Virus record (IMG/VR): IMGVR_UViG_2671180283_000029 | Span: 1-23,822 of that record | Length of the DNA: 23,822 nt | Strand: one strand, 5' to 3' | Source of the DNA: a virus | Lineage: Duplodnaviria; Heunggongvirae; Uroviricota; Caudoviricetes | Shown here: positions 1-23,822 of the stretch, piece by piece | Layout of the letters: each line of letters opens with the position of its first letter | How positions within the stretch are numbered: position 1 is the stretch's first letter | The notes under the pieces: model-generated | Told to the model about the DNA's origin: nothing | Seen by the model: only the letters and a program-made list of their open reading frames with translations | Databases searched by the model: none | Position numbers and translations under genes: made by a program

Positions 1-291
1 ATGACTCACACAGTTACACGCCTTTTGCCAGAGGCATTTGAACGACTGGCAGCAATCAAAGCCAAATACCCTGATATGAAGCATACGGCGCTTGTTGGAG
101 AGCTTTTAAAAGAGTCGGTAACCCTTACCCCTTTTGATAACGTTAAGGGCGTTGCAGAAGGTTCTAAGGCCATCAGAATCACAACGAACCAACTGGAACT
201 ACTCAAAGCACAGTCCGCAGTAGCAGGTTGCTCAATGATTCAAGTGTTAAGTACCAAGGTTCATCAACTGGCGGATAAATTGGGGGTTTAA
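1..291 (+). CDS. hypothetical protein; possibly ribbon-helix-helix-like DNA-binding protein; may be 5'-truncated by the window edge
   Basis: 96-aa ORF starting at window position 1; two segments (TRLLPEAFERLAAIKAK and KAIRITTNQLELLKAQSAVAGCSMIQVL) loosely resemble RHH repeats; no upstream sequence available to confirm the start. Confidence 0.35.
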   Translation: MTHTVTRLLPEAFERLAAIKAKYPDMKHTALVGELLKESVTLTPFDNVKGVAEGSKAIRITTNQLELLKAQSAVAGCSMIQVLSTKVHQLADKLGV

Positions 292-521
292 TGCTACCTA
301 GGTACAAATTTTATAAACTGGCATCACATCTAATCAGACAAGATACCCGCTCAAAAGAATATGAAGATGTTACGCTTGACCGTAACAAGAAAAGACTAAA
401 ACCACATCAAATTGAGCAGTTACGCCATGAATTAAAGTCACTGGATATCGAGCTTGATTATAGTGACCCGACTCAATTTAAACGGGCTTATGAACTCATT
501 AAGAATTGGGGGGAAGAATGA
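291..521 (+). CDS. hypothetical protein (76 aa)
   Basis: ORF in compact same-strand array; its stop overlaps the next ATG (ATGA at 518-521). Confidence 0.4.
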   Translation: MLPRYKFYKLASHLIRQDTRSKEYEDVTLDRNKKRLKPHQIEQLRHELKSLDIELDYSDPTQFKRAYELIKNWGEE

Positions 522-727
522 AGAAAGTATTCACCCTCAAACTTAAAACAGATAAAGCCTTCAAATATTTTCGAAATCTAATTGATGTACATAATGGATG
601 GGGTGACATTGATAATGATGACATCTATCTGATTATGCAATCCCCATCTTTCACGTTAAAAACCTCAGTAACAAAAAGCTGGTTTAGCCAATTTCATAGT
701 GAGATGGGTTTAATAGTCTCAGACTAA
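518..727 (+). CDS. hypothetical protein (69 aa)
   Basis: ATG at 518 preceded by GGGGGAAG SD; the track start at 506 is TTG; translationally coupled to the upstream ORF. Confidence 0.45.
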   Translation: MKKVFTLKLKTDKAFKYFRNLIDVHNGWGDIDNDDIYLIMQSPSFTLKTSVTKSWFSQFHSEMGLIVSD

Positions 728-894
728 AGGCAAAAAACGGTTTTACCCACTCTCAGACGCTCTCAATCGCATTCTAACGCAAAAAACCATCTTATTTTAG
801 GGTATGTTACACCCCTACAGGCTACCCCTGAAAAAGACTGTTTAGCTCGTTACAGAGCGATTGAGGAGGTCTGGTAAAAAGGAGATTTTAGGAA

Positions 895-1191
895 ATGAAC
901 AATTACCCAATGCAAGTTATGGTTGACCAAGAAACTATGAATTGGCTTAATGACCTGAACAGGTCGGGATTTAATATCTATTTCATGCATTGTTTTGAAG
1001 CATCAACGTATATTGACAAGCATATAATCAACGAAATTAAACTTGGTGACTTTGTTCACAAACTGGAAGTAACAGACCCAGACTACAAGAGATTTATCAC
1101 AAGCGAATGCAACCGACTTGATTTAAGCCCGGAGCAATTATTGAAGCTGAATGTATTCTTGACATTAAACCCTTACAGTGAGGTGATGTAA
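895..1191 (+). CDS. hypothetical protein (98 aa)
   Basis: ORF with AAGGAG SD 8 nt upstream of the ATG. Confidence 0.5.
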   Translation: MNNYPMQVMVDQETMNWLNDLNRSGFNIYFMHCFEASTYIDKHIINEIKLGDFVHKLEVTDPDYKRFITSECNRLDLSPEQLLKLNVFLTLNPYSEVM

Positions 1192-1268
1192 TGACGCTCG
1201 TTATTTTATGGACAGCTTTAGGTTTATTATGTGGTTGCCTGATTGCTAACGCAGCTAACAGAAATTGA
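1191..1268 (+). CDS. possible small hydrophobic peptide (25 aa, MTLVILWTALGLLCGCLIANAANRN)
   Basis: ATG at 1191 overlaps the last base of the upstream TAA stop; strongly hydrophobic; below the ORF-track size cutoff; could be spurious. Confidence 0.25.
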   Translation: MTLVILWTALGLLCGCLIANAANRN

Positions 1269-1292
1269 TGTTATCAGATTGTTAAAAAGCTG

Positions 1293-1321
1293 TTGACAAA
1301 TAACCTTAAGCATGACATAAT
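1293..1321 (+). promoter_or_regulatory. near-consensus sigma70-type promoter
   Basis: TTGACA at 1293-1298, 17-nt spacer, CATAAT at 1316-1321, reading rightward into a ~380-nt non-coding leader. Confidence 0.5.
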
Positions 1322-1490
1322 TTTAATTATAGGGAAGAGCAATTCTTCCTAAAATCATATTTTCAATAATCCGATGGATGGATATTCTGAGTTGGAAAGG
1401 TGCAATGCTTTTCGTCATGGCCTTTCAGTTTAGTCTGAGAGGCTATCTCAAAAAGTCTTTGTTCATTCGTTATTGAATCCTTACAGCTTT

Positions 1491-1520
1491 GCCCTAATCA
1501 TGAGTTAGGGCGTTTTCTTT
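1491..1520 (+). terminator. intrinsic terminator-like hairpin in leader
   Basis: GCCCTAA / TTAGGGC 7-bp stem, 7-nt loop, followed by GTTTTCTTT. Confidence 0.4.
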
Positions 1521-1581
1521 AAGAGTTTTAAGCAGAGCTTTTAAAGAAAGTTTTTCCTGAAACTTCGTTAACGTAACCTCC

Positions 1582-1617
1582 AAAGCCCTTCACAGATTAT
1601 GTTTAGGGCTTTTCTTA
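1582..1617 (+). terminator. second hairpin with T-rich tail in leader (terminator or attenuator)
   Basis: AAAGCCCT / AGGGCTTT 8-bp stem with 15-nt loop followed by TCTT; weaker than the first hairpin. Confidence 0.3.
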
Positions 1618-1711
1618 ATAGAGCATCTTTAATCAATCGTTAAGTCATCTTCTAAGTGTATTGGCGTTGAAGGTGCTCTATTAAGAAATAACCACTTAGA
1701 GGAAAATTATA

Positions 1712-2422
1712 ATGACAAACGATTTATATATTAACGGCAGAAAGATTGATAGCTTCGGGGACTGGTCACCACAGACTGAACATCCAGCTATCGCTATTCA
1801 GCGTAAAGAACACGATGAAAGAATTAAGCTTGAGCAAGAAATCCGAATGTCACCAAAGGAAATTACCTTTGTGGCTCCTGAGCCTCAAGAAATGCCTGAT
1901 ATCTGCAAAAGTGAAGCACTATTTAATCTTGAGCGTGAATATTACCCACAGTTAAAAGAACAGCGCCTTAGACTAGATGACGCTTACAGCAAAGTTACCC
2001 TGATGCAATCAGCTATTGAGCCGTCAGAATTTGAGATTCAGGATGAATTGTCACAGAAACCATTTGTCTATTACCAATACGAAGACAATGATGGTTTTGG
2101 TATTTATCCAGAAAACATCCCAGCCGCGATTAGTAGTCTTCCTGAGGGACATCGAATTGTGAAGATGGTTAAGGCATCAAGAGGTGCTGGTCAGTTTATT
2201 TACATGACCAATAAGAGCGATGAAGAACTCTGTGAACTTGCCAGGCAGAACATCTTGGCATCACGTAACAAGCAACTTGAAAATGTTAAGTTGTGTCTCT
2301 TAAGAGAGCTTCAGGCTATGAAAGACCTTATTTCTGCATATGAAACGCAGAAGAAGATTGCTATGCAGGCTGATATTGAGCAGTTAGTGAAGATTTCAAC
2401 GAAGTACGCAAAGGTGCTTTAA
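1712..2422 (+). CDS. hypothetical protein (236 aa), acidic with a coiled-coil-like C-terminus
   Basis: ORF with GAGGAAA SD upstream of the ATG; no recognisable motif. Confidence 0.55.
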   Translation: MTNDLYINGRKIDSFGDWSPQTEHPAIAIQRKEHDERIKLEQEIRMSPKEITFVAPEPQEMPDICKSEALFNLEREYYPQLKEQRLRLDDAYSKVTLMQSAIEPSEFEIQDELSQKPFVYYQYEDNDGFGIYPENIPAAISSLPEGHRIVKMVKASRGAGQFIYMTNKSDEELCELARQNILASRNKQLENVKLCLLRELQAMKDLISAYETQKKIAMQADIEQLVKISTKYAKVL

Positions 2423-2445
2423 CTATGAATTAAAAGAGGTGATTA

Positions 2446-2655
2446 ATGTTTGAAGAACGTTTAGAGACTATTCGGTCTGTTTGTGAAAACTTAAAGTTAC
2501 AAGCCAATCCAGCCTTAAGAATTAAAAACAAACGTCAAGTTATCACCTCACACAAACCAAAAACACGCAAGATTCCAAAGTGGTGTATCGACCGTATCCC
2601 TTCTGATGCCCAAATCATAGGTGAAACGGAATTACATTATCTTGTCAGACATTAA
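2446..2655 (+). CDS. hypothetical basic protein (69 aa)
   Basis: ORF with AGAGGTG SD 4 nt upstream of the ATG. Confidence 0.4.
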   Translation: MFEERLETIRSVCENLKLQANPALRIKNKRQVITSHKPKTRKIPKWCIDRIPSDAQIIGETELHYLVRH

Positions 2656-2733
2656 AAAAGAATTGGTTGGGTAAAAATCTACGGGAGAGATTATCGAGTG
2701 ACATCGGTAGTTTCTCCCTTTTTTGTATATGTG

Positions 2734-2797
2734 CTACGTGAAATCTGTAAAGCTAATACCCACACTGAATAATAGAATTTACGTAGCTCACGCTTAA
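2734..2797. repeat. conserved 64-bp intergenic element, copy A (CTACGTGAA-N11-TAATACCCACAC-N15-ACGTAGCTCACGCTTAA)
   Basis: Three conserved blocks with identical 11- and 15-nt spacings, matched by copy B at 4979-5042; lies directly upstream of the 2816 gene. Confidence 0.6.
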
Positions 2798-2815
2798 AGA
2801 GGTGAAATATGAACA

Positions 2816-4966
2816 ATGGCACAGTTTAAAGTTGATGATTTTCTGATTGAGTTAAGTTTTAACTCTCAGAAAGTTTTAAAAGGCTTGGAAAAAGCCGAGA
2901 AACAAACGATGCAAATCGCATCAAGAATTGAGAAACGACTAAATAAGGCATTCAGAGTTAACCCTACGCCTTTAAATGATTCTCTCAAACTAATGGAAAA
3001 GAATGTCGATAAAACTGTTTCCAAGATTGAGCAGCGTCTTAAAAACACTAGAGCGTTTAAGATTAAAACGGAAATTGATGACACTTTAAAGCCACTTAGA
3101 CAACCAAGACAGCCACGAATTAGCGGCAACAGAGCAATCACAGCGGCTTACTCAGCTAATATGTCTAAGCTAAAAGGCTTTGACCCTATTTTGCAGAAAT
3201 ACATCAAATCTCAGTTTTACGGGCTATCTGCTAAAGCTGGGTCAATGGATTCTTCAAAATTCAATGAGAAGCTGACTCAGTTAAATGCTTCAGTCAGAGA
3301 AGCAATTGCTAAAGCTAAAGGTCATACATCCACCAGCATTAACAATACAAGCGACGCATTTAATAATCTTGCAAGCAATGCAATCAAGTTATCTGGTGCA
3401 TTTTACTCTGTGATGGGTGCTCTTAACGCTTACAAGGCCATCATGAATGCAGGTCTTAAACGAGATTCCGCACAGAGAGCCGCTAAGTTTGTACTTGGTG
3501 ATAAAGCATCTGAGGCTGAAACATTTATCAGGGGACTGGCTGACAAGACAGGTCTTAATATCTCTGAAGGGCTATCAAGCTACGCTAAGTTTGCAGCAGG
3601 TGCTCAGGGTTCTATGTCACAGGAACAGACACAGGAGCTATTTGGTAATGCAACGGCTATGAGTCGCTTAATGGGGCTTTCTAACGATGAGCTAAACGGC
3701 ATTTTGAAAGCATTTGAGCAGATGGCTTCTAAGGGCAAGATTCAGGCTGAAGAGCTTCGTGGGCAGTTAGGTGACCGTATGGCAGGGGCATTTAAGCTAT
3801 TCGCTGAAGCATTGGGTATGACTGCTACAGAGCTTGATAAAGCGATGAAAGACGGGAAGATTTTAAGTAGTGATACTCTCCCTAAAGTCGCTAAACAGAT
3901 GGGCTTGATGATTGATAAAGCGGGTGGCTGGGCTGAAGTCGCTAAGAGCACTCAGACAGCTTTAGGGAAACTGGCTAACAACTGGGATGATACGATGGTG
4001 AAAATCTTCTCAGGTTCACAGGATGAGTTAAACGGCTTCTTATCCAGCATGAGTAGCTTGCTTAGTGAAATGGGTATGAGTTCTTCTATCGCTGGTGATG
4101 CTATCGGTGGACTTATCGACATGCTTAAAGCTGGTGTAGATGACATCCGTATCTTTAACAATCACCTTGAAGGCTGGATTCTACAGATTAAGAAGACCTA
4201 TTACAGCCTTGATGACACTAAACGAAAACTACTTGATGAAGTCGGTGATGGTTTTATCAATTTTGTCAAAGGTCTTGCTATAGCGTTATCTGCAAAGACG
4301 CTATTCAGTGCTACTACAGGGGTTATGAACCTGACAAGAGCAATCACAACGTTAGGTACAAGAGCTAATCAGGTGGCTGGTCAGGTAGCTACTGGTAAAG
4401 GTGTAGCTGGTGGTGTAGGTAGTGCTCTTGCAATTGGTTATGCTGATGACGGTTATGAAACAGCGTTAGCATTAGCTTCAATGATTCCACAAATCAGAGG
4501 CGTCACTCTTGGTTTATATGCATTGAAGAAAGCACTGGATTTTATGAATCAGGAAGTAGTCAAAAACGCTAATATGCATCCATCTGGGGTAGGTGTGGGT
4601 AGTGACTTTAATCCTGTGTATTCTGGTGACCCTAATAAACCGAATATGATTAACGAAGGATGGGGTAGAATTTTTAGTTCAATGGGTGAATTGTTTAACA
4701 ATGCCACAATGAATATTGCAAGATTCAATCATCCAGAATTAATTACCATGAAACAAGATGCATCATTAACGAGCACTGACATCCAAAATCTAAGAGATGA
4801 AATTAGTGCTTTAAGTAAGCGTATTCAGGAGCCTGTGAAAGTTTCACTTGGTGGTGAAGTTGCCATTAAACCAGATGAAACCAGCTTTATGACCTTTAGC
4901 AGTAATATCTACGACCAATATGCAGAAGCTACGTTATTAAGTTCATCATTCCCAGAAGATGATTGA
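2816..4966 (+). CDS. phage tail tape-measure-like protein (716 aa)
   Basis: Motif GKIQAEELRGQLGDRMAGAFKLFAEALGMTATELDKAMKDGKILSSDTLPKVAKQMG resembles the conserved tape-measure domain; helical N-terminus and Gly/Ala-rich hydrophobic segments (about residues 480-560), typical of TMPs. Confidence 0.7.
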   Translation: MAQFKVDDFLIELSFNSQKVLKGLEKAEKQTMQIASRIEKRLNKAFRVNPTPLNDSLKLMEKNVDKTVSKIEQRLKNTRAFKIKTEIDDTLKPLRQPRQPRISGNRAITAAYSANMSKLKGFDPILQKYIKSQFYGLSAKAGSMDSSKFNEKLTQLNASVREAIAKAKGHTSTSINNTSDAFNNLASNAIKLSGAFYSVMGALNAYKAIMNAGLKRDSAQRAAKFVLGDKASEAETFIRGLADKTGLNISEGLSSYAKFAAGAQGSMSQEQTQELFGNATAMSRLMGLSNDELNGILKAFEQMASKGKIQAEELRGQLGDRMAGAFKLFAEALGMTATELDKAMKDGKILSSDTLPKVAKQMGLMIDKAGGWAEVAKSTQTALGKLANNWDDTMVKIFSGSQDELNGFLSSMSSLLSEMGMSSSIAGDAIGGLIDMLKAGVDDIRIFNNHLEGWILQIKKTYYSLDDTKRKLLDEVGDGFINFVKGLAIALSAKTLFSATTGVMNLTRAITTLGTRANQVAGQVATGKGVAGGVGSALAIGYADDGYETALALASMIPQIRGVTLGLYALKKALDFMNQEVVKNANMHPSGVGVGSDFNPVYSGDPNKPNMINEGWGRIFSSMGELFNNATMNIARFNHPELITMKQDASLTSTDIQNLRDEISALSKRIQEPVKVSLGGEVAIKPDETSFMTFSSNIYDQYAEATLLSSSFPEDD

Positions 4967-4978
4967 TTTAACGGTGTT

Positions 4979-5042
4979 CTACGTGAATAAAGCAAAGTTA
5001 ATACCCACACCAAAAATTATTTTTCACGTAGCTCACGCTTAA
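4979..5042. repeat. conserved 64-bp intergenic element, copy B
   Basis: Same three blocks and same spacings as copy A; lies between the TMP-like gene stop and the 5123 gene. Confidence 0.6.
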
Positions 5043-5122
5043 CAGAGAAAATACATACATATCAAAGGTTTGGTTAAAAATGATTAAAATACACTAAGCC
5101 TTTGAAATCAAAGGAGAATTTA

Positions 5123-5911
5123 ATGATTTACTCTAATCAGATTCGTTACAGTGGCAAAGATGGCATCTATTTCCACTTAAGAGATAATGTAGATGCCTTC
5201 TTAACCTTATCAGCAACTGAGAACATGGAATTTGATAGCCCTATGCAGGTGACTACACAGAATATGCAATCGGGGCAAACCGTCACAGATAATGTGCAAA
5301 GAGCACCCAGAACAATCACTATTAGTGGTGTCGTTGTAGTTGGCTATGAAGGGAGCTTATTATTAACTCGTCAGGGTCAATTAGTAGAAAACTTCATCGA
5401 CACTCTGGAAAACTGGCGTGACCAGAAGCAAATTATTTCGGTCATCTGTAAAGATGGAATTAAAATTGATGATTCCATTATTACGAGTTTTAAAGCCTCT
5501 AAAGATGTTGGAATTTCAAATGGTCTAAGAATCCAGCTAACTTTTCAGGAAATTAACTTTAAAGCGATTGTAGGACAAACTGATATTTCAGCAGCAACTG
5601 GAAAGACCGCTACTACAAATGACGGTGGTGTGACCAGTAAGAAGAATGCAGGTAACGTGACCACTGAACGCAATAACGCGCCTATGCTATCGTGCAAAGA
5701 ATTAATGAATATTAGCGATGTATCCGGTTACGCTCCAGCTATCAGAAATGATATTCTCGATGCTCAGATTAAATGTAATAAGGCTTGGAAGCTGGACTAT
5801 TCAGACTTAACAGAAGCTGAAAAAACCAACGTCACCAATGCTAACAGTAACGCTGGTCGGGTAGCTTCAAAGCTTAAAAAGTACTCAGTGAATCCTAACA
5901 AAAAATACTAA
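5123..5911 (+). CDS. hypothetical protein (262 aa); position after the TMP-like gene suggests a tail-associated role, unproven
   Basis: ATG at 5123 with AAGGAG SD (track start at 5102 lacks an SD); Thr/Asn/Gly-rich C-terminal half; 3' end overlaps the convergent recombinase gene by 4 nt. Confidence 0.5.
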
Positions 5912-7431
5912 ATCTCTACTACATCAACATCTATTAAACCCCTCTCAGTGACTTCAGAAAGCGACTGTATAGCCTCTGTAACGTCCTCTGAGGGGTTTTC
6001 TGTTATTGATAGGGTGATTGACTTACTATTGTGAAAAGTCACTTTACAGCGACGTTTAGCAGTATTTAAAACGACCTCTTTAACAGCACTTTTGATTATC
6101 AGTTGTGCTTCAATCCTTCCCGCCTTTGTAGTCAAGTCACAATCGGACAAACAACCCACATCAATAGATTTAAGGCGTTGTGTCTCCTTCTCGATATCAG
6201 CATCAACCTGTGATAGCTCACCTTTTAACTGTTTTAGTTTGCTGGTAATAGCTGACAAATCTTCAATTTCAAGTGATAGCTGTACCAGCTTTTCAATATT
6301 GCTTGAGATGTGTTCACGGTGTAGCCTCAACATATCTATGGTATTCGTCGTATCGCTATCAAATCGGTCAAGACGAGATAGCAGAGTAAGCAATGTACCA
6401 TCGGTTTGCTTACGTGAAAGTCCTTTAGCACTACAACGGTTTTCATTACGAAGAGGACAACGATAAATCCCGCTTCTTGTATCGCTAAAGCCTGTGATAA
6501 TCAGAGCATGACCACATTCAGAACAACGGATAACACCTTTGAAAAGATTCACAGCCATTGGCTTATCTGAAGCAGGTTTTCTACCGTAACGAGCATATGA
6601 TAGTTGCTGGACTTTGTAGAATGTTGTTTCATCTATAATTGCAGGATAATAATCAGCTATCTCTTCACAGCCTTTAGGTGTGAAGTAACCAATTACAGAG
6701 CGATTTTTCAGAAGGTCTTGTACTGAGGTTTGACCAAATGAACCCGCTTTATATTGGTTAAGCGTCTGGTGACCTTCATCATTAAGAGTCCTGACAATCT
6801 CCCAGATAGACTTACCCTCTAACCGTAGCTGAAAGCACCTCTTCACAGTTTCTACCTTCTCAGGTATCACAGAGAAGCTTTTACGGTCATCATTAAGCTT
6901 AAGCCATGCAGGACAACGTTTAGAAATCTTGATACCTTCAGAGATGAGTTCTTTTTTACGGTTCCATGCAGCTTGTATACGCTCAGACTTCCTCAAACTC
7001 TCCTCATGCGACCGCTGCATTATCAGAATGCTTTTAATCAGAGCTAACGGGTCTTTAAGAGATTCTCGTGTGTAATGTTCACCATCGGACAAGGTGACTA
7101 CATCTACACCAGAGCGAAGAATGTTTCGTAATAGCTCACTTGCTCGGTCTACGTTCTGGCGTGACAAACGGTCAAGAGATTCTATCAAGAGCGTATCACC
7201 AGCTTTAACAAGCCCTTTCTCGATAGCGGTTAAGAAGTCACCTAAGCCACCTTTCAAGTGCTTACCAGTGAATCCACTCACACCTAAATCACGGAAGGAT
7301 AAATCTTGGTCAAGGTAGTACTCAGGATGAGCCTTAAGCCAATCAGTGACCATCTTAGATTGTCGGCGTAATGAATCACCTCGGGATTGCTTCTCAGATG
7401 AAAACCTGATGTAAGAAATGGCACGTTTCAT
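5908..7431 (-). CDS. large serine recombinase (serine integrase), 507 aa
   Basis: N-terminal resolvase-type catalytic domain (YIRFSSEKQ with candidate nucleophilic Ser, [11 protein letters not shown]), then recombinase domain, Cys-rich zinc-ribbon-like segment (CSECGH...[11 protein letters not shown]) and C-terminal coiled coil; GAGGTG SD; sits at the element edge next to the junction. Confidence 0.9.
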
Positions 7432-7483
7432 TGTTCACCTCAAAACTGATGCCTAGATTGTATCGCTTTAGGTGGTGTATTTA

Positions 7484-7921
7484 AACGTGTCTAATAAAAA
7501 TCACCCGATTAACGCCGCGCTGATGTAAACCGCGATTAAGCGTTTGTTCCTCTTCCCCTTTGGCGAAAAACTGTGGATGGCGGACTTCCACACCATAATT
7601 AAATTCGCCAGGGAGAGAATCGAGAAAATGCCAAAGCGCAGGCAGCTCCCGTGGGCCGAATGTGGCAGGCAGTTGCAGCCAGTATTGCCCAATGCGCGGA
7701 GCCAACGGTGACATGCGGGTCAAAAATTCAGTCACTAAATCATCGCAATGTCGTAATGCTGCCTGATGCGAAATGGTCGCCGGAAACTTAAAACAGAAGC
7801 GGAAGTCATCTGTGGTCTGTTCACGCCAGCGCAGGACAACCTCGGGTTTCGGCAGGGCGTAAAGCGTGGTGTTGCCCTCCACGCAGTTAACATGACGGGT
7901 ATTAAGGATTAACTTACTGAT
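7484..7921 (-). pseudogene. yecE: internal fragment of a chromosomal DUF72-family gene (yecE-like), truncated at both ends
   Basis: Reading frame open from 7921 to 7484 with no credible start (track start is GTG); the protein matches my recollection of E. coli YecE across its central ~130 residues, with the C-terminal tail (IFIRHV) diverging near 7500 and the 5' end running into the integrase 3' end; GC visibly higher than the left element. Identity is from memory, not a search. Confidence 0.55.
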
Positions 7922-9222
7922 TTTAATAAGCCTCTGGTGTCACTTTGGTGACTATGGGGCATCATTGGGACATAATCTGTCAGCTTCTGATTCAGCATTG
8001 CGATCTGTTCTGCATTGCTGTCAGTCATCCATGCTCCGTATACATTGAATACCATCTGGGCACTTGCATGGCCCATCTGGCTGGCAATGAAGCTTGGGTT
8101 TGCTCCGGCAGATAATGACCAGCACGCATAAGTGTGTCGTGACTGGTATGCCTTTCGATGCCTGATCCCTGCACGCTTAATGGCTGTTTCCCATGAGTCA
8201 CCTACAGAATCGACTTTGTAGACAAAACCTACCTGTTCGCTTTTTCTAACCACTTGAGGGTTAAACACGAAAGTACATTCATGGTTCACTGAACGTCCAT
8301 ATTCACGTAGTTGCACCTTGATGTTGTACTGCTTACCCAGTCTTGTCATTTCAGCCTGATTTTTCAGGACACTGATAGCGGGCTGGATAAGGTGCACAAC
8401 CCTGTTTGTGCTTGCTTCAGTTTTCGGTAGAGTGAACTCACCAAGTTTCGTATAATTGCGCCTGATGGTAATTGTTCCTGCCTTCAGATCGATATCTTCC
8501 CAGGCCAGGGAGACCAGTTCACCGTGACGCATTCCTGTGTACACAGCCAATGACCACAGGTTTTTCGTCTGCTGATGTCGGCAAGCATCTATCAGGCGAA
8601 TAAATTCGTCACGAGTTAGCGGATCTGGCTCTGCCCTGGCTCTTTTAAGAGGCTTAATTCCCTGGAAGGGATTTGCTTCTAAGTAACCGTGATCTGCAGC
8701 AAACTGAAACATTCCAGCGATTGTCGTCATGTAATAATTTACAGTAACGACGCTCCGTCCTTTTGCTGCTGCTTTGTTTTTCGTTGAATTCTGATACCCG
8801 GTCAGCAAATCTTTCCTGATATACAGCAATTCCTCTTTGGTTACCGATGACACCAGTCTACTGCCTCCAATTTTCGGAACCATCGTTCTTGCAACGGATT
8901 CATAGCGATTGAATGCATTTGCAGAGATTTCCATTCGTTTCAGATCCAGCCACTTTTCTTCAAGTTTCTTCACCGTAATTTCTTTTTTACTTACCCCAAA
9001 AGCCTGAAGGTTGGGGGAGTCAGGGAACTGTGCAGCATAATCAAAGCTTCCTGTGCGGATGGCAAAACATACTGATGTCCGCAGTTCCCCGGCGATCTTC
9101 CTGTTCTTGGCAGTGTCAGGGACACCAAGATTTTCCCTGACACGTTTACCTTTAAAATTAAACCAGATGCGTAATGTGCCGCCGTGGTTTTCGACGCCTG
9201 TTGGATATTTGACTTTATCCAT
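7909..9222 (-). CDS. int: phage tyrosine integrase (437 aa)
   Basis: C-terminal catalytic region with Arg/His/Tyr pattern (GMRHGELVSL, SRHTYACW, MGHAS, VYGAW); GGAGG SD; adjacent to the chromosomal gene remnant and followed by an excisionase-like gene. Confidence 0.9.
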   Translation of the reverse strand: MDKVKYPTGVENHGGTLRIWFNFKGKRVRENLGVPDTAKNRKIAGELRTSVCFAIRTGSFDYAAQFPDSPNLQAFGVSKKEITVKKLEEKWLDLKRMEISANAFNRYESVARTMVPKIGGSRLVSSVTKEELLYIRKDLLTGYQNSTKNKAAAKGRSVVTVNYYMTTIAGMFQFAADHGYLEANPFQGIKPLKRARAEPDPLTRDEFIRLIDACRHQQTKNLWSLAVYTGMRHGELVSLAWEDIDLKAGTITIRRNYTKLGEFTLPKTEASTNRVVHLIQPAISVLKNQAEMTRLGKQYNIKVQLREYGRSVNHECTFVFNPQVVRKSEQVGFVYKVDSVGDSWETAIKRAGIRHRKAYQSRHTYACWSLSAGANPSFIASQMGHASAQMVFNVYGAWMTDSNAEQIAMLNQKLTDYVPMMPHSHQSDTRGLLKSVS

Positions 9223-9277
9223 CGATACCTCCAGACGCCCAAGAGCGATACGAGCTTACATATTTCATGATATTAAA

Positions 9278-9514
9278 TCACCTGGGTTGTTTGTTTTTCA
9301 TTGAGGCGACCCAGGCATCTATTGCTTTTCTGTTATACATACATTCACTGGAAGGCTTTGGATTACCGTCTGGTGATACGTGAATATACTCTCTTCCAAC
9401 CATCCAGCATTCTTTCCGGGCCCGAAGAATTGTGCCTGGTTTGAGCCCGGTAATTGCGATAAGAACGCTTTCACAAACCCATTCATTGGGAGTCAGTTGA
9501 ATCACATTGCCCAT
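9278..9514 (-). CDS. xis: excisionase-like protein (78 aa)
   Basis: Small protein immediately upstream of int on the same strand; WMVGREYIHV resembles the lambda Xis winged-helix region (DGREYLFH). Confidence 0.6.
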   Translation of the reverse strand: MGNVIQLTPNEWVCESVLIAITGLKPGTILRARKECWMVGREYIHVSPDGNPKPSSECMYNRKAIDAWVASMKNKQPR

Positions 9515-9522
9515 GCATTACC

Positions 9523-9669
9523 TCACACAACACTCAGCCCACGGCAGTGGTACCACACTTCAAACATTCGTTTCACAATTTCACGACAGTAGAAGACGTC
9601 AACATCTCGCGTCAGGTCATAGCGATTGCCGTAACGCTGGCGCACCCATAGCTCAAACGCTTTATTCAT
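9523..9669 (-). CDS. small hypothetical protein (48 aa, MNKAFELWVRQRYGNRYDLTRDVDVFYCREIVKRMFEVWYHCRGLSVV)
   Basis: ATG at 9669 with AAGGAAG SD; fills the gap between xis and the next gene; below the track size cutoff. Confidence 0.35.
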   Translation of the reverse strand: MNKAFELWVRQRYGNRYDLTRDVDVFYCREIVKRMFEVWYHCRGLSVV

Positions 9670-9672
9670 TCT

Positions 9673-9915
9673 TTACTTCCTTTTCATGGCCCGTAATTTT
9701 TTCAGATGAGCTTCCTGCTCTGTTTCTGCCAGAATTTGTCGGTATTCCTGGTGATCAATCCGTTCAAACAGTTCATTGAAATCGTTTATTTTTACTGACT
9801 GTGTTCGCCCATCCATTCTTCTGTACAACACAGTGTTGTTTATGCAGCGAACAATTTTTACCGGGTAACCGGCATTGTCGGTATACAGTTGTCCCTGATT
9901 AATCAAAGCGAACAT
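9673..9915 (-). CDS. hypothetical phage protein (80 aa)
   Basis: Internal ATG at 9915 preceded by AGGAG SD; the track's longer 121-aa version would overlap the upstream gene. Confidence 0.5.
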   Translation of the reverse strand: MFALINQGQLYTDNAGYPVKIVRCINNTVLYRRMDGRTQSVKINDFNELFERIDHQEYRQILAETEQEAHLKKLRAMKRK

Positions 9916-9946
9916 TTTTTCTCCTGCTCTCTGAATAGTGAGAACT

Positions 9947-10318
9947 TCAGAGCCGTATGTTTGTAGCGGGTTCAATACTGATAATTTCTGCTGAGATAAG
10001 CATCCCGGCAAGCCAGAGCTCTCCGGACAGATCTTCATCCTGGCATGTCAGTTCGCCAATATTAATGGTGGCCATGATATCTGTTTCCCCTGTACGCTCA
10101 TCCTCGACTTCTTCATAAGGCAGCGTTGCGTACAGGCTTTCAATAGCGCAACTGATAACATCGAGTCCGGTCAGGTTGCCACCGACAGTGACTTCGAATG
10201 TTTCGCGGTATTCCCATTGCCCGAAAGTTAATCGAACGGTTTGTTTCGCCATGCGTCCGCATGACGTCAGATTTGGGTCATAGTTCATTATTTGCGGTTG
10301 AGTATTATGAGTGTTCAT
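9947..10318 (-). CDS. hypothetical phage protein (123 aa), acidic
   Basis: ORF in the leftward early operon; no recognisable motif. Confidence 0.5.
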   Translation of the reverse strand: MNTHNTQPQIMNYDPNLTSCGRMAKQTVRLTFGQWEYRETFEVTVGGNLTGLDVISCAIESLYATLPYEEVEDERTGETDIMATINIGELTCQDEDLSGELWLAGMLISAEIISIEPATNIRL

Positions 10319-10359
10319 CTGCTTTTCCCTTAGCCCGACGGCCTGCCGGGCATATTAAG

Positions 10360-11187
10360 TTATTTAACCTGGATAAATGGTGTATTGGCACCGCTGGTCA
10401 TGTATTGCGGCAGCGTGCCATTCCATTTATTGATGGCTTCCAGCTCCATAACACCGGGGTTCTGACGCAGAGCTTCACCGCGTAAACGAATAGCATCGGC
10501 TTCAGCCTGGGCTTTTGTGCGAATCGCATCAGCCTGTCCGGCAGCTTCCGCGCGCAACATGTTGGCTTCCGCTTCGCGCTGTTTTACTTCCTGCTCGCGT
10601 TGCAGAGTTTTCTGGTTCGCCGTGACTTTGGCATTAATGCTGTCGATAACAGTAGGCGGGTACTCCGGCTTACCCACATATGAGAGGCTTATTACCTGAA
10701 TACCGATGGGCGTCATTTCTTCCTGAATGTCTTTAAGAGCTGCATCCAGCAGCTCAGACTTGCCGCCGTCGATAAATTTGTCGGTGGTCATTTTGCTGGC
10801 CAGTCGGTTGAGTGCGTCGGCTATCTTCTGGCGCAGGTCGGTGTCGGTAATGTCGTCCACGCCTTTGCGGTAGGTCTGAAAGACTGTGGTAACTTTGGAT
10901 GGATCAACCTTGTAGGCTACTCCGATGTGGTAACCAATGGTTGTTCCATCGCTCATCTGGAAACTGAATGGATCATCGTAGGTCTTCATCTGCTTAAAGG
11001 TCGGGAAGATATAAACTTCAGTGTTCCAGCCTGTCCAGTAGCGACCAACACCGACCACTTCACCGACGCCTTTGTCGTCGCCAAGTTTGTTGACTTTGAT
11101 GCCCACATTACCAGGCTCAACACGATCACAACCGACAAGGCCAATGGCAGGCAGAACAATGGCTAAAGAAAAAATAATTTTTTTCAT
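10360..11187 (-). CDS. SPFH/band-7 (prohibitin/stomatin-like) domain lipoprotein, 275 aa
   Basis: Signal peptide with lipobox LVGC (MKKIIFSLAIVLPAIGLVGC); band-7-like core; C-terminal Ala/Glu/Arg/Gln-rich coiled coil typical of SPFH oligomerisation tails; AAGGA SD; ATGA overlap with the upstream small gene. Confidence 0.75.
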   Translation of the reverse strand: MKKIIFSLAIVLPAIGLVGCDRVEPGNVGIKVNKLGDDKGVGEVVGVGRYWTGWNTEVYIFPTFKQMKTYDDPFSFQMSDGTTIGYHIGVAYKVDPSKVTTVFQTYRKGVDDITDTDLRQKIADALNRLASKMTTDKFIDGGKSELLDAALKDIQEEMTPIGIQVISLSYVGKPEYPPTVIDSINAKVTANQKTLQREQEVKQREAEANMLRAEAAGQADAIRTKAQAEADAIRLRGEALRQNPGVMELEAINKWNGTLPQYMTSGANTPFIQVK

Positions 11188-11372
11188 CTTTTATCCTTAG
11201 TGAAAGAAAGCCCCTTATAAATGGTATAAATGCATGGCGGGGTTAGAAACGTCAGTGCAAAGCCAGAAATCACCGCTACCGTATCCTTCATTGATATCAG
11301 AAACGGGACGAGCAATCCGTAAATACATGCGATAATTGCCAGTGATATAACTATTCTGAAATAAATATTCAT
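11184..11372 (-). CDS. small membrane protein (62 aa, two predicted TM helices) coupled to the SPFH lipoprotein
   Basis: Two hydrophobic stretches (IVISLAIIACIYGLLVPFLI and AVISGFALTFLTPPCIYTI); AGGAGG SD; its stop overlaps the lipoprotein ATG. Confidence 0.55.
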   Translation of the reverse strand: MNIYFRIVISLAIIACIYGLLVPFLISMKDTVAVISGFALTFLTPPCIYTIYKGLSFTKDKR

Positions 11373-11432
11373 GGTCCTCCTGCTGTATTCGGCTTGCCTT
11401 ATTTAATTGCGTCATGGTTAATTTCGTTTACG

Positions 11433-11825
11433 TCAGAATGGTTTTGTTGCCATCAGTTCGTAATATCCGGCGCTCCATGTGTCATATTTTCTGAACCATT
11501 TTTCTGTATACTGTTTCCTGGCGATGAGTCTGCGCAGTCGTCTGATTGTTCGCTGGTGTGCGCGGGTGTACTCTGTGGTTGATTCTCCACGTTTCCATAT
11601 CTCATTCCCGTTGAAGATAAAACGCTTGTCAGGATGGCGTTGTCGGAATCCTGAACGTTCAAAAGCGCGGGTGGTCATAAAGAATGCCAGGTAACGAATT
11701 GCCGTTTTTCGAGTGAGGCATTTTTTTGTTCTTCCGTGGCGTGTTACAAAAAATAACGGGCCGACGGGTGTATCATGTTTCTGTAATGCCTGGTCAATGG
11801 CGCTGGCGGTGCGGTTGTCGATCAT
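11433..11825 (-). CDS. hypothetical basic protein (130 aa)
   Basis: ORF in the coupled leftward operon; Arg/Lys-rich; start overlaps the upstream gene stop. Confidence 0.5.
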   Translation of the reverse strand: MIDNRTASAIDQALQKHDTPVGPLFFVTRHGRTKKCLTRKTAIRYLAFFMTTRAFERSGFRQRHPDKRFIFNGNEIWKRGESTTEYTRAHQRTIRRLRRLIARKQYTEKWFRKYDTWSAGYYELMATKPF

Positions 11826-12040
11826 TTCTTTATTTCTCCTGAATAACGTTCATGACTCATTACTTCCCAGTTCCGGCCGTCGTCTTTCGATAACAGCCGC
11901 CAGCGACGGTTAACCTTCAGACTGAGACATCCGTTGCGCTGTATCCGATGCGGGAATATACGTCGGCATCTGTACCGCCGCAGGACCAGCAACGCCTGCT
12001 GGTGGACCCACTCAGGAATTCGCGTTGCTGTTAATGTCAC
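11822..12040 (-). CDS. hypothetical protein (72 aa)
   Basis: GTG start at 12040 with AGGAGG SD 6 nt upstream; ATGA-type junction with the downstream gene. Confidence 0.4.
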   Translation of the reverse strand: MTLTATRIPEWVHQQALLVLRRYRCRRIFPHRIQRNGCLSLKVNRRWRLLSKDDGRNWEVMSHERYSGEIKK

Positions 12041-12227
12041 TGGTTTCCTCCTGAGCAGGTGCTGTTATCTGATACCCCGCTCTTTCTGCCAGCCATATGA
12101 ATGTATCCATGCTGGCAATCAGCTCTCCATCGCGGACTTTGCAGACATCTGTTACCTGGCCATTTTCAATTGTCATAACGATCTGCACTTTTTCGTGCAC
12201 AACAGATACAGGGGATAAATTAGCCAT
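12012..12227 (-). CDS. hypothetical protein (71 aa)
   Basis: ATG at 12227 with GGAGG SD; overlaps the stop of the upstream gene. Confidence 0.45.
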   Translation of the reverse strand: MANLSPVSVVHEKVQIVMTIENGQVTDVCKVRDGELIASMDTFIWLAERAGYQITAPAQEETSDINSNANS

Positions 12228-12586
12228 CAGTTAATTCCTCCGCTGATATATTTTTCTTTCGCGTAATCAATAACCTCTTGTAAAAGGTTGTCTATAATTA
12301 ACTTTCCGGTTTCAGCCTGGTATTCAGTATGTTGATTAATCCCGATGGCATTCTGGTATGCAGTTCGGAATTCTGTTTCACCCTCCACTCGACCCAATTC
12401 ACCACGGGTAATATCTTCAAAGCGCAACAGCAACTGGTTTATAAACTGTTCTGTTATTTCTATGGTCGTAATGTTCCCATTCAGAAGGTCAACAATAAGC
12501 AGTTCACCACCTGTTTTACGTTTTATTCGATGGAGTTCTGCAACAGCTATACGGCGACGATATGTATTAATGGATTCATGTGTCAT
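12227..12586 (-). CDS. hypothetical protein (119 aa)
   Basis: ORF in the coupled leftward operon. Confidence 0.5.
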   Translation of the reverse strand: MTHESINTYRRRIAVAELHRIKRKTGGELLIVDLLNGNITTIEITEQFINQLLLRFEDITRGELGRVEGETEFRTAYQNAIGINQHTEYQAETGKLIIDNLLQEVIDYAKEKYISGGIN

Positions 12587-12589
12587 TTG

Positions 12590-12703
12590 TTATTTCCCGT
12601 ATGCTTTACGCAGAAATAAGCAGGCAATATGCATGTAATTTTCACCGTATTGTGCAATAAGACAGGCGGTCTTGTGTGATGCCATATTCTTTATAAAAGT
12701 CAT
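12590..12703 (-). CDS. small hypothetical protein (37 aa, MTFIKNMASHKTACLIAQYGENYMHIACLFLRKAYGK)
   Basis: ATG at 12703 with perfect AGGAGG SD 7 nt upstream; ends 4 nt before the next gene's start; below the track cutoff. Confidence 0.3.
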   Translation of the reverse strand: MTFIKNMASHKTACLIAQYGENYMHIACLFLRKAYGK

Positions 12704-12781
12704 AATAAAGCCTCCTGTGGATTAAGATTGTAACAATCCCCGGCGATAAAACCGCAATAAACCTTCAGGGCATATTTGTTG

Positions 12782-13147
12782 TTATTGCGCTAATTCTTTT
12801 TCGGCAGCAGCTTTTGCATACTCACATGCAAAATTCAGAATTTCGCTGCCGAGTGTTTTCGTTTCGTGATTACTGGACATATGTAATACCTGTGTTGCAT
12901 GCAATAAATGATAAACATTTACCGCAAATGAATCAGGCTCCAGACAAATGCCTTCGTAATTATCTTGCTGTGAGGTTGTTTCTGTCATTGCTTCTGAAGT
13001 GCATGCGAGCCTGTTTTTGACAATTCTCTTTCCTCTAATCACTATATCGGCAACATCTATTGCCTTTACAACCTCCGGGAGAAGTTCCGGGTTTGTATAA
13101 TCAAAGTCATCAACATGGAGAACAGTTATGTTTTCGAACTTTTTCAT
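12782..13147 (-). CDS. hypothetical protein (121 aa); first gene of the leftward early operon (lambda N map position, not N-like)
   Basis: ORF preceded by a divergent intergenic region (13148-13326) containing inverted repeats; not arginine-rich like N. Confidence 0.5.
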   Translation of the reverse strand: MKKFENITVLHVDDFDYTNPELLPEVVKAIDVADIVIRGKRIVKNRLACTSEAMTETTSQQDNYEGICLEPDSFAVNVYHLLHATQVLHMSSNHETKTLGSEILNFACEYAKAAAEKELAQ

Positions 13148-13326
13148 GGCTTCCTCAGCTGACTTATATGTCCTGCTATATAGCGAGTCTCAGAAGTGTT
13201 TTCATATTGAGACTGTTTCCGCAATGATTGATAATCAGTTACCGGATGCTTATCCGTGTCCGGCGCACGACCACACGTAGCCGCGTGTTGGTCCCCATTT
13301 TCAATTCAGCTCTCAATGGAGGATAA

Positions 13327-13554
13327 ATGATTAACGCAGAGCAACTCGAAAAAGAGATTTCAGAACTCAAAAAAGAATTAATTTGGCACAAAGTTGCTAT
13401 CTCCGCATTAATTCGTCAGGTAGTTTCACCTGAAGATAAAGTAAAGTTTATGAAGCAGCTCTCATCTTCATCAAAGGAGTTTTTCACTGACGAGGTTCAT
13501 CCAGAGGCTGGATTTTGGATCCGTCAATTATTTTCGCAAGATAAGCGTAAATAG
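13327..13554 (+). CDS. hypothetical small coiled-coil protein (75 aa)
   Basis: ATG with GGAGG SD 5 nt upstream; converges on and overlaps the 3' end of the minus-strand 80-aa gene by 71 nt. Confidence 0.45.
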   Translation: MINAEQLEKEISELKKELIWHKVAISALIRQVVSPEDKVKFMKQLSSSSKEFFTDEVHPEAGFWIRQLFSQDKRK

Positions 13555-13726
13555 CGTCATCAATACTCGCGTCGCTCTTGAATTTAAGAGCGATGCTCTT
13601 TATATCCTCTGAAATTATTACCAGATCACCATATGTTATATTTTTATTATTGCGCGCAGTGCTTTTTTGTATGAAATCAAGCAATTCACCAATGAGACAA
13701 ATATGGTAAGCATTACAGTTTTTCAT
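13484..13726 (-). CDS. hypothetical protein (80 aa), gene B of the cI-adjacent module
   Basis: ATG at 13726 overlaps the TGA of the upstream HTH gene (ATGA junction); the track's longer version starts further upstream in the other gene. Confidence 0.5.
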   Translation of the reverse strand: MKNCNAYHICLIGELLDFIQKSTARNNKNITYGDLVIISEDIKSIALKFKSDASIDDAIYAYLAKIIDGSKIQPLDEPRQ

Positions 13727-14184
13727 GCGCAGATATCCTTTGCTGCCGTTTCGCCAGTTAACAGCCACATCGCATCGCAGCCAAGAATATTTGCCAGTGG
13801 GATAAGCATACTGATAGTTGGTTCATACTCTCCGCTCTCCCACTGGATGATAATTTCTTCATCGAGATCGAGCAGCCTGGCGAGTTCGGCGGTTGTTAAG
13901 CCGCAGGCTTCGCGTTGGGTGCGAAGGTTAACCAGCCAGCTTTCAGGGAAGGATTGTTTTTGTTGCGCAGGAGAAGCAGCAGATAGAGCATATTCATGGA
14001 TAAATTCCATTATCTCAATGCCCAGTTCCTTTGAGCGAGCACAATCCAGAAGATGGAATGTGCGTACAGCACTTAGCAAATTTGCAATATTTAATGCAAA
14101 GGAATCAAGTTCTAAGCCCTTAAGCGTAACACAGCCGCAGTTGATAAAATTAGTTGTTTCTGGAGTTGCTTTTAGTGTCTTCAT
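13723..14184 (-). CDS. XRE-family HTH protein with an unknown N-terminal domain (153 aa), gene A of the cI-adjacent module
   Basis: C-terminal LRTQREACGLTTAELARLLDLDEEIIIQWESGEYEPTISMLIPLANILGCDAMWLL is a classic XRE helix-turn-helix; ATG at 14184 with GGCGGA SD (track start at 14214 is TTG); N-terminal ~85 aa unrecognised. Confidence 0.6.
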   Translation of the reverse strand: MKTLKATPETTNFINCGCVTLKGLELDSFALNIANLLSAVRTFHLLDCARSKELGIEIMEFIHEYALSAASPAQQKQSFPESWLVNLRTQREACGLTTAELARLLDLDEEIIIQWESGEYEPTISMLIPLANILGCDAMWLLTGETAAKDICA

Positions 14185-14237
14185 ATATCCGCCAACAATT
14201 TTAAATTGAATCAAATCAAGTTATAATTGATGGTGCG

Positions 14238-14266
14238 ATATTATGTTTTGGGAAATAGCCTGTCAA
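14238..14266 (-). promoter_or_regulatory. near-consensus sigma70-type promoter for the gene A-B module
   Basis: On the minus strand TTGACA (rc of 14261-14266), 17-nt spacer, TAATAT (rc of 14238-14243); lies between the cI terminator and gene A. Confidence 0.45.
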
Positions 14267-14294
14267 GAAAAAATTGATATCGTATATTTCAGGC

Positions 14295-14318
14295 AGAAAA
14301 AAAACGGGCAAAGCCCGT
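14295..14318 (-). terminator. intrinsic terminator downstream of cI
   Basis: On the minus strand ACGGGC-TTT-GCCCGT stem-loop followed by T8. Confidence 0.55.
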
Positions 14319-14330
14319 TAAAATCAAAGA

Positions 14331-15026
14331 CTAACCAAATCTGTTTATGTTGAATGGTACTGATGAGATCACTTTAGACTGGATATAAAGCAGAGCTAAC
14401 CCCTCTTTTTCGATGCTCCATGGTTGATAATTGGGGTTATCAGATAACACCATGATTTTGCTTCCAATTTTTTGAAGCCTTTTCACGTAGCATTCTCCAT
14501 CAAAACAAAATGCATAAATACCATCGCCATCAAAATAAGTTACTGTCTTATCAAGAAAAAGAAGGTCGCCAGGTGAGATTGTGGGAGCCATACTGTCTCC
14601 TCTGGCGTTACCTATTTCTATATTTTTGAATGCCCGATTCCCAACAAGACGTCGGGCATATTCAGGATCAAGTTCTATTGAGCGCACTACATCTATCAAG
14701 TCACCACGGACATGAGTTCCATCACCGCAACTAAACTCAACATCAAGGACATTAAACACGACACTATCTGTTCTTGTCTGGTGTTTCTCTTGCGAGGAAA
14801 AGGTTGGTGAGGAGTCTTCACCTAAGAACCAGGATTGTGGATAACCGCTAATCTCTGATAAATGCGCGAGCTTATCACTCCGTGGAAATGTTTTTCCTGT
14901 TGTCCAGTACTGCACTGATTGCGCACTCACACCTAACTTGCGGGCCAGTTGAGCCTGAGTCCATCCTTTTGCTTTCAGCATCGCGGCTATTCGATTTTCC
15001 GTGTTTTTGACGTTCTTCATGACCAA
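14331..15026 (-). CDS. cI: CI-type prophage repressor (HTH_XRE plus S24 LexA-like peptidase), 231 aa
   Basis: N-terminal HTH (KGWTQAQLARKLGVSAQSVQYWTTGKTFP); C-terminal S24 signature with GDSM serine and VKRL lysine; divergent from the cro-like gene. Confidence 0.85.
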   Translation of the reverse strand: MVMKNVKNTENRIAAMLKAKGWTQAQLARKLGVSAQSVQYWTTGKTFPRSDKLAHLSEISGYPQSWFLGEDSSPTFSSQEKHQTRTDSVVFNVLDVEFSCGDGTHVRGDLIDVVRSIELDPEYARRLVGNRAFKNIEIGNARGDSMAPTISPGDLLFLDKTVTYFDGDGIYAFCFDGECYVKRLQKIGSKIMVLSDNPNYQPWSIEKEGLALLYIQSKVISSVPFNINRFG

Positions 15027-15153
15027 ATCCTGTGGGTTTCTTTACAAGGATAAATCTTTACTTGATTTTAGTGTATTCGATCCTTTTGCAACTTGCATGT
15101 TAATTTAAACTTGATGTATTCTTGATTTATAAAGTTAATATTGGTGCTTTGTT
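15027..15153. promoter_or_regulatory. cI/cro divergent promoter-operator region (pRM/pR equivalent)
   Basis: 127-bp AT-rich spacer between divergent cI and cro-like genes containing three copies of a CTTGAT-containing motif; exact operators not resolved. Confidence 0.45.
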
Positions 15154-15444
15154 ATGGAAGGAAATGATTACGACAAACTTCGTGCATTAATTGCGCAAAA
15201 TGCCATAGCGCGAAATCTTGGTGTGACGCCGCAAGCGGTGAATCAGTGGTTTTCAAAAAGCACAATTCCTGCTCGTTTCGTTTTACGAGTATGTGAAGTA
15301 GTTGCATGGAAGGTTACACCTCATGGCTTAAGGCCAGATCTTTATCCTCACCCTGAAGATGGAATTCCTAACTTGTTACGCAAAAGCCTAAATCCAAGTT
15401 CACCACACAGAGCGGATGGAATACACGCAGGAGATAAACAATGA
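15154..15444 (+). CDS. Cro-like (YdaS-type) HTH regulator, 96 aa
   Basis: Position divergent from cI; HTH-like segment ARNLGVTPQAVNQWFSKSTIP; stop overlaps the next ATG (ATGA). Confidence 0.55.
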   Translation: MEGNDYDKLRALIAQNAIARNLGVTPQAVNQWFSKSTIPARFVLRVCEVVAWKVTPHGLRPDLYPHPEDGIPNLLRKSLNPSSPHRADGIHAGDKQ

Positions 15445-16148
15445 ACACCGCAATTTTTAACGGCAAAGCATCCATGACCAGCGTTGAGATCGCAGAGCTG
15501 GTGGGAAGCCGACCAGATAGTGTTAAGAGAACTATTGAAACACTGGCTAAAAAGGGAATCATCCAATTTCCACAGACTGTGGAAATTGAGAATAAACAAT
15601 CACTTGGGCCTCGCCGATTTTCTAGCGCGTATGTATTCGAAGGTGAACGAGGTAAGCGCGACAGCATCATTGTCGTCGCACAGCTCTGTCCTGAATTCAC
15701 TGCTCGCCTGGTAGATCGCTGGCGCGAACTGGAAGAACAGATCCGTAAGCCAATGAGCGAAATCGAAATGGTTGCCGCGATGGCTCTTGAAGCAGTTCGT
15801 CAGCAGAAACGGATCACTCAGGTGGAAGAAAAAGTCAGCCACGTTGCTGAAACAGTCGAGCAAATTAAAAAGGGCACTATTCGTGAGGGCTATGCCGGAT
15901 ATCGCCAACTGAAAGCAAAAACCGGTTTGTCAGATGATAAATGCCGCAATCTGGTGAACGCCTATCAGATTCCTACAGACACCCATGAGTTCATGACGCC
16001 GGACGGATTGTTGTCACGTCGCGCAATTGTTGCTGTGGAACCGTTTATGGCTGCTTTTTATCGGGTTATGGAGGAAGCAGAACCGCGAGGGACTCGCTGG
16101 TATCACCCGAAAATGGGGTTATTTCAGGTTATTGGTTGGCAGCGGTGA
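15441..16148 (+). CDS. Rha-family phage regulatory protein (235 aa), in the cII map position
   Basis: N-terminal SVEIAELVGSRPDSVKRTIETL and later YVFEGERGKRDSIIVVAQLCPEFTARLVDRWRELE fit the pattern I recall for the Phage_pRha domain; translationally coupled to cro. Confidence 0.5.
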   Translation: MNTAIFNGKASMTSVEIAELVGSRPDSVKRTIETLAKKGIIQFPQTVEIENKQSLGPRRFSSAYVFEGERGKRDSIIVVAQLCPEFTARLVDRWRELEEQIRKPMSEIEMVAAMALEAVRQQKRITQVEEKVSHVAETVEQIKKGTIREGYAGYRQLKAKTGLSDDKCRNLVNAYQIPTDTHEFMTPDGLLSRRAIVAVEPFMAAFYRVMEEAEPRGTRWYHPKMGLFQVIGWQR

Positions 16149-16256
16149 AAAAAAGCCGGGAGTAACCCGGCTCACTCAACATCAATAACGGGGAGCTGTT
16201 TCGCATAAAACGGCTCCGAAACATCCAAGAACAGTTCTAAAGATATCAGCAGCTAT

Positions 16257-16919
16257 ATGATCATTTCAAGACCAAATATTGATTCTGCAATTTCGGGACG
16301 TTACACTGTCTCCGCACCTTATAAAGCGGGTGCCGGGGGTCGCAGCCCGGAATTGTCAACGGCGATATATGACGCGCCAGCGTCTTTTTTATCGTCCGCG
16401 CTCACGCACGCCAGAATTATGGTGGGCTGGGCAGGGGAGCCGAAAGGCTCGCCGGTCTCCGTTGACGCCGGTACTGCGAACCCTGTTCAGTCTGCCACCA
16501 GTGAGTTTCGCAGCTCCGGTGGTGGAAGTTTTCCACAGTCAACGGAGGCTGCCATCATGGCTACTGTCCCAACTTCCCCATACCTGAAAATTGAAGTTGT
16601 CAACGGCAAGGCCGTTATTTTCTCCCTGCATGTTGCCTGCCACTTTAAGCGAATGCACCAGAACATCGTTGACAAAATCGAGTATCTGAACTGCTCACGC
16701 GAGTTTTTTACCCGCAATTTCATACCGGGTACTTATCACATCTACGGTGACTCCCTGCGTGGTTATTACATCACCCTTGATGGTCTGATGATGCTTCAGC
16801 TTGGGTTAAGTCTGCGCACAATGCGGTACTACGAGAGCTGTATTGAAGCATTCCATGAGGCTGAAACCGTCCAGGGTCACTCCGCGTTCCGTCGTAATCA
16901 ACGGGAGGTGCACCTATGA
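16257..16919 (+). CDS. Rha-domain protein with Gly/Ala/Pro/Ser-rich N-terminal extension, paralog 1 (220 aa)
   Basis: Segment KIEVVNGKAVIFSLHVACHFKRMHQNIVDKIE ... YYITLDGLMMLQLGLSLRTMRYYESCIEAFHEAE matches the Rha-domain pattern; ~90-aa low-complexity N-terminus; no SD before the 16257 ATG, so the start is uncertain. Confidence 0.55.
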   Translation: MIISRPNIDSAISGRYTVSAPYKAGAGGRSPELSTAIYDAPASFLSSALTHARIMVGWAGEPKGSPVSVDAGTANPVQSATSEFRSSGGGSFPQSTEAAIMATVPTSPYLKIEVVNGKAVIFSLHVACHFKRMHQNIVDKIEYLNCSREFFTRNFIPGTYHIYGDSLRGYYITLDGLMMLQLGLSLRTMRYYESCIEAFHEAETVQGHSAFRRNQREVHL

Positions 16920-17590
16920 TCCGCCACCAGCTTATTGATTCTGCAATTTCGGGACGGTACACTGTCCAAGCACCTTATAAAGCGGGTGCCGGGATTGGCG
17001 TCCTGGAAATGTTATCGGCGATATATGACGCGCCAGCGTCTTTTTTATCGTCTGCGTCTGCGCACACCCAAATTATGGTGGGCTGGACGGGGGCACCGAA
17101 AGGTGCGCCGGTTTCCGATAACGCCGGTTACGCCAACCCCGTTCAGTTCACCACCAGCGAAATTGGCGTTTCCGGTGGTGAAGGTAATTCACTGTTATCG
17201 GAGGCTGCCATCATGGCTACAGTCCCAACTTCCCCATACCTCAAAATCGAAGTCGTCAACGGCAAGGCCGTTATTTTCTCTTTGCATGTTGCCTGTCATT
17301 TCAAGCGCATGCACCAGAACATCGTCGACAAAATCGAGTATCTGAACTGCTCGCGTGAATTCTTCTCCCGTAATTTCATTCCGGGTACTTACCACGTGTA
17401 TGGCGATTCCTTGCGTGGTTATTACATCACTCTTGATGGCCTGATGATGCTTCAGCTTGGGTTAAGTCTGCGCACAATGCGGTACTACGAGAGCTGCATT
17501 GAGGCATTCCATGAAGCTGAAACCAGCCTGAATCATACAGCTTTCCGCTGTAATCAATGGGAGGTGCGCCCATGATTCGCCGCCTCGTTA
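16277..17590. repeat. tandem direct duplication (~660 bp x 2) spanning the two Rha-like paralogs
   Basis: Copy 1 (from ~16277) and copy 2 (from ~16933) align colinearly with high identity, including the downstream SD-ATGA junction (GGGAGGTGCACCTATGA vs GGGAGGTGCGCCCATGA). Confidence 0.8.
16916..17575 (+). CDS. Rha-domain protein with low-complexity N-terminal extension, paralog 2 (219 aa)
   Basis: Same architecture as paralog 1; GGGAGG SD; ATGA overlap with paralog 1. Confidence 0.55.
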   Translation: MIRHQLIDSAISGRYTVQAPYKAGAGIGVLEMLSAIYDAPASFLSSASAHTQIMVGWTGAPKGAPVSDNAGYANPVQFTTSEIGVSGGEGNSLLSEAAIMATVPTSPYLKIEVVNGKAVIFSLHVACHFKRMHQNIVDKIEYLNCSREFFSRNFIPGTYHVYGDSLRGYYITLDGLMMLQLGLSLRTMRYYESCIEAFHEAETSLNHTAFRCNQWEVRP

Positions 17591-17805
17591 ATTCTCTGTA
17601 TCACCGATACAACCGTTGCCCCCGTGTGGGGCAGTGGTTCGCCACCAGCGACGGTCGCGTTCTGCGGGTTTGCCTGGTCAGCACCGAAAGCCAGAAAGTT
17701 GTGTGTGAATTACTGGGGCGTAACTACACCATCAGTTACCCACTAGTGGCGTTTCAGTCCGGAAAAATGTTTAAACGCCTGGGAGGTGGCTATGCGTCCG
17801 TCTGA
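17572..17805 (+). CDS. hypothetical small protein (77 aa)
   Basis: ATG at 17572 with GGGAGG SD, overlapping the stop of Rha paralog 2; the track's longer version starts at 17557. Confidence 0.4.
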   Translation: MIRRLVNSLYHRYNRCPRVGQWFATSDGRVLRVCLVSTESQKVVCELLGRNYTISYPLVAFQSGKMFKRLGGGYASV

Positions 17806-18700
17806 TCTTCTGCTCGATTTTGGGCATCCGGTTGCTTATTACCCTGGGCTCGTTAAATACATGGGAAGTCCGCACGCTGTTATTTTCTTTGGTCAGATTT
17901 TTTACTGGCAGGATAAAGCACATGCAGCGGAAGGCGTACATAAAACGCGTGAAGAGATACAACACGAAACCGGACTTACATTTGAACAACAGGCTGTAGC
18001 GCGTAAGCATCTTGTGTCCAGAGGCATTTTGGTTGAAACCAACAAGCGTCTTGAGCACAAAATGTTCTACCGTATAGATTGTGAGCGCCTTAATGAAATT
18101 ATCAATGAAAACAATCAGTTTTCCCGAAATGGGGAAACCCGTTTTCGGGAAACTGTAAAACCCAATTTCGCGGAGGAGGGAAAGCCTTCACCGCGGACAC
18201 GGGAAACCCCTCGCCGCGGTGAAGGGAAAACCAATTTCGATCTTACAGAGATTACAACAGAGATTACTTCAGAGAGTACTACAGAGAGTAAAAACACTAT
18301 TGGCGCATCCGCTGACGCGTCTGCACCAGCGCGTTCTGCCCGACAGGAATATTCACCGGAATTTGAACAGGCATGGCAGGAATATCCCAAACGTGCTGGT
18401 GGCAATTCCAAGTCAGCAGCCTTCAAAGCCTGGAAAGCACGTATCAGGGAGGGAATAAAACCGGAGAACATGCTTGATGGCGTGAAGCGGTATGCCGCCT
18501 GGGTACGTGCTACAGGAAATACCGGCACACAGTTCGTGAAGCAGGCTGCGACGTTCTTTGGACCCGATCGTCACTTCGAAGATTACTGGCAACAGCCAGC
18601 CGCTCACGGAGGTGGGCGACAGCGACAGGTCGATGTCCTGGCTGGCCTGGGAGCCATGTCTGACAAATTCGGTAAATCCAGTAACAAATTGACATTCTGA
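17786..18700 (+). CDS. phage replication initiator (O-like), 304 aa, with internal origin-like repeats
   Basis: GGAGGTGG SD; lies immediately upstream of the DnaC-like and DnaB-like genes; central region is encoded by direct repeats and iterons as in lambda O. Confidence 0.6.
   Translation: MAMRPSDLLLDFGHPVAYYPGLVKYMGSPHAVIFFGQIFYWQDKAHAAEGVHKTREEIQHETGLTFEQQAVARKHLVSRGILVETNKRLEHKMFYRIDCERLNEIINENNQFSRNGETRFRETVKPNFAEEGKPSPRTRETPRRGEGKTNFDLTEITTEITSESTTESKNTIGASADASAPARSARQEYSPEFEQAWQEYPKRAGGNSKSAAFKAWKARIREGIKPENMLDGVKRYAAWVRATGNTGTQFVKQAATFFGPDRHFEDYWQQPAAHGGGRQRQVDVLAGLGAMSDKFGKSSNKLTF
18132..18290. repeat. putative origin of replication: direct repeats and four ~11-bp iterons inside the initiator gene
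   Basis: GGGAAACCC at 18132 and 18201; AAAACC(C)AATTTCG at 18157 and 18227; inverted repeat CTTCACCGCGG/CCGCGGTGAAG at 18187-18225; four tandem iterons (ACAGAGATTAC, AACAGAGATTAC, TTCAGAGAGTAC, TACAGAGAGTA) at 18245-18290. Confidence 0.5.
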
Positions 18701-18710
18701 GGTGACAGCG

Positions 18711-19610
18711 ATGATGACGATTGACCAACGTGAGAAACAAACAAGACTACAGGCGCGAATGGATGAGTTACGGGCAGAAATGGATGAGTTACGGGCAGAG
18801 ATTGCATTTGCTCAGAAGGGCGAAAAGCCATGGCCTTATCGTTCCTGCCTGATGCGTGAAGGTCGCGGATATTGCGAAAAACACGGTAAATATCGTACGC
18901 ATATACTGGTGTGGATCGATCGTAATGGCGAGGACAGAGAAAAAATTTCATGCTGCCCTGACTGCTTGATCGCTGAGGCCAGTGATTTGACCATGGAACT
19001 GTCGTCCCTCAAGGCGGAAGAACTGACTGATAACGCCGGAATTGCTCTGCGTTTTCGGGACTGCGAGTTTGATAATTATCTGGAGGTTAATCCTGACGCA
19101 GCCAGAAATCTTGCGGCCTGTCGCCGCTATGCGGAGAACTGGCCAGATATGCTGGAGAACGGTACCAGTCTTGTTATGACCGGCAGTTGCGGTACCGGGA
19201 AAAATCATCTGGCGGTATCAATGGCAAAACACATCATCCGTAACTATCTGGCCAGTGTGGAGATCACCGACGTGATGCGCCTTACCCGGGCTGTGAAAAA
19301 CTGCTGGCGGAATGACAGTGAAAAAACAGCGGATGACGTCATTGAGCATTATGCGTCACTGGATTTGCTGATTGTCGACGAAGTCGGCGTTCAGTTTGGC
19401 AGTGCGGCTGAAATGGCCATTTTGCAGGAAATTATCAATGCCCGGTATGAGGGTATTTTGCCAACTATCCTGATCAGCAACCTTTCACCGGAAGAATTGT
19501 GGGCGTTCATCAGTCCCCGGATTGCCGACAGGATCACCGATGGCGGGCGCAACTGGTTGTCGTTTAACTGGCCCAGCTACCGTTCTCGTATCGGAGGTGT
19601 TGCCGCATGA
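18711..19610 (+). CDS. DnaC-like helicase loader (IstB-type AAA+ ATPase)
   Basis: Walker A GSCGTGKNHLAVSMA, Walker B-like LLIVDEVG; N-terminal Cys4 cluster (CEKHGK...CCPDC); ATG at 18711 with GAGGTG SD (track start at 18702 is GTG). Confidence 0.85.
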   Translation: MMTIDQREKQTRLQARMDELRAEMDELRAEIAFAQKGEKPWPYRSCLMREGRGYCEKHGKYRTHILVWIDRNGEDREKISCCPDCLIAEASDLTMELSSLKAEELTDNAGIALRFRDCEFDNYLEVNPDAARNLAACRRYAENWPDMLENGTSLVMTGSCGTGKNHLAVSMAKHIIRNYLASVEITDVMRLTRAVKNCWRNDSEKTADDVIEHYASLDLLIVDEVGVQFGSAAEMAILQEIINARYEGILPTILISNLSPEELWAFISPRIADRITDGGRNWLSFNWPSYRSRIGGVAA

Positions 19611-21007
19611 CCAGCCAGAACACCCCGGCATGGCGTAACGATGACCTGGAAGGCGCTGTCATCGGTGCGTTTTTTCTGCGTGGGGCCGATCCGGAAGTGA
19701 TGGATATTCTGGCCACACTTCCGGCGGATGTATTTTTTGTGCGTCAGTACCGGGATATTTACGCGGGGATTTGCAGACAGGCTCGCATATCCGGCGTCAT
19801 TGACCCCGTACTGCTGTGCAATGAGATGCCGGAACTTGCCCCGGTGATTACCGACACCGGACGCAAAACCTGGGTGAAGTCTTCACTGGAGCACTATGTC
19901 GCAGCGTTGCGGCGCAATGCCGCACTGCGCGATGCAGAAAAAACACTGACTGAAGCATTACAGAATTTACGTGATGCGTATACCTGTGAAGCAGCCGAGG
20001 ATGCCCTGAAGGATGCGCAGAACATGATGGCCTCACTGTCGACCGGAAAGGGCGTCATTCAGCCGGTTCACATTGATGATGTCCTTCCGGAAGTGGTCGA
20101 CCGTGTTGAATGCCGCAATCAGGGACTGGAGAAATCCAGGGCGCTGATGACCGGTATTGATGAACTGGACGCAAAAACGGGCGGTATGGAGCCCGGAGAC
20201 CTGGTATTCATTGCCGCCCGTCCTTCGATGGGGAAAACCGAACTTGCGCTGGACATCATCGACAAGGTGACTGAGCAGGGGCATGGCGTGCTTCTGTTCA
20301 CCATGGAGATGGCGAACATCCAGATTGGTGAACGTATGGTGTCTGCTGCCGGTGGAATGCCGGTATCCCGTCTTAAGTCTGTTGCCCGTTTTGAAGATGA
20401 AGACTGGGCGCGTTTCTCGCAGGGCGTGGGACGAATGACGGGGCGTAATATCTGGATGGTGGACCAGGCAAACCTGACCATTGATGAGATATGTGCAACC
20501 ACGAAGCACCACCGGATGAAACACCCGGAAACGGCGCTGGTGGTGGTCGATTACCTCGGCCTGATTAAAACCCGCAGCACGGGGCGTCACGACCTTGCGG
20601 TGGGGGAAATCTCAAAGGGACTAAAAAGCCTGGCAAAATCCGGCGGTTTTCCGCTGATTGCTCTGAGCCAGCTCTCCCGCGGTGTGGAATCCAGACCCAA
20701 TAAACGCCCCATGAACTCGGACCTGAAAAACTCAGGGGAAATAGAGGCGGATGCAGACATCATTCTGATGCTTTACAGGGATGAGGTGTACAACCCGGAG
20801 ACACAGGCGAGAGGCATAGCAGAAATCAACATCACGAAACAGCGTAATGGTACGCTGGGTACCATTTACCGGCGTTTTCATAACGGGCATTTTCTGCCTG
20901 TGGACCAGGAGAGTGCCCGGGTTCTTTCCACTCCCATGACGCCGGGCAATCCGCGCAGATACAGCAATAACCGCATGTCGGGTAGTAAAACGGAGCGTTT
21001 ATTTTGA
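19607..21007 (+). CDS. DnaB-family replicative DNA helicase (466 aa)
   Basis: Walker A ARPSMGKTELALD, Walker B-like VVVDYLGL, and RecA-like C-terminal pattern (ALSQLSRGVESR) in DnaB order; coupled to the upstream loader gene. Confidence 0.9.
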   Translation: MTSQNTPAWRNDDLEGAVIGAFFLRGADPEVMDILATLPADVFFVRQYRDIYAGICRQARISGVIDPVLLCNEMPELAPVITDTGRKTWVKSSLEHYVAALRRNAALRDAEKTLTEALQNLRDAYTCEAAEDALKDAQNMMASLSTGKGVIQPVHIDDVLPEVVDRVECRNQGLEKSRALMTGIDELDAKTGGMEPGDLVFIAARPSMGKTELALDIIDKVTEQGHGVLLFTMEMANIQIGERMVSAAGGMPVSRLKSVARFEDEDWARFSQGVGRMTGRNIWMVDQANLTIDEICATTKHHRMKHPETALVVVDYLGLIKTRSTGRHDLAVGEISKGLKSLAKSGGFPLIALSQLSRGVESRPNKRPMNSDLKNSGEIEADADIILMLYRDEVYNPETQARGIAEINITKQRNGTLGTIYRRFHNGHFLPVDQESARVLSTPMTPGNPRRYSNNRMSGSKTERLF

Positions 21008-21261
21008 ACAACAGAACAACCACTGTTTCACCGGAACAACTTCGTCGGCAGGCGCAGGAGATGCTTCGTTGTGCTGAACAGATGGAAAAAACGAGCGTGA
21101 AAAAAGATACGCTCCGCAAGCAGCTTACTCCGGCGCTTCGTGATCTGCTGCAGGCAAAACACCGCACACAAAAGGCGGTGGATGAGCTGGTGGATTGCGT
21201 GGCGGAACTGGAAGGACAGGTAAGCCAGTTTGAAATACTGGTGAAGGAGTTTACTGCGTGA
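21004..21261 (+). CDS. hypothetical coiled-coil protein (85 aa)
   Basis: TTG start overlapping the helicase TGA; an alternative ATG lies at 21061; start uncertain. Confidence 0.3.
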   Translation: MNNRTTTVSPEQLRRQAQEMLRCAEQMEKTSVKKDTLRKQLTPALRDLLQAKHRTQKAVDELVDCVAELEGQVSQFEILVKEFTA

Positions 21262-21306
21262 TGGCTGAATTTTTTCTTCTGCGTTCATGCAATACCGTTC
21301 GCTGAG

Positions 21307-22302
21307 GTGACCGTGAGAGCACTACTGACCCCTGAAATTGCCCCGCGTATGGGGATCGTATTGTTCAGGCCCGGTTCAGAGCTGATGCCCCTGTTTATGC
21401 AGGGGCGTGTCCTGCTGGAGCCTGAGCCGGAACGTTATTCATCTTTTGCCAGTGGTGCCGTTCCGGCGGCATCACAACCGCTGGCGGATGATCCTGCCGT
21501 TCGGGCCGTGTTCCGCAATGAGGCAGTGATCCGTCGTGCTGGTGGCGTGGAATGTCTTGAAAGCTGGTTACTTCGTGAAAAGGGCTGTCAGTGGCCTCAT
21601 TCCGACTGGCACAGCGAGAACATGACCACAATGCGACACGCTCCGGGCGCAATCCGTCTGTGCTGGCACTGCGATAACCAGCTGCGCGATCAGTTCACGG
21701 AACGGCTGGAATCAATGGCAACGGATAACTGTGCCCGCTGGGTGTTGTCTGTTGTGCGTCGGGATCTCGGTTTTGATGACAGTCACGTTGTGACAATGCC
21801 GGAACTGTGCTGGTGGCTGGTTCGTAATGATCTGGCGGATGCCTTACCGGAAAGTGCAGCCCGTAAGGCACTGAGATTACCGAAGCCTGTTGTGCCGTCT
21901 GTCACCCGGGAGAGTGACCTTGTGCCTTCGGTTCCGGCCACCAGCATCATCCAGAATAAAGCGAAAAAGGTGCTGGCGCTGAAAGTGGATCCGGAGTCGC
22001 CGGAGTCTTTTATGTTACGCCCAAAACGTCGCCGCTGGGTTAACGAAAAGTACACGCGCTGGGTTAAGACGCAGCCGTGTGCATGTTGTGGAAAGCCTGC
22101 TGATGATCCCCACCACCTGATAGGCCACGGTCAGGGGGGAATGGGTACAAAAGCGCATGACCTCTTCGTGCTGCCTTTGTGCAGAAAGCATCACGACGAG
22201 CTGCATGCGGATACCGTGGCATTTGAAGAGAAGTATGGCTCCCAGCTGGAGCTGATATTTCGTTTTATCGATCGTGCGCTGGCAATAGGCGTGCTGGCCT
22301 GA
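21307..22302 (+). CDS. DUF968-like protein with C-terminal HNH-like Cys/His motif (331 aa)
   Basis: C-terminal CACCGKPADDPHHLIGHGQGGMGTKAHDLFVLPLCRKHHDELH resembles an HNH/zinc-binding motif; GTG start with weak SD, so the true start may be internal. Confidence 0.5.
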   Translation: MTVRALLTPEIAPRMGIVLFRPGSELMPLFMQGRVLLEPEPERYSSFASGAVPAASQPLADDPAVRAVFRNEAVIRRAGGVECLESWLLREKGCQWPHSDWHSENMTTMRHAPGAIRLCWHCDNQLRDQFTERLESMATDNCARWVLSVVRRDLGFDDSHVVTMPELCWWLVRNDLADALPESAARKALRLPKPVVPSVTRESDLVPSVPATSIIQNKAKKVLALKVDPESPESFMLRPKRRRWVNEKYTRWVKTQPCACCGKPADDPHHLIGHGQGGMGTKAHDLFVLPLCRKHHDELHADTVAFEEKYGSQLELIFRFIDRALAIGVLA

Positions 22303-22319
22303 TTTTGTGGAGAAAGTTG

Positions 22320-22691
22320 ATGCGTGATATTCAAATGGTTCTTGAACGTTGGGGGGCATGGGTGGCAAATAATCACGAGGATGTGGAATGGTCATCTGTT
22401 GCTGCAGGTTTTAAGGGATTAATTCCTTCGAAAGTAAAATCCCGCCCGCAATGTAGCGATGACGATGGCCTGATCATTAGCTCTGCGATGACAGTTCTTA
22501 AGAAAAAGGAACCGTATCAATACGAATTACTGGAAATGTATTATGTGTATGGGGTTACATTACGGGTGTTGGGGGTAAAACTGGGGATATCACTTAATCA
22601 GGTTGTTATCAGACTGCAGAAAGCTGAAGGGTTTATTGACGGTTGTCTGGCAATGTTGGGGGTATCTTTAGAAATTGATTGTTACATATAG
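22320..22691 (+). CDS. late-gene antiterminator Q-like protein
   Basis: N-terminus MRDIQMVLERWGAW matches my recollection of Q proteins of lambdoid/Stx-type phages; ATG at 22320 with GGAGA SD; position after the replication/nin region. Confidence 0.6.
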   Translation: MRDIQMVLERWGAWVANNHEDVEWSSVAAGFKGLIPSKVKSRPQCSDDDGLIISSAMTVLKKKEPYQYELLEMYYVYGVTLRVLGVKLGISLNQVVIRLQKAEGFIDGCLAMLGVSLEIDCYI

Positions 22692-22766
22692 TAATAAATT
22701 CAATCAAAGTAAATAATCATATTTTATTATAACCTCCTGATGATACCTGTTCATTGGGAGATTATT

Positions 22767-23384
22767 ATGGATAAAAATGTAGAGCATGTATTAGTTGATG
22801 CAATTGAAAATAAGCAATCTTTAACAGTCGTTTACTTAGGAGGGAGCCAGCCCGGAACATTAAGGAATATTTCTCCGATTAGTATAAATGGGGATAAATT
22901 GCGGGCAAGATGCCATAGTTCTGGAGCAGTAAAGGTTTTCAATCTTGGGAAAATACAGTTACCCAGTGACTCCTGCGCGGTATCTATGCACTATGGAGAT
23001 TTAGAAGTTAAAGCTTATGAGACGATGCAGAGCGTAAATGACAACTTTCATGCCCTTTATCCTGAAGGACGATGGGGTGTTGATTTTAATGAGCATCGCT
23101 TTGCTTTATTTGATTTTTTTAAAAACGGGAAACAAAAAAAAACGGCATTTATGGCAATTGAGTTCAGGGAAAGAGATGAAGAGAAAATAATAACAGGTGT
23201 AACAATTGATATTGGTATATCTGGAACAGTGATTTCTGAGAAGTCCCGAATCCCAAAAAGACGACCATGGGTAGTGGTTGGTCCCGAACACGGAGAATAC
23301 AGTACTTATTCAACTTTGGACAAGGCTGCTACAGCGTTTTTTGAGAGGCTTTCGTTGATAGCATCCGGCCTGGAAGATAATTGA
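22767..23384 (+). CDS. hypothetical protein (205 aa), AT-rich moron downstream of Q
   Basis: ATG at 22767 with GGGAG SD (track start at 22740 lacks one); visibly lower GC than the flanking Q and replication genes; AT-rich upstream region 22692-22766; no recognisable motif. Confidence 0.55.
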   Translation: MDKNVEHVLVDAIENKQSLTVVYLGGSQPGTLRNISPISINGDKLRARCHSSGAVKVFNLGKIQLPSDSCAVSMHYGDLEVKAYETMQSVNDNFHALYPEGRWGVDFNEHRFALFDFFKNGKQKKTAFMAIEFRERDEEKIITGVTIDIGISGTVISEKSRIPKRRPWVVVGPEHGEYSTYSTLDKAATAFFERLSLIASGLEDN

Positions 23385-23514
23385 TTTTATGTTTGGTATT
23401 CAGAGTTCGCCGTGCTTAAGAAAGTCAAGATTCTAAAAATACTGAATGAGCTACTTGTGTTATAACAAAAATGCTATTAGTGTGTTAAGAGTGGTTACTT
23501 CGCCACACAACTTA

Positions 23515-23540
23515 AACCCGCCACTGAGCGGGTTTTTTGT
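23515..23540 (+). terminator. intrinsic (rho-independent) terminator, possibly tR'-like
   Basis: AACCCGC-CACTGA-GCGGGTT stem-loop followed by a T-run. Confidence 0.6.
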
Positions 23541-23659
23541 ACCTGTAAACTTGGTGCAGTACAGTAAACACGCTGGTGGTCGTGAATACTGACTTTTTAT
23601 CTTGCTGGCTTTTTAGACAAGAGTTATTGGTATGTCATGTTAACCAGAAGGGAAAAAGA

Positions 23660-23822
23660 CATGCTAAAACAGCAAGATATGACCGAAACCGCCAGAGTGG
23701 TGTTTAATGAATTGAGCGTCACCGAACCGGCGACAGTCGGGGAGATTGCGCAGAATACTTACCTTTCACGCGAACGCTGCCAGTTAATACTGACCCAGCT
23801 GGTTATGGCGGGTCTGGCAGAC
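23660..23822 (+). CDS. hypothetical protein, 3'-partial (runs off the window end)
   Basis: ATG at 23660 preceded by a GAAGGG SD-like sequence; reading frame open to the window end (MLKQQDMTETARVVFNELSVTEPATVGEIAQNTYLSRERCQLILTQLVMAGLAD); not in the track because it has no stop. Confidence 0.3.

Follow-up and report, generated by a model that had tools for sequence, protein, structure and literature searches.

A two-gene cassette with a structured leader, inserted close to the repressor gene of a phiP27-like lambdoid prophage

The DNA analysed here, a stretch of 23,822 nucleotides referred to below as the window, comes from a phiP27-like lambdoid prophage of Escherichia coli. Next to its repressor gene lies a block that most likely represents the first part of a repressor-controlled early-left operon, into which a 0.5-kb cassette with two genes has been inserted. 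We consider it fairly probable that the whole model holds, namely that the operon starts at a pL/OL region, that gene A is its first gene, and that the accessory cassette contributes a C unit behind a leader and a gene B coupled to A. The anatomy of the block has been established, together with the presence/absence polymorphism of the cassette, the coding status of genes A, B and C, and the conservation and covariation of the leader. A sequence-only reading of this DNA had suggested an undescribed system of exclusion, in the manner of rex, or of the toxin-antitoxin (TA) kind, which does not stand as first proposed.

The repressor gene (Table 1) encodes a protein of 229 aa that is labelled in RefSeq as a LexA-family regulator. 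A hairpin followed by T8 had been described between this gene and the block, and a terminator scan found it there, with a stem of seven base pairs, including five G-C pairs, a loop of 3 nt and the tail TTTTTTTT. In other immunity types, the matching position also holds, by eye, a hairpin followed by a T-run. Promoter, operator and terminator assignments are based throughout on consensus or motif arguments. In addition, a ParE-like ORF that represents a toxin candidate lies at 11822-12040, 1.3 kb to the left of the block and outside the finding described here.

Table 1. Features of the block and its surroundings (window coordinates; the strand is left empty where none is assigned).
Feature	Position	Strand	Basis or remark
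L08-like gene, 121 aa	12782-13147	-	phrog_5451 match
Inverted repeat AGTCTCA-N15-TGAGACT	13186-13214		Judged to be chance
Promoter-like site for C, TTGAGA-17-GATAAT	13207-13235	+	Scan, 10/12 matches; consensus only
Accessory cassette, 516 nt	13235-13750		Presence/absence between relatives
Structured 5' leader of C, ~90 nt	13241-13329	+	Covariance model, 101.6 bits
Leader helix 1	13242-13249/13256-13263	+	Sequence-invariant hairpin
Leader helix 2	13269-13278/13283-13293	+	Covarying hairpin
Leader helix 3	anti-SD ~13293-13299 with SD 13316-13323	+	Predicted to mask the ribosome-binding site
Gene C, 75 aa, convergent with B, opposite strand to pL	13327-13554	+	RefSeq call
Gene B, 80 aa, predicted to be read from pL	13484-13726	-	ORF intact in all 30 loci having C
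Terminator-like hairpin, 15 nt past the stop of C, inside B	13569-13596	+	Scan: 12-pair stem, 4-nt loop, TCTTTATATC tail
Gene A, predicted first pL gene, XRE-family regulator, 153 aa	13723-14184	-	Pfam HTH_3
Mosaic junction inside gene A, residue 86/87	13926		Alignments of relatives
Three operator-like 15-mers (OL)	14195-14277		14263-14277 and 14216-14230 exact TCAAG-N6-TTGA; 14195-14209 with 2 mismatches
Promoter TTGACA-17-TAATAT, read as early-left promoter pL	14238-14266	-	Promoter scan, 10/12 consensus matches
Predicted intrinsic terminator of the cI transcript	14295-14319	-	Stem 14303-14319, T8 at 14295-14302
cI-type repressor gene	14331-15026	-	HTH_3 and Peptidase_S24 domains; phrog_4 match

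The near-consensus promoter that had been reported upstream of gene A is present, but its interpretation as an independent, rex-like promoter is not sustained, as it shares an operator motif with the cI-cro region and swaps with the immunity type. The promoter scan performed overall at chance level (9 sites versus 7.3 expected); what makes this promoter credible is the context and not the score. It is flanked or overlapped by the three operator-like 15-mers, and the TCAAG-N6-TTGA motif recurs four times, each time with one or two mismatches, in the cI-cro intergenic region (15051-15144). With a weight matrix trained solely on three cI-cro sites, the two exact sites beside gene A rank second and third among approximately 47,600 other positions of the window. 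The promoter sits within a DNA block that is exchanged along with cI and the immunity type. In relatives of the phiP27 immunity type, the same promoter bears that type's own operator motif, and two further immunity types show their own motif there by eye; a k-mer test for own-type operators gave a clear result in two immunity types and an ambiguous one in two others, and did not separate these two further types. Because operator-like 15-mers are common to this promoter and the cI-cro region, and because the promoter varies with the immunity type, the simplest reading is that it represents pL/OL, predicted to be repressed by cI in the lysogen. Gene A would itself be the first leftward early gene, so that the earlier placement of the block between that gene and cI was wrong. 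In this manner, the map is fixed for a common family of Stx-associated, phiP27-like prophages, in which an early regulator predicted to be under pL follows cI.

Gene A, found at the coordinates and with the C-terminal XRE helix-turn-helix (HTH) that had been assigned to it, belongs to the common prophage XRE regulator family phrog_4836 (E=1.9e-76, residues 1-152), whose name, "CII-like regulator", is annotation only. Its layout comprises a disordered segment (residues 1-24), a helical hairpin (residues 26-69) and the HTH (residues 82-143), which matches Pfam HTH_3 over residues 87-141 (E=1e-10); the match lies over the Pfam threshold and is accompanied by a five-helix XRE fold, in agreement with PF01381 (XRE/Cro-CI). 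Members of phrog_4836 usually carry two HTH domains, and most homologues of gene A have 216-230 aa; the gene A of the window seems to have arisen by recombination between the two HTH repeats. The possibility that A and B represent a split two-HTH gene was rejected, since B is unlike a second HTH, and a relationship with PsrA/PsrB of O157 was discarded because those are AraC-family proteins.

Relatives with other repressor types align only leftwards from position 13926, and in those that share the repressor of the window the alignment continues across the promoter and cI. Because the alignments break at this point, the hairpin of gene A is understood to travel with cI/OL/pL, and the near-invariant HTH to belong to the common flank. 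The hairpin probably serves in dimerisation or in the binding of a partner, and may confer specificity. The L08-like gene, located on the other side of the cassette, carries the same helical hairpin at its C-terminus (residues 24-65 of A and 69-110 of L08 share 45% identity; BLASTP, E=2e-9), and the two proteins might heterodimerise.

The cassette carries the leader, gene C, the terminator-like hairpin of C, gene B and the final nine codons of gene A, and its left edge corresponds to the start of a leader that is widely shared among prophages. In PhiR49_2, the sequences on both sides of the cassette are 99% identical to those of the window and 156 unrelated nt occupy its place; cI, the promoter and A are conserved in this phage (99% identical), while B and C are absent. 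The cassette is also missing at loci with two-HTH A genes. In seven inspected loci without it, the A homologue is directly followed by an L08-like gene, its usual downstream neighbour and part of the layouts most often encountered, or by other small ORFs, and the HTH of gene A is present without B or C in 33 fetched loci. The proposal that the block is an accessory unit is therefore upheld for B and C, which lie on one indel cassette, but it fails for A and B as a co-conserved pair: A occurs mostly without B, and PhiR49_2 lacks both B and C, an outcome that the sequence-only reading itself had listed as evidence against its proposal.

Genes B and C accompany each other in all 30 loci, a co-occurrence that is partly trivial, since they physically overlap. 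A divergent locus (L142) keeps the order A-B-C-L08 and the same leader, with B 40% and C 61% identical to those of the window, and B and C are real genes because this locus has retained the arrangement. A head-on two-gene cassette has thus been identified that has been kept together through deep divergence.

The start of gene B overlaps the stop of gene A in an ATGA junction (13726-13723), as direct reading of the sequence confirmed, and the ORF of 80 codons is also as previously described. In the portion free of overlap with C, gene B exhibits a pN/pS of 0.23, and its homologue in L142, which has a GGAGG of its own, is found at the same position. Gene C was likewise recovered as proposed, on the plus strand, with a GGAGG Shine-Dalgarno (SD) sequence 5 nt upstream of the ATG and a convergent overlap of 71 nt with B (13484-13554), a layout that would indeed allow antisense or transcriptional interference. 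Its pN/pS is 0.36-0.43, and 0.22 within the overlap, versus 1.30 for the same nucleotides in the frame of B; comparison with the L142 homologue yields a dN/dS of 0.12.

The statement that none of the three proteins belongs to a nameable family holds insofar as B and C have no Pfam or PADLOC match, but all three show full-length matches to PHROG families, namely phrog_4836 (A), phrog_23054 (B) and phrog_20080 (C). To our knowledge, none of these families has been studied experimentally. Searches of A, B and C against Pfam, NCBIfam, PADLOC and PDB gave no match beyond the generic HTH of A and no likeness to RexA or RexB; for C, the PDB sequences yielded one match at chance level only (E=0.92). 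A HMMER search with B against 1.84 billion representatives recovered a single real distant homologue (P0133), apart from a fragment of 29 aa and a repeat protein that was spurious, and a peptide-pattern scan of genome contigs for relatives of C across species found none. AF2 predicts for gene B a three-helix bundle (pLDDT 68), which would make it an all-helical protein unlike RelE, ParE or HigB; a Foldseek comparison of this predicted fold with PDB and BFVD returned nothing significant. As read from the sequences, B and C both lack hydrophobic stretches of membrane-spanning length. A toxin or defence identity is not supported by these searches, nor by the all-helical model of B.

Gene C has the appearance of a transcription unit complete in itself, which the lysogen could express. 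Three of its features were absent from the sequence-only reading: a terminator-like hairpin after the gene, a promoter-like site, and the conserved leader. The promoter-like site ends 6 nt before the leader and its hexamers fall just outside the indel; in most of the other contexts read (Qin type, L142, L006), a -10-like hexamer, such as TAAACT or TATAAT, also appears 6-8 nt before the leader. In the terminator-like hairpin, substitutions in relatives preserve pairing on the plus strand, for example by changing G.U to A-U at 13571/13594. The inverted repeat that had been pointed out upstream of C exists, but no significance can be attributed to it: it is considered chance-level because the 1.3 kb hold six perfect 7-mer inverted repeats, of which this is one, and because a T>C change at 13190 breaks it in four of nine related sequences.

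The leader that precedes C is predicted to fold into three helices. A covariance model found 60 copies in 100 sources, and in the alignment fitted to this model 93% of the cells are paired versus 83% in shuffles (0 of 500 reach the former value), with nine pairs that change on both sides; helix 1 never varies, and the compensatory changes are those of helices 2 and 3. The covariance model was used since RNAalifold on a plain MAFFT alignment misplaced helix 2. One-sided changes in helix 2 yield G.U pairs solely on the plus strand. The SD is mostly paired in all 33 leaders that were folded; the leader of the window has a C at 13294 where its relatives have a T, which weakens the pairing with the anti-SD. 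A function as RNA is indicated because helices 2 and 3 compensate and the G.U changes of helix 2 are restricted to the plus strand. No Rfam hit to the leader was obtained at E<=1 for positions 11000-16000, nor at the gathering score in the whole window. Elsewhere in the window, Rfam matches correspond to C4 and isrK. Pairing of the leader with these two RNAs was considered and rejected as not significant, a single 9-nt complementarity at 17103 being at chance level.

This leader is not exclusive to C. In other prophages, at least 14 small ORFs that are unrelated lie behind it, and in 71 of 87 leader contexts the next ORF downstream lies on the opposite strand. Approximately one in five complete E. 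coli genomes contains a match to its sequence, O157:H7 strains among them, and so does the O104:H4 Stx2a outbreak phage; when its GC-rich 16-mer was compared with one genome per species, the matches listed were only chance ones in high-GC genomes. For the ydfC-dicF spacer of Qin, no description of an opposite-strand transcript was found in the literature. The leader thus exposes a diverse pool of uncharacterised small proteins and, if it is a real regulatory switch, would offer an easy way, by sequence, to find and study accessory genes of prophages that escape ordinary annotation.

According to the model that we favour, cI would shut pL in the lysogen, keeping A and B off, while C could be transcribed from a promoter of its own, and the leader would limit its translation by hiding the ribosome-binding site in the third helix. 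Upon induction or infection, pL would fire and A and B would be made, B being translationally coupled to A and transcribed head-on into C. This head-on transcription, together with pairing of the B and C RNAs, may turn C down upon induction. In this scheme, C would act as an accessory protein of the lysogenic phase, and B would belong to the early phase and be tied to C, possibly as its antagonist.

The pL/OL reading bears directly on the original idea that A, B and C make up a single exclusion or TA-like system at the place of rexAB, expressed in the lysogen from a promoter of its own, with A as the HTH antitoxin or regulator and B as the toxin. The block does adjoin cI with a terminator between them, the A/B junction is compatible with such an operon, and HTH antitoxins with extra domains exist, A itself having weak, sub-threshold matches to MqsA and HipB at the level of the HTH. 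Moreover, prophage immunity regions do host defence genes, such as remAIN, as cited in PMC12724215. Nevertheless, the promoter bears the operator motif of the repressor in a region that swaps with the immunity type, with three other types showing their own motif; A occurs mostly without B, and PhiR49_2 shares cI, the promoter and A but lacks B and C; the predicted structure of B is all-helical, and no toxin family or PADLOC model matches it; and the antitoxin-model matches of A span the generic HTH only, far under the curated cut-offs. The layout does not correspond to a RexAB-type placement, in which genes lie between cI and OL/pL or behind a lysogen-active promoter. As for type II TA systems, A and B are not co-conserved and B has no known toxin fold or family, as judged for the fold from a model of moderate confidence (pLDDT 68), and neither B nor C is a small hydrophobic membrane-active toxin of type I. 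We regard this interpretation as very improbable. The Gifsy-1 remAIN and STM14_3218-3220 systems were considered as relatives of the block and rejected, as their gene sizes and domains differ.

The other two alternatives concern the link between B and C. One is an antisense-controlled pair, in which a harmful early B is silenced in the lysogen either by the C transcript, through the overlapping 3' ends, or by the C protein, in the manner of type I/III TA systems or of OOP/cII. This would be consistent with a convergent overlap of 71-89 nt that has been kept in a relative diverged by 40-60%, with the constant co-occurrence of B and C, and with a promoter-like site for C and a terminator inside B; but B has neither a type I-like hydrophobic segment nor toxin homology, pL is predicted to be already off in the lysogen, so that a second silencing layer is not required, and the dN/dS of C indicates that the protein matters and not only the RNA. 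Silencing of this kind is, in our opinion, rather unlikely. The opposite possibility, to which we likewise give a low probability, is that no functional link exists, C being a moron and B a small early gene, both of the ordinary kind, that arrived on one piece of DNA and overlap by chance, with the leader acting mainly as a recombination linker at an exchange hot spot. The other ORFs behind the leader have no B-like partner, the cassette edges are sequences common to otherwise different prophages, and the invariance of helix 1 would fit a role at the DNA level. Against it, helices 2 and 3 retain their pairing through compensatory changes, the one-sided changes of helix 2 produce G.U pairs on the plus strand only, and the B-C arrangement has survived deep divergence.

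Beyond the favoured model, a broader and speculative proposal, which we consider unlikely, is that the leader is an undescribed cis-regulatory RNA that marks a widespread hot spot of E. coli lambdoid prophages, where at least 14 families of small proteins are placed antisense in early operons and made only in the lysogen or once a specific trigger has opened the SD-masking helix. C would then be a lysogen-phase effector, acting for example against superinfecting phages, and B, which evolves fast and would be driven by pL, would serve as the matching antidote that allows the prophage itself to grow lytically.

Several known systems can be compared with this block. In lambda, rexAB is located between cI and pL and is co-transcribed with cI. 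The block resembles rexA-rexB in having accessory genes beside cI, but here a terminator and then the predicted pL precede the genes, and none of the proteins is homologous to RexA or RexB. The lambda early-left control region (cI terminator, OL/pL and N) is similar in the location of the promoter just past the repressor gene and amid cI-cro-type repeats, in the exchange of the unit with the immunity type, and in the long leftward operon, which here ends at xis and int; the difference lies in the first gene, which codes for an XRE-family DNA-binding protein instead of an N-type antiterminator. The relationship between A and the L08-like protein recalls SinR/SinI, where an XRE DNA-binding protein and a small protein share oligomerisation helices, except that the hairpin of A is N-terminal and not C-terminal. 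The paaR2-paaA2-parE2 operon of a cryptic O157:H7 prophage (PMC8630535) is also a TA system in a prophage immunity region, and the window has a ParE-like ORF nearby, but A, B and C have no similarity to ParE or PaaA2.

For the leader, the closest comparison is with SD-sequestering leaders, such as those of the type I toxin mRNAs hok and tisB and the switch of the lambda cIII mRNA, in which an upstream CUCC also pairs with a GGAG ribosome-binding site. The leader of C has no sequence or Rfam relationship to any of them, and its cargo proteins are not small hydrophobic toxins like those of hok and tisB. The C unit itself resembles the morons of lambdoid phages such as HK97 and HK022 (PMC3594210), as it is inserted between genes that are adjacent in relatives, is present or absent among close relatives, and has promoter-like and terminator-like sites of its own, which are consensus matches only. 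It differs from morons in that its 5' leader is common to at least 14 other unrelated small ORFs, and in its antisense position within an early operon, where it is accompanied by a convergent gene predicted to be read from pL. Finally, lambda OOP RNA/cII and P22 sar/ant are, like B and C, convergent units with overlapping 3' ends beside immunity genes; in contrast to those pairs, B and C are both protein-coding and both under selection at the protein level.

The block next to the prophage repressor gene cI had been proposed, in a sequence-only reading, to be a lysogen-expressed exclusion or toxin-antitoxin-like module with its own promoter and in the position of rexAB. The terminator, the promoter, the three small genes A, B and C, the ATGA junction between A and B, and the 71-nt overlap between B and C all lie where that reading placed them. 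A perfect 7-nt inverted repeat is also present, but it is at chance level: 1.3 kb holds six such perfect 7-mers, and four of nine relatives have this one broken. Apart from this repeat and the map position, the observation is accurate, while the proposed module is mostly unsupported.

Coordinates of the control elements, genes and RNAs in the window
Feature	Position	Strand	Remarks
cI-side terminator	stem 14303-14319, then T8	-	terminator scan
Promoter TTGACA-17-TAATAT	14266..14238	-	promoter scan
Operator-like 15-mer TCAAG-N6-TTGA, exact	14263-14277		overlaps -35 hexamer
Operator-like 15-mer TCAAG-N6-TTGA, exact	14216-14230		just downstream of -10 hexamer
Operator-like 15-mer, third copy	14195-14209		two mismatches
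Gene A	14184->13723	-	XRE HTH, residues 87-141
Gene B	13726->13484	-	start overlaps A stop (ATGA junction)
Gene C	13327-13554	+	GGAGG Shine-Dalgarno (SD)
Promoter-like site before C	13207-13235	+	promoter scan; missed by the sequence-only reading
Terminator-like hairpin just after C	13569-13596	+	terminator scan; missed by the sequence-only reading
isrK-like sRNA, one per Ash copy	16314-16390, 16970-17046	+	above Rfam gathering score
C4-type antisense RNA, one per Ash copy	16415-16502, 17071-17158	+	above Rfam gathering score

The 15-mer found at the promoter beside A recurs in the cI-cro intergenic region (15051-15144), which holds four more copies with one or two mismatches each, and when a weight matrix is derived from only three cI-cro sites, the two exact 15-mers score second and third against some 47,600 other positions of the window. 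In relatives with other repressors, the equivalent promoter bears the motif of its own immunity type (GTATCAA half-sites in the phiP27 type and ATCGG-N4/5-CCGAT in another), a correspondence that k-mer counts make clear for two types and ambiguous for two others. Moreover, alignments with same-repressor relatives span cI, the terminator and the promoter, while those with different-repressor relatives run only from 13926 leftwards. The motif shared with cI-cro and these alignment limits indicate that the promoter is part of the immunity module. It looks as the early-left promoter and its cI operators (OL/pL) would look, which argues against an independent lysogenic promoter, and A is, on its predicted position, the first early-left gene, in the place of N and not of rex.

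Gene A, previously taken to lack a known family, matches phrog_4836 over the whole protein, and its listed homologues bearing an organism name all come from E. coli except two from Salmonella and one from Shigella. Most homologues have 216-230 aa and two XRE HTH domains; the 153-aa protein of the window resembles the first repeat at its start and the second at its end, the pattern that a recombinant of the two would show. Single-HTH forms recur on several N-terminal types, and the family (window 13723-13926 and homologues P0001-P0120) has switched repeatedly between one and two HTHs in several N-terminal backgrounds, as expected from recombination between near-identical HTH-coding repeats. The HTH is almost invariant, whereas at least five strongly divergent versions exist of the N-terminal 85 residues, the boundary being the mosaic point 13926. 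A hairpin of A and the C-terminal part of the L08-like protein, encoded by the usual downstream neighbor of A, are homologous (45% identity, 42 residues, E=2e-9), and both proteins have phrog_4587/5451 matches in common. The labels of the family in phage records ('transcriptional regulator', 'putative CII repressor', 'DicA') are annotations only, and no experimental study of it was found in the literature.

The close relative phage PhiR49_2 matches the window at 99% identity over cI, the promoter and A, and does so once more leftwards of 13235; where the window has 13235-13750, it carries 156 nt of unrelated sequence. On this comparison, B and C sit on an inserted cassette at the start of pL. 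Among all the loci fetched, the two genes occur together in 30 of 30, always right after an A-family gene and before L08 wherever the contig extends. What directly follows the commonest A homologues is the L08-like gene, in many cases across an identical ATGA junction, or else some other small ORFs, and in 33 fetched loci the HTH of A occurs without B or C. Hence, A and B are not a co-conserved pair, an outcome that the sequence-only reading had itself named as one that would refute it.

RefSeq annotates C but not B. Among nine close relatives, pN/pS is 0.36-0.43 in the frame of C and above 1 in the other frames; B reaches 0.23 outside the overlap, and within it the frame of C is protected (0.22) and that of B is not (1.30). 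An exhaustive profile search with B retrieved one distant homologue, on contig L142, whose order is cro, repressor, A-like HTH gene, B-like gene (40% identity, with its own GGAGG), convergent C-like gene behind the same leader (61% identity, dN/dS 0.12) and L08-like gene (33% identity). Since both ORFs are still open at synonymous saturation between the window and L142, B and C are both genes, with stronger constraint on C and faster evolution of B. Profile and structure searches gave no match for either in Pfam, NCBIfam, PADLOC, PDB sequences, PDB folds or BFVD, and both lack a membrane-spanning stretch. B is predicted to fold as a three-helix bundle (pLDDT 68), and the sequence of C suggests a heptad helix at the N-terminus with a conserved HPEAGFWIRQLF tail behind it.

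The most interesting element of the block is the leader of C, which is widespread and unannotated. When 33 distinct leaders were folded singly, each showed the same three elements, with the SD mostly paired in all: a first hairpin that is invariant (GCCGGAUG.../...CGUGUCCGGC), another with a type-dependent sequence, and a helix in which CUCC pairs with the ribosome-binding site at its GGAG. A set of 14 leaders went into a covariance model, which detects 60 copies across 100 sources, among them L142 and the window (13241-13329, 101.6 bits), where C replaces U at 13294 and weakens the anti-SD pairing; Rfam holds no matching family. In an alignment fitted to this model, which favors structure, 93.1% of paired cells are complementary, compared with 82.9% in shuffles, of which 0 of 500 attain the observed value, and with 20-51% once partners are slid. 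Two-sided changes affect nine base pairs: helix 2 has five of these and helix 3 the other four. Helix 1 shows no variation in this alignment. Helix 2 includes a textbook series (C-G, U.G, U-A in loci L004, L124 and L126), and one-sided changes lead to G.U on the plus strand only. These alignments show a conserved, covarying leader.

The 93 nt 5' of the ATG of C have matches of about 87% identity in about 1,000 genomes of E. coli, with different ORFs behind, and scanning viral contigs with the invariant leader 16-mer gave more than 120 loci. The cargo comprises at least 14 unrelated small ORFs; the ten tested fall into separate PHROG families of unknown function or none, with no Pfam match above threshold. 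A -10-like hexamer lies 6-8 nt ahead of the leader in most contexts read. Prophages of O157:H7 and O104:H4 have the leader in the interval from dicB/DicF to ydfA-like genes, where it precedes different 64-69-aa ORFs on the strand opposite dicB. In an O157:H7 locus (L004, ~3720-3835, +), another frame, inside and just past the 69-aa ORF, reads MALLILIVLLVAAALLVFPYNYQ..., by eye a short, strongly hydrophobic peptide. K-12 Qin keeps an unannotated, ORF-less remnant between ydfC and dicF (L021, 3560-3720, -), and the O104:H4 outbreak Stx2a phage P13374 another between two early-left genes (L281, 3001-3048). Many Qin-like copies have a further hairpin, ACCAAC...GUUGGU, in place of SD and ORF, and might yield a small non-coding RNA. 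Locus L006 bears a second copy of the leader, with a different 81-aa ORF (2266-2598, +), across the immunity region from the first; it is flanked by cro and the Rha gene, and here too it opposes the early (pR) operon. L085 has one similarly placed.

Elsewhere in the window, a 72-aa ORF (11822-12040, -) has a ParE-like toxin domain (PF24732, 62 bits, cut-off 24), and the 71-aa ORF overlapping it just upstream (12012-12227, -) belongs to phrog_340; this pair is a better toxin-antitoxin candidate than A-B-C. The Ash-family gene is tandemly duplicated (16257-17575, +), and the isrK-like and C4 RNAs point to a putative P1/P7-style antisense layer over cI/cro. The second C4 copy contains GUGCGCCGG (17103-17111), complementary to the invariant leader sequence CCGGCGCAC at 13260-13268; this pairing was discarded, as a single 9-mer is about the chance expectation in the window and is absent from the first C4 copy. 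An SPFH/Band-7 lipoprotein-like gene (10360-11187, -; L05 of phiP27) is unusual cargo in the early-left operon.

The sequence data show how the block is built, that the cassette is an indel between relatives, that its genes are coding, and that the leader is conserved and covaries; its working we infer as follows. In the lysogen, cI would shut pL, keeping A and B silent, while C could be transcribed from its own promoter up to the hairpin behind it, its leader stabilizing the transcript and throttling translation. Once pL fires, A and B would be expressed, and C would be lowered by two effects combined, head-on transcription and the 71-nt RNA overlap. Thus, C may be an accessory protein of the lysogen phase, B an early-phase protein linked to C and possibly its antagonist, and A an early regulator binding a site common to all immunity types, which the L08-like protein may modulate via the shared hairpin.

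Compared with known systems, the control region resembles the lambda cI terminator and OL/pL, except that an HTH protein replaces N. The block is no relative of RexAB and is not recognizable as a toxin-antitoxin system. A and the L08-like protein recall SinR/SinI, by analogy only, as an HTH protein and a small protein with a common helical module. The systems remAIN and GiPD474 (PMC12724215, PMC9879122) are defense systems in prophage immunity regions; together with paaR2-paaA2-parE2 (PMC8630535), they are precedents in idea, not relatives of A-B-C. The SD-masking helix shares no more than its principle with type I toxin mRNA leaders and the lambda cIII mRNA switch. C matches the idea of a moron (PMC3594210), to which it adds two unusual features: its leader is common to many other cargos, and it has a convergent partner gene.

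Follow-up and report, generated by a model that had tools for sequence, protein, structure and literature searches.

In a viral DNA stretch of 23,822 nucleotides (the window; Caudoviricetes, IMG/VR record IMGVR_UViG_2671180283_000029), two copies of a direct repeat lie head to tail, with a Rha/Ant-like gene near cro on one side and the replication genes on the other. The question raised by this locus is what the variable 5' part of each copy encodes. An earlier note on the window had read the copies as a recent tandem duplication of Rha-domain genes with low-complexity N-terminal extensions. According to the present analysis, the repeat is likely (probability roughly 0.78) a pair of P1-type antisense-RNA switches rather than of protein extensions. 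The system itself is of a known kind, and the novelty is the tandem arrangement of two. All features described below are on the + strand.

The repeat units and their genes

As seen in the repeat search and pairwise alignment, a whole cassette is repeated with a period of 656 bp, unit 1 occupying 16277..16932 and unit 2 16933..17588. The repeat search matched 16277-16576 to 16933-17232 at 82%, and in the full pairwise alignment the homology spans ~16277/16933 to ~16928/17584; the ~660-bp direct repeat noticed earlier is thereby upheld. The SD-ATGA junction is nearly identical at the two unit ends (GGGAGGTGCACCTATGA at 16903-16919, GGGAGGTGCGCCCATGA at 17559-17575), as had been stated, and the copies do diverge mainly at the 5' end, with identities of 79.8% in the leader and 87.5% in the ORF and most of the divergence in the 5' 280 nt. 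The worry that the duplication might be an assembly artefact can be set aside, because the copies are too diverged (12-20%, or 15-20% counted as differing positions) and the two-copy layout recurs in independent records, namely NZ_CP050998.1 (100%), NZ_CP148357.1 (99.8%), and phage PPyecE_EH1910 LC567835.1 (95%). In the host genome record, three places match the cassette sequence.

From 5' to 3', each unit is composed of a promoter-like element, an IsrK-like leader with its terminator, a C4 antisense RNA, an SD/ATG, and a Rha-domain ORF. The isrK and C4 matches exceed the Rfam gathering score in both units, in identical order and register, and such pairs of matches were also found in related arrays. 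The promoter-like elements (TTGATT, 17 nt, TACACT) are located at 16279..16307 in unit 1, ending 7 nt 5' of IsrK, and in the same register at 16935..16963 in unit 2. Their match of 8/12 is below the scan threshold of 9/12; promoter-like hexamers are aligned at the equivalent position in diverged lineages, and the TTGATT/TACACT elements may act as promoters.

The IsrK-like leader sRNA of unit 1 lies at 16314..16390 (Rfam RF01394, 58.7 bits against a gathering score of 50) and contains a1 (16341-16346), b1 (16355-16362), and an intrinsic terminator hairpin (16371-16384) followed by a U-run. Its counterpart in unit 2 lies at 16970..17046 (RF01394, 63.7 bits against 50), with a1 at 16995-17001, b1 at 17011-17018, and the hairpin and U-run from 17027-17040. 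A terminator scan placed a Rho-independent terminator, GACGCGCCAGCGTC then U6, at the 3' end of IsrK in both units. Across 90 distinct related modules the IsrK structure is 88% paired, and 9 of its 18 pairs are compensatory. The C4-type antisense RNA follows at 16415..16502 in unit 1 (Rfam RF01695, 78.8 bits against 45) and at 17071..17158 in unit 2 (82.8 bits against 45), both matches being full-length (1-87/87). It folds as two inner hairpins enclosed by a long stem; 2416/2424 cells are paired over the 90 modules (99.7%), with changes on both sides at 14/27 pairs. Of the recognition elements, b' of unit 1 (16457-16466) falls in the loop of hairpin 2 and a' (16474-16480) in the junction, and those of unit 2 are at 17114-17122 (b') and 17130-17136 (a'). 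The mature C4 of unit 1 probably begins at the A of the AUG at 16419; the C4 of P1 starts with AUGGUGGGG, and the conserved AUGGUGG...CCACC ends are common to P1 and these RNAs.

The ORF of each unit encodes a 120-aa protein consisting of the Rha domain only, at 16557..16919 in unit 1 (MATVPTSPYLKIE...) and 17213..17575 in unit 2. Translated from the ATG at 16557 and 17213, the two products score 30.0 and 30.7 bits with Pfam pRha (PF09669, gathering 29.9) and 37.3 with TIGR02681, under its cut-off of 45.95. BLASTP aligned the 120-aa ORF with a canonical pRha protein, itself scoring 107.7 bits, at 39% identity (E=3e-21). For the unit 1 product, PHROG matches include phrog_995 (2.6e-56) and phrog_518 'Rha-like' (4.6e-14), and the AF2 model has a pLDDT of 81; a PDB sequence search with the 120-aa and 181-aa Rha proteins returned nothing useful. 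By these matches the Rha domain appears borderline but real in both repeat ORFs. The two proteins differ at 10 residues, 8 of which are among the last 17. The variable columns of the ORF are distributed over the codon positions as 20/19/54 (p=3e-6), dN/dS in the Rha core is 0.02, and both ORFs are under purifying selection. The 120-aa protein is probably an antirepressor-like regulator, a role proposed because Ant/Bro-N, AntA, and longer pRha proteins are found behind the same leader elsewhere.

The gene preceding the repeat (15441..16148, 235 aa) stands outside it at the cII map position, and its start overlaps the cro stop. Its pRha score of 25.6 bits is under the gathering score of 29.9, its best PHROG is phrog_63 'anti-repressor Ant' (3e-46), PGAP calls it a 'Rha family transcriptional regulator', and BLASTP found no similarity between it and the 120-aa ORFs. 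Thus, of the three consecutive Rha genes proposed earlier, the tandem pair of paralogs holds, with borderline HMM scores, and the first gene belongs only weakly.

Recognition elements and proposed mechanism

Sites complementary to a' and b' follow the C4 RNA in each unit. In unit 1 (16507..16548) they are a2 at 16507-16513 and b2 at 16538-16547, the latter overlapping the Shine-Dalgarno GGAGG at 16544-16548; in unit 2 (17163..17204) they are a2 at 17163-17169 and b2 at 17194-17202, again overlapping the Shine-Dalgarno (17200-17204). Exact complements of 6-10 nt are present in both units. In unit 1, b' CUCCGUUGAC is complementary to b1 and to b2, which reads GUCAACGGAG, and a' CUGCGAA to a2 UUCGCAG; in unit 2, b' UCCGAUAAC is complementary to GUUAUCGG(A), and a' ACGCCAA to the UUGGCGU found in a1 as well as a2. 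The units differ at 2/10 b positions and 3/7 a positions, and each difference is mirrored wherever the element recurs, in all three places, so each C4 RNA should act only on its own cassette. The two cassettes are therefore predicted, from their recognition sequences, to be probably orthogonal with little cross-reaction. Calculated duplexes are 6-7 kcal/mol better for cognate than for non-cognate partners at each site, with two caveats: b' of unit 1 still reaches -11.3 kcal/mol against b2 of unit 2, since the SD part is common to both, and a 9-nt complement of unit 1 b' is present inside the unit 2 ORF (17254-17262).

The same three-way agreement extends beyond the window. Among the 90 related modules, the a1/a'/a2 set and the b1/b'/b2 set each change together almost without exception, and 13 a-types, 27 b-types, and 42 combinations are represented, a large natural recognition repertoire for a small sample. 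The earlier suggestion of a diversifying interaction surface was correct in that divergence affects such a surface; the surface is RNA-RNA (the a'/b' loops and two sets of targets), not protein.

These observations can be combined into a mechanism for the antisense switch. Each cassette would be transcribed from its own promoter-like element, and the first 77 nt would form the IsrK-like leader with a1 and b1, ending at the intrinsic terminator. A read-through transcript would contain the C4-type RNA, whose exposed a'/b' could pair either with a1/b1 or with the downstream a2/b2, where b2 covers the Shine-Dalgarno of the Rha-domain ORF. We infer that C4 is processed from the operon transcript (RNase P, ~77 nt) and represses translation in trans; by analogy with P1 c4 and P4 CI, it would pair with a2/b2 and block the ORF, and the blocked translation would in turn impose polarity on downstream genes. 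The short leader RNA, by analogy with IsrK of Gifsy-1, may serve as a decoy for a'/b' and relieve the block. The RNA family matches, the structural covariation, the three-way covariation of elements, the coding signature of the 120-aa ORF, and the old divergence are observed directly.

The closest known system is immI of P1/P7 (c4, icd, ant1/ant2; RF01695, RF03163), in which promoter, a1, b1, C4, a2, b2 over the RBS, and first ORF occur in the same order. The annotated P1 record has the P2c4/P1c4 promoters, a1 (7 nt), b1 (8 nt), a 77-nt C4, a2, b2, icd, and ant1/2. Spacings in the present units are nearly equal to these, with an a element of 7 nt and a b element of 8-10 nt, and the C4 covariance model scores 79-83 bits here and 68.8 for P1 itself. 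In P1/P7 heteroimmunity a few bases in a and b set the specificity (PMC6906374, PMC12197685), and the units are predicted to resemble P1/P7 in this as well. Several differences can also be seen. The upstream target region here matches isrK (RF01394), which carries a terminator, in place of c4-a1b1 (RF03163); the product of the first ORF is a 120-aa Rha-domain protein where P1 has Icd; the ORF is followed not by ant1/2 but by a further cassette, or else by orf78 and the replication genes; two tandem cassettes with different predicted specificities are present; and the element, unlike the P1 plasmid prophage, is a lambdoid prophage whose CI is LexA-like. The P1-type antisense immunity module is a portable cassette in lambdoid prophages that can be stacked in arrays.

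The isrK-orf45(STnc1160)-anrP locus of Gifsy-1 in Salmonella (Hershko-Shalev et al. 2016, PMC4825925) is alike in having an IsrK sRNA that ends at a terminator of its own, a C4-like RNA (STnc1160) in the read-through transcript, an AUG at ~+106/107, pairing of mid-IsrK with the 3' part of the C4 region, and gated translation of a downstream regulator. It differs in its effector, in being a single cassette, and in that orf45 stops on the anrP start (AUGA), whereas the equivalent frame here runs into the Rha ORF. In the published model the emphasis is on activation by IsrK, with no settled role for STnc1160, and the compensatory mutations tested, G28/C162 and G31/C159, were described as helix b-I, not as a1/a' (PMC4825925). 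By position mapping, these mutations appear to lie at or beside the positions matching a1 and a' here. In Gifsy-1 lysogens, transcription of both IsrK and STnc1160 is high under all conditions tested (PMC7067206), IsrK and C4 have been described as structural homologues of P4 seqA and CI (PMC4825925, PMC3632133), and the phage-plasmid N15 is listed among phages with structurally similar systems (PMC3632133).

Satellite P4 (seqA, CI RNA/seqB, seqC) likewise has a processed, leader-derived antisense RNA with complementary sites up- and downstream. In P4, Forti et al. 1999 are said to have found that control is by a translation block, with termination before the replication genes. It has one module and no Rha-domain ORF, and control of replication genes would be by analogy in the present case. 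In N15, the antirepressor operon antA-antB-antC is reportedly controlled by a small processed CA RNA of the C4 class (Ravin et al. 1999); this system differs in being a single module with another effector.

Origin of the array and possible control of neighbouring genes

The claim that the duplication is recent is contradicted by the divergence of the ORFs. Their dS is 0.62, and each is closer to ORFs of other phages (95-98.6% identity for unit 1, 93-96% for unit 2) than to its neighbour, at 87.5%, so the duplication is not recent. Most likely, the array originated by recombination between phages with different cassette alleles rather than by a recent local duplication. Similar sequence was found in 1350/5426 complete E. 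coli genomes. The number of cassettes in relatives is one, two, or three, and arrays of 2-3 are seen in 10 distinct configurations. With one decayed cassette (locus L039) among them, this supports the earlier remark that copies can be gained or lost at the repeat. A query over the junction (16740-17100) matched 145 E. coli genomes, which is not an array count, since non-collinear pieces were joined and single cassettes also reach 80% coverage. A scan of 596 Gb of contigs with the pattern GCCGGTNTCCNNNNNNGCCGGT was too loose, only 6/120 loci being real modules.

A less likely explanation is that the array serves no function of its own and was left neutrally by two heteroimmune phages recombining unequally within the conserved ORF/junction sequence, with one cassette redundant. 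Most relatives have a single cassette, the exact two-cassette layout occurs in only 2/5426 complete E. coli genomes and one phage record, leaders and ORFs are reshuffled among phages, and the decayed cassette agrees with redundancy. Also, no pair within an array shares a b-type (0/12, with 0.074 expected per pair), and this difference is indistinguishable from random assortment. The recurrence of two- and three-cassette arrays in so many configurations, the intactness of both cassettes in every element, and the purifying selection on both ORFs speak against neutrality. A pair of functional antisense switches would provide a testable system for the evolution of RNA-based heteroimmunity and for how prophages of a polylysogen avoid or exploit cross-talk, and the cassettes are a source of candidate orthogonal RNA regulators.

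It is unlikely that the cassettes are mainly a P4-type transcription gate for the replication genes and not a control on Rha. In such a gate, IsrK terminators and C4 polarity would silence orf78-O-DnaC-like-DnaB in the lysogen, and the small ORF would be mostly a translated spacer like P1 icd. The cassettes do stand between cro and the replication genes on the same strand, and from the unit 2 ORF through orf78, O, and the DnaC-like gene to DnaB each stop overlaps the next start. The PGAP CDS orf78 (17572..17805; phrog_1153, 7.5e-41; unknown function) begins on the stop of the unit 2 ORF (ATGA) and ends over the start of O; in 45/85 related loci a homologue comes immediately after the last cassette, with replication genes next where sequence is available. 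Moreover, pairing and transcription termination are described for the homologous seqA-CI-seqC system of P4 (PMC4825925, PMC3632133), and the P1 record annotates icd as 'apparently required for expression of ant'. On the other side, the strong purifying selection on the Rha core indicates that the protein itself matters, and the same leader drives bona fide antirepressor families elsewhere.

Possible translation of the leader

The coding signature is confined to the 120-aa ORF. In the leader, variable columns fall evenly on the codon positions (43/43/41, p=0.97), without codon periodicity, and dN/dS is ~0.9 in the ORF-phase frame, the other two frames giving 0.7 and 1.0. The regional dN/dS values, set against 0.02 in the Rha core, give no sign of protein selection in the leader. 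The Gly/Ala/Pro/Ser-rich N-terminal segment of ~90 aa described earlier coincides with the two Rfam RNA genes of each unit.

Even so, stops are absent from the ORF-phase frame across the leader in 75/90 modules; for the other frames the corresponding numbers are 2 and 29. These units also have the AUG at +106, and from it the reading frame stays open into the Rha ORF, over 166 codons; the same fusion to the ORF is seen in 75/90 modules, and a Gifsy-like stop in only 2. A purely non-coding model leaves the stop-free frame unexplained, so ribosomes may cross the leader, which raises a testable question about translation across structured regulatory RNAs. Multiple-of-3 leader lengths were set aside as evidence of coding, because the C4-to-ATG distance is fixed at ~138 nt by RNA architecture and the length classes represent few independent events.

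One speculative and rather improbable extension is dual use of the leader, as a non-coding IsrK/C4 riboregulator when transcribed from its own promoter and as a translated 'Ash' frame in upstream transcripts, with arrays as a combinatorial RNA immunity code. The own-promoter RNA would silence the Rha ORF and perhaps also the replication genes that follow. On transcripts from the early rightward operon or a preceding cassette, ribosomes would re-initiate at an SD-ATG ~54 nt before the IsrK start and cross IsrK and C4; translation would melt the terminator and antisense RNA, so that lytic transcription could override the gate. If true, competition between the many lambdoid prophages that share an E. 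coli cell may shape the a/b 'barcode' arrays.

That the units simply encode 220- and 219-aa Rha proteins with a diversifying low-complexity N-terminal 'Ash' domain of ~100 residues is very improbable, even though both long ORFs are open, the frame is stop-free in most relatives, Phage_ASH (Pfam PF10554) matches residues 16-108 at 59.8 and 64.7 bits (threshold 26), and PGAP labels both 'ash family protein'. The Ash match overlies exactly the isrK and C4 genes that pass Rfam gathering, where protein-like evolution is absent and RNA pairing accounts for the variation base for base. Literature searches on the Ash family turned up nothing relevant. At least 7 unrelated effector types are preceded by the same 'domain', including the Bro-N, AntA, and Icd-like ORFs of related cassettes and a Tad2-like gene (a leader with the latter, from locus L052, had no match in the phage collection). 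Ash-like leaders match six different PHROGs, leader length is out of frame with the ORF in 13/90 modules, and, according to the Gifsy-1 authors, conservation is seen in the nucleotide sequence but not in the peptide. The two 'ash family protein' genes here are largely translations of IsrK/C4 RNA, the real products being the 120-aa Rha-domain proteins. By extension, the same would apply to PF10554 and several PHROG 'transcriptional regulator' families, affecting thousands of prophage annotations.

Two IsrK-C4-target-ORF cassettes with different recognition sequences

The window is 100% identical to a lambdoid prophage carried by E. coli O39:NM F8704-2 (NZ_CP050998.1). The gene of a LexA-like CI repressor (14331-15026, minus strand) is followed by a Cro/YdaS-like gene (15154-15444), a gene for a 235-aa Rha/Ant-like protein (15441-16148), two repeat units (16277-16932 and 16933-17588), a 78-aa ORF of unknown function (orf78, phrog_1153; 17572-17805) and, in this order, genes for an O-like replication initiator, a DnaC-like loader and DnaB. 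Stops and starts overlap along the unit 2 ORF, orf78, O, the DnaC-like gene and DnaB. A G+C-rich hairpin (16153-16173) lies just past the stop of the 235-aa gene; it obtains an intrinsic-terminator score only on the minus strand, where the T-run is found, and there is no nearby minus-strand gene to its right.

The tandem repeat with 5'-biased divergence described in the earlier note is correct: repeat search and pairwise alignment gave a direct repeat with a period of 656 bp. The same note had read the units as Rha-domain genes with low-complexity N-terminal extensions. The corresponding long ORFs (16257-16919, 220 aa; 16916-17575, 219 aa) are indeed open, and both are labelled 'ash family protein' by PGAP. 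Scanning of the whole window with Rfam at gathering thresholds produced four matches, all inside these extensions: isrK (RF01394; 16314-16390 and 16970-17046) and C4 antisense RNA (RF01695; 16415-16502 and 17071-17158). The Pfam Phage_ASH match, at residues 16-108 of the long ORFs, falls exactly on the two RNAs, and the Rha-domain match is limited to the last ~100 residues. A GGAGG motif and, after 8 nt, an ATG (16557 and 17213) precede 120-aa proteins (MATVPTSPYLKIE...), and one submitter annotated the first copy of phage PPyecE_EH1910 in this short form. The locus holds two complete cassettes of IsrK, C4, targets and ORF, with different recognition sequences.

Substitution patterns were examined in 18 modules of identical geometry. 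Variable columns of the 243-nt leader were distributed over the codon positions as 43/43/41 (p=0.97), whereas those of the 120-codon ORF were distributed as 20/19/54 (p=3e-6). Comparison of units 1 and 2 gave a dN/dS of 0.02 over Rha codons 1-103 and of 0.71 over the 17 codons that end the ORF. The leader value was 0.9 in the ORF frame, with 0.7 and 1.0 for the two alternative frames. For wider comparison, modules were located by nhmmer in 120 IMG/VR loci with the C4 hairpin pattern. Among 90 distinct modules, the C4 consensus structure is 99.7% paired with compensatory double changes in 14 of 27 pairs, and the IsrK structure is 88% paired with compensatory changes in 9 of 18. The protein interpretation of the 5' part was thus not borne out, as RNA genes without a protein-like substitution pattern are located there.

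In the P1 record (NC_005856), the immI region contains the promoters P2c4 (C1-controlled) and P1c4, the targets a1 and b1, the 77-nt C4 RNA, the targets a2 and b2, and then icd and ant1/ant2. The window units share this order of elements with almost equal spacings. Upstream of IsrK, at a distance of 7 nt from its 5' end, lies a promoter-like TTGATT-17-TACACT (16279-16307; 16935-16963). It is followed by a1 (16341-16346 in unit 1; 16995-17001 in unit 2), b1 (16355-16362; 17011-17018) and a terminator hairpin with a U-run (16371-16384; 17027-17040). Within C4, the hairpin-2 loop forms b' (16457-16466; 17114-17122) and the junction forms a' (16474-16480; 17130-17136); downstream are a2 (16507-16513; 17163-17169) and b2, over the Shine-Dalgarno (SD) sequence (16538-16547; 17194-17202). 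The C4 RNA of P1 starts with AUGGUGGGG and ends with CUGCCACC, as do the window copies; by this analogy, the universally conserved AUG at 16419/17075 is most simply taken as the 5' end of mature C4 RNA and its acceptor-like stem. A difference exists upstream, where the target region of P1 matches c4-a1b1 (RF03163), whereas that of the lambdoid modules matches isrK.

The locus belongs to the C4/IsrK antisense immunity modules known from P1, P7, N15, P4 and Gifsy-1. IsrK and C4 have been described as homologues of P4 seqA and CI, and such modules as present in lambdoid prophages (Barquist et al., PMC3632133). The resemblance of IsrK to seqA, and a processed RNA downstream of IsrK, STnc1160, were reported for Gifsy-1 (PMC4825925). 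In the literature searched, no description was found of cassettes of different specificity being stacked, of how broad the a/b repertoire is, of a connection between the module and Rha-domain-only proteins, or of its overlap with the 'Ash' protein family.

Co-variation of recognition elements and origin of the array

Unit 1 carries a = UUCGCAG and b = GUCAACGGAG; unit 2 carries a = UUGGCGU and b = GUUAUCGGA. Within each unit, the changes occur jointly in a1/a'/a2 and in b1/b'/b2, and cognate duplexes are 6-7 kcal/mol better than non-cognate ones at each of the four sites, as energies of isolated segments. Three-way complementarity is near-universal in the 90 distinct modules, which comprise 13 a-types and 27 b-types in 42 combinations. 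Together these comparisons are strong evidence for modular specificity and for pairing of a' and b' with both sets of targets. The supposed diversification between the units is, as judged from sequence, co-variation of RNA recognition elements. Experimental support for pairing of a part of IsrK with the C4 region is offered by Gifsy-1, where IsrK G28A and G31A with the compensating changes C162U and C159U restore the inactive structure; its authors name this pairing helix b-I and do not use the terms a1/a' (PMC4825925). In our own mapping, with IsrK +1 at 16314, the mutated positions fall at or beside a1 and a' of the window units.

The claim that the duplication is recent did not hold. There are 45 differences between the ORFs over 360 nt (dS = 0.62), and each ORF is nearer to ORFs of other phages (95-98.6% identity for unit 1, 93-96% for unit 2) than to its neighbour (87.5%). 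Similarities of leader and ORF are also uncoupled: the ORF of one IMG/VR locus (L076) is 96.4% identical to that of unit 2 with a leader of only 78.6%. Because of this divergence, the closer relatives elsewhere and the uncoupled similarities, the array is best explained by recombination that juxtaposed two diverged cassette alleles. The first four codons of orf78 (ATGATTCGCC) recur at the unit 1/unit 2 junction (ATGATCCGCC) and likely mark the exchange point. The first codons of the 120-aa ORF, ATGGCTAC (Met-Ala-Thr; 16557-16565 and 17213-17221), and the preceding GGAGGCTGCCATC are conserved before unrelated effectors (pRha, Icd-like, 77-aa protein) in the alignment of 90 modules; therefore the portable leader reaches a few codons into the ORF, and the recombination boundary lies inside it.

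A search of 5426 complete E. coli genomes found similar sequence in 1350. A single cassette (match span 1005 bp) is present in most close relatives. In others, unit 1 precedes a different cassette, one with a 183-aa Rha protein, and the exact arrangement of the window was found in two genomes and phage PPyecE_EH1910. At least two cassettes occur in 12 of 85 IMG/VR loci, in 10 distinct configurations. One locus (L018; 9631-11246, minus strand) contains three cassettes with 656-bp spacing and three different a/b types, all confirmed by Rfam; in another (L039; 3128-3797) the first cassette is decayed, its ORF being cut after 24 codons and running into the next leader. Within arrays, a b-type is shared in 0 of 12 pairs and an a-type in 1 of 12; the values expected at random are 0.074 and 0.27. 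Selection for orthogonality would be compatible with such a pattern, but the deviation is not significant.

Effector proteins and proposed regulation

The 120-aa products have borderline Pfam Rha scores and are below the TIGR02681 cut-off; they match phrog_995 and phrog_518, and BLASTP shows them to be clear homologues of canonical pRha proteins (39% identity, E=3e-21). By homology, they are Rha-domain-only proteins. In other phages, the same leader precedes pRha proteins of 181-187 aa, which have an additional C-terminal region, as well as Bro-N antirepressors, an AntA antirepressor, Icd-like peptides of 63-65 aa, a 77-aa protein and a Tad2-like protein. The company kept by its leader suggests that the 120-aa protein is an antirepressor-like regulator.

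A terminator-like hairpin (AACGGCAAGGCCGTT then ATTTTCTC; 16602-16616 and 17258-17272) lies 45 nt inside each 120-aa ORF and is conserved in this ORF type only. It overlaps GTCAACGG, which in both units (16599-16606; 17254-17262, 9 nt) is complementary to the unit 1 b' loop. The hairpin might be a translation-sensitive terminator, or an additional C4 target that weakens orthogonality.

From P1, P4 and Gifsy-1, each cassette would be expected to be transcribed in the lysogen, with most transcripts ending at the IsrK terminator; in Gifsy-1 lysogens, IsrK and STnc1160 are highly expressed in all conditions tested (PMC7067206). On the same models, read-through would yield C4 RNA, which would pair with a2/b2, hide the ribosome-binding site and silence the Rha ORF and its coupled genes, and surplus short IsrK RNA would titrate C4 and turn the cassette on. 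Since a and b differ between the units, the predicted targets of each RNA are limited to its own cassette and to phages, incoming or co-resident, of the same a/b type. With two stacked cassettes, the effectors of a wider range of rival phages could be silenced. Alternatively, stacking could keep at least one Rha protein copy out of reach of silencing by a co-resident prophage. A P4-like gating of the replication genes is a serious additional possibility, because genes overlap from the unit 2 ORF to DnaB and because orf78 directly follows the last cassette in 45 of 85 related loci, regardless of effector type.

The stop-free frame of the leader

Stop codons are absent from the whole leader (16314-16556 and 16970-17212 in the window) in the ORF-phase frame of 75 of the 90 modules, compared with 2 and 29 for the other frames, and this bias coexists with a leader lacking a protein-like substitution pattern or codon periodicity. 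First-order resampling of the unit 1 leader gave ~13% stop-free sequences per frame. Among 38 representatives with less than 90% leader identity, the stop-free frames number 35/7/14 in the IsrK part and 30/7/19 in the C4-to-ATG part. One frame has fixed stop triplets within conserved motifs, which accounts for part of the bias but not for the difference between the remaining two. In many modules, an in-frame SD-ATG lies ~54 nt before IsrK begins and overlaps the preceding gene's stop codon, an arrangement also seen at 16916. In Gifsy-1, orf45 starts from the C4 AUG, is translated and is required for effector expression; its nucleotide sequence is conserved and its peptide is not (PMC4825925). 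In 75 of 90 modules the corresponding frame does not stop at the effector start but continues into the effector ORF. Ribosomes may thus cross the leader on some transcripts, and the 'Ash' frame, which is this ORF-phase frame, may not be simply spurious.

Pfam PF10554 (the 'Ash' protein family) and six PHROGs described as 'transcriptional regulator' or unknown (3960, 995, 821, 6928, 29966 and 4908) all match the translated IsrK+C4 leader (16257-16556; 16916-17212), which precedes at least seven unrelated effector types. Probably PF10554 and these six PHROG families represent an RNA element in translated form; genes annotated as 'ash family protein' may have mis-called starts.

A Gifsy-1-like geometry, with a 46-codon ORF from the C4 AUG, was seen in two IMG/VR loci (L052, 5725-6018; L119, 4120-4325), where the stop codon of this ORF begins 5 nt downstream of the ATG of the next. 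The module with this effector gene had no match in the phage collection. Its product is an 85-aa protein matching Pfam Tad2-like (Thoeris anti-defence 2) with 31.6 bits against a threshold of 25.

Follow-up and report, generated by a model that had tools for sequence, protein, structure and literature searches.

A predicted theta-replication origin within the initiator gene of an 'Eru7'-type Stx prophage of Escherichia coli

The analyzed window, a stretch of 23,822 nucleotides, matched a prophage in the chromosome of E. coli Z1323HEC0393 with 100% identity. A replication-initiator gene was identified as part of an early-right operon with cI-like, cro-like, helicase-loader, and helicase genes, and the region upstream of it contained a LexA/cI-type repressor gene plus cro-like, Rha, and ash genes. 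An alternative GTG start for the initiator gene is located at 17786 (304-codon ORF). The initiator matched PHROG 270 'replication initiation protein' at 1e-65, profile searches with the initiator against Pfam and NCBIfam gave no match, and comparison of its sequence with PDB sequences returned noise only. The features of the locus are as follows:

17792-18700, + strand: replication-initiator gene, 302 aa (start as in the PGAP call in the identical genome), comprising a putative winged-helix domain at the N-terminus, a linker encoded by the repeats, and a C-terminal domain
17792-18112, + strand: region coding for the N-terminal domain, a presumed iteron-binding winged helix (AlphaFold model, Foldseek)
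18116-18155, unstranded: dyad 1, TTTCCCGAAA..GGGGAAACCC..TTTTCGGGAAA, centered on unit 1 of the 23-bp array (folding; inner pairs conserved in 12 relatives)
18120-18240, unstranded: predicted iteron array of five in-phase 23-bp units (TRF, autocorrelation, motif clustering)
18185-18225, unstranded: dyad 2, centered on GGGAAACCC of unit 4 and containing an 11-bp inverted repeat (folding)
18245-18292, unstranded: four tandem 12-mers, ACAGAGATTACA, ACAGAGATTACT, TCAGAGAGTACT, and ACAGAGAGTAAA (TRF, motif scan)
18293-18324, unstranded: start of the shared C-terminal module, AACACTATTGGCGCATCC... (homology breakpoints)
18296-18700, + strand: region coding for the C-terminal domain, YSPEFEQAWQEYPKR..., presumed to contact the loader or helicase (PHROG 1701, 26426)
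18711-19610, + strand: DnaC-like helicase-loader gene (Pfam IstB_IS21, Bac_DnaA; PHROG 50; PGAP start)
19607-21007, + strand: DnaB-like replicative helicase gene (Pfam DnaB_C at 7.8e-74; TIGR00665)

The initiator gene shared 95-97% DNA identity with Stx1a- and Stx2a-converting phages, including LC567818.1 (Stx2_14040; 95.1% identity over 91% of the gene) and LC567819.1 (97% identity over 100% of the gene). Eru types are set in the typing papers by two genes next to cI, and Stx2_14040 represents the 'Eru7' type of replication region (PMC8951638). The representative has the same gene order as the window, i.e., cI, cro-like, Rha or Roi, and further on the initiator, DnaC-like, and DnaB-like genes. 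Based on this shared order and near-identity across the initiator gene, the prophage is classed as an E. coli Stx prophage of the 'Eru7' type. The two Eru typing papers describe no origin or iterons.

The AlphaFold model of the N-domain (pLDDT 80.6) displayed the topology H-H-H-E-H-H-E-E-H, and its Foldseek matches in the PDB were all DNA-binding winged-helix proteins, among them the DnaD N-domain and a plasmid Rep bound to DNA, although these matches were weak (E ~1e-2, TM 0.5-0.6). The C-domain region was found at 96-99% DNA identity in initiators with other N-domains, and DnaC-like and DnaB-like genes came next in every initiator sharing this C-domain. Homology between phages with different initiators broke off inside the 12-mer array or at it: phiP27 and PhiR49_2 match from query 511-513 onward (window 18296-18298), and a second class of E. 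coli prophages joins at query 472 (window 18257). A GC-rich palindrome, GCTGACGCGTCTGC, lies at 18311-18324 in the start of the C-terminal module. A sequence-only reading of the same DNA had termed the initiator 'O-like', a label that holds for position and role but not for sequence. The Pfam PF04492 Phage_rep_O profile gave no match to the initiator at E<=0.01 (P22 gp18, as control, matched at 6.9e-38), and the best BLASTP alignment with lambda O (E=0.024 over 26 residues) was not significant. The initiator is judged on these searches not to be homologous by sequence to lambda O, and a single-linkage connection of the lambda O C-terminus to the main C-domain cluster was left out as a clustering artefact. 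Programmed frameshifting was also considered and rejected, as the N-domain search that yielded only short, truncated, or frameshifted proteins reflected a bias of the search tool.

The repeats described in the sequence-only reading were present, and the array lay in the middle of the initiator gene. Two '39-bp units' of that description, GGGAAACCC...AAAACCCAATTTCG at 18132-18170 and GGGAAACCC...AAAACCAATTTCG at 18201-18239, are each 39 nt long with starts 69 bp apart, but they are not separate elements and correspond to units 1+2 and 4+5 of five 23-bp units. These units start at 18123, 18146, 18169, 18192, and 18215 (spanning 18123-18237) and have the approximate consensus CGsGAAnnnGGGAAAnCCnnTTT. 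TRF detected the 23-bp period at 18169-18229 and autocorrelation gave z=7.9 at lag 23 and z=6.0 at lag 46, while GGGAAANCC had five matches in the 23.8-kb window versus 0.75 expected, four of the five being within 18132-18232. The unit starts used all three codon phases (1,0,2,1,0), and the GGGAAA core accordingly yields Gly-Glu, Arg-Glu, or Gly-Lys. With unit starts in differing codon phases, the array has no explanation as a peptide repeat, and it is read as acting at the DNA level.

The 23-bp phasing was conserved among homologues of the N-domain, which comprised 87 loci (54-100% identity) from Yersinia, Morganella, Proteus, Burkholderia, Trinickia, Caballeronia, and IMG/VR. In 14 of 16 homologue lineages, ranging from the Enterobacterales to the Burkholderiales, lag 23 was the top autocorrelation of the stretch that separates the N-domain from the 12-mers (mean z 5.9). 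The homologue arrays contained three to seven units, some of them inverted, and the unit consensus was related but drifting, from GGGAAAnCC..TTTCG in the window to GGGAAAAGTCCATTTCGCGAAA in a Burkholderia MAG. Phages phiP27 and PhiR49_2, which have the C-terminal half of the gene in common with the window (96-99% DNA identity) and HTH_36-type N-domains, carried very different repeats at the equivalent position, and this co-variation of the repeats with the N-domain is the pattern expected of initiator-binding sites. The five 23-bp units are consequently the most likely candidates for initiator-specific iterons. A comparison of repeat number across relatives and a check for homologous initiators devoid of repeats had both been proposed earlier, and every homologous initiator examined keeps such repeats, the number varying for the 12-mers (two to five) as well as for the 23-bp units.

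Folding of the region as single-stranded DNA gave two hairpins at 18116-18155 and 18185-18225 (z=-6.6 versus shuffles), both centered on a GGGAAACCC core. The perfect 11-bp inverted repeat of the sequence-only reading, CTTCACCGCGG (18187-18197) and CCGCGGTGAAG (18215-18225), was present and nested in 19-nt imperfect arms with 84% complementarity. Two palindromic CCGCGG hexamers form its core, and CCGCGG recurs in the direct repeat. However, the perfect form is lineage-specific and most E. coli relatives carry CCGCGGAGAAG, a match at 10 of 11 positions. Across 12 relatives, 80% of the cells in the dyads paired versus 39-58% in slid controls; the inner pairs were invariant, whereas the outer pairs, including the 11-bp repeat, were unpaired in half of the relatives. 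The conserved feature in these alignments is accordingly described as hyphenated dyad symmetry within units, as in the lambda iterons (PMC6022878). A reading specific to structural RNA or a cruciform was rejected, the symmetry being kept mostly via invariant bases with few compensatory changes, and a search of the repeat region against Rfam gave no match.

The four tandem CAGAGATTAC-type repeats at 18245-18292, earlier given as '~11-bp iterons', have a period of 12 bp according to TRF (3.7 copies) and encode TEITTEITSESTTES as had been stated. The 12-mer motif had six matches in the window versus 1.1 expected, four of the six being in the array. Both repeat signals clearly exceed what chance would give. 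TRF identified just four tandem arrays in the whole 23.8-kb window, two of which were the 23-bp and 12-bp arrays, and none of the others was a candidate origin. No DnaA box (TTATCCACA, <=1 mismatch) was found between 16538 and 22305, the sole perfect box in the window being at 14836, and a scan for promoters and terminators gave results at chance level. The 12-mers were the AT-richest part of the repeats, at a modest level in the window (GC content 0.33), and had an AT skew of +0.26 to +0.35 (A-rich sense strand). By nearest-neighbor calculation the array also contained the least stable 40-mer of the gene (start 18262, -45.4 kcal/mol; window mean -53.1, sd 4.3), a minimum nearly tied with 18091-18130 (-45.5 versus -45.4 kcal/mol). 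The stability minimum coincided with the 12-mers in six of six relatives; four of these were Burkholderiales with ~60% GC, in which it deviated from the mean by up to 4 sd. Applied to lambda O and P22 gene 18, this measure marked the AT-rich part of the annotated origins (at nt 436 and nt 435 of the respective gene). An AT-rich unwinding element had been anticipated just downstream of the repeats, where the DNA proved to be GC-rich (0.55-0.63); the 12-mers themselves form the AT-rich stretch. A homology of the 12-mers with the lambda/P22 AT-rich regions was considered and discarded, the alignment being only loosely alike (ACAAAAGACA versus ACAGAGAnTAC).

Codon usage revealed a constraint on the 12-mers at the DNA level. 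Threonine was encoded by ACA or ACT in 87 of 88 cases in the arrays versus 82 of 198 Thr codons ending in A or T elsewhere in these genes (Fisher p=2.6e-24, with lineages that are not fully independent), and A/T-ending codons were retained in the 12-mers even in GC-rich hosts (60% GC). The array peptide varied among TEIT, TENT, TYIT, TDIT, TKTT, and SEST, and the copy number was two to five in relatives and three to five among near-identical E. coli prophages. A constraint on the linker peptide probably acts too, and the 12-mers are most likely an A-rich unwinding element and linker code in one.

The 12-mer was also found outside the N-domain family of the window. E. coli prophages whose N-domain (MSRYAPTPEV...) is unrelated carried three to four copies of TACAGAGATTAC followed by the same C-domain. 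Scanning IMG/VR for the exact pattern of two 12-mer copies in tandem retrieved at least 120 contigs, and in almost all of the matches listed the array was at residue 125-200 of a 250-350-residue ORF. These listed matches included at least 28 N-domain subclusters (60% identity) and, on the C-domain side, at least 15 BLAST clusters, with some C-domains being Phg_2220_C or DnaD-like, and their 12-mer reading frame was nearly always Thr-Glu-x-Thr, for which a peptide-level role may account. Inspected representatives of the N-domain subclusters among the same matches displayed differing upstream repeats, with 23 bp as the top lag in most. Staphylococcus phage 96 and Bacillus phage BMBtp2 displayed this layout as well; the 12-mer motif of BMBtp2 is translated in two frames (ETT and QRI), and the C-domain of BMBtp2 and the window protein both carry a YSPEFE..W..YPK motif. 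As judged from these sequences, the 12-mer ACAGAGAnTAC is common to many unrelated N- and C-domains, some in Gram-positive phages. A literature search with the 12-mer strings returned unrelated primers or nothing.

This distribution suggests a broader interpretation, put forward tentatively and given less than even odds, that the locus belongs to an undescribed and very large class of phage origins in Proteobacteria and Firmicutes. The class would be defined by three to seven initiator-specific repeats with a strict 23-bp period followed by two to five copies of the near-universal ACAGAGAnTAC, with the 12-mer as a specific recognition element constrained both as DNA and as linker peptide. The conservation of the 12-mers exceeds the need of AT-richness alone and they could be a putative binding site, which in such a class would for example capture the single strand for the initiator, loader, or helicase. 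The 12-mer would also serve as a shared joint for swapping origin-recognition and helicase-recruitment domains.

The opposite assignment of the two arrays, with the four short tandem repeats as the initiator-bound iterons, the GGGAAACCC units and inverted repeat as accessory elements, and the unwinding element further downstream, is unlikely. The short repeats form the cleanest tandem array and are under strong DNA-level conservation, and an [LIV]xQxxYW-type helix shared by the associated N-domains among the matches listed could conceivably provide a common binding surface. The same 12-mer, however, follows N-domains without detectable similarity and occurs on at least 15 C-domain clusters, and it shows no co-variation with the initiator, unlike the 23-bp units that change with the N-domain. 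The GC-rich DNA downstream leaves no AT-rich stretch there, and the 12-mers hold the position, polarity, and stability minimum of the lambda/P22 AT-rich region. The earlier proposal that the short repeats are the initiator-specific iterons is therefore disfavored.

Quite improbable as well is that no origin exists here and that a slippage-tolerant low-complexity linker, acting also as a recombination joint, carries neutral repeats while the real origin is elsewhere. The variation from three to five 12-mer copies among near-identical E. coli prophages, the homology breakpoints exactly at or inside the array, and frameshifts in the repeat zone of some metagenomic relatives are consistent with such a linker. 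Single in-frame duplications, however, cannot yield a 23-bp period, and this period was kept in 14 of 16 lineages and two bacterial orders despite the diverging unit sequence. The codon choice of the 12-mers is likewise strongly non-neutral, even at 60% GC, and the window has no alternative repeat array, comparable candidate, or DnaA-box cluster. A regulatory function of the repeats in initiator autoregulation, titration or exclusion of related phages, or modulation of initiator translation by RNA hairpins is very unlikely as an explanation in its own right, for although two strong hairpins are predicted (z=-6.6), the dyad symmetry is partly conserved, and cloned lambda origin regions inhibit related phages (PMC3349717), the dyad conservation is mostly invariant sequence with few compensatory changes, Rfam gave no match, the conserved adjacent stability minimum and fixed 23-bp phasing are left unexplained, and such a role could coexist with origin function.

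The preferred reading, to which a probability of about 0.7 is assigned, is that 18120-18292 is the predicted theta-replication origin of the prophage, situated within the linker-coding part of the initiator gene. Its anatomy is best read from the sequence as lambda/P22/SPP1-style, with predicted initiator-specific iterons next to an A-rich unwinding element. The ori-lambda comprises four 18-bp iterons with starts 20, 24, and 23 bp apart followed by a 39-bp AT-rich region, all inside O, and in-frame deletions in this AT-rich region kill the origin while sparing a working O protein (PMC6022878). This region also shows purine asymmetry, and for unwinding elements the sequence itself is important (PMC5043065). 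The lambda-like arrangement claimed in the sequence-only reading agrees with the order and polarity at the locus, i.e., repeats and then an A-rich, AT-rich stretch. The predicted origin in the window likewise lies inside the initiator gene between the domain-coding parts, in the linker-coding middle, with the repeats at codons 110-149 (117-145 in lambda O) and the repeats plus AT-rich stretch at codons 110-167 (117-158 in lambda O), and P22 gene 18 has the lambda layout. The lambda-type pattern of at least three to four initiator-specific repeats 20-24 bp apart with dyads was represented by five units and two dyads, in line with the four to five repeats of ~20-24 bp spacing and internal dyad symmetry shared with lambda and P22. 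Also shared was a promoter-distal, A-rich, strand-asymmetric AT-rich stretch that is easily melted and has the lowest stability within the gene (in the window a minimum nearly tied with 18091). In both cases, specificity appears to move with the N-domain, and recruitment of the helicase with the C-domain. In contrast to lambda and P22, the window initiator has no detectable similarity to O or gp18, the spacing is strictly 23 bp, and the AT-rich part consists of conserved tandem 12-mers where theirs is non-repetitive and A-tract-like. The partners also differ from lambda, being a DnaC-like loader and a phage DnaB-like helicase instead of lambda P and host DnaB.

The SPP1 oriL in gene 38 similarly has repeats with an AT-rich unwinding element behind them; in vitro, a fragment of 356 bp is both necessary and sufficient, and oriL requires an organizer, a loader, and a DnaB-type helicase (PMC5737612). 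The SPP1 trio of G38P organizer, G39P loader, and G40P helicase matches the module of the window, the SPP1 unwinding element likewise consists of short, A-rich tandem repeats in frame, and some 12-mer-carrying initiators have the C-domain of G38P (Pfam Phg_2220_C). On the other hand, the SPP1 repeats are short (~9-11 bp) compared to the 23-bp units, SPP1 has no ACAGAGAnTAC motif, and the window protein lacks Phg_2220_C or any Pfam match. Iteron plasmids (RK2 oriV, P1, F, and pSC101) and the oriC 13-mers resemble the locus in having phased specific iterons and a short-repeat AT-rich unwinding element, the exact sequence of whose repeats matters (PMC5043065). The plasmid origins differ in being intergenic, in having initiators of other families, and in usually having DnaA boxes, of which none is near the array of the window. 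A literature search for similar embedded origins retrieved SPP1 and a Francisella phage only.

In the proposed mechanism for this predicted origin, the putative winged-helix N-domain of the initiator would bind the five 23-bp-phased units at 18123-18237, and the resulting nucleoprotein complex would open the adjacent four-copy 12-mer array at 18245-18292, aided by transcription through the gene and negative supercoiling. The C-domain of the initiator would then recruit the DnaC-like loader and the DnaB-like helicase of the phage, whose genes directly follow, with the 12-mer array doubling as the code for a flexible Thr/Glu-rich linker.

Shiga toxin output depends on phage replication, and the locus provides a concrete candidate origin for the 'Eru7' replication module that is common in Shiga-toxin phages, together with a corrected assignment of which repeats are the likely iterons, the 23-bp units versus the 12-mers. 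An embedded origin of this design is already known in kind, and the most interesting by-product is how widely the 12-mer occurs, together with the fixed phasing at 23 bp. The shared 12-mer combined with this phasing suggests a common rule for finding origins in many unannotated phage initiator genes, as well as a mechanism for the swapping of initiator domains between phages.

Comparison with other prophage initiators revealed breakpoints of homology at window positions 18257 and 18296-18298, located within or at the end of the array of four tandem 12-mers in the initiator gene. Among 5426 complete E. coli genomes, 407 had a match to some part of this gene, but a match over at least 80% of its length was present in only 101. 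This places the array at a mosaic joint between domain modules. The tandem 12-mer ACAGAGAnTAC was present in at least 120 viral contigs (IMG/VR loci L100-L219). Its carriers also included Gram-positive phages, among them Staphylococcus phage 96 (L221, 1480-1600) and Bacillus phage BMBtp2 (L222, 1470-1630), and no description of the motif was found in the searchable literature. Among the matches listed, the initiators bearing the 12-mers grouped into 28 subclusters by N-domain and at least 15 clusters by C-domain. The repeats upstream of the motif differed from one initiator family to another, with a 23-bp period in most of the representatives inspected.

In several metagenomic relatives, the initiator's N-domain and C-domain were not encoded in one continuous frame, and the frame changed within the iteron zone. 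The initiators split in this way were:
L008, 3001-4037
L009 and L010, 3001-3700
L011, 3001-3824
L009 has a run of six G where the in-frame Burkholderia genome L015 has four, and L009 and L010 originate from two independent samples. The shifts in L008-L011 may stem from sequencing error, from decay, or from real variation, and the protein search was biased in favor of short products.

Further features were identified around the initiator:
14836-14844, - strand, perfect DnaA box TTATCCACA inside the cI-like repressor gene
16257-16919 (220 aa) and 16916-17575 (219 aa), adjacent and overlapping "ash family" paralogues
18758-18799, 21-bp perfect tandem duplication (AATGGATGAGTTACGGGCAGA twice) close to the 5' end of the DnaC-like coding sequence
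The DnaA box was the sole perfect one in the window and lay distant from the repeat array. The "ash family" paralogues, with nearly identical C-terminal halves, constitute a tandem gene duplication directly upstream of the initiator. The AATGGATGAGTTACGGGCAGA duplication encodes the peptide MDELRAE twice and is probably a copy-number polymorphism, since the DnaC-like gene is 900 bp in the window compared to 879 bp for the Stx1_14040 homologue (21 bp shorter).

In P22 gene 18 (L220, 2960-2990), motif CCCCCTTACCCCC, accompanied in P22 by the palindrome CCCCCTAAAGGGGG, immediately follows the AT-rich part. Two relatives of the window initiator (L008, 3455-3490; L017, about 2050-2075) had a similar motif after their 12-mers, which suggests that a C-terminal module of the P22 type is attached at this same position. 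The E. coli prophage initiator L006 (2501-2948) shared its 12-mers and the greater part of its C-domain with the window at 87% identity. Its final 100 nt or so were divergent, and it had no DnaC-like or DnaB-like genes downstream. This pattern would fit a role of the extreme C-terminus in setting the choice of helicase system.

Follow-up and report, generated by a model that had tools for sequence, protein, structure and literature searches.

What is a single gene doing between the antiterminator gene Q and the terminator that follows it? This question is raised by positions 22692-23540 of the viral DNA (Caudoviricetes; IMG/VR record IMGVR_UViG_2671180283_000029) whose whole stretch of 23,822 nt was analysed and is referred to here as the window. 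A preliminary description, made from the letters alone, had regarded the region as an AT-rich single-gene moron at the locus where Stx phages carry cargo, encoding a protein with no recognisable motif. The window belongs to a lambdoid prophage of E. coli. Over bases 22200-23822, it showed 100% identity to a stretch of NZ_CP148357 (locus L001), and most of the window was collinear with the prophage in that genome, including the integrase, excisionase, LexA-like repressor, replication genes, DUF968/HNH gene, and Q.

The open reading frame of 205 amino acids was confirmed on the plus strand at 22767-23384, while the open frame itself spans 22740-23384. ATG 22767 was taken as the true start because the NCBI annotation uses the same start, the homologues also begin there, and, in the second allele of the gene, the upstream ATG 22740 does not share the reading frame; ATG 22740 was accordingly ruled out. 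The gene has its own Shine-Dalgarno sequence (GGGAG at 22756-22760, 6 nt 5' of the ATG), and the AT-rich upstream region was found as a 75-nt leader (22692-22766, plus strand, GC 0.24) between Q and the gene.

The gene directly upstream (22320-22691, plus strand, NCBI start) was verified as a Q-like antiterminator of the Q21 family; its product matched PF06530 (E 1.5e-47) and is related to Q21 in PDB entries 6jnx/6p18 (E 5e-10). The GC content of the cargo gene (0.395) is lower than that of the helicase gene (0.547) and the DUF968 gene (0.565), as had been claimed for its flanks, but not lower than that of the 3' half of Q (0.389); the GC3 values were 0.395 for Q and 0.32 for the cargo gene. 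Since the 3' half of Q is equally low in GC, the low-GC block consists of the 3' part of Q (two-thirds of it) together with the cargo gene, and not of the cargo gene alone. Equally AT-rich stretches occur elsewhere in the window. In a protein alignment, the first 45 amino acids of the window's Q were identical to those of a quuD-type Q, indicating a mosaic junction inside Q.

The Q allele defined by this 3' half was detected in 75 of 5426 genomes (52 at ≥99% identity and 23 at 80-90%), and the cargo gene in 74 of 5426 complete E. coli genomes (52 at ≥99% and 22 at about 78% nucleotide identity). The near-equal genome counts, with a near-equal split, suggest that the Q allele and the cargo gene travel together, and they appear to have diverged together. 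In a simple reading, recombination between the DNA-recognition region of Q and its binding site is disfavoured, and the cargo lies between the two. A functional tie between the cargo gene and Q is also conceivable.

The strong intrinsic terminator described after the gene was confirmed on the plus strand (23514-23538); it comprises an 8-bp stem (23514-23521/23528-23535) and a T-run, and the segment 23484-23545 folded with an energy of -20.1 kcal/mol (z -3.3). It was missed by the consensus scanner because part of the T-run pairs with AAA. The element is annotated as a terminator in SfV and Ayreon and is spaced as in phage 21, so that comparison points to tR'. Upstream of it, comparative analysis revealed a putative pR' on the plus strand (23455-23483) with a -35-like TTGTGT (23455-60), a 17-bp spacer, and a -10-like TAGTGT (23478-83), the hexamers agreeing with consensus at 6 of 12 positions. 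Between promoter and terminator lies a 30-mer, GTTAAGAGTGGTTACTTCGCCACACAACTT (23484-23513, plus strand), which would be the initial transcribed region of pR'.

Ten loci were compared, namely the window and nine related loci. TAnnnT occupied the putative -10 position in all ten, and -35-like hexamers, some of them good (TTTACA, TTTACG), were located 16-17 bp upstream. The 30-mer was identical in seven of the ten, carried one substitution in an O157:H7 Stx2 prophage (L016), and differed at several positions in two loci with the second allele (allele B). The block came after the cargo in every locus, irrespective of the cargo between Q and the block. In several related prophages, the Q stop codon is directly adjoined or overlapped by the cargo, so that a late promoter directly after Q would have no space there. 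SfV and Ayreon encode an unrelated, Q82-like Q of 250 amino acids and have their own promoter upstream of the terminator (TTGCAT-17-TAAGAT); they share only the sequence from the terminator onward, which indicates that the 30-nt block is specific to the Q family of the window. The spacer fell into at least four sequence types, which track four types of the Q helix-turn-helix region, as the Q-binding site in the spacer of phage 21 would predict. Between the two alleles, the -35/spacer sequence after the gene, TTGTGTTATAACAAAAA, was conserved better than the leader.

In the GenBank record of phage 21, the full late control module lies within 85 bp directly after Q, pR' beginning 7 nt after it; the annotated elements are the -35, two 8-bp Q-binding sites in the spacer, the -10, the start site, a sigma-dependent pause element (+2 to +8), and a terminator that extends to about +48. 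The window resembles phage 21 in its Q family, in a promoter with a Q-type-specific spacer, and in a short leader RNA terminated after about 48-49 nt, whereas it differs in having 790 nt of cargo between Q and promoter elements that were recognised by comparison. A pause element and a Q-binding element were not convincingly placed in the conserved block in any of several alignment registers with phage 21. We infer, with good support from these comparisons, that the promoter-like block after the gene is the pR' of this Q. The cargo gene is placed by the same comparisons between a Q21-family Q and that Q's own putative pR'/tR' block (about 23455-23540). The terminator would end a ~49-nt RNA from pR' and also read-through from Q and the cargo gene.

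This arrangement does not agree with the assignment of the gene to the locus where Stx phages carry cargo. Like the cargo gene, stx lies between Q and the lysis genes; it is, however, located downstream of the pR'/tR' block, a small ORF, a methylase gene, and tRNA genes, so that it can be read by Q-modified polymerase, whereas the window's gene lies upstream of the putative pR'. In the O157:H7 Stx2 prophage, Q is followed by two unknown minus-strand genes, then by the block and the small ORF, and further on by a DNA methyltransferase gene, tRNA-Ile/Arg/Arg, and stx2AB. An O113:H21 Stx2a prophage (L024) has the second allele of the cargo gene between Q and the block, after which come the small ORF, the methylase gene, tRNAs, and stx2AB. 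Because the latter carries both the cargo gene and stx2, the two slots are distinct, and a single phage can have both occupied. Past the terminator, the window continues for 282 nt, and this remaining part contains neither stx nor tRNA genes, as described; the first ORF past the terminator (23637-23822, plus strand), cut by the window end, encodes a small winged-helix-like protein (phrog_331, E 1.4e-31). In the genome identical over 22200-23822, the small ORF, a DNA methyltransferase gene, tRNA-Ile/Arg/Arg, and lysis genes come next, and the stx position of this prophage holds a pseudogene remnant only.

The term moron was found to apply in part. Variable presence and deviant GC (0.395 vs 0.55-0.57 for the replication genes) are consistent with it, but neither a promoter nor a terminator of its own was identified. 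Ahead of the start codon, a consensus scan of the plus strand detected nothing resembling a sigma-70 site. The terminator is part of a conserved block shared by phages that lack the gene and by about 1200 E. coli genomes that matched only the last 45-95 nt of the region, a count that mixes Q-specific and terminator-only matches; the 'downstream terminator' is thus most likely the shared tR'.

The proposal that the gene is horizontally moving, variable cargo was supported by its presence in 74 of the 5426 genomes and by at least eight other gene sets in the same slot. Comparison of the Q-to-lysis region across related prophages showed cargo swapping, and the gene is not a conserved core component. 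The alternative occupants all lay on the minus strand. Some sets encoded one protein (of 339 aa, of 148 aa, or an ompC/nmpC-like porin, the last located between a quuD-type Q and the promoter/terminator block in L015), and others encoded two (404 aa and NA37-family; 179 and 343 aa; methyltransferase-like and 582 aa; 237 and 147 aa); one further set comprised three small proteins. Nine of these proteins, from five sets, were compared with PADLOC and matched no model; in PADLOC and Pfam combined, one NA37 nucleoid-associated domain was their sole match. The porin genes lc of phage PA-2 and nmpC of DLP12 are lysogenic-conversion cargo next to Q, and their slot is physically equal to that of the window's gene. 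The products, however, are unrelated, and the porin and the other cargo seen lie on the minus strand, and must therefore have their own promoters, whereas the window's gene is on the plus strand behind Q. The Q-to-pR' gap may be a sheltered cargo niche that holds a pool of unknown conflict genes; it would be sheltered because recombination there would part the regulator from its co-adapted binding site.

A hairpin was predicted in the leader (22729-22765, plus strand), its 3' arm holding the Shine-Dalgarno sequence, which pairs with an upstream CCUCC, and a U-rich stretch follows; the scanner flagged it as terminator-like. The copy in the window had a calculated energy of -13.8 kcal/mol (z -2.7); for each of two allele-B loci the value was -15.7 kcal/mol, with z scores of -3.6 and -4.4. 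In the alignment, the hairpin was predicted in both alleles despite differing sequences of the 3' arm. Judged from folding, the structure could be a translational throttle or a weak terminator. An Rfam search gave nothing above threshold, and no N-like antiterminator was found among the prophage candidates scanned. The gene is probably read, as the last gene and at a low level, from the early-rightward transcript together with Q, and its transcripts probably end at tR'. The location of homologues in the immunity region of other prophages would fit expression in the lysogen better than lytic expression.

The statement that the protein has no recognisable motif was superseded by HMM and structure-based searches, which detected a DriD-type WYL domain encoded by codons 1-66. 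As background, WYL domains are best known for sensing ligands within transcription factors that turn on DNA-damage and anti-phage responses. Over its full length (1-205 of 205), the protein matched phrog_8498 (E 9.2e-126), whose function is unassigned, and no known phage structural, lysis or regulatory family was matched. The AlphaFold2 model, built from a 45-sequence alignment, had a pLDDT of 85. In this model, residues 1-64 (to 66) form an Sm/SH3-like five-stranded barrel packed on an N-terminal helix, which is the WYL fold. The single protein scored 16.5 bits against Pfam WYL PF13280 (gathering threshold 21.8), and PF13280 was matched by 39 of 107 family members at E ≤ 0.01, the best at 4.8e-8. 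The family profile matched DriD in PDB (E 3e-4) through the motif Y-x-GGS-x-PG-x-x-RE-x-x-P. Some copies are already named 'WYL domain-containing protein' by the NCBI pipeline, and the domain call is not new in that respect. In PADLOC-DB 2.0, only generic Cas-associated WYL models were matched, by two weak hits (E 0.0014 and 0.0065), and the BFVD viral structure library gave nothing at E ≤ 0.001.

In DriD, Tyr168, Ser172, and Arg178 form hydrogen bonds with the backbone of the ssDNA, and its bases are contacted by Arg204 and Trp206 (PMC9186387). Residues Y23, S27, and R33 of the cargo protein, invariant in the family, align with DriD Y168, S172, and R178, while the invariant K56 and the nearly invariant F58 replace R204 and W206. 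DriD R176, Y192, and R207 are not kept (T31, A47, and N59 here), so that the Tyr of the WYL motif, Y192 in DriD, is Ala. By analogy with DriD, we infer that the cargo protein would bind ssDNA. The two proteins are alike in the loop motif and the phosphate-contacting Tyr/Ser/Arg, but DriD of Caulobacter crescentus is an ssDNA-sensing activator of wHTH-WYL-WCX architecture and a chromosomal regulator, whereas the cargo protein is borne by phages and mobile elements and has neither HTH nor WCX. No HTH family was matched and none was seen in the model, in which the protein opens with the WYL helix alpha-1; the WCX dimerisation domain was judged absent by comparing the order of elements with DriD. 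DriD clamps ssDNA via its linker and the WCX domain, which the cargo protein does not have. CapW, BrxR, and PafBC are likewise DNA-binding transcription factors and lie beside the operon they control, unlike the cargo protein, which has no output domain and no conserved neighbour. WYL1, the Cas13d accessory protein, has a ribbon-helix-helix and binds ssRNA; its similarity to the cargo protein is weaker, and there is no CRISPR context here. Besides ssRNA for WYL1, c-di-GMP is named as a WYL ligand in one report.

The WYL domain is followed by a linker (residues 67-86), poorly predicted in the model, and by a C-terminal domain (residues 87-205), in whose model an opening helix leads into three strands, and an insert of low prediction quality separates these from two more strands and a long closing helix. 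This alpha-beta3-insert-beta2-alpha topology differs from that of the DriD WCX domain (beta-alpha-beta2-alpha-beta-alpha). Sequence searches of the domain against Pfam and PDB gave no match, and its structural matches were weak and varied from one model to another. What is conserved in the domain is basic or aromatic (W103, K119, G121, P167, and an RPW motif at 166-168); no acidic or catalytic motif is kept across the family, and a membrane segment is lacking. From sequence and model, the product is predicted to be a two-domain, non-enzymatic protein with a novel C-terminal domain.

The entire 22692-23540 region was found in 51 of 5426 complete E. coli genomes; the count of 74 for the cargo gene comes from a more sensitive search. 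In these 74 genomes, which amount to 1.4% of E. coli genomes, the gene invariably came next after Q, on the plus strand; related prophages lack it. An exact-pattern scan of the species genomes returned five loci only. A profile search of 1.8 billion cluster representatives identified 953 relatives (608 below 1e-10), most of which were stand-alone proteins of 190-200 aa. Between the two E. coli alleles, the dN/dS ratio was 0.22 for the whole gene; the WYL domain had 0.13 and the C-terminal domain 0.21, and the linker evolves freely. The cargo gene is under purifying selection. A few copies are broken, by a nonsense codon or by a 1-nt insertion (L031) at an A9 homopolymer within the gene (23134-23142, plus strand, encoding KQKK), which is a frameshift site in some copies; the database fragments P0003 and P0006 are also frameshifted. 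These broken copies indicate that the gene is dispensable in some hosts.

The context of distant homologues was sampled at about a dozen loci, where the relatives occupied accessory slots and had no conserved neighbour. In other temperate phages, homologues adjoin a cI-like repressor or an integrase (L006, L021, and PY3). Among the remaining homologues, one is a longer fused form upstream of a terminase, one is at a phage genome end, one is on an integrative element with conjugation genes, and one is in a 209-kb cyanophage. Two others lie beside an OLD-like ATPase-nuclease and an HD phosphohydrolase (L020) and beside an AAA_13 ATPase and an Mrr-STAND protein (L010), in contexts that are chromosomal and defence-island-like.

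The best overall explanation, which we put forward tentatively as a possible one, is that the gene is cargo of the Q-pR' gap, read with Q, and encodes an ssDNA-binding accessory protein of phage-host conflict. The WYL domain would bind, independently of sequence, short ssDNA exposed in phage replication, induction or DNA damage, and the leader hairpin, by hiding the ribosome-binding site, would damp expression. With neither a DNA-binding output domain nor a catalytic motif, the protein would act by binding, either shielding or sequestering ssDNA or recruiting a partner via the C-terminal domain. Its role would be accessory, in phage-host or phage-phage conflict, as suggested by the accessory contexts, the conserved DriD-type pocket, and the missing output or catalytic domain taken together. 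A somewhat unlikely account is prophage defence or superinfection exclusion, in which the protein would be made in the lysogen, the WYL domain sensing ssDNA of an incoming phage and the C-terminal domain blocking the phage or the cell (abortive infection). It draws on the homologues beside a cI-like repressor or integrase and on those beside the OLD-like and AAA_13 ATPases with their partners, and also on the porin held by the same slot in another prophage. Lc, a related porin encoded by a prophage, has a classical exclusion function. On the other hand, no promoter for expression in the lysogen was found and the gene is co-oriented 75 nt behind Q, the C-terminal domain shows no acidic, catalytic or membrane-spanning signature, the PADLOC matches are weak and to WYL only, and a homologue resides in the large cyanophage. 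Lytic rather than lysogenic production is assumed in a counter-defence account that we regard as distinctly unlikely, in which the protein, made with Q in lytic growth, would act as a 'signal sponge' that mops up a short ssDNA cue. The removal of ssDNA would blunt the de-repression of CapW-CBASS or BrxR-BREX, or the activation of RecA. The ssDNA-contact residues shared with host sensors, the missing output domain, the co-orientation with Q without a promoter of its own, and the presence of homologues in a large phage and on an integrative element that carries conjugation genes are consistent with this idea, as is the finding that ssDNA is the cue for CapW and BrxR (PMC11662680 and PMC13622015). 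However, no phage-encoded WYL decoy was described in the literature searched, homologues also occur in chromosomal contexts resembling defence islands, and the low expression that the leader hairpin suggests would ill suit a sponge acting stoichiometrically.

There are two further accounts. A replication or recombination accessory of the early-right region, acting on ssDNA intermediates like lambda NinB/Orf, would suit the predicted ssDNA binding and the location as the last gene of the early-right operon, behind the helicase gene, the DUF968/HNH gene, and Q; it is nevertheless very unlikely, given that only 1.4% of E. coli genomes carry the gene, that related prophages manage without it, and that other phages hold it in immunity or accessory slots. 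Least likely of all is that pR' lies directly after Q in the leader and that the gene is the coding part of a constitutive pR'-tR' transcript, expressed in the lysogen independently of Q. The start of phage 21 pR' 7 nt after Q, the -10-like hexamers TATTAT and TATAAC at 22725-22733, and the fact that the only strong terminator of the region follows the gene would all agree with such a promoter, but the scan showed no plus-strand promoter there upstream of the start codon, the Q-family block follows the gene in all loci, including those with cargo overlapping the Q stop codon, and TTGTGTTATAACAAAAA after the gene is the better conserved of the two sequences between alleles. The reading of the gene as Q-pR' gap cargo for an ssDNA-binding conflict protein is preferred. 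Extended to the whole family, a bolder view, and one that we consider distinctly unlikely, holds that these proteins are a counter-measure of phages and mobile elements, in which a host-type ssDNA sensor without output, made alongside Q, would soak up an alarm signal. The ssDNA so removed would otherwise switch on WYL-controlled immunity or a DNA-damage response.

In the literature searched, neither a phage-encoded WYL protein without HTH nor the Q-to-pR' gap as a general hotspot was described; the present architecture (a DriD-type WYL domain with no HTH or WCX and an extra C-terminal domain), the family size, the strict pairing with one Q allele, and a cargo slot upstream of the late promoter were likewise absent from it. 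The analysis brings two slots of lambdoid and Stx phages that are easily confused, one upstream of the putative pR' and the other downstream of tR' (stx), apart from each other, and the identity of the slot decides whether cargo expression can depend on Q. As the nine cargo proteins scanned match no defence model, the slot upstream of pR' is a cheap place to seek new functions. The analysis also points to a widespread stand-alone WYL family of 953 cluster representatives, borne by phages and mobile elements and predicted to have no DNA-binding output. If the preferred reading as an ssDNA-binding conflict protein is true, the same ssDNA cue that serves the host sensors would be used, or intercepted, from the phage side.

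The gap between the Q21-family Q gene and its inferred late promoter pR', which in the window holds the 205-aa WYL-domain cargo gene (22767-23384, plus strand), was found to carry at least eight other gene sets in other prophages (loci L002, L003, L004, L013, L016, L026, and L028), all on the minus strand. In one of these sets a 404-aa protein accompanied an NA37 nucleoid-associated-like protein; in another, a 582-aa protein was paired with a methyltransferase-like protein bearing an FSGCGG motif. Nine cargo proteins from this slot were scanned, and none of the nine matched a PADLOC model. PADLOC likewise gave no match for the SPFH/Band 7 protein encoded in the early-left region of the lambdoid prophage (10360-11187, minus strand; PF01145, E 2.9e-31).

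The Q gene preceding the cargo gene (22320-22691) was itself mosaic. Residues 1-45 were identical to those of the quuD-type Q of L015, a related locus with a porin as cargo, and the remainder, including the helix-turn-helix region, represented a different allele of low GC content. On the minus strand at 22726-22753, inside the cargo gene's leader, a promoter-like site was detected that is strong by sequence (TGAACA-16-TATAAT, 10/12) and directed antisense into Q. This candidate site is reminiscent of paQ, the antisense promoter found in lambda and in phage 21; it could also have arisen by chance in AT-rich DNA, and its counterpart in the second allele of the cargo gene (about 78% nucleotide identity) was weaker (TGAACG ... 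TACTGT).

At the other end of the slot, a sub-threshold match to STnc130, an enterobacterial sRNA family in Rfam, was obtained on the minus strand (23506-23642; 30 bits versus a gathering score of 55), and its span overlapped the terminator and the conserved region 3' of it. In phage Ayreon (L012), the same terminator occurred twice (1813-1856 and 2492-2530 of that locus), on either side of two small ORFs and downstream of a Q82-type late promoter. In this phage, cargo appears to have been inserted after tR' with duplication of the terminator.

The leftmost 7.4 kb of the window (region 1-7882) was the end of a second phage-like element that is rich in AT. Genes for two tail components, a tape measure protein (2816-4966) and a Dit-like protein (5102-5911), lie in this part, and a large serine recombinase is encoded on its minus strand (5908-7431). 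The insertion target of the element was a DUF72 gene, of which a remnant is left (7481-7882), and it directly adjoins the integrase of the lambdoid prophage (7909-9222). In NZ_CP148357, a genome with an identical copy of window positions 22200-23822, the DUF72 gene was whole and the second element was missing.

Broken copies of the cargo gene were also found. A 1-nt insertion at an A9 run inside the gene (23134-23142) splits it in one genome, a nonsense codon was present at K119 in another, and fragments in the protein database also showed a frameshift break at the A9 run. The run and these broken copies could reflect slippage-prone on/off switching of the cargo gene or its decay.
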